Assembly: GCA_951406725.2 (NCBI GenBank)
Contig: OX597818.1
Coordinates: 20,150,001 to 20,214,000, forward strand
Length of the DNA stretch: 64,000 nt
Direction: 5' to 3'
DNA from: Octopus vulgaris
Taxonomy: Eukaryota
In this document: one piece after another, positions 1 to 64,000 of the stretch
Position numbering within the stretch: the first letter of the stretch is position 1
Layout of the letters: each line of letters starts with the position of its first letter
The notes under the pieces: generated by a model
Told to the model about the DNA's origin: nothing
Database searches by the model: none
Seen by the model: the letters and a program-made list of their open reading frames with translations, nothing else
Position numbers and translations under genes: made by a program

Positions 1-577
1 AAAAAATATCATTATTATTATGAGAAACAGTTTGCAGGAGAAGATACAAGATCAGCAGATAAAGTGATTTGTGAGATTTAGTTATGTTCCTTTATGTTTT
101 GAGTTCAAAGTATACTGGGGTTGACCTTGTCTTTTATCATTCTGGGTCCAATTAAATTGATACCCATCAAGTACTAGTGACATTTTTATTGATTATCAGA
201 TTGGAACCTGGTACACCTCACCTGTTTTCAGTCAAACTGTCCAACCCATTCTAGCATGGAAAACGGATGTTAAATAATGATGATGATGACAACGACATCC
301 CTCCCTCATAAATTGTAGCCTTGTGTCTGTAATAGAAATAAATATCTATAAAATTAGAAATCTGAACTGCTAAGCATGTTGGATTAAATTCCCTTCAGGA
401 TTAGTCACATTTCTGTACATTCTGATTTCAAATCTGGCTAAGATCAACTTTCCTTTTACGCTTTTTAGGATTAATAAAATAATACCATTTTATTATTTGA
501 ATACTGGAATTAATGTAATTAATTGACTGTACTCTCCCCATTAAAATGTGTACTTTTGTTTTTTTTTTCTTTTTCAG

Positions 578-821
578 ACTGCATCGCAAAGTTAAAGAAC
601 AAAGAGAAAATATATTGAAAAATTTACCAAAAACTTTCTCTACAAATCACACAAATTTTATCCCACCTTGCACCTTTCCACCAAAAAAAAAAAAAGTTAA
701 AAACCCTGCTTATTTTTGTTATGTTTTACTTGTCTTTATAATATTGTGGCTTTTTGGACCAAGTGTGAAAGAAAGAAATAATGAAAGTAAAAGAGAGAAA
801 GAAAGAGATATAGATATGTAA
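578..821 (+). other. Possible spliced (terminal?) exon of an unidentified host gene
   Basis: A ~20-nt polypyrimidine tract ends in TTTTCAG (AG at 576-577) and is followed by non-repetitive sequence. The three frames give TASQS*, CIAKLKNKEKIY* (stop 616-618) or LHRKVKEQ...IDM* (stop 819-821). No homology recognised. Confidence 0.3.
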
Positions 822-1491
822 TACAGAAAAGTCCAGCCTGTATTGCCTGTGTTTAAATCGTTATGATGATTGTTTTCATTGCTGCTGTGAGAAGCCACAC
901 ATATTATTTACCTGATAATTTAAGAATTTACTATTTGGATGACAGTTGGGGGTACTAGATTGGCAGAATTGGTTGCACATTGCACATAATACCTTACAAT
1001 ATTTCTTTGCAGTCTGAGTTCAAATCCTGCTGAGGTCAACTTTGCTTTTTCTGCTTCTTGGTTGAGGTATATCTATAAAATAAGCACTTGTTAATCCCTG
1101 GGCCTTAATATAATTGCCCTCGCCTTCCCCTGCCCCCATACACCTCTTACCTCATACCAAAATGTTTTACTTTGTGCTTCCTACGTTATATTTTCTTCAA
1201 ACCTCTATAAAAGATGTGTGGGGAGGGGAGTGGTTTGTGTGAGATGACATGGTTTCAATTCCCTGGGTGGTTTGACATAATTTCATTTTACTTATGCTGC
1301 TAATTTTATTTATTAGAACAACTGGTGGCTCATTTATGAAGAGCTTGTATTCATTTGTATATTCACATTGCTGGCAGTAGCTAAGTCAATTAATTAGTTA
1401 ATTCCATTCATTACCTTTATCTGTAGGAGGTTTTCTGTTAACTGCAGGTGTTTGATCCATATAGAGTACAAAGATCTAATGCTTGCAGTTT

Positions 1492-1522
<31 letters not shown>

Positions 1523-1619
1523 AGTTTTCATAATGAAAATTCTACAATAGATAGATGCTTACCAGCTTTACCTACCATATGTCTCTGATGATCTTGGGAA
1601 GGAAAACTATCTACACTAA

Positions 1620-1828
1620 CCAAACTTCTTTGTCAAATGTAATGCTTATTTACATTGTGTTTTGAATTAATAACACACTATTTTGTAGCTTCAATATTTC
1701 AAGGGCGTGTTTTTGTATGTTTTTAGAACGATATCATAGGGTAAGTGTGGGAGGTTGTATCTGGTCAAATTTAACATAAAGCAAGTAGACTAGGCTGGAT
1801 ATGGCTGGATTAAATTCTAAAGGGTTAA
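1620..1828. mobile_element. One end of a probable piggyBac-like non-autonomous element
   Basis: Ends in AAAGGG|TTAA (reverse complement TTAA|CCCTTT), the piggyBac terminus plus TSD signature. The other end was not found. Confidence 0.35.
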
Positions 1829-2179
1829 ATAATCTTGTTTATAAATTTCTGACTAATAATTAACATCGCCCCTACCATTGTTACTAGATAATTCCCTTTA
1901 TTACTCATGCTTCATATTCTCTTGAGAAAGGCATGATTGTTACAGTCTTCTCCCACACACTAAATTTGAAATGTTATTATTTTGTTTGATGCATTCTTTG
2001 TTACTTTTTTTCTATTTAGCAGCATTTTGTCTCTCTTTATATTCCAATTCAAATTCCGCCAAGGGTCAATGAAATAGGTACCAGTCAAGTACTGGGATTG
2101 ATGTAATTGACTAGCCCACTTCCTCAAAATTTCAGGCCTTGTGCCTATTGTAGAAATTATTATTATTATTATTATTATT

Positions 2180-3092
2180 AAGGCAGAATCATTAGTACAC
2201 TGGGTGAAATGCTTTGTAGCATTGCATCCATTCTTACATTCTGAGTTCAAATTCTGCCGGAGTTGGCTTTACCTTTCATCCCTTTTGGAGGTTGATAAAA
2301 CAAGTACCAATTGAGCACTGGGGCCAGTATAATCAACTTAGCCCCTCCTACTAAAACTGCTGGCCTTGTGTCAAAATTTGCAACCATTATTATTTTTTTT
2401 ATTAAGGCAGCAAACTAGCTGAACCGTTAGCATGTTGGACAAAATTCTTTGGAACATTTCTTCTGGTTTTACATTCTGAGTTCAAATTCCACCAAGGTCA
2501 ACTTTGCCTTTCATCCTTCCGTTGTTGATAAAATAACTATCAGTTGAGCATTGGGGTCAATGTAATTGACTCAATCTGTCCCCTCAACTTTTCTGTCATT
2601 ATGCCCATGCTAGTATGCAATGTGAAGTGCTTGGCATTAGGAAAAGCACTTATTGCCAAAGCAGATATTGGTGCTTGGTACAAACTTCTGGCTTATTGAC
2701 TCCTGTCAAATGATGCAGCTCATGCCAACATGGGAAGCAGGTTAAATGATAATGATGATAGGCAGAATTTGAACTCAAAATGTGGAGAGCTGAAACAAAC
2801 ACTGCAAGTTATTGTTTTTCCAACACTCTAGTAACTCTACCAATCCAACATCCTTTACATTTAATGATAATAATAATCCTTTCTACTATAGGCACAAGGC
2901 CTGAAATTTTGAGGTAGCGAGTAAGTCAATTACATCAACCCCAGAGCTCAACTGGTACTTAATTTAATCAACCCCAAAAAGATGAAACGCAAAGTCGACC
3001 TCAGCGGAATTTGAACTCAGAACATAATGATAGACAAAATACTGCTAAGTATTTTGCTTGGTATACCAACAATTCTGCCAGCTCGCCACCTT
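2180..3092. mobile_element. Cluster of decayed family-A tRNA-derived SINEs (2180-2385 +, 2405-2610 +, 2875-3092 -)
   Basis: GGCAGAATC A-box, GTTCAAATTCC B-box and the GACTTTGCCTTTCATCC...GATAAAATAAGTACCA core shared with the intact copy at 29038. Confidence 0.85.
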
Positions 3093-3514
3093 AATGATGA
3101 TAATGAAAAAGAAGGTAAATTGGTAAAAGTAATTTGATACTGGACTAATAAATACCTGACAGAACTCACTAATGTTGAGCACTGTCTTTCCAGAATCAAT
3201 GAAGCAGCTACCGGTAATATACTAGGATTGTTTCAGTCCCATATATTTCCAAGTCTCCCCCACTACCCACTCTCTGCTCTGAACTCAAAGTAAAATTGGA
3301 GGTATCATAAGTCAACTGATCTGTTGGTTGACTGCTGTATGAACAGTACATGTTTTGACTCACATCAGGGATCAGAGTTCTCAGTGACCAAATATGAAGC
3401 TAAATAGGTATTAGTGTGGAATGCAACTACTTCTGCTAATTAAAAATAATAAAAATATTGAATTTAATATGTTAATGTTTATTTTGTTGTTTGTTTGATT
3501 ATTAATTAATATTC

Positions 3515-3660
3515 GAGCGAAGTCGTTGCCAGTGCCGCTGGACTGGCTCCTGTGCAGGTGGCACGTAAAAAACACCATTTGAGTGTGGCCATTGCCAGTA
3601 CCGCCTGACTGGCCCTCATGCCGGTGGCAAGTAAAAGCACCCACTACACTCGCGGAGTGT
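3515..3660 (+). mobile_element. Family-C SINE / RTE-like 3' end fragment
   Basis: GGTGGCACGTAAAA...CACCCACTACACTCGCGGAGTG, also present at 5360-5600. Confidence 0.65.
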
Positions 3661-3908
3661 ATATTATAAGAATTAAGCAAGCTAAATCATTTGATCTTTA
3701 TTACATAACCTATAATGTGGCTTTGTAATTAAGAAGCTTACTTCCCAACTATGGGGTTTCAGGTTCAGTCCTACTGCAGGGCACCTTAGACAAGTGTTTT
3801 CTACTATAACCCAGGTTAACCAAAACCATGTGAGTGGATTTAGTACACAGAAACTGAAAGAGGCCCATCATGTGTATATGTGTGAGTGTGTGTGTATATG
3901 CATGTAAG

Positions 3909-3939
<31 letters not shown>

Positions 3940-4050
3940 AAGTACATAAATTTATATATACATGTGTATAAGTATATGTGTGTGTGTGTATATATACATA
4001 TATATGTGTGTGTGTGTGTGTATACATATATATATATATATATATATATA

Positions 4051-4529
4051 AGCATTTCATCTCAATCCTGTCTTCTTTCTGCCGCCTAAAACCTCATTTC
4101 CCAATGCGCGGTGTCACTATGTCTCTCTCTCTCTCTCGCTATGTGGTGTCGGTTCTCCCTCTGTTTTCACTGTCTCTCTCTCTCTCTCTCTCGGTATATA
4201 TCTCACCTTCACTCGCTTCCACAGGCTTAGCCAATACCGCAGGATGAAAAACATCAAGCTAAGTTCCCGACCTGTTTCCTCTTTTCATTGTTTTTGCAAG
4301 CCTTATTATTATTGTATCCCCATCTAATAGCGTTATCGTTGTCTTTCGTCTCAAATGCTAGCTGAAGCATAAAAACTTTCACTCACAAAAACTTATTCAC
4401 ACCACTGCAAAGCATTTCATCTCAATCCTGTCTTCTTTCTGCCGCCTAAAACCTCATTTCCCAATGCGCGGTGTCACTATGTCTCTCTCTCTCTCTCGCT
4501 ATGTGGTGTCGGTTCTCCCTCTGTTTTCA

Positions 4530-4619
<90 letters not shown>

Positions 4620-4900
4620 ATATATCTCACCTTCACTCGCTTCCACAGGCTTAGCCAATACCGCAGGATGAAAAACATCAAGCTAAGTTCCCGACCTGTT
4701 TCCTCTTTTCATTGTTTTTGCAAGCCTTATTATTATTGTATCCCCATCTAATAGCGTTATCGTTGTCTTTCGTCTCAAATGCTAGCTGAAGCATAAAAAC
4801 TTTCACTCACAAAAACTTATTCACACCACCGCAAAGCATTTCATCTCAATCCTGTCTTCTTTCTGCCGCCTAAAACCTCATCTTCTCCCAATGCGCCGTG
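4051..4900 (+). repeat. Near-perfect tandem duplication, 360-bp unit (two full units plus a partial third)
   Basis: AGCATTTCATCTCAATCC starts at 4051, 4411 and 4835. Unit 2 is 64 bp longer because of (CT)n expansion. Confidence 0.95.
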
Positions 4901-5043
4901 CGCCCGCCCTCCCACCCCCACCACCAATACCGGTGAACACTGTTCTCACCATCTACACCGGATACTCCCTCTTATGTTTCTCTATCTGTCTAACTATTTA
5001 TCTAATTTCTCTATCTATCTAATTTCTCTATCTATCTAATTTC

Positions 5044-5075
<32 letters not shown>

Positions 5076-5359
5076 CATTCGTCTAAAATCAAACTTCGTA
5101 TCTTCGCGGTGCACCCGCCCTGCCCACCCCCACCACCAATACCGGATATCTCTATATTTTGCTCCATCTATACCGGATGTCGCTTCTCCCACCACCATTA
5201 TAGGTGTCTACTCTTCGAACCCCCCTCTTCAATACGCTATTTCACCATGCATTACCCCTCTCTCGATATCCTACGTTCTACTTGCCTAGAACCTGTCATC
5301 ATTTCTCTGAACCACCCCTCCCCACTGGTGCTCCCCTATATTTCTGCACCCCCCACATA

Positions 5360-5600
5360 AAAAGCACCATCCGAACGTGGCCGATGCCAGACCCCTCTGG
5401 CACCTGTGCAGGTGGCACGTAAAAAACACCCACTACACTCGCGGAGTGGTTGGCGTTAGGAAGGGCATCCAGCTGTAGAAACACTACCAGACTAGACTGG
5501 AGCCTGGGGCAGTCCCGAGCTCCCCAGACCCCGGTCGAAACCGTCCAACCCGTGCTAGCGCGGAAAACGGACGTTTAACGATGATGATGATGATGATGAT
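5360..5600 (+). mobile_element. Family-C SINE / RTE-like 3' end with (ATG)n tail
   Basis: GAGTGGTTGGCGTTAGGAAGGGCATCCAGCTGTAGAAAC...AACGGACG followed by (ATG)n. Decayed relatives at ~200-290 and ~2630-2760. Confidence 0.75.
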
Positions 5601-5615
5601 ATATATATGTGCGTA

Positions 5616-5875
5616 CAAAGAAAAGAATTATTGAATAGTGCAATACAGTAGTATTGCTTCCCAGTAAAACAAAGCATCATCAGGTGAAAGTATAAATATA
5701 GGATAGTGGTACAACAATGCACCAATATTTACTGGAAATAGCAGTCAATAATATACAATGCTATAGTAAAGCTTCACTGTATATATATATATATATATAT
5801 ACTTTAACCTGATGTTGCTTTGTTTTACTGGGAAGCAATACTACTGTATTGCACTATTTAATAATTTTTTCTTTG
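5616..5875. repeat. Inverted repeat, ~85-bp arms with a ~90-bp spacer
   Basis: 5616-5700 is the reverse complement of ~5792-5875 with few mismatches (e.g. AATAGTGCAATACAGTAGTATTGCTTCCCAGTAAAACAAAGCA). Confidence 0.92.
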
Positions 5876-6310
5876 GAAACTTGTTCACTGTCCTTGGTCT
5901 GTTAACAGCCAGGAATTCAGACAAATAATACTGGCATTGATGTAGCAACATTTGAAATTGTGTCTTGGTGAATCTAGTTGAAGAGAACTAATCAAATTTA
6001 CATTAACAAATGTAATTTGGAAAGTGCGAAACCTAAGTCCTAGATTATTTACATCTGGGTTGTACATTTATTTAAATATTCTTCCTATAGGTAAGATGAA
6101 ATTTTTTTTGTGTTCACAGCCTGCAAACATCTTTGCCAGTATATATATATATATATATATATATTTATTTATTTATTTATATAGCAAAAATTTAGATTCA
6201 GAAGAATATGGTACTTAAGTTGAGACACCAGAATTTAGTATGGTATTTTCCATACAATTTCAAAATAAGGTGATTAAAATCAAAATAAGCAACAAGGATA
6301 TCCAGAGGCA

Positions 6311-6398
6311 ATGCAGTACGATCGTTTCAAACAACTCCATTTAATTGAACAATGCAGTCATTACATCAATTTAGATGCAGAGCAATCCTCAGCTGCAT
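6311..6398 (-). ncRNA. Type I hammerhead ribozyme motif (Penelope-like pLTR type)
   Basis: Minus strand: AUGCAG-CUGAGGA-[long imperfect helix II]-GAAA-CGAUCG-UA-CUGCAU. Helix I is a perfect 6 bp, helix III is palindromic, and the triplet is GUA. Confidence 0.65.
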
Positions 6399-8348
6399 AA
6401 AGACATATAATTTAATTAAATTAAAACAGATGGACACATTTGTATAATTTTACCTAAAATCTCCAAGAAGGTAAGGGGATAGACAAAGAACATGCTGTCT
6501 TCACTGCAGCTTAGAAGCTACTAAGGTATCAGGAAGAAAGACTTGTTACAGATTTTGCTTGTTACTGTTTTATGGGGTCAGTTTTAATTTATAGACTAGT
6601 TTATCAAATCTTTGTATATCTAAGGCCAAAAAATAACAAGGAGTAGTGCCTGCTAGGAAGGGGGCTGAGAGAGTCGACAGAAATCATAGTGGGTATAGTC
6701 ATAAAAAACTCAAGATTTATTTGAAGCAATATAATGAGCTTTGGTAAAGGAAATCTTAAATCAAGATGTTAGCTGACAATTAAAGGGGCAAATCACACAT
6801 TTCATCGAACATTTCTACCTTTTACATCAGTAAATACACTCTTGAAAGACACATTGCACTTAGTCCTGTGAACTTTGTGCGCGCACCCGTATATTTGTTT
6901 TATTCTATCATCTTTACTTCACATTTACACACAATTAAAGGGTCGATGTGACTTACTCCTTCTCGAAATTGCTGGCCTTGTACCAAAATTTGAAACCAAT
7001 ATTACATTAAATAACGAACGTGACATCTATTGTACTTACAATATAGTTCCTCCACTTTCCATTTATCTGATCTTTACTTTAAATATCAAAATCTATTGAT
7101 AAATTTCCAAGTAACAAACTCAAATAATAGCTTTATTATGTTAATAATAGCTTTATTATGTTAAACAATCCGCCAATTGTAACACAATATGACATTTTTG
7201 TTTTCCTTTTTATATTTTCACTAAATAAACCAAATCAATTTCTTTATTATCATCATCTCAGTAAGATATTGCATGGATACATGTATGTATGTATGTATCT
7301 TATCTTTTACTTGTTTCAGTCATTAGACTGCGATCATGATGTTGTTTCTTTCTAAGTCTGGTACTTATTCTGTCGATCTCTTTTACCGAACCACTAAGTT
7401 ACGGAGATGTTAACAACGACGTCAAACAGTGGTGGTGGAAAAATATAGCCACACACACACACACACATATAATATATATATACTACGGGCTTCTTCCAGT
7501 TTCCACCTACCAAATCCACCCATAACACTTTGGTCGGTCCAAAGCTATAGTAAAAGACACCTCCCGAAAGTGCCATACAGTGGGATAGATCCAATGATTG
7601 AGCAAACTCCTTGCCACACCAGCACCTAAATGTATTGATACCTATTCAACATCACTACCAATAAGCAAGGAATCTTTTTCACCATTTCGTTTAATGTGTG
7701 TTAGGTATTATCATACTTTTATCCAACTTCATTAAGTTTCAGGAAATTATCCTCCATTTGAAATAATAGCTACTTAGAGGATGTATACCTTAACACGGGG
7801 AAAAAATTACTGTTCCATATATATATCAAATCAAGAAATCATATATTTTTCTTAAATTTTAACTTATCCCCTCTCTCTCAAACACACACACGCGCACATA
7901 TTTCATTGAACATTTCTACCTTTTACATCAGTAAACACACACCTGAAAGACACATTGCACTTAGTCCTATGAACTTTGTGTGTGCACCCGTATATTTGTT
8001 TTATTCTATCATCTTTACTTCACATTATTTTGCATGCACAATATGCTCATTAGACTTATCGTTCGTTCCCAATTTCCGATCTTTTCTGTATTTTGCTTCT
8101 TTATAATCATAGAAACTGAAATCTTAAATTTCATAAGAACTATTCAATCCAATTATATCCAATATTATGTTTTATACAACCATATACTTTCCTAAAATTA
8201 CATGCTTGTTTTTTCTGATGGTATGCAACCTTTAGGCGCGATGCAAATGGAGTTGACTAAAAATGACAAGGAGAGGAGGCAAAATTATTTCGTAGTGCTT
8301 ATAAAAATAACTGGATTATGTAAAATCCAAAGTAAATAAATGTTCAGT

Positions 8349-9113
8349 GTAAACCGAACAGAACGGATCTTTTCGTTTGCCGTCACAGATACGATATTTT
8401 TTCAACTTTCTTCCAGCTGTTTTTAAATTTGGTTATACCGATTTAGTTTTGTATGATCATTATGAAACTGAAAAATTATGAAAATGAATAAGCTGTACCC
8501 TGCCCTTTTTTCATTGTAACAAGGACGCTGTATATAGCACGACTGTGACACTTCCACCACGGCACCCACCAGCACAAGTTTTGACGAGCTATATCATTTA
8601 GAGCTGGGGTTCTCAATCATTATTTTTTTATCTATGGGTGACTTTGATTACTATTTTATTCTGGTGGACCTCATAGCCATTCGATATTTAGTTTTATAGA
8701 AACTTCTTTCAAAAGTCCTGTTTTGTTTTTCACACATGAACTTGTGTAGGTTAAACTATGTAAAATGTTAGAGAAAGAAACCTAGTTGTTTCTTGCAGTA
8801 CATACCAATACATACATCTGAAGTAAAAATTTCCTGAGGTCCTTAAAGCACTATTGTAGATTTCCATCAGGGGCCATATGGACTGCAGTTGAGAACCACT
8901 GATTTAGAGCCTATTATTTTGTGACACAGCTATCACGCAGAAAATGCGCGGCTTCCTATTCCTGCTTTCTGATTGTAATTTTTGACACTGAATCCCAAAT
9001 TCCAATTCAGCGTGAAAAATTACACCAATGTACCAAATTCGAAAATTTTCTCTTAATTTTAAAAATTCCAAATCTGTGACAGCAACCGAAAAGATCCAAC
9101 AGCTCAGTTTAAC
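8349..9113. mobile_element. Non-autonomous DNA transposon with ~40-bp TIRs, hosting a nested hAT MITE
   Basis: GGATCTTTTCGTTTGCCGTCACAGAT (to 8390) mirrors ATCTGTGACAGCAACCGAAAAGATCC (from 9072). Confidence 0.75.
8604..8901. mobile_element. hAT (Charlie-like) MITE
   Basis: Termini CTGGGGTTCTCAA / TTGAGAACCACTG with a perfect 8-bp TSD ATTTAGAG at 8596-8603 and 8902-8909. Confidence 0.9.
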
Positions 9114-9328
9114 ATAACACCGTCAGAGTATCTGTATAAATACATGCACCACGGTATTTACAAAAATGCGATTAAAAATAAACAAACGTGTGGTATCTTA
9201 TCAACATAATATATTGTCTATTGTCTATCAAGTATTATAGTGGAAAGAGTGGGTATAGAATATAATTGCCTGAAAAACGAACAGAGCATTTGTAGCAAAA
9301 TATGTTCAAATATGTTCTTGACCGAACA

Positions 9329-9668
9329 GGTAAAGGTAAAGACACCCTTCTCTCATGAATGACCATGGGATTGCACCTAGAAAGTTACCCATTAAGGCAC
9401 AAGTCCTAGCAAGGTTCTTTATGGAAGACCAGCAGTCACCCATGCATGCTAGCCTCCCCTCTCCACATCACTGATGTTATCCAAGGTAGAGCAAAGGCCG
9501 ATATAGCTTGGCACCAGCGATGTCGCAACTCATTTCTACAGCTGAGTGAACAGGAGCAACGTGAAATAAAGTGTCTTGCCCAAGAACACAACGCACAGCC
9601 CGGTTCGGGAATCAAACTAACTACCTTATGATTGTGAGTCCGACGCTCTCACCACTGTGCCATGAGCC
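9329..9668 (-). mobile_element. tRNA-derived SINE, family E, with (ACCTTT)n tail
   Basis: tRNA-like head on the minus strand and the core GTGTTCTTGGGCAAGACACTTTATTTCACGTTGCTCC. A second copy lies at ~50210-50510 (+). Confidence 0.8.
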
Positions 9669-10763
9669 TTTACATACATCACGAATAAGTATTGCTTTTT
9701 AGCAACAGTTAATAAAACCTTTTCCCAATAGGTACAAAACCTGAAATTTTAGGGGAGAAGGCTTGTCGATTTCATCGATCCTAGGGCTCAATTAGTACTT
9801 GGTTTTATCGATCCCGAAAGTCGGCAAAAGAAGCTACACTTTTGGTGAATCTCTGTGTATATGAGACAAGACTGTCTGCGAGACGTTCTCAGCTTATTAT
9901 ATGTGAAAGACATTTACGTGTGTGTGTGTGAGAGAGAGAGAGAGGGGTTAGTTTGTGGGCTTGAGAGAGGTTAGTGTGTGTGTGTGTGAGAGAGAGGGGT
10001 TAGTTTGAGGGCTTGAAATTTCATAATTGGTAGATGCTGCGATCCTTTCAAGAAGGGACTCCAAGAGTTATTTGTCGAAAAATGAGTGCACCAAAAGCAG
10101 ACGGTTTGATTTGCTGAATCTAGTCAATATAAACACAGTCGTGTAATTTTATCAGCTCTCTGCTAGGTGCGTGTAACCGAGCTACGAGATTAAAACGTTC
10201 TGACCGACGTTTGATACAAAACTTACGGAATGACACACGTGGAAAATAATTATTTTGCTTTGAATTTGAATTCTTTTCATTTCATTGCACAATAAAATAT
10301 ACTCATTACGAAATATATGTTTTTATCATTTATATCAGTATAGCTTCTTTCTATTTATGTTGGGCCCTTTCAAGTGTATTTCGGCTAGTCCCCATAGAAT
10401 CCAGAGGTTTAAAAAAATTTGGCAATACCAGCGGGCATGAGGGAAAACGCCACGCGCACACATTGGATCAAGGCGACGTACTGGCAGAGGCAAAATCGTT
10501 AGCACGTCGGGCAGAAAGCTGCGGCTTTTTGTCCGTCTTTACGTTCTGAGTTCAAATTCCTCCGAGGTCGACTGTCTTTCATACTTTAGAGATCGATAAA
10601 ATAAGTACCAGCTGAGCACTGGAGTCGATGTAATTGACTACCACTCCCCTAAAATTGCTGGCCTTGTGCCAAAATTTGAAATCAATATTAAACTGAATTA
10701 AATTTATTCGTTACATAGGCACAAAACCAGAGTACTTGATTTATTTTATCGGCCACGGCAGTA

Positions 10764-11436
10764 CAGTCTTAAGATATGGGCCGTTGCTCAAGTGCTCTCA
10801 CGACCAAAATGCTGACAAGACGGCTCTAGGCCACAGAAGTATGAAGAGCAAAATTGACCAGTGAGGAATTTTAATTCATTTTGCATTATATTTTTCATAT
10901 GGGCTACACCAAAATCTGCTGGATATGATGGAGTATGCTGACAGAAAAAGTTAGAGAATCTCTCTTTCCTCACATTCTGACGAAAGTGAGGTGCACATTT
11001 CCACTAGGAACAACTGTCCAGGGAAAATACATGTGTAATATGGTGCTTTAACTTGATGTATATTCCATTTAAGGTATTTTTCTATATAAACATATGGCAT
11101 TTAAGGTATTTTTCTATATTTTAAACGTCCAAATATATGATTAACCACCCCTCTGTGTGCCATTATGTCTAAAATAACTTAGCAGTAAATCAACTGTATA
11201 ACCTACTTTTGTCCTCTGATGTCTACAAATTATTTGAATATTATAGACAGTGATTTCGAAGTTTTGGCCAAAACTTTGAAGCGACTATCAATAACATTCT
11301 TTTGATAAGAATAATAAATTTATACTCTACAAAAGTATAGAGTAACCTTTCAGATTAATGTAAAAATGTTTTATTATAATTGAACATAAAAATAAGCATT
11401 AATGTACATAGTGGTGGGGCCTTGAGCAACGGACTG
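10764..11436. mobile_element. Tc1/mariner-like MITE
   Basis: TA|CAGTC(13-bp insertion)CGTTGCTCAAG ... CTTGAGCAACGGACTG|TA, giving short TIRs with a TA TSD. Confidence 0.7.
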
Positions 11437-12235
11437 TACTGCCGTGGCCGATAAAATAAGTCAAGTACTCTGGCTTTGTGCCTATGTAACGAATACATTT
11501 GATTCAGTTTAATACTTATTTCAAATTTCGGCACAAGGCCAGCAATTTTAGGGGAGGGGTCTAGTCAATTACATCGACCCCAGTGCTCAGCTGATACTTA
11601 TTTGATCGATCTCTAAAGGATGAAAGGCAGCGAACAGGCTGAATCGTTAGTAAGTCGGGCAAAATGCTAAGCGGTATTTCGTCTCTGTCTTCACGCTCTA
11701 AGTTCAAATTCCACCGAGCTCGACATTGCTTTTCATTCTTTCGGGATCGATAAAATAAGTACCAATAGAATACTAGGGTCGATGTAATAGACTTACTCCC
11801 TGCTCCGAAATTGCCGATCTTGTGTCAGAATTTGAAATCAATATTATAGCAAAGACATATGTATGCATATATGTGCTTATATGCATGTATATATACAGGC
11901 ATACCTTACTTACGTCAGTAATACATTCTACGACATGCGACTTGATAAATGAGGCAATGCGAAAAAAAAAAACATTTAAAAAGTATTATCAGCTTATATC
12001 TCTTTTAATAAATGGTTTGTACATATTTTCGAGTATATTTCATTTGACTTTCCTTTTCAGCATTGGTTTTTAGGGTATTTTAAAAATTTTCATGCTGTTA
12101 AATGCATTCGCTGAAACCGCCGTAAAGTCAGATGAATCAACTGAAGTAGAGATTTATCTTCCCTTTAATTTCTTGAAAAAAGGCGACGTAAAGTCAAAAA
12201 GTCATAACAAGAAACGACCTAAGCTGAGGTATGCC

Positions 12236-12432
12236 TAGAACCGTTAGCACGTATTTCGTCTGCCGTTACGTTCTGAGTTCAAATTCCGCCGAGGTCGACT
12301 TTGCCTTTCATCCTTTCGGAGTCGATAAATTAAGTACCAGTTACGCACTGGGGTCGATGTAATCGACTTAATTCGTTTGTCTGTCCTTGTTTGTCCCCTC
12401 TATGTTTAGCCCCTTGTGGGTAATAAAGAAAC
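12236..12432 (+). mobile_element. Family-A SINE
   Basis: Near-identical to the copy at 29038-29266 apart from a 5' deletion. Confidence 0.9.
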
Positions 12433-12533
12433 ATATATTTGTATACATATCCATATATGGATATATATTAAAATACGTGTGAATGGACAAACGAAAGATG
12501 GACACTCAACCAATTTATTGGGAGTTATATGTA

Positions 12534-12708
12534 TGGATCAAAACAATTTTATTCAAATTCGTTGGTACTCTTGAGTTTTAAGCGTGATGCTAGTCGTCAG
12601 CCATTTTGAATTTGACTGACAGTTGTTCAAATTCAAAACGGCTGACGACTAACATCACGCTTGAAACTCAAGAGTACCAACAAATTTGAATCAAACTGTT
12701 TTGATCCA
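12534..12708. ncRNA. Palindrome (82-bp arms, 11-nt loop) made of two head-to-head hammerhead motifs
   Basis: The arms differ at 6 of 82 positions. Plus strand: UCAAAUU..GG-CUGACGA(12642-12648)-...-GAAA(12663-12666)-CUC AA GAG-UA-CC..AAUUUGA. The mirror copy is on the minus strand. Confidence 0.6.
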
Positions 12709-13255
12709 CATATATTAAAATAAATATACACACATACATATTCATGTAATATAGAATTATTTCCTCACACACGCGCACACACATTCCAACAACATATAAA
12801 CAAGTAGTTCATTGTACGCCAGATGAAAGCAGCACGGAAAGGACATATCTTATTTAACTCAGCTTTCTCTCGCGTCGGTTTTGCATGACGAAACTGTTAT
12901 CTTCAAAAGAGTCGTTATTTTGTTCCCAATATTTATTGATGCTCTTTGTCGCTCTTATGTCAGCCTGTTAAAGCTATTCTAAAGGCGAACCTCTCTCGTT
13001 AGCATCTTCTGTTTGTATGTATATCTCTTCTAAATTTATCTGCACTTTATGCTCCTTTGAACACATACAAGCAAGCATTCTGTAAGAGATAGTTATGCAT
13101 ACAAGCATGTATGCATACACAAGCATAAATACATAGAATGAATATGTATGCATAAATATGCATAAATTTATACACAGATATATTGTACAAAAAGTACACG
13201 TGCCCTCATATATTTAAGTAAGATTTATTTATATATAAGTATGCGGGGAAGTGTG

Positions 13256-13332
<77 letters not shown>

Positions 13333-13492
13333 ACAAACGAAACATATGTACATACTCATTAATCTCATACTCAAATTTATAAAATAATGCAGAAAGATAT
13401 GCCAAACAAATAGACAGTTGTTTTGCAACTTGAATGAATTAACATCTAAATCCATAAATCGCACACGCACATTTTTCTGAACAGAAACTCGT

Positions 13493-13543
<51 letters not shown>

Positions 13544-14124
13544 CATACACATATGTATGTATCAAGAATTTACAAAATCATTAAAAGAATATCAAAATTT
13601 GAAAATTCTAATATGTTCAAACAGTACGTTTGAAAGAATAGCTCTTCATTGAACACACGTACATACACACGCATACGCATGTGCAAGCACGCGCGCACAC
13701 ACATACACACACACACACACACATATGGACGCAGAGATGGCAGTGTGGTTCAGAAGCTCGCTTTGCAATCATATGATTTCGAGTTGAGATCTGCTGGGCG
13801 ACATCGCGGGCAAGTATTTTCTACTATAGCCCAGGGCCGACGAATGCACCTTGTGAACGAATTTGGTTAACAGAAGCTCTTTTTTGTTTTTGTCTTTTTT
13901 TTTCATCATGTTGAAACATTAATCCCTAAACATTCTTTCTCCTCCCTCCGTTTTTTTCCCTCTTAATTCTTTCTGCCTCGAAAGACTTTTCCATTCTCCC
14001 CAAACGTTAACCTAATACACCTGCTTGTTGTTCCTTGGGCGAGGGTCTTCTGCTATAGCTTCGGACCGACCAAAGCCTTGTGAGTGGATTTGGTAGATGG
14101 AAACTGAAAGAAGCCCGCTGTATG

Positions 14125-14181
<57 letters not shown>

Positions 14182-14826
14182 GTGTGTGTGTGTGTGTGTC
14201 TGTGTATGATTGTGTGTCTGTGTTTGACCCCCACCATCGCTCGACAACCGATGCTGTTGTGTTTACGTTCCCGTCACTTAACGGTTCGGCAAAAGAGCCG
14301 GATAGAATGAGTATAAAATTAAAGAATAAAATCATTAAAAATTAATGAATTTTATCAGTGGCCAGCATATAAAAAGAACTTTCAGGTAAAAGTCATGTGT
14401 GTGAGTGTGTGTGTGTTTTGATGTTTGTTCTCCACCACCTGAAAGCGATGTTAGTTTGATACGTTCTCGTATTTTAACAGTTCGGCAAAAAGAGAACGAT
14501 AGACTAAGTACCAGCCGTCAAAAAATTAGGAACTGGGATCGACTTTGTCAACTAAACCTTTCGAGACCATTTCTGGTCTGGATAGACAAAAACGGAGGCT
14601 TTTTGTCTAACGTTGAATCGAATAGCGCAAATTTTAGTATGAATCATAGGGCAGCAAACGCATTACGGTTCACTCATGCAGAGAGCTCCAAGGAGAATTT
14701 ATTTTTTATCCTGATGTTATATTCCTTTTTCGCTGTCATTAGTACAAACACAGATGTAAGATAAATACCTACCACCCCTTTATCGCTAAGAACAAGTAAC
14801 ATTCTTTATCATACATACATGTATAT

Positions 14827-14954
<128 letters not shown>

Positions 14955-15641
14955 CTGTGTCTGTGTTTGCCCCCACCATAGCTTGACAACGGATGTTGGT
15001 GTGTTTACGTCCCCGTAACTTAGCCGTTCGGCAAAGGAGCCCGATAAAATAAGTACTAGGCTTACAAAGTATAAGTTCTGGGGTCGATTTGTTCGACTAA
15101 AGGCGGTGCTCCCGCATGGCCGCAGTCAAATGACTGGAACAAATAAAAGAATATATGTATGTATATATATATCTATATATGTGTGTGTGTTTGTGTGTGT
15201 ATGTGTATATTATATATATATACACACACACACACACATTAGGCATTAATAGACCCGGGTAAGGCCAATACTCGGTCTTATATTTATCGATTACTAAAAC
15301 GACTGTAATCATAGGAATTCATTATATTTTCGATAAATTAATTAAAAATGTTACTGACGATCTTCATTTGGTCTGGGAGTTCTTGATTAACTAGGAATAA
15401 GTGATTCTTCTTTTGGAAAATGAAGGAAATGTCAAACGGCCCATGACCTTCTCTTTGAAGATATCTGGCCCTATTCAACGTTTTATTCTTTTATTTGTTT
15501 CGGTCATTTGACTGTGACCATGCTGGAGCACCGCCTTTAGTTGAACAAATCGACCCCGGCACCGCCTTTGGTTGACCAAATAACAAATCGACCCCAGGAC
15601 TAATTCTTTGTAAGCCAAGTACATATTCTATCGGTTTCTTT

Positions 15642-15648
15642 TGCGTTC

Positions 15649-15709
<61 letters not shown>

Positions 15710-15710
15710 C

Positions 15711-15752
<42 letters not shown>

Positions 15753-15949
15753 GCACACACTCTTTTACTTGTTTCAGTCATGTGACTATGGCCATGCTGG
15801 AGCACCGCCTTTAGCCGAACAAATGAACCCCAGGATTTATTCTTTGTAAGCCTAGTACTTATTCTATCGGTCTTTTTTAGCGAACCGCTATGTTACGGCA
15901 AGCGATGGTGGTGGTGGGGAAAACACAGACACACAAATACACACACACA

Positions 15950-16007
<58 letters not shown>

Positions 16008-16240
16008 ATATACGACGGGCTTCTTTCAGTTTCTGTCTACCAAGTCCACTCACAAGGCTTTGGTCGGCCCGAGTATATAATAGAAGTCACTTGCCCAAGA
16101 TGCCACGCAGTGAGACCTAACCCGGAATCATGTGGTTCGTCGGCAAACTTTTTACCACGGAGCCACGCTTGTTTCATTTTTTATTCTTTTTGGTGGCGGT
16201 GCTAACCTGTGACTTACAATTTACAACGCAAAAACCCGTC

Positions 16241-16284
<44 letters not shown>

Positions 16285-16513
16285 ATGTATGTATGTATAT
16301 GTTAGTGTGTTTGTGTTTGTCCCCCACCCAACATCGCTTGACAACCGATGCTGGTGTGTTTACATCACCGTAACATAGCGGTTCGCTAAAAGAGACCGAT
16401 AGAATAAGTACTAAGCTTACAAAGAATAAATCCTGGGGTTCATTTGTTCGACTAAAGGCGGTGCTCCAGCATGGCCATAGTCACATGACTGAAACAAGTA
16501 AAAGAGTGTGTGC

Positions 16514-16547
<34 letters not shown>

Positions 16548-16558
16548 ACACACACACG

Positions 16559-16591
<33 letters not shown>

Positions 16592-16598
16592 GAACGCA
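15642..16598. repeat. Inverted duplication of a family-B SINE 3' half plus flanking microsatellites
   Basis: Arms 15642-15898 and 16368-16598 share variants not seen in the other SINE copies and the non-SINE flank TGCGTTCC(TATC)n. Confidence 0.9.
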
Positions 16599-16660
16599 TA
16601 TGTATAGTGAGATGGCTAGATGTGTGTGTGTGTGTGTGTGTTTGCGTGCACACGCATATA

Positions 16661-16692
<32 letters not shown>

Positions 16693-17200
16693 CATGTATA
16701 CACGCTTGTGTGTTTACTTACGCGATTATCTAGTAAATATTAGACTTGCTGTACACTACTTTCCACATTTAATTCAGGTTAATTAATTAAATTTTCATGG
16801 ATAGGAGCTCAGTTTTACTGGCGCCAGTTTACTATTAAACTATTAATTTAACTGAAGTAGGTGCCCACAGGCGATAAAAATTCTCCAGAACCATTCTGTA
16901 TTAATTCTTGAATAACCTAAATTTCTCTAGTGTACCCTTTGCTGAGATTTTAAGCCATGCTTTGCTAATGAGATTCAATAAAACCCAAACATACCCCATG
17001 TGCCAGGAAGATCAGCACTTATATTACACATCATACGATGTGTACTTCATACTAATTAATTAAGAATTCTATTGGTCCTCCCACCCCACTATAATTAACT
17101 GTTAGATAAAGATTTGTTCTCAAAATTTCCTGGCTTCTGGCTTAGCATCCAGTATGATAACGCCAACTTTAATATATATATATATATATATATATACAGG

Positions 17201-17235
<35 letters not shown>

Positions 17236-17291
17236 CATATGTGTGTGTGTCTGTGTGTATATGAAAACACGATCCTCTGTGTCGGACCCCC

Positions 17292-17607
17292 AAATCTCTC
17301 TTATGGTAAAAAGGTGTGAAAACACCCAGTTGTTTTACTTTGGCCTTCTCTCGGGAATCGCACACATCGTCGTTTCGAGCTTGTTGACTTTTGTCAATGA
17401 GATGTACCTAAGAGAGGCAACTCTTAACGAATTAAATAAAGCTTTATATATAATTCAGCCAATACATTGACTGATTTGCGCTAGTAGATCGCCCGATCGA
17501 GAAAAATATTGGAGTGATAAAGTGGAAACATCGATGTCTGAGATTACCGAGAGAGGGCGACACTGAACGAACTGGGTGTTTTCACAACTTTTTACCATGA
17601 GAGATTT
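17292..17607. mobile_element. Old MITE-like element with ~88-bp diverged TIRs
   Basis: ATGGTAAAAAGGTGTGAAAACACCCAGTT mirrors AACTGGGTGTTTTCACAACTTTTTACCAT. The opposite-strand ORFs SLMVKRCENTQ and SLMVKSCENTQ show the same symmetry. Confidence 0.8.
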
Positions 17608-17813
17608 TTTTCTGCACGTTAACTGCAGTTGAAATATGTGACAAACATAATTCAACTAACCTAAATTGTGATAATACGTAAACACTGCTTTGCACCATCC
17701 CTCCAATACACACACACACAAACACACACATACAAACACACACATATATACATATGTATGTATATGATATTTCTATTTTTGTAATCAGTGGATTTATTTC
17801 ACTAGAATTCTTA

Positions 17814-17951
17814 TATGTTTACAAAGGCTAGACAGGCATCTCCAACTAGCAGGCCATACTACTCCAGACTGATGACGAGCAAAGACTCAGAAACTAGTCT
17901 CTGGTGCAGGCTTCGCTGGGTGGAGGTGCTTGTCTCCCCCTTGTAAACATA
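17814..17951 (+). ncRNA. Type I minimal hammerhead ribozyme at the apex of a long hairpin (retrozyme / Penelope pLTR-like)
   Basis: CCAGA-CUGAUGA(17869-17875)-C GAG caaaga CUC A-GAAA(17890-17893)-CUAG-UC^UCUGG. Helix I is extended by ~38 more pairs including four G-U wobbles. Confidence 0.8.
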
Positions 17952-18085
17952 AGGACACAGGAAATGTGTCAAGGCCGACAGGAAGCGTTGATGCTTCCTA
18001 GGGCTGAATAGCAGTGGTGTAATTCCCTTCATGGGACTGTCACATTTAGTTGACAGTATAAAACTATTCTATATTTATATATATA

Positions 18086-18434
18086 CTAGCAGTATCACCC
18101 GGTGTTGCTTGGGTTTGTTTCGACCCTTTAGAATTGGAATTTTTGAAAAGTAAAAATTTTGCATTATGCACCTTGTTATTCTCTTCAAGTGAACATTTTT
18201 CCAGTTGAAATACACCAAAAAATGGTGACACAGCAGTCAAAAATCGTAAAAAATAGGGATTTTCATAGAAAAAAGCATAGAAAAAAGCACCTTTTTGATG
18301 TAAAGAGCAAGCCTTCTTCTATCATACTCTCATCATTTTGGTCAACCTGCGCTGCAGGGTCTCGAAGGAGATAGTGTTAGTTGAAGGCTACCAAACCTGC
18401 CACACACAGACAACTTCAGCTTTATATATATAGA
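18086..18434 (-). mobile_element. Complete non-autonomous Helitron
   Basis: Minus strand A|TCTATATATATAAAG...CCCAAGCAACACCGGG (subterminal hairpin) TGATACTG CTAG|T: 5' TC, 3' CTAG, A/T target and no TSD. Confidence 0.85.
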
Positions 18435-18439
18435 TTTGC

Positions 18440-19144
18440 TACACACTACTTTCCATCCTTAATAATGAAACTTGGTAGATTCAAAAGTTAAACACACAGA
18501 CACACACACACAGATACACACATAGACACACAAGTTGAGTTTTATATATATAGATTTCTCAACGGGGATTTCAGGGGAGAGTTTCAGGGAGTCGCTGGCG
18601 ATGTATCGTGATGATAAAAAATCCGGGCTGCTAAAATTTGGTTAAAGTGATTCAAACTGCAGACTCAACGCAAAATGGTCACATTTAATTCAAAGCATTA
18701 AAAATGTTATGAAAACAATTGGTATGTGTTCACAAAGTCCAAACGATTAATACGAAAAACCCCTCCAGGCTACATCCCGAAAATTCATTTCTTTGCCGAA
18801 TTTCTACAATGTTTACGGCGATTCGTTTTTATATCTTGATTTTTTATTTTTCATGCAATTTACGCATGCTTGCACGCGTGGTGAACACAGTTCACGTCAA
18901 ACAGCTGACTGAGTAAAGTTCACTATTCAATGCATGGGATAAGGCATAAACAAACACATTATCGATTTTTGCACTTGCGAGATGAATTTCGGAACAGAAA
19001 TAGCGCAGTTCAATTTTCATTCACCTAAACTTTAAGTGACCCATTTTTGGTGGTTCTAAGATTATTTGGCTAGGAGGAGATGTGCCGGGAAGTTAAACAC
19101 ACAGATACACACACAGACACACAAGTTGATTTTATATATATAGA
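18440..19144 (-). mobile_element. Stacked Helitron-like 5' ends of a second family
   Basis: TCTATATATATAAAA(C)TCAACTTGTGTGTC starts on the minus strand at 18554 and 19144. No CTAG 3' ends were seen. Confidence 0.6.
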
Positions 19145-19244
19145 TAGATATATTTATATTATACGTACGTATATATGTATTTATGAATGCACATACACAC
19201 ACACACGCATATATACATATATGTGCATATATATATACATACAT

Positions 19245-19279
<35 letters not shown>

Positions 19280-19303
19280 TATGTATGTATGTACATACAT
19301 ACA

Positions 19304-19334
<31 letters not shown>

Positions 19335-19955
19335 GTAGTCTGTCTGTCTGTCTGTATGTATGTATGTATGTATGTATATATGTATGCATTTATATATGTA
19401 TGAAAGTACATACAAAGACACGCACGCAACTGAAAGCTGAAAACGTCTCATCTTCCCAACCCATATTTCAAGAATCTAATAAGCTCTTGACTAGATGAAG
19501 AGGTGAAAATATACAAACGATTGGAGGAGGTGAGTGAGTGAATAAAGCACGAAAAATATATGCATTGATTAACATATATGTTTTGTTCTGATAAGAAATT
19601 TACGTGTATATATATAGGTATAGTAGATGTGTGTGTGTGTTCATGCGTATATATCAGTATACTTATGAACAAATATTGTATGTGTATGTATATGAACACA
19701 TATACATACACATACAATATATGTGTATGTATATATGTGTATGTGTGTGCATACGCATGTATGTATATGAATGCTTGTATGTATATGTATGTATGCGTGT
19801 GCGCGTGTGTGCTTATCTATATATGTATACACTCACATAAGTATCTCTATCTTTCAAAGTATGTATGTATGCGTGTATGTTTCTGTGTGTATGTATGTAT
19901 GTATGTATGTATGTATCTACCTATCTGTCTGTCCTTCCCCCAATTCTCTCCCCCC

Positions 19956-20003
<48 letters not shown>

Positions 20004-20450
20004 ACTTATCAGCATGTGCGTGTACGTGTGATGTAGTTAAATTTCCTTTTGAAGTTAATGACTAAATTTAAAGCAGCTGTGATATGGTAATAGAAAAGTA
20101 TGTCTCCTAAGCTTGCTTAAAAAAGAAAAAAAAGAAAAACATCTCCAATACAAACACCTCGAAGATTCACTAATATACATTCCAAATCTCTCTGTTCTAC
20201 AAAATATAGCTATCGATCTTCAACAAGATTAACAACTTGACACAACATTTATCTTTTCTTTATATACAATATCTTTGACTGAAATAGGTGGGTTGTTTCT
20301 ATTGTGTTTCAGTGATTGAGTGCTCGCTCTAACAGTGATAGAACTACGGTTTCAAAATTGAATATTCCTATGAGTGCATTGCTTCCCAACGACATGGTTC
20401 CAGGTTCAGTCCCACTCCATGACGACTTGAGAAAATGTGTTCTACTAACT

Positions 20451-20625
20451 GGCGCAGGAGTGGCTGTGTGGTAAGTAGCTTGCTTACCAACCACATGGTT
20501 CCAGGTTCAGTCCCATTGTGTGGCACGTTGAGCAAGTGTCTCCTACTATAGCCTCGGGCCGACCAAAGCCTTGTGAGTGGATTTGGTTGACGGAAACTGA
20601 AAGAAGCCCGCCGTATATATTTCTG

Positions 20626-20688
<63 letters not shown>

Positions 20689-20896
20689 TTGTGTGTGTGC
20701 GTTTGTCCTCCCAACATCGCTTGACAACCGATGCTGGTGTGTTTACGTTCCCGGTTCGGCAAAAGGAGACCGATAGAATAAGTACTAGGCTTACAAAGAA
20801 TAAGTCCTGGGGTCGATTTGCTCGACTAAAGGCGGTGCTCCAGCATGGCCACAGTCAAATGACTGAAACAAGTAAAAGAGTAAAAGAGTAAAGAGA
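20451..20896 (+). mobile_element. Full-length family-B (CORE-type) tRNA SINE nested in an older copy of the same family (~20375-21170)
   Basis: GGCGCAGGAGTGGCTGTGTGGTAAG head, GGTTCAGTCCC B-box, TTG(A/G)GCAAGTGTC CORE-like segment, internal (TA)n(TG)n and a (GTAAAAGA)n tail. Confidence 0.92.
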
Positions 20897-21393
20897 GTAT
20901 AGCCTAGGGCTGACTAAATTCTTGTGGGTGGATTTCGTAGACGGAAACTGAAAGAAGACCGTCGTGTCTTTGTGTATGTGTTTTTCTTCCACCACCGTTT
21001 GACAACCGGTGTTGGTGTTTACGACCTCGTAACTTAGCGGTTCGGCAAGAAAGAGACCGATAGCAAAGTACCAAGCTTCACAAAAAATAAGTACTAGGAT
21101 CGACTAAAATTCTTCCAGGCATGGCCGCAGTCAAATGACTGAAACAAGTAAAAGATAAAAACAAAATATAAAAGTTGAACGTATTCTTGACAATTAGTTC
21201 TATTAATAAATTTCTAGTGAGTTAGCAATATGATACAACGTGTGACAAGGCTTTAGCTTCTGAGTTACAGCTTCGAACCATCCGACAAGTTTCAATACAA
21301 TTTCTGTCAATCTTCGTCCCGAGGATTAAAATGCAATACAGCGAGATCGAGCACGGGCTTAGTGGTTGAGAGGTGAACTACATACATAGTTAA

Positions 21394-21660
21394 GGTACTA
21401 CTTGAGAATAGTGGTCCCGATGCGCGCACTCGCGTAGTCGCGCATCCGCTCTAGCTAGTCGTGACTAGTCGATCCTACAACGACTACCTAGCAAAGTAAA
21501 TAAAACACAAAATAAATAAATTTTTTTACACAAAGTAAATAATTTTTTTAAACAAAGTAAATAAAACACAAAAACACAAAGTAAGGATCGACTAGTCATG
21601 ACTAGTTAGCGCGGATGCGCGACTACGCGAGTGCGCGCACCGGGACCACTGTTCTCATAG
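21394..21660. mobile_element. MITE with 74-bp CpG-rich TIRs between TTAA sites (Kolobok-like)
   Basis: Arms 21403-21476 and 21584-21657. The left end is TTAA|GG, TTAA recurs at 21661, and the spacer is made of CAAAGTAAATAA repeats. Confidence 0.75.
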
Positions 21661-23242
21661 TTAATCCCCACTCACCCCAATAAAAACGAAGAAAAAACGC
21701 AAGAAAAAAAAAAAACAACGCGTGGACGTGGTACATGCAAAGTATTAGCAGGTAATTACTTTAAATGAAAACGTGCACACCCATATTTATAAATATATAT
21801 GAATTTATACTAATGCATTCACCATGCGTTCTCTGGATGTATGTGCATGTGTATCTTATCCTTTATGGGGTTTCCACAGGTTTTGTACGGTCTATCTCCA
21901 CTTTTGCATTAGCGACCGGTTTACCAGCACATTTATACTTTACTGTGCAGTCAATCATCACTACAAGAACTTTATACTGCAGAATTATTAAAATGTGTTG
22001 AATAATGCTGAATAGTGATTTATCATTTATGATATACACTTAATCATACAAATCATAATCCTCGAAAAAGTACTAAATGATCATCGTCAATGGTCAACAT
22101 TATGATAGAATTCATTGGTATTACATAACTGAAACAAATAAGTTACATTTAAATCAGCCAATGCCACACACTTTGTGTATCGTTTAGGAATGCCAAAGCA
22201 AACAAATCTGCAACATCTATTTTCAGTATTTTCCAGCAAATGTGGTCAAGGTAACACTACTAATGCCTCACAGCTTCTTTAAAATCCTTGTTTTGGCATC
22301 GCAACTGCTGTTTCTTCGAGCGGTCATTTCTCAGCGTAAACTACACACACTGCAGAGACAGGTGCATTCAAATCAAACTGGTAAATAAAAATAAAGGTCA
22401 GCATGGTCAGGCGTGCTCAGGTAAAAAAAGAATACAAGATCTGGTAATAAATTCAGCCATGAAAGGTCACAAAAGCAGCTGGGGTTTCAGTAGACATATC
22501 AGGTTATTTCAGAGCGTAGACTATGGTTACTGCGGTAGACCGCACGCTAAAGTAGCACCCAATTAGCTTTTTAATGGTCAGTGAAAGACTTCCATGCTTA
22601 ATAATATTTATTATTACTACAAAATAATAATAAAGTAAAAGGGAATGTACCAATGTAGATGTGTTAAGAATTAATGTCATATTAAACAAAACCAGTGGTC
22701 GATAAATATTTTCTTTCCAATTACACTGAATGACAACGTATCATTGTTTCTCATAAAAAAATTTTTTTCTACATCTAACATTTAACATCAATATTATTAT
22801 TAAAACTGGGGGAATGAGACTTAAGATTTCTTCATGTCATTTTCCTGACAACTGCATTTTTGTTTCACATTAAAATCATCTAACTTTTCTTTTTAATACG
22901 AAGAATTCATTGAATGGAAGTAGTATCAACGACTCAGATAATTAATCCTAATGTGTTGTTGTTGTTGTTGTTGTTATTATCATTAAGGCGGCGAGCTGGC
23001 AGAATCGTTAGCACGCCAGGCAAAATGCTTAGCGGCTTTAGTCTGTCTTTATGTTCTGAGTTCAAATCTGAGTTCAAATTCCGCCGAGGTCGACTTTGCC
23101 TTTCATCGATAAATTAAGTACCAGTGAAACACTGGAGTCGGTGTAACCGACGAGTCCCCTCCCCCAAATTTCAGCCCTTAGTAGAAAGGATCATTGCGTA
23201 AAGTAGATTAGTACCTAGAGTAGAAAGGATTATTATTATTAC

Positions 23243-23291
<49 letters not shown>

Positions 23292-23292
23292 T

Positions 23293-24392
23293 TCATTAGC
23301 ACCTTCTTTCAATTCCGTTTCCATTTCTTGCCGAGTGTCTTCCTGACACCTAGGGCAGAGAAACGTATTGTATACATTGGTAGGCCATTAAAACAAGCAC
23401 ACCAGATTGTTCATTTACAAAGTCATGTGATAGAGAAAAAGGGGAAGACAGAAAGAAAAAAGAAAAAATAGAAAAGTAAACAAATAAAGGGGGGAAAGGT
23501 AAGAAAATTCACAGCGACAATGCTCTTCTCAATATGTGTGACGTACCAGTTAAGACAATCTTTTGCACTTCCTGCATGAATGGTAAGCCAGGAATCATTC
23601 TTAAATAATTTTCAGTTCCTTTTTTGATCATTCCAAGTGTTCCTACAATCACTGGTTTTGTAACCGTCTTGAGATGCCACATCTTTTCGATTTCCATTAG
23701 CAGATCTTTATATTTTCTGACCTTATCAAATTCTTTTGTCGAGATATTATGGTCACAGTGTATGCTCATGTCAATCAGTAAACAGACTTTATTGCTGTAG
23801 TCTTTCACAGTTATATCTGGTTTATTGGCCTTAATGGTCCGATCTATACATGCTGGGAAGTCCTAAAGAATAATTACATTTTCTCCTTCAGTTACAGCCT
23901 TAGGGTGGTGCTTCTACCATTTGTCAACAGTTTTGATTTTATAATGCCGACACATTATCCAGTGTAGATATTGGCCAACTCTGTCATGTCTTGATTTGTA
24001 CTCTACAAGTGCTAAAAACCTTACATCCAGAGATTAGGTGATCGACTGTTTCTATTCCATCGTTGCAGTATCGGCACTTTGGGTCTACACCATTTTTCAT
24101 CACATTGGCTTGATAGTTCCGGGTCAATAAGCTCTGATTTTGGGCAGCTAAGATAAAGCCTCCATGTACTTTAGCCCTGAGATCCGTAGCCACTGATAGG
24201 TGTGCTTCTGGTCTACATCAGCTTGATTTGCTACGCGCCATATATTTGCTATGCAGAGGTTTTTGCTCCCATCTATCAGCCAATTGTTCAAACGCATTTT
24301 GCTTTGCGATTGATTTCACCTTCTTTGCAACTACAGTTGCTGCACTTCCCTCATGCTGTTCAACCTGGGTATTATGCATAAACTCACTTGAA
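23293..24392 (-). mobile_element. 5'-truncated Dong/R4-type non-LTR retrotransposon (zinc knuckle plus restriction-like endonuclease), decayed
   Basis: CRYCNDGIETVDHLISGC, RHD, KPDI..D and PVIVGTLG...QKIVLTGTSHILRRAL* motifs, with (ATT)n arrays on both sides. Confidence 0.9.
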
Positions 24393-24393
24393 A

Positions 24394-24450
<57 letters not shown>

Positions 24451-24499
24451 AAAACCTATCTACGAATAACATGGATAATTCACTGCAATTTAAGTAAGT

Positions 24500-24910
24500 C
24501 TCTAGTGGTGTATTTGGGAAATCCAGGCGAAGCTTGTCGTACACCTGTAAATGCCTGAGAAGCTTAGCGAGGCTTTTGTGCCAACCCACTATCTGCTACT
24601 CACACATAGTCTTTGCTTGTGTCTAAGATTCCATTCCAGTCGCCCACTAACACTAGTGAGCGAGATGTTCCTAGGAAAGTCTCTAGACATCTAAAGAAAT
24701 CCGACTGTCCAGTTCCAATTGCTGCATAGACTGCCGCTAATCTGAATGCTCCACCATTGCCGTCTTTGCTGCTTACGTCCAAGACCACCATCCTACCGAC
24801 GGGGTCTTGAAAAACTGTACTAATTTTCAAGTCAAGGCGTTTCCAAAACAGCACCCCGACGCCATCTGATCCTGGCCGGCCGGAGGAGGCATAAATCTCG
24901 AAGTCATCCA
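24500..24910 (-). mobile_element. Tx1/L1-type LINE ORF2 fragment (APE endonuclease)
   Basis: DPVGRMVVLDV...FRLAAVYA...LVLVGDWNGILD matches APE motifs. Confidence 0.85.
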
Positions 24911-24984
24911 GAAGTAGAGCAAGTGATTACGTTTCAGAAATCTTAACGCTGGAGATGTACTGCGGTGACAGCTGTTCATTACCA

Positions 24985-25318
24985 GTGAACTAAGGTAACA
25001 CCCCTTATTTTTCGAGCACCTTCCAGAGTATTCGAGCGGTTCCAAGCAGTGCTGTTTTCTGCAAGTGCTCCACCCTTATTGCAGCCCCTATTTGTTCCAT
25101 GTACTTCTCAAGATTTTTACTCACTGTTCCCAGGGCTCCGATAATTATTGGTACTACTACCACCTTTTTCTTCGACCACAACTGCTTAACATCTCAAGCT
25201 AACCTGTCATATCTATCGACTTTTCTTTCTTCCTTATCGCATACCTTGTTGTCAGCTGGACATGCTTATATCTATGATCCAGCGTTGTTTGCTTTCTTTC
25301 TCAATTAACACTATGTCT
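24985..25318 (-). mobile_element. Dong/R4-type LINE 3' fragment
   Basis: Minus strand reads VVVPIIIGALGTVSKNLEKYMEQIGAAIRVEHLQKTALLGTARIL and abuts (ATT)n at 25322-25389. Confidence 0.85.
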
Positions 25319-25320
25319 GG

Positions 25321-25389
<69 letters not shown>

Positions 25390-25865
25390 GAGAGAGCAGT
25401 ACATGCCATCAAAGTGACACTGGGGTAAAATATAAAAAGCTCAATATAGCCATCATGACAACACGTCTGATAAGGGTACACCAGGCACATGAATCATAAC
25501 CATATGTGCGCGATATGGTGGTCTCATAGCAAGATAAACAACGCATGACTTTGCAGGTGGGGCTTGCTTAGAATTTTCTTCCGGTCAAGTAGCCCATCCC
25601 ACTCGAAAGGTCCCTAAATAAGGATTATTTAAGGATGATGATTATTTAAGGATGCTCCCCCATGACTTCTGCTCGTGATCAGAGATGCACATATTGTCTA
25701 CCACTAAAGGACATGATCAACTGATTAAGGTCAAGTAACTGACAAGCAAATTCGTGATATTGAGCAGAACATTTGCTGTAGCCCATCTTTTTATACCAAG
25801 CCAAAACATGTACATGATAACACTTCCAATCAATTAAGATGAGACGCCATAAAAGCTACTGCCTG
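25390..25865 (-). mobile_element. Family-D non-coding repeat ending in (AAT)n
   Basis: Reverse complement of 29711-30173. Confidence 0.85.
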
Positions 25866-26654
25866 ATATTTGTAACGACTCTACTAACTCGCCGCCTTTA
25901 GTTTCAAATTTTGGCACAAGGCCTACAAACTTAGAGGGTGGACTTAGTCTACCACCACATGGTCTCGGGTTCAGTGCCACTGCGTGGCACCTTGAGCAAA
26001 TGTCTTCTACTATAGCCTCGGGTCGACCAAAGCCTTGTGAGTGGATTTGGTAGACGGAAACTGAAAGAAGCCCGTCGTATATATGTATATAGGCTTACAA
26101 AGAATAAGTCCTGGGGTCGATTTGCTCGACTAAAGGCGGTGCTCCAGCATAGCCACAGTCAAATGACTAAAACAAGTAAAAGAGTAAAAGAGTAGTATTT
26201 TTGGACAAGCGCTTTATTTTACTGGCACTGGGGAGATGAAAGGCAAAGTTGACCTCGGTAGGATTTGAACTGTGAGCTATCATAATAATGGTTTCAAGTT
26301 TTGACACAAGGGTGAGGATAACTCGATTACATCGATCCCAGTGTTCGACAGGTACTTATCTTATCGATCCTGAGGGAATGAAAGGCAAAGTCGACTTCGG
26401 TAGAATTTGAACTCAGAACGTAAAGATGGACGAAATGGTGCTAAGCATTTTGCCCGGCGTGCTAACGGTTCTGCCAGCTCACTGCTAACGATTCTGCCTG
26501 TCAATCATAATAATAGAAAGAAATATTCATAGACCACAACGAAAGTATCTTCGTGTAAAGTTCTCTTAAAGTGCTCAAAATTTTTCCATCAAATTCAAAG
26601 CTGTACTTTTACTACAAACTTTTGCACCCAAAAGAAACGGTACCTAAATTTCAG

Positions 26655-26743
<89 letters not shown>

Positions 26744-27275
26744 ACTCCACTTCCAATTTAGCCTCTTATCAATACGGTCCAAGGCAAGTCCCCTCTGATG
26801 ACACCCACATCTATCTTAATATCACTCGTCTCGCTTTCTTTCCCTTTACAGCTTCCTTCTCTTTCTCCCCCCTCTCTCTCCACTACCACTCTTTCTTTTC
26901 CCCTGCTTCACCCTTATTACCTTCCTATAATTCTTCGTCTCGCCCTCCCTACCATGTTTACCCCCGTTTTTAGTCGAACTCCTACATCTAGTAATGACCT
27001 CGTTCTTACGCTCCACCGAGCATTGCTAATGAGTTATTTCGGCAAGACGCGACCGAAGACATATAACTGGAATTGTTGCTGCTGTGAGTGATGCTGCAGC
27101 TACTGCTGATGATGATGAGGTAGATGATGATCTAGCCGTCGATACTGCTGCTGTTGTATTGTTGTTGTTATTGTTGTCGTCGTTCTTGTCGTCATTTTTG
27201 TTGTTTTTGCTGTTGTTTCTACTATATTGTAGTTTTTCTCCTTAATATTATTCTTACAAACTATGATACCCTGAA

Positions 27276-27306
<31 letters not shown>

Positions 27307-27396
27307 TGTATGTATGTATGTATGTATGTATGTATGTATGTATGTATGTATGTACATATATGTATATGAATATATGTGCGTGTGTGTGTATCCTTC

Positions 27397-27538
27397 TATT
27401 AAAGATGCTAAATTATCACAGGACTGTTACTCAGAGTTTCACGTTCCCGTTCGTCCGACAGTTGTGATTACAACTGTCGGACGAACGGGAACGTTAAACT
27501 CTGAGTAACAGTTGTGTGATAATTTTGCAGCTGTAATA
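27397..27538. ncRNA. Palindrome (~69-bp arms, 4-nt centre) made of two head-to-head hammerhead motifs with a CGGACGA variant core
   Basis: Minus arm: ACUGU-CGGACGA-ACG ggaa CGU-GAAA-CUC u GAG-UA-ACAGU. The plus arm is the same with an 8-bp helix I but UAAA instead of GAAA. AATAAA follows the plus arm. Confidence 0.7.
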
Positions 27539-27599
27539 AAAGCACATTAGTATTATTAGTATTATTCGAATACTATTTTTTCCACCCTGTTTTGCACTT

Positions 27600-27815
27600 A
27601 TGTGCTCAACTACACGTGGATTGTTGGCAACTTTTTTTCCTCCGTCTTCCTTTTCTCTTCGGCTTCCCTCTGTCTCCTATTTCTGAAGAAGAGCTTTGCT
27701 CGAAACGCAAAACACCCTTTCTTCCCTTCGCTGAGCGTCTTATTAATACTTTGTATGTACCACGTCCTCACGTTGTTGTTGCTTTTTTCTTGTGTTTTTT
27801 CTCCATGTTTAATCA
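27600..27815 (+). mobile_element. Penelope-like pseudo-LTR with a degenerate minimal HHR
   Basis: UUU-CUGAAGA(27683-27689)-A-GAGC uuu GCUC-GAAA(27702-27705)-CG-CA-AAA in a pyrimidine-rich context. Related to 43930-44200. Confidence 0.65.
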
Positions 27816-27817
27816 AT

Positions 27818-27872
<55 letters not shown>

Positions 27873-28587
27873 TATCTTTTCTTTTATTTGTTTCAATCAT
27901 TAGACTACAGCGATGTTGTGGCACGGCCTTGAAGAATTTTAATCGAACGAATCTACCCCAGTACTAAATTTTGTTTTAAAGTCTGGTACTTATTCTGTCA
28001 GTTTTACCGAACCTCTAAGTTACGGGGACGGAAACACAGCAACACTAGTTACCAGGTGGTGATGGGGAACAAATACAGATATAAAGACACGAACAAGTTG
28101 ATATGTGTGTGTGTGAGAGAGTATTTGTGTATATGTATGTAAATATGTATGTATGTATATATGTAAATATATGTATATATGTAAATATGTATGTATGCAT
28201 GCAAATATGTATGATGCATGTATGTATGTATACGATGGGCTTCTTTCAGTTTCTGTCTATTCACGTCTACTCACAAAGCTTTGGTCGGTCTGAGGCAATG
28301 GTAGAAAATACTTGCCCAAGGTACCACGTAGGGGGACTGATGTCAGAATCATGGATATGGGAGACGGGACAGACATAAGGACTACAACAATCGTATGTAC
28401 ACAATATATAATGCACATCTATCTATCTACCTCACACACTCATATAAGAATGTGTATGTATGCATGTGTAAATGTATGTATATATGCATGTATTTGTGTG
28501 TGTATGTTTGTGTGGGTGAGTGTGTGTGTGTGTTTGAGTGAGTGAGTGAGTGAGTGAGTGAGTGAGTGAGTGAGTGAGTGTGTGTGT

Positions 28588-28624
<37 letters not shown>

Positions 28625-28699
28625 GAACACTGAGCGGTTATTATTCGTCTGTAAACTGAGTGGTTATTATTATGAACACTGAGTCGTTATTATTCGATG

Positions 28700-29630
28700 C
28701 TGAAGAAGGCGACAGAAAGTTTGTAAGTAGCTGCACAAGATCAAGCATTAAGGACTAATGCCAAGATAGACAAAAACCAAGTAGATTCTCAATGTAGATT
28801 ATGAAAATCAAAAGAGGAAAGCGTTACTCATATAGTAAGTGAATGTAGCATGCTGGCACAGAACGAATACAAGACATGACAATCTAGGGAGCGCAATTCA
28901 CTGGGAGCTATGTAGAAAGCTAGGATTTGAACATACAGATAAATGGTATGAACATGAACCTAATAAATTACTAGAAAGTAAGAAATACAAGATATGGGAC
29001 TTTAACATTCAGACTGACAAGGTAATAGAAACTAGAAGGCGGCGAGCTGGCAGAATCGTTAGCACGCCGGGCGAAATGCTTAGCGGTATTTCGTCTGCCG
29101 CTACGTTCTGAGTTCAAATTCCGCTGAGGTCGACTTTGCCTTTCATTCTTTCGGGGTCAATAAATAAGTACCAGTTACGCACTGGGGTCGATATAATCGA
29201 CTTAATCGGTTTGTCTGTCCTTGTTTGTCCTCTCTGTGTTTAGCCCCATGTGGGTAGTAAAGAAATAGGTAATAGAAACCAGAAGGCATGATTTGGCAGT
29301 ATTGTTAGAGAATAGAAAGTGCCAGATAATTGACTTTACAATCCCAAATGCTGAAAAAATTAATGAGAAGTATAGAAAAATTAGCAAAGCACCAGGACGT
29401 AGCTATTGAATTACAGAGACTATGGAAAATGCATGTAAAATGTATCCCAGTAGTTATAGGTGCATTGGGAAATATCCCTATAGATGGATAGAGGAAATAG
29501 ACATAAAACCCAGTTTAGTACAGCTGCAGAAAGCAGTGTTATTAGGGATAGCTAGGATACTTAGGAGGGTTTTTGGCCCGATGTTAGGACTCTTTTCCTT
29601 TCCAACAGTCTAATCTGTTGAGTGTTTATG
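28700..29630 (+). mobile_element. Dong/R4-type LINE 3' fragment interrupted by a SINE
   Basis: RHDNLGSAIHWELCRKLG, WYEHEP, WDFNIQTD and LQKAVLLGIARILRRV motifs, followed by (AAT)n. Confidence 0.9.
29038..29266 (+). mobile_element. Intact family-A tRNA-derived SINE with an 18-bp TSD
   Basis: GGCGGCGAGCTGGCAGAATCG head and GTTCAAATTCC B-box. TSD AGGTAATAGAAAC(T/C)AGAA at 29020-29037 and 29267-29284. Other copies at about 10480, 11631, 22987, 26290, 40982, 43535, 49524, 54385, 61440, 61665 and 62150. Confidence 0.95.
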
Positions 29631-29651
29631 AATAATAATAATAATAATAAC

Positions 29652-29710
<59 letters not shown>

Positions 29711-29712
<2 letters not shown>

Positions 29713-30173
29713 GATGGGCTACAGCAAATATTCTGCTCAATACCACAGATTTGCTTGTCAGTTGTTTGACCTTAACCAGTTGAGCATGTCCCTTAGTGGC
29801 TGACGATATGTGCATCTCTGATCACGTGCAGAAGTAGTGGGGGAGCATCATAGCCATGTGTTGAGAGGGATTCTTTGGGGTTTGAATAATTCACCTCTGG
29901 AAACATGGGTGGTTCTTTCAACATCCTTAAACAACCCTTATTCAGGGACCTTTTGAGCTGGATGGGCTACTCAACCTGAAGAAAATTCTAACTGGGCCCC
30001 ACCTGCAAGGTCATGTGCTGTTTATCTTGATATGAGATCACCATGTCGCGCACATATGGTTGTGATGCATGTGCCTGGTGTACCTTTATCAGATGGGTAG
30101 TCATGATGGGTATATTGGGCTTCGTATATTTTACCCCAGTGTCAATTTGATGGCATGCACTGCTCTCTCACTC
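29711..30173 (+). mobile_element. Family-D non-coding repeat embedded in (AAT)n
   Basis: (AAT)n on both sides. Further copies at 25390-25865, 61090-61413 and 61860-62010. Confidence 0.85.
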
Positions 30174-30211
<38 letters not shown>

Positions 30212-30726
30212 TAATAACAATAATAATGTGAAGGTTCGGGGCCTCGTGGTTAGGGTGTAACACTCAGTCTGATGTACGCACACACGCACACACACACATA
30301 CATACGTACAAACATACGTACGTATGTGCGTGTGTGAGTGCGTACGTGTGTTTTTGTGTTTCTCCTCCAACACCGCATGACAACCGGTGTTTGTTTGCTT
30401 ACGTCCTCGTTAACGATTCGACAGTTGAGACCAACAGAATAAGTACCAGGCTTTAAGCAAAAAAAAAAAAAAAGTACTGGGGTCGATTGGTTCGACTAAA
30501 CCCTTCAAGGCGGTGCCCCAGGATGGCCGCAGTCCAATAACTAAAACAAGTAAAAGATAAAAGACTATATGCGCCGTGTGTGTGTGTGTGTGTGTGTGTG
30601 CTTGCATGTGTATGTGCGTGAGTATGCATGTATGCTTGTGTGTATATGTGCGTTTATGGAAATGTATGTGCCCCTTAACGTTACGGTTGTTGATTTCCAT
30701 AACTTATTGTTCTTATTTTTGTTACA

Positions 30727-30793
<67 letters not shown>

Positions 30794-31366
30794 CGGTAGC
30801 AGCAGCAGCAACAGTAGCGGTAGTCACAGCACTAGACTCCCCGTTATAAACCAGCTGGTAGTCGTCTCTCAATTCCACCACCAGCACCACCATTAAACCC
30901 GCCAGCCTCACCACCGATCTCACCACGCTCATCATCGCAATAACAACAACAATAACAACAACAGTAACACTTATAATAACAATAATCGTAGTCGTACTGA
31001 TTTGTTATTTTACACAAGGTTCAAGTTAATTAAAAAAGATGTCCATAAAACAAGCCTGTTCTGATCAGGAGGTAAGATAACGCCTGTTTTGTCTGTATAA
31101 CGGGGCACTTGTTACCAACTTGTAGCTAATAGTAAGCTAACCCCACACCGCCTTAAACCACCTTACACCGCCCCCACACCACCTTACACCGCCCCCACAC
31201 CACCTTACACCGCCTCAAACAATTACCTTTAACTCTTTCACGAATCCCAATAGTCAGTAAGAAGATAACTTCAAAAAACTGTCGTCTTCTGCAATAGAGA
31301 TCTCAGATCAATAAATAAATACATAAATAAATAAATAAATAAATAAATAAAAAAATAAAGAAAGAC

Positions 31367-31405
<39 letters not shown>

Positions 31406-31629
31406 CACATGCATGGCTGTGTGGTTAAGGATTTCGCTTTGTAATCAGATTGTTTCAGGTTTAGTACTATTTAGTACTATTGCTTTGCTAGCACCTTCGA
31501 CAAGTGTCTTTTACTACACTTCTATAACACCAAGCTGACCAATGTCTTGTGAACGAATTTTGTAGAAGGGAACTTTGTGAAAGCTTGTCGAGCATATATA
31601 TATATATATGTATGTATGTGTGTGTGTGT

Positions 31630-32040
31630 CCCTCTTTCTCTTTTTTCTCTCGTTGCTCACACGTGATCATCGTCCTTCTTTCTTTTCCTCACGTGACCAT
31701 TTTTCGTTTCCTACATGACGTTCTAAGGACTGGACGTTTTCTATCTCTCTCTTCTATCTTTTCTCTTTTCACAGAAAATATTTCTTCCAGCGTTCTCTAC
31801 TTTCCTCTCGTTCTGGCCTAACGACCCTCCATGTTTGTTTATGTTCGGTTTCCTTGTATGTCTCCACTGTCCTGTTTTTGTTCCCGACTTCGACTCTCCA
31901 TATGACAGCAACTGTCTCCGAAGAGTCATATTGTCGTTGAATGCTCAAAATGAGGAGTAGATAGACAGTTGACAACTGATGAAGGATCGTTCTTTGTGTT
32001 ACTTGTCCTGTTTTCTATTTGTTTCTCTCGTTGTTTGCGT
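31630..32040 (+). mobile_element. Family-F repeat (probable Penelope-like 3' region); also at 33300-33760 (+) and 39200-40015 (-)
   Basis: Shared CTCTCGTTGCTCACACGTGA and GACGTTCTAAGGACTGGACG blocks. Relic HHR-like frame CAACTGTCT-CCGAAGA...ATGCTC(G/A)AAA...AGACAGTTG. Confidence 0.6.
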
Positions 32041-32057
32041 ATTGAACTCATTTATTT

Positions 32058-32114
<57 letters not shown>

Positions 32115-32424
32115 ATATATATTTGTATATATAGTTCACAGATGAGATCCAGAGATTCTCTGTATAGAAGACACTTAGTAGTGCTCAAAAGATTCAAACT
32201 TAGTCTCCGGTGTCTTTACAGGGCATGATTCCACAAGGTAAAGAAAGGCTGTAACAGGGATCAAGGTGAGCGTGTATAGAAGCAATTATGCGGATAAACA
32301 AATTAGACGTATCAAATATATCAAATATATTAGTTTGGGTATGAAGTACGAAATATGTATATAAGTATGCAAAACGAGAGAAAGCAAAAGGTAGAGACTT
32401 TCAAATGATGAAATTTTAAGTATA

Positions 32425-32582
32425 AATGACTGTGTGGTAAGAAGCTTGCTTTTCAACCACAAGGTTTCCGGGTTCAGTGTCATTGCGTGACACCTTGGGC
32501 AAGTGTCTTCTACTATAGCCTCGGGCCGACTAAAGCCTTGTGAGTGGATTTGGTAGACGGAAACTGAATGAAGCTTGTCGTG

Positions 32583-32653
<71 letters not shown>

Positions 32654-32884
32654 GTGTGTATGTGTGTGTGTATGTATTTGTGTGTCTGTGTTTGTCCCTC
32701 TACCATCGCTTGACAACTGATGTTGGTGTGTTTACGTCCCCTAATATAGCGGTTCGGCAAAAGATACCGAGAATAAGTACTAGGCTTACAAAGAATAAGC
32801 CCAGTGGTCGATTTGTTCAACTAAAGGCGGTGCTCCAGCATGGCCGCAGTCAAAATGACTGAAAGAAGTAAAAGAGTAAAAGAG
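32425..32884 (+). mobile_element. Family-B SINE
   Basis: Same consensus as 20451. Other copies at about 7300, 14035, 14950, 25950, 27880, 41374, 45155-45564 (-), 47125, 51555 and 53935-54342 (-). Confidence 0.92.
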
Positions 32885-34409
32885 ATATTTTTGTTCAACT
32901 TTCAGAGAGTACAAACGACAAAGAAAATTAAAGGGGTGGAAGAAAAATGTTATAAGTCCATGTTTGAACATTAGGATTTGAAATGTAAGGTCTCTACTCA
33001 TATGACGGAAGCACGTCTTATCTAATGTTAATTGCATCGATACAGCCTCATATTGAGATGAACTAAATTTACTAACATTATTATTGATCGCCGAGCCCCC
33101 AGTAACAGGTATTGAATTTATAACACCTCTCTTCCACCCTTTAATTTTCTCTGTCGTTTGTACTCTGTGTAAGATAGACCTATTTTATATTTCATACCCA
33201 AACTAATATATATATATATATATTATTTATATTATATTTGATTGAACGCCACGCATTCATTTCCAAGTAAGTTTATTTTAATCTTTTTGATGCGATTCTG
33301 CGATTCTACTCTATACTGCTTTATTCCCCATCGTTTCCTCTCTCATCCTTTTCTCTAATTCCCTTTTCTCCCCTTCACTGTTTTCTATCTGTCTCTCTCC
33401 CCTATTTCTCTTTTTCTCTCTCTCGTTGCTCACACGTGATCCTCGTCCATCTTTCTTTTCCTCACATGATCATCTTTTCTTTCAGGAATGTCCTAACGAC
33501 TGGACGTATCCTATCTCTCTCTTTCATTTTCTCTCTTGTCAAAGAAAATATTTCTCCAATGTTCGTTATTTTACCCTCGTTCTGGTCTAACGACCTTTCA
33601 TGTTTGTTTTCGTTCGGTTTCCATATATGTCGCCACTGTCTATTTTTGCTCCCAACTTTGACCGTCCATAAATCCCAAGTTTTACTTTGGTACTTATGGC
33701 AGCATCTATCTTCAAAGACTCATATTGTCGTTCAATGCTCGAAATGAAGAGTAGATAGAGTTTTAAACAGCATAACAAGATCATATAAGGACCAAATGCA
33801 CGTTTAGAAGCAATTAATATATCGAAAACAGAACAAAAGAACGCATCCAACAAATTCAAAATTATGATAACAGCTGTAGGAATTTAGACTACAAAGAAAT
33901 AGTAGAAGAAGCCTCGAAATCAAAAGATTTTGAAGAATGTTTGAAATCTTCAGCAATTCAGATTTTGAGGTTAAAGCCGGTTTATTTTTAAAAGGTTAAG
34001 GAAGATTTAATGGAATGACGGTAGAATCTTTGCAAAGGCTTGCTTTTTTTCTTCTTTTTAAATTGGCCTTTAGATTTTGAAAAGGAGCTGAGCCAGATTC
34101 TCTCAGTTGCCATACAGATTTGAACATATTCGACAACCGATTTTCTGGATACTTAAAATTTTACAAGCACAAACATTCTTTTAAATATCTAGAAACACAC
34201 GAACACACACGCATACACACATGTATATATGCATGTGTATGTGTATGCACGTATGCATGTATGTATGTGTGTATATATGTATGTCATTCAGTTTTATTTC
34301 AAGATTTCTTACCAATAGAGAAAGAGCCGGTTTCTAACCTAGATCCAAGGATCCTGCCTTGGAATTTCAACATCAACAACAGGGTATTTTTGTTTCTATG
34401 TATGTATAT

Positions 34410-35692
34410 GTATATCTAGACATGATCATATATATCTAAATGAGAAGCTTCTGGAAAGTTTTACAGATATTTACAATCCCAGTGATGGATTGGATCTGTA
34501 GTCTTCGAATCAACTTTCTCCTTTTTCGTTTTGAGAAGTCTAATGTCACAAAATTGGTATTTAGGCAGTGTGTTACATATCTCAGGATCCCCAAAATTAC
34601 AGGTATAAACCTAAACTTGTAATCTGGATAGAGTAACTGCAGATTTCTCAATAGTTCAGCGTACATATTCTCTTTTTCACTGATCTTCAGCTTTATGTTA
34701 ACATCTGCTGGGCAGCTAATTTCCACAACTGTACACAGTTTCTTTTCTCTATCCCAAATCATTATATCAGGTGTGTTGTGCTCACACTTTATTGAGGTTT
34801 CCACTGGGACATTTCACCAGTATTCCTTTTTATCATGAGTGGTTATGGCTTCTACAATATTGTGGGTTCTTATTTCTTTGTTCTCGGGGTTATCCTTCCG
34901 ACGGATTTCATTATAGAGTGCGCTAGCTACAATATCATGTCATTTTCGGACAACTGCTTACGATGTGGGTGATATCTTCAGTGTTATCAGTTGTCACATT
35001 TTACTGCTTTTCCTGCATCTCTATCCCTTGATATTTCCTGATGCTGGATTGCAAACGCATACCCTTCAAAATGGAAGGTAGTAATCAGGCTACTGGCCCA
35101 TGATAGTCTGCTTTGATATCGATGTTACAATAACCTCGGAGCTTTCTACTAACATATCCGTGCATAGGATTCTGCTGATATAGGCTCATCCTTTCATCAG
35201 ATGATACGCTGCGGTAGAGTTGTGCCACTTCTTTGAACATGTATTTAAGTTTATCAAACAAGGAATGCTGCTAAAGGAGCTGCCTTCCAAGTCTTATGAT
35301 GTTATCAGCCTCATGTATGCAAACTTGGTCAAGGGCTGCACTTCGACATTTGGTGTTTGAAAGATGCTGCCGAAAGATGCTGCGATATTCAAAGGGATTT
35401 TGGATAAGCCTCTGCCACCTTGTTTTCGTTTTATGCAGTGGCGGTCTATTTATGTGGAAATTATGTATGCTTGTTAGTATTTTTCGGGTTTTCGCATCAA
35501 TGGCTCGGATCTCATCAAGCGTCCAATCAAGCAGCCCAAATGTTGGTATGAGTACTGACACTGCAAACACATTGGGGACCACTGTTTTATTGAATGTTGA
35601 GAGTTCTGCGGTCCAGATTTTCTTTATTCGGCTGTAATGTTCTTTAGTCACACGTGTTTTGTTACAGGTGCCATTATAAGATATTTTTTTCA
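34410..35692 (-). mobile_element. Second Dong/R4-like LINE lineage, 5'-truncated, next to (TATG)n
   Basis: RT C-terminal region (NVFAVSVLIPTFGLLDWT), EGYAFAIQ and the RLE motif HNTPDIMIWD..CTVVEISCP. Frameshifted. Confidence 0.9.
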
Positions 35693-36016
35693 TTCATATG
35701 TATGTATGTATGTATTTTGACAAATACAAGGGAGAGAGAAAAAAGATACAGTTCCTTTTTTTTTTATCGCAAAATTGTTTTTGTAAATGTACAACATTAA
35801 GCATTAATATATATGTATTAAGCATTTTTATTGCTTGCGTGCATGTGTCAATGTTAGTGTATGTGCGTGCATGTATGTGTATGTGTGTGTGTATATATAT
35901 ACACACAAATATATATACATACATGCATACATATGTAATATATATATGTATGTATATGTGTATATATACATATATACACGCATAATATACATATATACAC
36001 ATATATGTGTGTGGGT

Positions 36017-36105
<89 letters not shown>

Positions 36106-36518
36106 CATACACAAACGTACATATACACACACAAACGAACACACTCTCTCTCTTACACACACGCACATGCACGTACCCACACAAATATAACAACTTGACA
36201 CTGTAACAAGAAGATTGGTGTGGGTGTGTCGGTTGTCAGTGACATGCTGTTTTACGACTTTATGATGTCAGGTTAGAGTCTGTGGGATAACGGTGAGCAC
36301 GAACAAGTCCTGTCGTCATAAATTTCACAGGGTTCATCAGATGAAGGTCTTTGACCACACGCAGCGTTTACTCTGCGTACGTACCCCTTAATACGATTTG
36401 ATATAAATAAGGCTTAATTGATATGGTCTCCATACAACAGGCAGTCAAATGCAGCCACATGAACGCACACACAAAGACATACACACACCTATGTGTTAAT
36501 GCGTACGTTTACGTAAAC

Positions 36519-36559
<41 letters not shown>

Positions 36560-36583
36560 AATAGATGGACAGATATACAGATA

Positions 36584-36740
36584 GTGTGTGTGTATCTGAC
36601 TCTATTAGGATCGAGACAGTGCAATATTCACATAATATATCATATATATGTATGTATGTATGTATGTATATGTATATATATATAATATATTATGTGAGTA
36701 TTGCACTGTCTCGAACCTCATAGAATCAGATACACACACA
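36584..36740. repeat. Inverted repeat, ~55-bp arms around a microsatellite spacer
   Basis: TCGAGACAGTGCAATATTCACATAATATAT mirrors ATATATTATGTGAGTATTGCACTGTCTCGA. Confidence 0.9.
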
Positions 36741-37069
36741 CACACACAGTCACACACACACACAAATACACTATTCTTTTATTTGTTTCAGTCATTTGAC
36801 TGCAGCCATGCTGGAGCACCACATTTAGTCGAATACATCGACCGCAGGACTTATTCATTGTAAGACTAGTACTTATTCTATCGCCCTCTTTTGCCGAACC
36901 GCTAAGTTACGGGGACGTAAACACACCAACAACAGCATTTTCAAGCGATGTTGCAGGTACAAACACAGATACACACACATACACACACACATAATATATA
37001 TAGTAGAAGACACTTCCCCAAGGTGCCACGCAGTGGGACTGAACCCGGAACCATGTAGTTCGTAAGCAA

Positions 37070-39151
37070 GCAACTTTATTTCATTAAGGTTTGCCATAAA
37101 ATCATTACAAAGAGTAGCTTGCGGGTTGGACATATACATTGATGAGGTGAATGATGAAACAAGGATGATATTGATGGGAGAAGACAAAAAGTGCCCGCCG
37201 ATTTTCTGCTTCTCTAAAACATTGTTCTTTTTTTTTTCTAACATAATAAACAAAGCGAGGTATTGAACCTCTCACAACAGTTTTTACAATTATTGGACTT
37301 AATAGTCCATTACAAATAATAACATGCAATAGCATACAATAAAATATTCCATATACAATCAACACCAGTCCATTTACAAATGAGGCGCTGATCCTCTTAC
37401 ACATTATAACACTGAGGCTTTTCAACCTCTTGTCAATTTTCCACCTCATCATTGCTTGTGTCCGTGTACTCCACCATATCCCATGCTTGCTTTAAAATCA
37501 AGGTGTGCTCCGAGTTGGCGTCACCCGGCCACATGCGTTATTCCTCTTTTAGTCCCTCCAGCCTTTGAAACACGCGCAACGTTATGACCTCCACAGCTAT
37601 CTGCGGAGGCCATTCGGGATCCCGTGTGAAGGCCAAAGGTATTCCCTCGTAGTGTTCTTTCACTACCTTTTCCACCTCTTCGCCTCTATAAAAGAAGACC
37701 AACAGTTCTTCGTCCTCCGGGTCCGAAGGGGTCAATTTTACCGTTGGCGGCACAATTCGCGCCAATGGTGTCCCCCTACTCCGGTGGCACAACCGACGAG
37801 ACTCCGTGACACTCCGGCGCCTTGACGGCAATGTCCCGTTTTTCCTTCTCTTCCTCTTTTTTCTTCTCGACTGGGGAAGGGTGCGTCTCCAACGTGACCT
37901 GGAAATTCGCCTCCCCTCCCTCATCCCCAGGATCCTTCGGTGAGCACCCATTATTGCTCACCTTCTTCCTTTTGCGGCTCTTCTTTGAGGAGTGTTCCGT
38001 CTCTTCGACTGCCTTCATTCCCTCTACAGAGGTTTCCGTCAACCGCTCCAGGACTTTACCTTGCCCTTGAAAACAGTTCTTTTTTATATGGCCAGGCTTC
38101 AAGCATCGATGACACTTGGAGGGGGAAGGGCGTTCCTCAAGCATCACCGGATACCTGGACCCGGCTATTCTCAAAAAGTCTGAGACTATCAGACTTTCAG
38201 ATGACTGAGTCCATAGGGTCAAAACAGCTTTTGACCCCTCCCAGTCAGCCGCAGGCAGAATATTTACGTTGAGGAGCTTGGTGCTACTACCACTCAGTAA
38301 TAGACTTAATCGCTACTGCCCTGAGTAATAAACTTAATCGCTGGTTTAAATTCTGCCAGCTCTCTTTCGATTATATCCTTTCTAAAAACGGTAATGGCGT
38401 CGAGGGTCCTAGAGTAGGTCCTCAAAACCACCGTCTTACTTTCAAGTTCTTTTAACCATCTTTTGGGTGGTGTAATTTCCCACTCCACCAACTTTCCATT
38501 GTTATTTGCCATGTTTTATTAATGCCAAAAATATATTTCTTAAAATACAAAATAATTAAGGAAAAAGAAGAAAGAGAAAAATGTCCAAACAAAAAGGAAG
38601 GAGAGAAAAAAATTAACACTTCAATAAAGAGTTTTTAAAAAAAATAAAAGATAGATGAAGAGAGAGCAACAGTTCAAAACACACCAAAGGCCACTCGGTA
38701 CTCCAGGCCAAAATTTTAACGCAATTGTTAAACAGTTCAAAAAATCATTTCAATTTTCTTTTTTCTTTTTTTTTTTCACGCGTACTCCTTAACAGGAACA
38801 ATATTGTTGGAATTTTTAGAAAAATTCCAACAATATTCCGACAACCTCTTTTCAAAAACTGACAAACTATTTTCAAACAAAATTTTGCGGCAGGATGCGC
38901 CCACCAAAAATTTTCACAATTAAGAGAAAAAAAATTTCCACTCAGCCTCAGGCAGACAAGAATCCACTGAGGACTTCTTGTTTCGAAAAAAATAATTGCT
39001 GAAAACAACAGGTGTCCACTAGACAGAAAAAAGTCTTACCTTACAGCTGAGTTTCAAAAGTCTTCAATTTAGACGGCTTCAAAAACACGTCTTACAGCTT
39101 CGGTGTCAAACACAACTCTAATTCGCACATGCAAATGAGGTAGCAAGCCAT
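37070..39151 (-). mobile_element. ORF1-only (HAL1-like) Tx1/L1-related retroelement inserted into a family-B SINE
   Basis: Disrupted gag-like ORF from ATG at 38512 with the CCHC knuckle CHRCLKPGHIKKNC and basic tracts. No ORF2 motifs. AATAAA at the 3' end and an 11-bp TSD TTGCTTAC(C/G)AA splitting the SINE head. Confidence 0.8.
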
Positions 39152-40019
39152 TTGGTAAGCAAACTACTTACCACACAGCCATTCTTACGCAATAGAAGGC
39201 AATAACACATTCGGACAGATAGACGATACTAAGACGGACAAGAGAAACAACAATTAGAAAGACAGGCAAAAAAGACGAGTCATTCGTGGCCTTCTTTCCT
39301 CAGTCAAGTACCAGAAGTCACGATCGTTTCGGGCAGTTATACTTGAGACGGTTCGATCTGGTTGCCCCACCAAAAGTTTAATCTAAGAGCATTAGACCCC
39401 TTTGTAAGAAAGCTAGCGAATGTGTACGGCAATAAAGATATAAAACGGAGAACATGGTACACAAAAAGACAAAAAACAGGAAACATGGAACACAATTATG
39501 AATACAAACAACAAGAAAATAACAACAAGTGTTTTTCAACTGAGAACGAATCCAATTGAGCTGGCGTGTATGAAGTGAAAGCCTAAATGCAGGAACATTG
39601 GAGATGGACATAAGAGGTGATAGCGGTCGTTAGTCAGGCCAAGAAAGAAAGATCATGGCTGGCCGGACACCGGTCACGTGGAAGGAGAAGAGATGGGTAA
39701 GAAGCAGCGAGACTGAAAGATTAGGAAAAAATCAGAGACAAAGAGAAAGGTACAGGGGAGATAAACGAGTGTGAAATAGTGGGAGTTAAAGAAAGAGAGG
39801 GTCGTTAGACCAGAACGAAGGTAAAATAGCGAACGCTGGAGAAATATTTTCTTGGGAAAGAGAAAAGGTAGAAGAGGGGGATATAGAAGACGTCCAGTCC
39901 TTAGAACGTCGTGTACGAAAAGAAAGATGGTCACGTGAGGAAAAGAAAGATTGAAGATGGTCACGTGCGAGCAACGAGAGAGAGGGCAGAGAGGGAGAGA
40001 GACAGATAGAAAGCTATAC

Positions 40020-40052
<33 letters not shown>

Positions 40053-40053
40053 T

Positions 40054-40144
<91 letters not shown>

Positions 40145-40274
40145 CATATATCATATGGGAAGCTTATTAGATTCTGCACTCATCACTTTCTGCTGTATTC
40201 TATATTCTGTATTTTATGTAGTTTGTTCTTAGTGCTTGCTCTTGGGCAGCACAGATTAGAGCCTCCGTTTCCGG

Positions 40275-40725
40275 TTTTAAATTACTTTTAGTCATCCACA
40301 GTCATCTTTTTTCTCTGTCAGTCTTATCTTCAACATCCCTATGAAATTGTCCATGCATTCTTTTCTTTACCCACCTATTTTCAGTTTCATTCGTTTCCAG
40401 TGCTTTAACTTTGCAATCTTCCATCCTACACAAGCCTGACCTTCCAATAATAGCGGTTCTGTGGCATTTTTACATACCATGCTATGTTGTTTTCTTCTGC
40501 TCTAATGCTGTGTTCGCATCCAATAAGTCCTCTTTCTCCTCTTTTTCTTGGTACATATAGTCTGTCAGTGTCACTTTTTGAGTGGAGTGTCCCATATCTA
40601 GTTAGCAACTTCCTTGTTTTTCTGTTTAAGTTGCTTAGTTCGTCTACTGTTCATGCGATTACCCCTGCTCCATATCTAAGGAGTGAAACTGTCCAGGTGT
40701 TGATAGCTTCAATCTTATTCCGTCC
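40275..40725 (-). mobile_element. Dong/R4-type LINE RT C-terminal fragment
   Basis: AINTWTVSLLRYGAG and LHSKSDTDRLYVPRKRGERGL motifs. Confidence 0.85.
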
Positions 40726-41529
40726 AGTAATAACACAAGCACAGGTCAATTTCAGTCCTTTATTATTAGTCAATTGGTTAAGTATCTAACCAACTGAATA
40801 ATCGAGCGTTTGTTTAATGTGCTGGTTTCATCAATCAATTGGTTGTTTGTTAGTTAATGTTCTTCCGTCGCTGCCCGCGACATGAACATGATTTAGTGAC
40901 ATTCTCTCTTGCCCCAAGGTGTCTCCTGCGCCTGTCTGAGAATGTGTGTATGCATGCTTGCATGTATGTGTATACATGCTTTTTTTCCTCTACTCTAGGC
41001 ACAAGGCCCGAAATTTGGGGGAGGAGGGCCAGTCGATTAGATCGATCCCAGTATGTAACTGGTACTTAATTTATTGAACCCGAAAGGATGAAAGGCAAAG
41101 TCGACCTCGGCGGAATTTGAACTCAGAACGTAACGGCAGACGAAATACGGCAACGCATTTCGCCCGGCGTGGTAACGTTTCTGCCAACTCGCCGCCATGC
41201 GTGTATACATATGTGCTATAAAAATGATATCCATGTGTATACGTACACATGTATACAGAGCTCTCGGAAGAAATTTGATCAAAACTAATTTGAGGACAAG
41301 TCCACTTACAATTCATTATAAATACGAGCTGAAGAATTAGAATATTCGGTTTCCATAGCAGCAATGTCTGCAAGCGCAGGCGTGGCCGTGTGGTAAGAAG
41401 CTTGCTTCCTAACTACTGATTTGGGGTTCAGTTTCACTGCATGGCACCTTGGGTAAGTATTTTCTAGTATAGCCTCGGGCCGACCAAAGCGTGAGTGGGT
41501 TTCGCAGACGGAAACGGAAAGAAGTTCAT

Positions 41530-41560
<31 letters not shown>

Positions 41561-42271
41561 ACGTGCGTGTCTTTGTGTGTGGGTCTGTCTGTGTTTGTTC
41601 TCCATTACCGCTTTACAACCAGTGTTGGAGTGTTTACATCCCGGTCACTTAGCGGTTCGGCAAAAGAAGAGACTGATTGAATAAGTACTTGGCTTAAAAA
41701 AAAAAGAAAACAATTTCTGGGGGCGATTTCTTCCACTAAAGCCCTTCAACTCGCAGCCCTTGCATGGTCGTAGTGAAATGACTGAAACAAGTAAAAAATA
41801 TGAAAAAAAAGCAAAAAAAAAAAAACAAGAGGAAGAAAGAAGTTCTTCGTATATTCCATTCTTCAGGTGGTAACGCATGTAGGGAGGCCTATTCTGCTCC
41901 CGCGGACAACGGCGAAAAGGTTTTCAACTAACTTGTTCATGAAGTTTAATGTTTGTTTGGTGTTTAATGGCGATTTTGTCCTTGGTCAGTGCAAGAATGA
42001 ACCGTTCGTTCGTAGTGAACTATTAAAAGGATAATTTCTTCAACACAGCATCATATAAGCGTTTTCTTGCAATTAGTGCTAGGAGACGTCATTTACAAAT
42101 ATGTTGTATAAAATGCATAGGTGTATATGGACACAAACACATACACACGCATATATACATATATACATACACACCTATATACTTACACACGCATGTATAA
42201 GCATATACATATATTGCATGTATATACATGTATATTATATGCATACAAATACATATATACGAATGTGTGAG

Positions 42272-42309
<38 letters not shown>

Positions 42310-42504
42310 CTATATATTCCCACGCACACTCACACACACTGACATATATACCTATACATACAAACACATATACAACACATATATATCCATTTATATATAT
42401 TTATCCATATATATATATACATATGTATTATATATATATATATATAGATACATATATATATACATAGATGTGTATAAATATATCTGTAGATATATATGTA
42501 TTTC

Positions 42505-42542
<38 letters not shown>

Positions 42543-43358
42543 ATACAGACACATACATATACATACATACGTGCATGCGTACTTACTTACATACATACAT
42601 ACATACATACATACATGCATTCATTCGTACATTCGTACATACATACATACTTACATACATACATACATACATACAACTCAACCGTTCTGTGAGACTCAAG
42701 GATACATAATCTATCTTTGCAATTCAACCCTAACCCATTCACAGCAGACCCTTATCCCCTTTTATCAACACATCTGATAAGCTTTGCTCTCTTCTCGATC
42801 CAACAACCCACCACCCACCACTCATCCCCCACCACCAACCCATCCAACCAACCACCCAGCCGAGCAACCCGCCTACCATCCATCTCCCCATATCATTCTA
42901 CTTCTCAATCACCCTGTCACTCACCAGGCCCTGTATACTAACGGCTGTCTTAGTAACCCCAGCACCCGTCACATCCACCCCATTTCTGCTACCAGAATAT
43001 GAGACATGGATGGGTGTGAAAAAGTTTGCAGGGGTAGGAAAATATGGTGTTTTTAGATTGAGACTTGATATTTCGGGGTGTAGGACGGGAGGATTTTTTC
43101 CCACATAAACACAAATCCTCCCTTTTGGTTACGAGATTACTCCATGATTATTGTAATAACAAAACTTAAACACACACACACACATACACACACACACACC
43201 TAAGCAAGCACTCATTCCCGCACACTCATATGTACGAACACGCTCACTTAGATTTGAAGTACAATTTAAGGTGTGTTAGTGTGCCATCGAGAATAACAGA
43301 TCATATATCTCAAACATACACTTACACACATACACATATATGGAGAGAGAGAGAGAGA

Positions 43359-43394
<36 letters not shown>

Positions 43395-43929
43395 AACTTT
43401 CACATTCTTTTATTTGTTTCATTCATTTGACTGAAACATCGCGTTTAGGCGAACAAATCGACCCAGGACGTATTCAAAAAGCAGACGCACAAACATATAC
43501 ATATACAATAGGCTTCTTTCAGTTTCCGTAGTATTTTTTTCTTTCTACTACAAGCAAAGGACCTGAAAATTTTGGATAAGTGGCTAGTCGATTACATCGA
43601 CCTCAGTGTTCAACTGGTACTTTATCTATTGACTCTAAAAAGATGAAAGGCAATGTTGACCTCGGCGGAATTTGAACTCAGAACGTAAAGGTGGGCGAAA
43701 TGACGTTAAGCATTTTATCCGGCGTGCCAACGATTCTGCCGTGCTTTCCCCACTCTCGCCTCTCCCACCTCCCAACAACAACACACCACACCACACTACA
43801 CCATACAACATTACACATCACATCACAACACACCACCCACACATCTATCCTCACTTTTTCACACCTACACATACATACACGCACACGTCCAGACCACCAG
43901 CCCTCTTTCAAACGCACATGCATACTCTC

Positions 43930-44197
43930 TTATACACACACGCACCTTAGTGTTGGGGGGGGGGGTCATCTTTACTTTGTTATCTCCCCTACTTTCCTTC
44001 TCGTGTGTGACCCTTCTCTCCGAGTCAGACGCCATGATACACACATTTTTTTTCTCCTTGTTTTCTGTGTCCCTTTCTGTAGAAGAGCGTAGGCTCGAAA
44101 CGTAAAAGACTTTGTCTATTCCTGAGCGTTATGCTAATACATCTGTTTGTTTTGTACACCACCTGTCTTCGTCTTTTGTTTTTTCCGTAAACTCTCC

Positions 44198-44200
<3 letters not shown>
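43930..44200 (+). mobile_element. Penelope-like pseudo-LTR with a degenerate minimal HHR
   Basis: CUUU-CUGUAGA(44077-44083)-A-GAGC guag GCUC-GAAA(44097-44100)-CG-UA-AAAG. A deleted relative lies at ~13900-14035. Confidence 0.65.
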
Positions 44201-44273
<73 letters not shown>

Positions 44274-44278
44274 ATCTA

Positions 44279-44341
<63 letters not shown>

Positions 44342-44346
<5 letters not shown>

Positions 44347-45106
44347 GCGACTCCAAGTAATCAGCTCACTCGGGCTCATCATAGATTTCGTCACTCTGAT
44401 TCATCACAAATTTTGCATAAGATACGTGCCTGCTCGAAGAATTTCACGTTTTCCCGCAATGTTTTTTTATCCTAAATGGCTTATTTTTTTTTTATATAGC
44501 ACACTATGTCTTTCCCCATTTATAAGTTAAGGGTAAAAATAAAGTAACCCTGCGAAACACAATTGTTTACATACACGCACAGAATAACTGCAATCAAATA
44601 ACGACAGCGGAGTGCACAACAAACTTCAGTGATCTAACTGTCGCCTGTACTCTTGGCAAGAGATGTCATTTAGTCTTTTACACGTTGCAGGCTCGTTCGT
44701 ATTAGCCCGAGTTCCTTTAAGAATATTATAGAACGGAAACTTTTCATAGATTGGAATTTAAATCTTAATCTCTATAGAAATGTATTGTTTCAAGAAATCA
44801 TTGAATTTGAATTACTTTGAATTTTTACGATTATAGATAACAACTCGGGCTGTGATTTCTAATCCCTAGTCAGGCGCGTGTGAACGATGTCGAGAGAAGT
44901 CTGCTACGAATGATATTTTTTGACACAGGGCGCCAGACGCGGAACAAAAATAAATGAACTGCGACCACGCTCAATAATAGGAGCCCAAATTATTGGCTGA
45001 AATTACATGCGTGACGTTAGCATTGGTAGAAATTAAATCAGCTTGCATATACATGCTCACTTTACTAAATTTATACTAAATTTATACCCGAAAGCCTGAG
45101 TTGCCA

Positions 45107-45109
<3 letters not shown>
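44342..45109. mobile_element. Probable hAT-type non-autonomous element inserted in (AT)n
   Basis: Termini CAGAGGCGACTC / GAGTTGCCACTG (10 of 12 complementary), flanked by ATATATAT on both sides. Confidence 0.65.
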
Positions 45110-45149
<40 letters not shown>

Positions 45150-45562
45150 CTCTTTTACTCTTTTACTCTTTTACTTGTTTCAGTCAGTTGACTGCGGCCA
45201 TGCTGGAGCACCGCCTTTAGTCGAGCAAATCGACCCCGGGACTTATTCTTTGTTAGCCCAGTACTTATTCTATCGGTCTCTTTTGCCGAACCGCTAAGTG
45301 ACGGGGACATAAACACACCAGCATCGGTTGTCAAGCGATGTTGGGGGGACAAACACAGACATACAAACATACACACACATAAATATATATATACATATAT
45401 ACGACGGGCTTCTTTCAATTTCCGTCTACCAAATCCACTCACAAGGCATTGGTCGGCCCGGGGCTATAGTAGAAGACACTTGCCCAAGATGCCACGCAGT
45501 GGGACTGAACCCGGAACCATGTGGTTGGTAAGCAAGCTACTAACCACACATCCACTCCTACG

Positions 45563-45610
<48 letters not shown>

Positions 45611-45717
45611 TACATACATACATAAGTAAATACATACATACATACATACATGCATACATACATACATACATACATACATACATACATACATACATACATA
45701 CATACATACATACATAC

Positions 45718-45748
<31 letters not shown>

Positions 45749-45789
45749 CATACATACATTCTTACATAATCTCTAAATGTTATCAACTG

Positions 45790-46500
45790 AACTGAATGTG
45801 TTTCGCTGATAAGATCTAACAAGTTCGAAACAAGTCCTTTGTAATTATGTTTGACTTTCAAGACCCGTTCCTCTCTAAATTGCATCGTCTGTAGTTTTCA
45901 AAAAAAGTATCATTTAGGAAAGACGCGTTCAAGTTCCATTTTCAGTAACCAGGTCTCTGCGATTATGTCCTATCTAGATTATTCATGCACGTCACAAATG
46001 TGTTGTCTGCAGTCAACCAGTTGCAAATGTAGACAGTCTTTCCGTCTCAATCCATTGATCTTCCACCAGCTACATGTAGACTCGATTACGCTATCCTGAT
46101 GCGGTTGTTTCATTTTCCTCACTGGCACATTCGAAAAATCCACTTGGCATCTGTCAAACAATTAGAAAACTTTGAGCTGGTGTGCAGTAACACCATACAT
46201 TCACATCGTGCGTCTAATATGTTATTTTAGTCCCCCACTAATTCTGAAGAGCGGCATGTTTCCAAGGAAGCTTCTAAACGCCGGAAGACGTCTATACTCC
46301 ACTTCTAGACATCTATGTTTCGACCTGTTGGTCTTTTATTGGGAATCATTGTTGCCCAATCAATAAAGAGCCATTTTAGTACCTGGTTCGGATTATTCAA
46401 GGGAGCTTTGAAAGTGGTATTTTTCTGGCACTATGTCAAATGACAACCACCAATGTTTTGATGATAATATCTTCGCTGCCGTTTACATCCAGCACTACCG
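45790..46500 (-). mobile_element. Highly decayed Tx1-type APE fragment
   Basis: VVLDVNGS and frameshifted LVGD..N.ILDAR remnants resembling 24500-24910. Confidence 0.55.
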
Positions 46501-47276
46501 ATGTACCAGCTTTACTATAAAGGCAATTAATTGCTCCAAAATCCTGATTATATTCTGAAATAAATTAATTTTTAAAATAATTTGATTTTCAGTTAAATTC
46601 TCCATAATCCTGATTATATTCTAAAATGAATTAATTTAAAAACAAAATTGATTTTCATAACCAATACTGAAAATTTAAGTTATAACAAATGTGTGTAAGT
46701 ATGTATATGTGTGTATGTATGTATGTATATGTCTTAGATCTTACGTTTATGTTTGTATCCTAAAACCGTTTAACAATCGGTATTGGCTTGTCTAAGTCTC
46801 CATGACTTAGCAGTTCGGAAAAATGACTGATAGAATATGTACCAGGCTTTAAAAACTGTAAATAGTGGAGTCAAATAGTTCGACAGAACCCTTCAAGGCG
46901 GTATCCCAGTATGGTCGCTGCCTAATGACTGAAACAAGTAAAAGATAAAGTATATCTTATCAAGAAAGGCAAAAGAAATAAAGCCGAATTTCAGAATAAG
47001 TTAAAACAAAATGGCATCATGCAGTAGAGGCTGAGTTTCATCTTTGATAAGAATGGTGACGACTTTGGACATATTTCCTACTTATTAAAACTCCTCAGCA
47101 AATATATTAGTGCGGTTGTGCATATGTGTGGCTGTGTGGTAAGAGACTTGCTTCCCAGCCATATTGCTCGGGATTCAATCCCACTGCATGGCACCTTGGG
47201 CAAGTGTCTTATACTATAGCCACGAGTCGACCAAAACTTTGTGAGTAGATTTGGTAGACGGAAACTGAAAGAAACC

Positions 47277-47359
<83 letters not shown>

Positions 47360-47489
47360 CTATGTTTGTCCCCCACCACCGCTGGACAACCGGTGTTGGT
47401 GTGTTTGCATTCCCGTAACTTAGCGGTTCGGCAAAAGACACCTATAGAAGTACCAGGCTTAAAAAATAAGTACTGGAGTCGATTCACCC

Positions 47490-47596
47490 GACTTTTTTCA
47501 CGAAAAATTTCTCTAAATGTTTTTAGAAATGCGGCCCGCCTGACAATGAGCAATGTTCCATTGTGGCCCGCTTCCGAGAAAGGTTGCTCATGCCTG
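47490..47596. mobile_element. hAT (Charlie-like) terminal fragment
   Basis: Ends GGTTGCTCATGCCTG with subterminal G(C/T)GGCCCGC motifs. Confidence 0.6.
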
Positions 47597-47971
47597 GAGT
47601 AGGTGCTTCTTCGTTTTCCTGAGATATATGTATGCATTTATGTATGCATGCTTGCATGTATACGTATATTTGTGCACTGTTTATGCGCGCGCGAGTGTAC
47701 GTGTGTGTGTGTGAAACATATGACAGAACCAGACGACAGTCGATGCATTAAGATGTCCAGACGAAAATTTACAAGAGAACAATGTTTATATTACAAATAA
47801 CTTACACAAACATATGTACACTAATAAAAAAAATCAACGGAACAATTTGCGTACATTAATATATACATAAATATACATAGATACATGCAGGTTTATAATG
47901 AAGTTAATTACCTTTCAACTAATTTTTGGCAGACGTTCTCACACTTCAAATATACATGTCTGATATTTATG

Positions 47972-48059
<88 letters not shown>

Positions 48060-48155
48060 TCTATGTATATATGTATGCATATCTATTTATCTATCTATAT
48101 ATGTATATATATGTATGTATATATGTATGTATATATATATGTGTATATGTATATG

Positions 48156-48214
<59 letters not shown>

Positions 48215-48574
48215 TATATATAGTATATTGATATATGCTACATATATATGCTTTTATGCACTAAGCGCCTATACGAAAGAGTCTCTCAAGGCTAATAACG
48301 CAGTAATCGGTTAAGGTGGATATAAAGATTACCTCTTGACATACATGTTTATGTTTATATGTCTTCCCTCTTTCTCTCTCTTTCTTATAACATCTCTGTA
48401 TACGTATTGACAGAAAACACACATGTATGCATATATGTATTCATACATACATACATACATACATGAATCCATGCATATAAATACACAAACATACATACAT
48501 ATATGCATGAGTACGTAAATGTGTACGTACATATATACATATATGTATGTGTAGATAGATAACATAAAGAACGA

Positions 48575-48900
48575 CGGTTCAAAAAATACTGGTGGAACCG
48601 ACCTGATATTGTTGTTTGGTACCACGAAGCAAAAACATGCTCTGTTGAAGAAGTCATACAGATGCCCATTTGACATCGGTCCAGTTACTAAAAATACAAG
48701 AAGAAAAAGGAAGATATCTACAAGTCTTTGATGAGATGTCTGCAAATCCAGTACCCGAAATACACTTAGTTTTATACTTATTATTATCGTAGCGACAGGG
48801 TATACTTACAACCCTAAATAAAATTGTGGTTGGACTTGAATTCTTGGAGAAAGAACGCAGTTCTATCATTCAAACACTAAAGATAACCATGATATGTACA
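48575..48900 (+). mobile_element. Old RLE-domain LINE fragment related to 34410-35692
   Basis: KYWWNRPDIVVWYHEAKTCSVEEV and EDIYKSLMRCLQIQYPKY. Confidence 0.75.
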
Positions 48901-51900
48901 AGAATGATAAAATCTGTAAGACTTGCTTGGAATTTAAATGATGGATTCTTAAAATCTAAGCTCGATGGATTACTAAGAGAACAGAAAATGAACTCGAAAA
49001 CTCCACATAAAAAGAGAAACACATACATACATATATATATATACATACATATATATATATATATACTTACGCACACGTGAATATACACAAACACTCGTGC
49101 ACATACATTCATACATATATGCATTCATGTATACATATGCGCATGCACACGTACACACATGCATAAATTCACACTTACATGCATACATACAGTCACACTT
49201 ACATCCATACCTACATTTATACATACATACCTACATATATATATGCACACATAGAAACATACAGACATGCATGCATGCATACATACATACATACATGCAC
49301 ACATGCACACATGCACATATGCACACATGCATATATAGAAACACTCATACACACCCGTGCATATACATTCATACATACATGCATTCATGTATACATATAC
49401 TTATGCACACGTGCACACATGCATAAATTCACACTTACATGCATACATACATTCTCACTTACATGCATACCTACATTCATACATACATACCTACATTCAT
49501 ACATACATACCTACATATATATTTTTTCTTTACTACCCACAAGGGGCTAAACATAGAAAGGACAAACAAGGACAGACAAAGGGATTAAGTCGATTACATC
49601 GACCCCAGTGCGAAACTGGTACTTTATTTATCCACTCCGAAAGGATGAAAGGCAAAGTCGACCTCGGCGGAATTTGAACTCAGAACGTAACGACAGACGA
49701 AATACCGCTGAGCATTTCGCCCGGCGCGCTAACGTTTCTGCCAGCTCGCCGCCTAACCTACATATATATATATATGCACGCATACATACATACATACATA
49801 TATACATACATACATACATACACGCATGCATACATACATACATACATACATACATACATACATACATACATACATACATACATACATACATACATACATG
49901 CAGGCATACATACATATATATCGGCCAGATATTGTTGTTTCGAACTACAAAGAGAGGTGTTCTGTTGTGGAAATCAGCTGCCTCACTGCTCAGTAACAAT
50001 TTCGAGTTGATGGGTTCACAAGGCAAGAAAGAACATGCCTAATTAAAATCTTACAGCTACAACTTAGTTCAAAATGCAGTAACATGTACATATGCAATGG
50101 CCTCCATATTTGTGCCCATGTGTATATTCACATATATGTGTATATGCATACACATTCGCACGACTGCATTAGATACATGCATATAGACATGTGTGTGTGT
50201 GTGTGTGTGTGGTTCAGTGGTGAGAGCATCGGACTCACAATAATGACGTAGTGAGTTCGGTTCCCGGACCGGACTGTGCATTGTGTTCTTGAACAAGACA
50301 CTTTATTTCATATTGTTCCAGTTCACTCAGCTGGAGAAATTAGTTGCGATGTCATTGGTGCCAAGCTATATTGGCCTTTCCCTTTCCCTTGGATAATACC
50401 GGTGGCGTGGAGAGGGGAGGCTGGTTCGCATGTACGACTCCTGGTCTTCCTTAAACAACTTTGCCCGGACTTGTGCCTCGGAGGTGCAATCCCATGGTCA
50501 TCCAAAGGGGCTCTTTTTCTTATATATATATACGTGCATCTGTGCATAAATGCCCACGCATATACATAAAATGCATGCATACATGCATAATAAAGACTAC
50601 ACTGTTGGTGTCTAAATTCCAGTGAGAGAGGCTATTTAGTAATCTCGTCTTTTGCGTATTTTAATCTTTCATCATCAGAAGTTGTTGAAGAAAACTGAAA
50701 CGATCCTTATAAACCGGGTTTGGAAAATCAGATTTGTGAGGCATAGGCTCCTTGCACATGGCATTTCGAAATATTTAATGTTTTTTATTGTTTTCGTTGT
50801 GGAATTATTTAAAATTGTATGATTATAAATAGGTATCGTCTGTGTGAATTTGCGGTTCACACCAAATCGTTGATATTGCAAACGGCATATGTTTTACTTT
50901 CTTTTGTTTCATATTTTAAGTGGCTCAACGCAATATTTACATACTTTATGAAGGGTCTATGATTCATCTTGGCCACTATTCTTGATATCGAAATACAAAA
51001 GGCTGTTTCAAGTGCGTATATCAATTTATATCAGTAATATTTTCACGGGACTGCTTGTCATATTCTATTTTTGAAAAAAATACACAATGATAAATTTATA
51101 TATTTTTATCTTTTACCTGTTTCAGTCATTGGACTGAATGAGTCAATCGAATGAATCATTTTCATTTCATTTCATTTCATCTAGTTTCAGCTCACGAGCT
51201 GTGGCCATGCTGGGGCACCGCCCAGTATTTTTTTTTAAGCCTGGAACCTATTCTATCATTCTCTTATGCCGAATCGATATGTTACGGAGATGTAAGCATC
51301 CCAACACCAATTGTTAAGCAGTGGAGTGAGTGTCAAACACAAACATAAAGACACATAGATATATACGCCTATCTATATGCAATAGGCTTCTTTCAGTTTC
51401 TCTTTGCTAACTCCACACGCAAGTCTTTTGTCAGACTAGTGCTATAGTAGAAGACACATGCCTAAGTTGCCACGGTGTAAGAATGAACCCGGAACCATGG
51501 GGTTGGGAAGCAAACGCCTTACCACCCAGCCACACTTCCGCCTATTTAAAATTTTTTTTACTTGTTTCAGTTATTAGACTGTGGCCATGTTGGAGCACCA
51601 CCCTGAAGAATTTTTAGTCGAATGCATCGACTCCAGTACTTATTTTTTGAAAGCCTCTACGGTCTCTTTTGCTGAACCGCTAAGTTACGGGGACGTAAAC
51701 ACACCAGCACCGGTTGTCAAACGGGGGAGGAGAAACAAATACAGACACAAAGACACACATACACATACACACGCGCATATATATATATACGACGGGCTTC
51801 TTTCAGTTTCCGTCTACCAAATCCACTCACAAAGCTCTTTAGTAGAAGACTCTTGCTCAAGGTGCTACTTGAGGAACTGAACCTCGACCCATGCAATTGT

Positions 51901-52329
51901 GAAGCAAGCGTCTTACCACATAGCCATGCCTGAAAAAAAAATGAATAAATCAATGAAAAAAGAAGTTACTTAATATGTAGTCAATGAAAATATAATCTTT
52001 CTTCTCATCTGTGAAAAACTATCACGTGATGGTATAAAATCAATAGCTTTTTCGAATTCAGCTTACTTGATTATATATAAATCACCTGAAAATAATTAAA
52101 CAATTTTATCATTGTTGCTCATTGATATTAGAAAAAAAATTTTAAAAGTGTTTTTCTTCACATCTGAGTGCAGATCTTGCTGAGATCGAATTTGCTTCTT
52201 TGCTTTTCATCCTTTCTGAATCGATAAAATAAAGTAGCGGTTAAATACCGAAGCCAATTTAATCGACTATTACTTCCACTCGTCAGGCAATGCGTTTGCT
52301 GTCAACACCCGCTGAGTGCAAAACTGGAC

Positions 52330-52960
52330 ATGCCGTGGCTGATGATACACAGATATGCTCTGAAGTTTCGATATTTTCAGCAATTCCTTAATGTTTGTCA
52401 AACAGCTCAGCAGTGCTGGACCAAACAAGATCAAAACAGGGTACTTAGCATCTGGGTTGTCGTCATACTCTCACAGACCTCTACCAATCGGATAATGCGG
52501 CCGGTGGATATTCTACTTTGGGATTCTATAGGGAATAAGAGCGACGATGTTCTTTTGCAGACTCTGGGCGTTGACGAAAATAAAGAAGCTGTCTATTCCG
52601 GGGGCCTTCGGAAATCTCTGGCTTTGCAGTGCTACCGACAGGCAGTGCCTGTCCAGTGTTCAACAAAGCATTGCTGACTTGTGGAATTATATCGAACACC
52701 TGCGGTCACATGTAGGACCGATCCAGCTATGAGCTGAATCCATTGTGAAGATCGTCCTGTTGCTTTCCTTTAGCCGGAAAGGACATACAGTGTTTATCTG
52801 TCTGATGGTATTACTGGAAATGGTTGTATGATGAACCAACCTGAAAAGGCTGAAGAGACACACTGCTCTTTCTCCAAGCTCTCATCTCTTTTTTCAAGTT
52901 TCTCTCGAAAAGGAAAGTGAAAGTGAAGAAGGGAGTGCTGCAAGTGGATGAAAGTTGTGA
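52330..52960 (+). mobile_element. Decayed Tx1-type ORF2 C-terminal fragment
   Basis: KSLALQCYRQAVPV and SIADLWNYIEHL resemble the region around the C-terminal zinc finger of Tx1 ORF2. Multiple frameshifts. Confidence 0.55.
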
Positions 52961-53682
52961 GCAAGGGTCTAGGTGAACGGCCATACTTTGAACGTGAATC
53001 TATAGATTGGGACTGAAATTGAAACCGCATGGTTGCAAAGCAGACTTCTTAAACCACACAGCCATAATTTTTTTGTTCTTACAAATATAATTATTGTTGA
53101 TATTTTGATCTAAGCCAGCCTTAATTGAGGAAGCCAACGATGAAAAGTGGTCCAGATATGATCATCCCGCCTTTTCAGAGATAAATGTATCTTGAACAAC
53201 ATCATCCAATGTGTCTTTCAAAACTTTTCTTCCTAATAAATGGTCAGGTGTCATTGGAAGTTGATTTGGTTGCTATTCCTTGTAGGTCGAGCCTCCACAT
53301 TGCAGGCTCCCTCATTAACTTGCAGTTGATGTTGTTGCTGTTGTTTTCCCTGGCATGTATGTTATGTTTTAACAAAAAACGACAGCTTTCAGAAGATGCG
53401 AGAAAAAATAATGCTGGTGATGTCATCGAAACTTGACGGGTGAAATACCAACAACTCTCTCACTTTCTCTCTCTCACTCTCTTTATTTCTCTCTTTCTCC
53501 CTCTCACTCTCCTTCTTCCTCTCTGTCTATCCCCTTTTTCTTTTCTTTTTTCCACTTAATCAAACTGGTTGTTTTTGTTGTTGTTAACAGATTCTGCTGT
53601 CGTTATTCATTCTGTTATAAAATATGACGTGGTTGTTACAGTTGTCATTGTTGTTGGTGTTGTTATTACAGTTATTGTTACT

Positions 53683-53715
<33 letters not shown>

Positions 53716-53771
53716 ACAGCAGCAGCAGCAGCAGTAGTAGTAGTAAGAGTAGTAGTAGTAGCAGCAGCAGC

Positions 53772-53802
<31 letters not shown>

Positions 53803-54615
53803 TTTGTTGTTGTTATTCTTACTATTGATCCTGTTGCTGTTGTTTGTTTTGTTGCTGCTGTTCTTTTTGTTATTGTTGTTGCTGCTTTTTTGTTTATTAC
53901 CATTGATGTTGTTGTTGTTGTTGTGCAGTTTACTATTTTACTTGTTTCAGTCGTTTGACTGCGGCCATGCTGGAGCGCCGCCTTTTAATCGAGCAAATCG
54001 ACCCCAGGACTTATTCTTTGTAAGCCTAGTACTTATTCTATCGGTCTCTTTTGCCGAACCGCTAAGTTACGGGGACGTAAACACACCAGCATCGGTTGTT
54101 AAGCGATGTTGGGGGTACAAACACAGACACACGAACACACACACACACATATATATATATATACATATACATATATACGACAGGCTTCTTTCAGTTTCCG
54201 TCTACCAAAACCACTCACAAGGCTTTGGTCGACCCGAGGCTATAGTAGAAGACACTTTGCCCAAGGTGCCATGCAGTGGGATTGAAACCCGGAACCACGT
54301 GGTTGGTACGCAAGCTACTTACCACACAGCTACTCCTGCGCCTATTATTATTGTTACTAGTATTTTGTTGCTGTTTTACGTCCTGAGATCAAATTCCGCC
54401 GAGGTCAGCTTTGCCTTTCATCCTTTCGGAGTCGATAAAATAAGAACCAATTGAACACTGGGGTCGATTTAATCGACTTACCGCCTTCCCAGAAATTGCC
54501 GGCCTTGTGCCAAAATTTCGAATCAATATTTCTTTGTTCTTAGGGCGGTGAACTGGCGGAATCGTTACCGCGCCGGAAAAAAAACACAAAAAAACTACTT
54601 AGCGGCAGTTCTTCC

Positions 54616-55320
54616 ACGTTCTGAGTTCAAATTTTGTCAAGGTCAACTTTTACTTTTCATTCGTCCGGGTTCCATAAAACAAGTACCAGTTGAGTACTGG
54701 GGTCGATGTAATCGACTTACTCCCTCCTCTAAAGTTAAGTGCTTAGCGGTATTTACGTTCTGAGTTCAAATTCCACCGGGGACGACTTTTAACTTTCATC
54801 CTTATGGGTTCGATAAAACAAGTACCAGTTGAGTACTGGGGTCGATGTAATCGACTTACTCCCTCCCCTAAAGTTAAATGCTTAGCGGTATTTACGTTCT
54901 GAGTTCAAATTCCACCGTGGACGACTTTTATCTTTCATCCTTTTAGGTTCGATAAAACAAGTACCAGTTGAGTACTGGGGTCGTTGTAATCGACTTACTC
55001 CCTCCCCTAAAGTTAAATGCTTAGCGGTATTTACGTTCTGAGTTCAAATTCCACCGTGGACGACTTTTATCTTTCATCCTTTTAGGTTCGATAAAACAAG
55101 TACCAGTTGAGTACTGGGGTCAATGTAATCGACTTACTCCCTCCCCTAAAGTTAAATGCTTAGCGGTATTTACGTTCTGAGTTCAAATTCCACCGGGGAC
55201 GACTTTTAACTTTCATCCTTATGGGTTCGATAAAACAAGTACCAGTTGAGTACTGGGGTCAATGTAATGGACTAACCCCCTTCCTCGACGTTGCTGGCCT
55301 TATGTCAAAATTTGAAACCA
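54616..55320 (+). repeat. SINE-derived tandem array, five 139-bp units
   Basis: CTGAGTTCAAA at 54621, 54760, 54899, 55038 and 55177. Confidence 0.95.
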
Positions 55321-55499
55321 ATATCTTATATTGAATTACGGCCATACTGGGGTACCGTTTTGTGGTTCATTGATTAACTAATGTTGCTCATGAAGATGTT
55401 GTTGTTGTTGTTATTGCTATTGTTGGATGATATAGTCATCAATATTGTTAATATATTAGATACTTTAACCGTTGTTGTTGTTGCTGCTCCTGCAACTGC

Positions 55500-55637
55500 T
55501 ACTACAGTAGTAGTAGTAGTGGTGATAGTAGTAGTAGTAGTGGTGGTGGTGTGGTGGTGGTGGTAGTAGTAGTAATGGTGGTGGTGGTAGTGGTGGTGGT
55601 GGTGGTAGTAGTAGTAGCAGTGGTGGTGGTGGTGGTG

Positions 55638-55684
<47 letters not shown>

Positions 55685-55810
55685 GGTAGTGGTGGTGGTA
55701 GCGGTGGTGGTGGTTGAGATAGTGGTGGTGGTGGTGGTGATAGTAGTAGTAGTAGCAGAAGTAGTAGTAGTAGTGGTGGTGGTGGTGGTGATAGTAGCTG
55801 TAGCAGTAGT
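55500..55810. repeat. Compound (GTA)n/(GTG)n microsatellite
   Basis: Direct reading. Similar tracts at 30730-30792, 53683-53800 and 63070-63320. Confidence 0.95.
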
Positions 55811-56764
55811 AATAGGAGGAGGAGGTGGAGGAGGAGAAGAAAGGGAGTGATTAATTGAAAGTGTTACATTACAACACCCAACTCTATACCCTTTATATTC
55901 ACCCCTTTAACCCACGAACCTCACCCCTCAAACATACCAAACCTAGTCCCCCCCCCCTTCCACCCCTCACCTACCATGCCTCACCCCAACTAAAATCCAT
56001 CTTTTGCTGAGTTCGTTATCAATTCAACTTTTCAGACTGATGACTCCTTTGATCTTACCGCCGCTTGATTGGAGGTGTCATCTTGCTTGAGGTGTGTGCA
56101 TGTATGTGTGTATGTGACTAAGCGTGTGTGCATGTGTGTGCTTGTGTGATTGAGTGTGTGGGGTTAGTGTAAATGCGGGTGTGAAAGTAAGAGTGTGCGT
56201 AAGAGTGAAATATGAGTGTGAATGTGTGTATGTGTGCATAAGTTTGCATGAGTTGGTGTATATGTGCATGCGTGTGTTATTGTGTGTATATGTGCATGTG
56301 CGTGTATATGTGTGCATGTGTGTGCCTGAGAGTGTTTAAATGTGCGTGTATGTGTGTATGCGTGTCTATGTGTGTGTATGTGTGTATTTGGGTGTGAGTG
56401 TGTGTGTGAATGTAGTCGTGTTGTGTAAGTTTGTTGAGTGCGTGTTGTATGTGCTATGTTAGTGCCTACATGTGTGTATATGTGTAAGAGAGAGAGAGAG
56501 AGAGAGAGCGTATGTGTGTCTGTGTGTGTGTGTGTGTGTGTGAGCGTGTGTGTGTTTACGTTTGTGTTCGAATATGCATACACACATACATACGACATGC
56601 ATACACACATACATACATACATGCGTACATACAAACATACATATATACCTACATATATGCATATAGACACGCACATGTATATACATACATGAATATATAC
56701 ACATACGCACACACACCTATATACATATATAAGTATTTATATACATACATATAGATAAATAAAT

Positions 56765-57258
<494 letters not shown>

Positions 57259-57643
57259 TACAAGGCGTATATGTGTGTCATTGTTTTACTCTATATTTTT
57301 TTTATACGCACAAATGAAAACATCAGTAAATGTGTGAATGCTTGTAAGTAAAGAAACAGAGAGAGAGAGAGACAGACAGACAGAGACAGGGAGAGAGACG
57401 GAGTGTGCGTGTACCTGCACTTATAGGTGTGCGTGTAAGTGCGTCTGTACGTGTGTATGAGCGTGCACGTGTGTATACATATGTCTATGTTGAGACAAAA
57501 TCTGTATGTGTGCATTATGATGATACAGATAAGACTTGAAACAACAAAGGGAAATATTTATTGAAAACATGAAAATAAAATATACATAATGTAAATTGCA
57601 AATAATAAGCTATATATCTACATGCACCCATACAGTCATACAT

Positions 57644-57682
<39 letters not shown>

Positions 57683-57686
57683 TATT

Positions 57687-57871
<185 letters not shown>

Positions 57872-58482
57872 AAAATATGCATATATATATACATATATGT
57901 ATGAATGTATGTATATGATTACATATGATTATATATATGTGTTTGTGTGTGAGTGTATAGAGGGAGAATAGTAGGTTAGTCATTTCTGAAAATAGATAAA
58001 AGAGGTGTTTATAATATAAATAATAGATAAGTATAGGATTATTAACACACATGCACACACACGTGTACACACACACGCGTACACACGCACACGCTTACAC
58101 ACACATACACGCACTCATACAAATATATACATGCGCGCACGCGAAACATAACGCGATTGTACAGACACACACACACAGAGCAAATATACCCCACAAGCAG
58201 ACGTATACACTCGTGCATATATACATATGTGTATGCTTTTTGAAGTGTAAAAGTACATAGGAGTATGTTCATGCGGAAACGTTTATTATTCACTCTCACA
58301 AAATCTCACGCCACAAAATTAATGCGTGCGTGTATGTGTGTGTGTGTGTATGTGTGTGTGTGTGTACGTGTGTGTATGTGTGTGTGTGTGTGTGTGTGTG
58401 AGCGTGTGTGTGTGTGGGCATGCGCGTATTTGAGAGAGTTTTACGTATAATCTAAGTCGATATTAAGAACCAATCATTTATT

Positions 58483-58521
<39 letters not shown>

Positions 58522-58523
58522 AT

Positions 58524-58589
<66 letters not shown>

Positions 58590-58687
58590 CAAATACTTAT
58601 ATATCCGTATATATATGATATATATATACACACATATATATGTACACACGCACACATATATACATACACACACGCGCACGTATGCAA

Positions 58688-58763
<76 letters not shown>

Positions 58764-58877
58764 AATTATTTATCATATATTTACACACACAGACATATAT
58801 ATACATACATACATACATACACACACAAACAAACACACATGTATGTGTGTATATATATACACATATATTTATATATA

Positions 58878-58920
<43 letters not shown>

Positions 58921-59504
58921 TATATAAGTGTGTGTGAAAAGAAGAGGCACACAGATAGTATAAATACGATGAACAATAAAAGAGACAACACGTAAGGGGC
59001 AATATTTAACAAATAAAGAAGCATCAGTTTTTTTAATGGCAAGAGATAATGTCACAACGTTTCAGATGTTTGTTCTTCATCATAAGAAAAGGAGAAGCAA
59101 AGAAGGGGTGAGAAATAGAAATAATCAGTGAGAAGGAGAGATTATACATACATACATACATACCATACGAACCAGCAACTGGCGAATCTATAATGCACAC
59201 AAATGCACACAAATGCATACATACACACATACATGCATACATGCATGCATGCACGCATACATACATACATACATACATACATACATACATACATACGTAC
59301 GTACATACATACATACATACATACATACAAATACATGCATATATATATAGGTTTGTGTATATGTATGAATGTATGTATGTATGTATGTATGTATACGTAC
59401 GTATGTATACATTATGTATGATTTTATGTGTGCATGTATGTATGTATGAATGTATGTATGTGCACATTTGTATGTTTTATGTATGCATTCTCTTGCATAT
59501 GGTT

Positions 59505-60881
59505 ACATATCTAGATATGCTCATATATATTTAAATGATAAACTTCTGGGAAGTTTTACAGATTTTTTACAGTTCCAGTGATGGATCGGATCTGTAGTCT
59601 TCGAATTAGCTTTCTCTTTTCTTGTTCTGAGAAACCTAATTTCTCAAGATTGGAATTTAGGCAGTGTGTTAAATATTCCAAGGCCCCAATAATTACAGGT
59701 AATCTGGATAGAGTAACTGCAGATTTCTTAATAGTTCGACATATGTGTTATCTTTTTCACTGATCTTCAGCTCTATGCTAACATCCGCTGAGCAACTAAT
59801 TTCTGCAACTGTGCACAATCTCTCTTCTCGATCCCAAATCATCATATCAGTTCTTTTGTACTAACCTTTTATTGGCGTTTCCACTTGGACATTCTACCAG
59901 TATTCCTTTTTATTATGAGTGGCTATGGCGTCTACCATATTGTGTGTTTTTATTTCTTTGTCCTCGGCATTATCCTCCCGACGGATTTCATTACAGAGTG
60001 TCCTAGCTACAACATCATGATGACATTTTCGGAGAACTACTTATGATGTCGGTGATATCTCCGGTGTTAACCCTACAAAGTCTGCAACGATTGTCACATT
60101 TTACTGCTTTTTTTGCATCTGTATCCTTTTTGTGCACCAGGTACTCGGTTGATATTTCCTGTTCCTGTATTGCAAACGCATACCCTTCAAAGTGAGCAAT
60201 CCGGCTATTGGTCCATGATAAACTGCTTTGATGATCGATATTACTATCATCACGGAGCTTTCTACTAACATATCCGTGCATAGGATTCTGCTGATATAGG
60301 CTCATCCTTTCATCTGATGATGCTTTGCGGTAGAGTCGTGCGACTTCTTTGGGCATGTATTCTAGGTTATCAAAGAATGTTGTTCAAGGAGCTGCCTTCC
60401 AAGTCTTATGATGTTATCAGCCTCATGTATGCAAACTCGGTCAAGGGCTGCACTTCGACATTTGGTGTTTGAAAGATGCTGCCGAAAGAATATGATGCAA
60501 CATTCAAAGGTATTTTGGATCGATGTTAAACCTCTGCCGCCTTGTTTTAGGTAATGGCGGTCTATGTTACTATTTATGTGGAAATTATGTGTGCTTGTTA
60601 GTATTTTTCGGGCTTTTACATTAATGGCTCGGATCTCATCAAGCGTCCAATAAAGCAGCCCAAATGTTGGTATGAGTACTGGCACTGCAAACACATTGTA
60701 GGCCACTGTTTTATTGAATGTAGAGAGTTCTGCGGTCCAAATTTTCTTTATTCGGCTGTAATATTCTTCAGTGACACGTGTTTTGTTAGAGGTGCCATTG
60801 CAAGATATATTTTCATCCACCCCTAGATACCTGTAACATTCTTCGTCAGATACAGGGGAAACAGTCAAATCATTGACTGTT
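59505..60881 (-). mobile_element. Second copy of the (TATG)n-associated Dong/R4-like LINE
   Basis: YRYLGVDE (RT domain 7), FEGYAFAIQEQEIST and CRLCRVNTGDITDIISS motifs. Colinear with 34410-35692, and the 5' junction runs into (TATG)n. Confidence 0.92.
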
Positions 60882-62405
60882 GTATGTATGTATGTATGTA
60901 TGTATGTATGTATGTATGTATGTATGTATGTATAAAAATTATTAATCACCGCCAGGAAACCTCGGCGTTGCCAAAGCTTATGAATAACTAAATTGACATA
61001 ATTTCACTGTGTCTTTGGATAATTTTCTTTCGAATGATGCTGAGGATCTTTAGTTAGTCCAGGGATCTTTGTTGGTCCAAGAATCGTTCGAGCATAAATA
61101 GTGGGGGAGAAATCATAGCTATGTGTTGAGAAGAATTCTTTGCGGGGTTGAATGATTCACTTCTGGAAACATGGGTGTTTTGTTCAACAACCTTAAATAA
61201 CTCTTATTCAGGGACCTTTTGAGTGAGATGGGTTACTCTACCTGAAGAAAATTCTAACTAGGCCCCACCTATAAGGTCATGTGCTGTTTATCATGATATG
61301 AAATCACCATGTCGCGCACATATAGTTGTGATGCATGTGCCTGGTCTACCCTTATCAGACGGGTAGTCAGGGTGGGTATATTAGGCTTCGTATATATGCA
61401 TCCCTGTGTCACTCAATAATAATTATGATTATGATGATTTCAAATATTGGCCCAAGGCCAAAAATCTTGGAGGAGGTCATAACTTGATAACATCGACCCC
61501 AGTGCTCAACTGGTACTTACTCTATCGACCCTGAAAAGATGAAATGTAAAATCAATCTCTGCGGAATTTGAACTCAGAATGTACAGACGGACGAAATGAC
61601 ACTAAGCATTTTGTCTGGCGTGCTAATGATTCTGCCAGCTCGCCGCTTTAATAATAACAATGGTACTTTCTACTATAGGCACAAAACCTGAAATTGGGAG
61701 TGGGGATAGACGATTACATCGACCCCAGAACTCGACTAGTACCTTTTTCATCGATTACGAAAGGATGAAAGACAAAGTTAACCTCGGCGGAATTTGAACT
61801 CAGAGCGTAGCGATGAACATGTCGCTAAGCATTTCGCCCGGTGTGCCAATACCCGGATACAGTACCAGGCAGTGGCTCATATGGTGTCTTATCTTAACTG
61901 GCTGGAAGTATTAACATGTTCATGTTTTGTCTCGGTGTAAAAGATGGGTTACAGCAAATATTCTGCTCAATACCGCAGATTTGCTTGTCAGATGAACATG
62001 TCCCTTAGTTGTTGACTTTTCACTATCTATTCACCACCACGTTGTCTACACTTCTCTCTCCTTCATTTTCTCCCGCACTTCACCCCTCCCTTCAACTAAC
62101 CATGTGACAGAGTAACGCATTTGGCCTTAGTGTATATTAAGAGATAATGGCTTCAAATTTTGGAAACTGGCCAGTAATTTTGAGGAAGGGGTAAGTTGAT
62201 TACATCGATTCCAGTGTTCGGCTGCTACTTATTCAGCTGGTATGACTTGGAAAGGATGAAAGGCAAAGTGGACCACGGCTGTTTGAACTCAGAACGTTAT
62301 GTCGGAAAAGAAAAATGGCGCTAAGCATTTTTCCCGCCTTAGTTCGCAGAAGCTATGCCGTTATTGATAATAATTTTGGTGACAAAAATAACACAGACAA
62401 TTACC

Positions 62406-62472
<67 letters not shown>

Positions 62473-63084
62473 TAATAATGATGATGGTAATAATCGTGAT
62501 GATGATGGTAATAATAATTGCTACCATCAAATTCATCTTCACCCTCATCACCACCACCACTACCATTATCATCATATCATCATCATCATCATCATCATCA
62601 TGTTGGTAGTGTTAATAATGGTTGTGAAGGAAATATTTGGCAGTTTCTTAAAATAAATTCGTTCTCATATTTCATTTCCTATTTTTTTTTATCAATTTGT
62701 CAATGCATTTTTTTTCTTTTCCTTTATTATACTCTTTTTATTTAATTATTTATAATTTCTATTTTTAATTCTTTTATTAGTATTATTATCGGCGAACGAA
62801 AAACTAAGATCAAAGGAAATTCAGACACCAACCCCGCCCAAACCCGTTGCCTTTCCTAACCCACATGTCTTTCTGACAATTTTTTTTTTCAATTCTAACA
62901 TCCCACCCACTCTTAAGCCCCCGCCACCTTCTCCAATGAACACCTCACCACTCCGAGAAACGATATCTCCCTTGCCTCACCCTACACCCACCACCACCAT
63001 TAATAACTAAAACACTACCACTTTCATTATTTTCTCCCTGTTTTTCCTCCTCCTAATGCCCCTCTTTCGCTTTTGCTGCTGCTG

Positions 63085-63179
<95 letters not shown>

Positions 63180-64000
63180 AATGCTGCTGCTGCTGCTACT
63201 ACTACTACTACGACGACGACGACGACTACTGCGACTACTACTAATACTACGATTACGACGACTACTACTACTACTACAACTACTAATGCTGCTACTACTA
63301 CTACTATTACTACTACTCTATAAAATGAACAATGCATCACCCTTTGTTTCAAGGGCTTGGTGGTGGTGGTGGTGGTGTTGAGGGTGGCGGCGGCGGTGGC
63401 GGCGGCCGTGGTGATGGTGGAAGCGGTGGTGGTGGTGACAGCGGTGGTACTAGCAGCGACGGTGTGGTGGCTTCGATGGTGTTGATAGCGTTGGGGGGGG
63501 GGGGGGTTGATGTTGGTGATGGTGGTGGCAGTGGTGGCGGTGGTGACGGTGATGATGTTGGCGGTGATGACGTTGTTGGTGATGTTGGTGATGTTGGCGG
63601 TGGTGGTGGTGGTAGCGACGAAGGTGGAAGTGATAGTCATAGTAGTGGCGGTGGTTGTGGTGGTGGTATATAGGAAATAGTATTAGTAGTTGTGATGGTG
63701 GTAGTGGGTTTCAAAGTGATGACGATGTTGAATATCTGCAGAGTTGGAAGTGATGGGCTCTTGTTCTTGTTATTGCGGCCGTTTTTGTTTAAACTCCAGA
63801 TTATCTTTGAGCGAGCAACGGCATTCCAGCTGTGACCATCTCACCTTTTTCCTGTGTGGAAAGTAACCCAGGACAGCATTATTTAACGTCTCCTAAGACG
63901 GTGAAATGTGACAATATTTTGAATTAGGCGTTGATGGTTTTCATATTAGAATTTGAATGGTGGTGTTCGTAGGGATGTTGCTGGTGGTGGTGGTGGTGGT

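Follow-up and report, generated by a model that had tools for sequence, protein, structure and literature searches.

A lopsided hammerhead palindrome in Octopus vulgaris, probably a twin-primed insertion of a Hydra-clade Penelope-like element

Penelope-like elements (PLEs) of the Hydra clade are defined by the motifs RWK and DKT, a CxCx5C linker, and CxxC/CxH around E and N (Craig 2021, PMC8557442). In the parts of that paper considered here, the clade also has a C-terminal GIY-YIG endonuclease, (TA)n targets and, close to the 3' end, a type I hammerhead whose helix III is a palindrome of 4 bp. An inverted, 5'-truncated copy with a one-sided tail has been published for the clade, and Penelope-13_HM has a hammerhead on each strand. 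The octopus family described here resembles the clade in these traits. How tandem and inverted structures form is presented in the same paper as an open problem, with the role of the hammerhead unclear. The pseudo-LTR of Penelope holds an internal promoter, according to the portion of Schostak 2008 (PMC2377424) used here. In vitro, Poseidon PAc nicks and extends both strands, with two internal start sites that bound the tail; it is predicted to be dimeric and does not need hammerhead cleavage (Frangieh 2024, PMC11167929, in the sections considered).

The window, i.e. the whole 64,000-nt stretch of O. vulgaris DNA analysed here, contains two arms of 73 nt each (27393-27465 and 27470-27542), which are 90% complementary, with 7 of 73 positions mismatched, and are separated by a centre of 4 nt. 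As a hairpin, the palindrome reaches -102.5 kcal/mol (z -20.7), a stability equalled by none of 200 shuffled sequences, and the window has two occurrences of the 17-mer CGGACGAACGGGAACGT, versus an expected 0.02. The palindrome and the type I hammerhead topology of both arms, claimed in the original prediction, were confirmed by reading the helices from the sequence. The tailed arm (27470-27542, plus strand) comprises helix I (27470-27477/27508-27515, 8 bp), the core CGGACGA with G at position 4 (27478-27484), helix II ACG-GGAA-CGT (27485-27494), U12 at 27495 and helix III ACTCTGAGT (27498-27506), with the cleavage position after A27507; the predicted AATAAA is present beyond the hammerhead at 27535-27540. 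The tail-less arm (27393-27467, minus strand) has its core at 27457-27451, also with G4, an intact G12 at 27440 and then a decayed poly(A)-like AATAGA (27400-27395). U4G in both arms and G12U in the plus arm are hence as first described. The 3' end of the tail-less arm is the tail-less 3' junction of the family, found in young copies after AATAAAG. Positions are numbered with the C of the helix I CTGT as 0, which places cleavage at +34. At the join (27466-27469), the minus arm reaches about -7 and the plus arm -4 to -6; both stop within -15 to +5, the zone where short arms of the family end. A tail of 70 nt (27543-27612) follows the plus arm only, and hence the element extends to 27612 and is lopsided and longer than the palindrome alone: the predicted palindrome stands, whereas its limits, 27397-27538, were too short. 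The insertion is flanked on the left by a (TATG)n/(TG)n microsatellite (27278-27389), the likely target, and on the right by another repeat; no target duplication is readable here. An Rfam scan of 25000-30000 gave no hammerhead family among 20 weak matches, only sub-threshold miRNA-type hairpin matches and one snoRNA match, so that the topology rests on reading of the sequence and its homologues.

Several other repeats lie around the insertion. Outside it, at 27613-27822 (plus strand), is a decayed short copy of a second minimal-hammerhead family, with the core CTGAAGA at 27683-27689; this copy is about 200 nt long, ends in (TA)n and apparently has the shared 5' start. The second family, unrelated to the Penelope family considered here, has 11,330 exact matches in the genome, which among those listed mostly read CCGACGA; a hand count of the best 100 gives 76 C4, 22 U4 and 2 A4. 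Four of six copies begin at a common GTGACC about 85 nt upstream, and no parent ORF of this family was found. Two inverted pairs of dispersed repeats surround the site (25389-25791/29709-30170 and 26361-26485/29039-29163, 83-89%) and look like SINE-type copies in opposite orientation. Elsewhere, a nearly complete LINE with ORF1, AP endonuclease and RT was seen on the reverse strand of L133 (about 1-5555).

A DNA search of the octopus genome returned 698 candidates, and the best 40 of these yielded 82 matches, which mostly fall on the two strands of one and the same place; the palindrome is a dispersed repeat. Its copies share about 70 further bases beyond one arm only, followed by a microsatellite, and the arms also occur singly and in tandem. 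Upstream of the arms we found a long AT-rich UTR and then, in five loci, the same endonuclease end. Among 150 scored matches of a protein search were numerous open frames, the longest of about 727 aa, and in L229-L233 an intact 727-aa ORF, with RT followed by a C-terminal GIY-YIG, is flanked on each side by a copy of the repeat. The tail continues into the start of this ORF, and the unit measures 3,356 bp. Arm and tail of the window align with the repeat flanking the intact ORFs over 135 nt at 75% identity, in agreement with the Penelope origin that had been proposed for the palindrome. The window copy itself has no ORF. The ORF motifs are RRLRWK, SDKT, YRDD, CNCKNESSC and CRLC-LLEK-LNQ-CRH; the protein thus has all the sequence motifs given for the Hydra clade in the consulted part of Craig 2021. 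Pfam and PDB returned no match for the intact ORF, nor did Pfam for four broken fragments, and the motifs point to the Hydra clade. The family also has a pseudo-LTR with an optional tail, in tandem and inverted arrangements, and its young copies end in TATA runs, as in (TA)n insertion. No ORF-bearing copy was found for the old subfamily of the window copy itself, so that the window is linked to its parent through 75-79% identity and the tree described below. On this evidence, the window feature is almost certainly the pseudo-LTR end of a Hydra-clade PLE.

Two earlier leads to the parent were dropped: the Neptune-like RT/EN remnant upstream of L033 and the GIY-YIG remnant upstream of L054 are not continued by other copies. 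An apparent fixed 5' end at 347 nt reflects the limit of the query's homology. A broken Neptune-like RT and endonuclease remnant also lies directly upstream of a Hydra 3' end in L101 (5845-6862), likely a nested insertion. Many intact 727-aa ORFs of the young Hydra-clade family stand in arrays, both tandem and inverted (L229, L230, L231, L232, L233), and this family has probably been active recently. Outside the octopus, a JGI metagenome contig (L321) holds a near-complete Hydra-clade element with a canonical hammerhead in both pseudo-LTRs (260-320 and 3015-3065); its protein is 46% identical, and the hammerhead is at the same place with different helices that still pair. By eye, two short hairpins can be made out in the tail at L230:4782-4852, TACC-NNN-GGTA and CACAT-TT-ATGTG; their loops differ between subfamilies, and they are a candidate protein-binding site between the two start sites.

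In alignment A1, 99.6% of helix cells are paired, forming three helices around the core, and the hammerhead folds as a dimer in prediction when the core is forced open. The original prediction of type I hammerheads with a palindromic helix III is supported. Among family copies, compensatory changes were found in 0 of 11 helix pairs, in preselected rows. Between families, as judged by eye from L321 and File S2 of Craig 2021, the helices differ and still pair. Against the canonical core (CUGANGA, GAAA, UH), the window deviates by a G4 in each arm and by U12 in the plus arm. When position 4 is left free, an exact 28-nt pattern matches 1,468 times in the genome; 1,339 of these matches read CCGACGA and 129 lack C at position 4; the best 100 of the latter, counted by hand, have T in 77, A in 16 and G in 7, the window arm being among the G arms. 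The youngest subfamily, which falls outside this pattern, has CTGATGA (canonical CUGAUGA) in 3,658 arms, with an A-A mismatch at 10.1/11.1, the base of helix II. The core CGGACGA is therefore not the family consensus that it might have been, and both G4 and G12U are rare changes in the family. The G4 copies do not form a subfamily of their own, since six other G4 loci fall in different subfamilies and both informative partners carry C. In a midpoint-rooted tree of 22 tailed arms, built without an outgroup, the youngest subfamily is nested (100/99) among copies with C4, the state of the older subfamilies, and the window arm clusters with one of the older subfamilies that have C4. The lineage with U4, which would have regained it, has lost a helix II pair. 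Beside young copies, L245 (about 657-891) and L253 (about 1-127) carry intermediate hammerheads with a C4 core, in L253 with a GCAA loop, which suggests a stepwise change from CCGACGA/GGAA to CUGAUGA/GCAA. Together, two unrelated hammerhead families account for more than 12,000 exact arms in this genome, mostly U4C (for the second family, among the matches listed). U4C considerably lowers activity in vitro and still allows viroid infectivity, as stated in the part of Perreault 2011 (PMC3088659) at hand. With the consensus core given there, G4 and U12 would be expected to inactivate, and the window copy is accordingly predicted to be inactive as a ribozyme.

The anatomy of the insertions was compared in two sets. 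For the older subfamilies, the best 100 of the 1,468 pattern matches represent 91 loci, 82 of which were compared. An inverted partner was present in 53; in 52 of these one arm is tailed and the other tail-less, and none has two tails. The 5' ends of the 53 partner arms lie at -27 to +1 in 30 cases, further upstream in one and downstream in 22; none ends at the cleavage site (+32 to +36). A whole tail-less arm faces a shortened tailed arm at 17 of 33 loci, the reverse occurring at 4 of 19. Single copies are often tail-less (21 of the 29 loci in which no partner was detected), and the palindrome centres vary among copies. Short tandem arms were met only in single loci, e.g. L045, L141 and L187. 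The two arms of a locus resemble each other beyond expectation: the loop-3 base is identical in 28 of 30 loci versus 38% expected, and, after removal of two complex palindromes, the remaining 29 have 10 rare variants, at 5 loci, that are common to both arms, with 95 private; four of the 10 come from one locus of a rare subfamily. The double G4 of the window is of this shared kind.

For the youngest subfamily, the best 100 of 3,658 arms gave 68 insertions, which were resolved by hand; junctions inside tandems, older neighbours and one third arm were excluded. Among the two-armed insertions, 46 of 49 have one tailed and one tail-less arm, none has two full tails, and the other three have damaged or intermediate ends. 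The 3' ends are at +71 in tail-less and at +142 to +145 in tailed arms; ends 3' of the hammerhead are undercounted, the index arms having been selected for an intact hammerhead. At the other side, 55 of 117 arm 5' ends fall in -15 to +5 and only 4 in -16 to -100. The arms thus pile up against a wall that lies 13-15 nt upstream of helix I. Of the pairs, 28 consist of two short arms and 19 of two long ones; mixed pairs number 2, with about 24 expected. The tail-less arm holds sequence absent from the tailed arm at 7 of 46 loci, and in L294 and L296 exceeds it by 650-750 nt. A CTAG-centred join recurs in L245, L256, L287 and L262. Two insertions 60 kb apart on C1, L307 and L308, have the same join (-4/+4) and were counted as two; a local duplication is possible. 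A 3' splice site was rejected as cause of the wall, as the AG at -8/-7 is missing in most older subfamilies and arms pass it.

L1 inversions arise by twin priming, the extension of two primers that sit on opposite strands of the target, and the minus-strand strong-stop DNA of retroviruses is a short defined product of cDNA that is primed near the RNA 5' end and runs off. We consider it probable that the window feature is an old 5'-truncated inverted insertion of the Hydra-clade element, formed by twin priming with run-off at the RNA 5' end. The element mRNA would begin near -13, where CCATTCT would fit an initiator consensus. The protein, probably a dimer, would nick both strands of the microsatellite and prime one cDNA per start site, so that two reverse transcriptases start at two fixed internal RNA sites (+71 and about +142) on opposite target strands. 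If the 5' leader is bound, both cDNAs would be short, about 85 and 155 nt, run off the RNA 5' end and be joined at their 3' ends into a lopsided palindrome of about 220-240 bp; if the 3' pseudo-LTR is bound, both arms would be long. A single source RNA was likely copied into both arms; this would account for the G4 that they share in the window. The hammerhead would be a passenger on a template that was likely uncleaved. The one-tail rule in both sets, the pairing of short arms with short ones, the wall and the shared variants all argue for such a course, as do the in vitro behaviour of Poseidon PAc and the lack of partner-arm ends at the cleavage site. Contigs compared with the young element and with the window showed no informative ends or joints. 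Later deletion could however yield the arm asymmetry, and arm-to-arm conversion could account for the shared G4.

The wall admits another cause within the same element and the same twin priming. It may be a structural stop on RNAs that extend further 5', with RT ending at the base of a long helix I or the cDNAs annealing at self-complementary CTAG or TTAA. The helix I predicted for the young family pairs down to A(-13), and its coincidence with the wall counts against run-off; the recurrent CTAG-centred join likewise fits a stop of this kind. Yet tail-less arms start at -11/-12 even where the partner is cut at +28, +63 or +85, and independent stops would give the expected number of mixed pairs rather than two, which makes this variant unlikely. 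Still less probable is a snap-back, in which a tailed cDNA folds back and copies itself, with later deletions creating the asymmetry. Such an origin, considered in the original prediction, would account for arms of the same source with shared rare variants, and perfect CTAG-centred palindromes do exist. A copied arm cannot exceed its template, however, as the tail-less arm does in both sets, in L294 and L296 by the large excess given above, and neither the frequent tail-less singles nor the fixed tail-less end at +71 would be expected.

The suggestion that the palindrome is a selected, self-inhibited ribozyme module is not supported. A functional double ribozyme or a locus for hairpin RNA, either retained by the host or multiplying as a non-autonomous unit, would fit the very stable hairpin, and some joins do recur among young copies. 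Against this, the centres vary from copy to copy, the window copy has its arm mismatches and core changes, and the core decays like other positions: in 31 unselected partner arms, non-CpG cells are changed at 9 of 247 core and 34 of 649 other positions (p 0.38, low power). No contig spanning the locus is listed, which is uninformative on expression. We regard a functional locus as very improbable. The chance that the arms are terminal inverted repeats of a MITE, resembling hammerheads by accident, is negligible. The feature is short, palindromic and dispersed like a MITE, but the ends are unequal in 52 of 53 older and 46 of 49 young loci, with a tail on one side, and the arms also occur alone or in tandem and flank the RT/GIY-YIG ORF, a linkage that refutes this reading. 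The original prediction had named inverted repeats of a DNA transposon with a target duplication as its alternative, which they are not. The expected competition between ribozyme folding and a dsRNA hairpin is borne out by a folding comparison, in which the long hairpin would outcompete the ribozyme in read-through RNA. The window lacks a long host-like ORF, and the locus itself is ordinary decayed repeat DNA, one of many such insertions.

Twin priming with run-off may be taken further, tentatively and at somewhat less than an even chance. The insertions would then be a Penelope record of strong-stop synthesis by a dimeric RT acting on both strands from two fixed sites of one uncleaved leader and running off at the cap, with a hammerhead kept weak on purpose and a palindromic helix III perhaps pairing template RNAs rather than cutting. 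If true, Penelope inversions and one-sided tails would be explained in one step. By title and abstract, in mostly open literature, we found no paper that treats Penelope twin priming, a 5' wall in these elements or U4C in their hammerheads (Lunse et al. may list position-4 variants); none of five core-variant terms is present in PMC11014351. Searches based on CUGANGA would overlook C4 families. Having thousands of nearly identical ends and numerous intact 727-aa ORFs, the very young family makes start sites, joins and 5' limits readable to the base, and the model of twin priming with run-off gives exact in vitro predictions. The value of these observations lies in the insertion anatomy and the repeated U4C core, not in the window locus.

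Compared with the described members of the Hydra clade, the octopus family has a tail of 70 nt instead of 30-40 and a unit of 3,356 bp instead of under 3 kb, as well as a 5' wall, which the considered sections of PMC8557442 do not describe for the clade. In the rows of File S2 consulted, its hammerhead differs from all 26 of the Hydra clade, Hydra-1_oBim included; 26 of 26 have U4, in contrast to C4 in the older octopus subfamilies. Hydra-2_aMil in that file agrees with the octopus family in helix I (CTGT/ACAG) and helix III (ACTC-N-GAGT). Schistosoma PLEs, in the part of Cervera and de la Pena 2014 (PMC4209133) considered, also have two nearby hammerheads on opposite strands, a palindromic helix III and dimer-type folding. 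Their dual hammerheads are 100-700 bp apart, whereas the cores in the window are separated by about 20 bp and the family follows a strict tail rule. Poseidon PAc shares with the octopus family a pair of start sites, downstream of the hammerhead, between which the tail lies, nicking of both strands and dispensable cleavage; it belongs to another clade, and inverted insertions and run-off on a 5' leader are not treated in the sections of PMC11167929 used here. Non-LTR retrozymes, in the portion of bioRxiv 10.64898/2026.07.22.740005 available to us, are likewise short PLE-derived sequences with type I hammerheads, but are head-to-tail tandems; the window copy, being inverted and of a family with varying centres, is not one of them. 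Unlike L1 twin priming and strong-stop DNA, the octopus family would prime at fixed internal sites, with both arms copying the same stretch. Opposite-strand hammerhead pairs and one-sided tails have already been published for Penelope; the octopus family itself is new.
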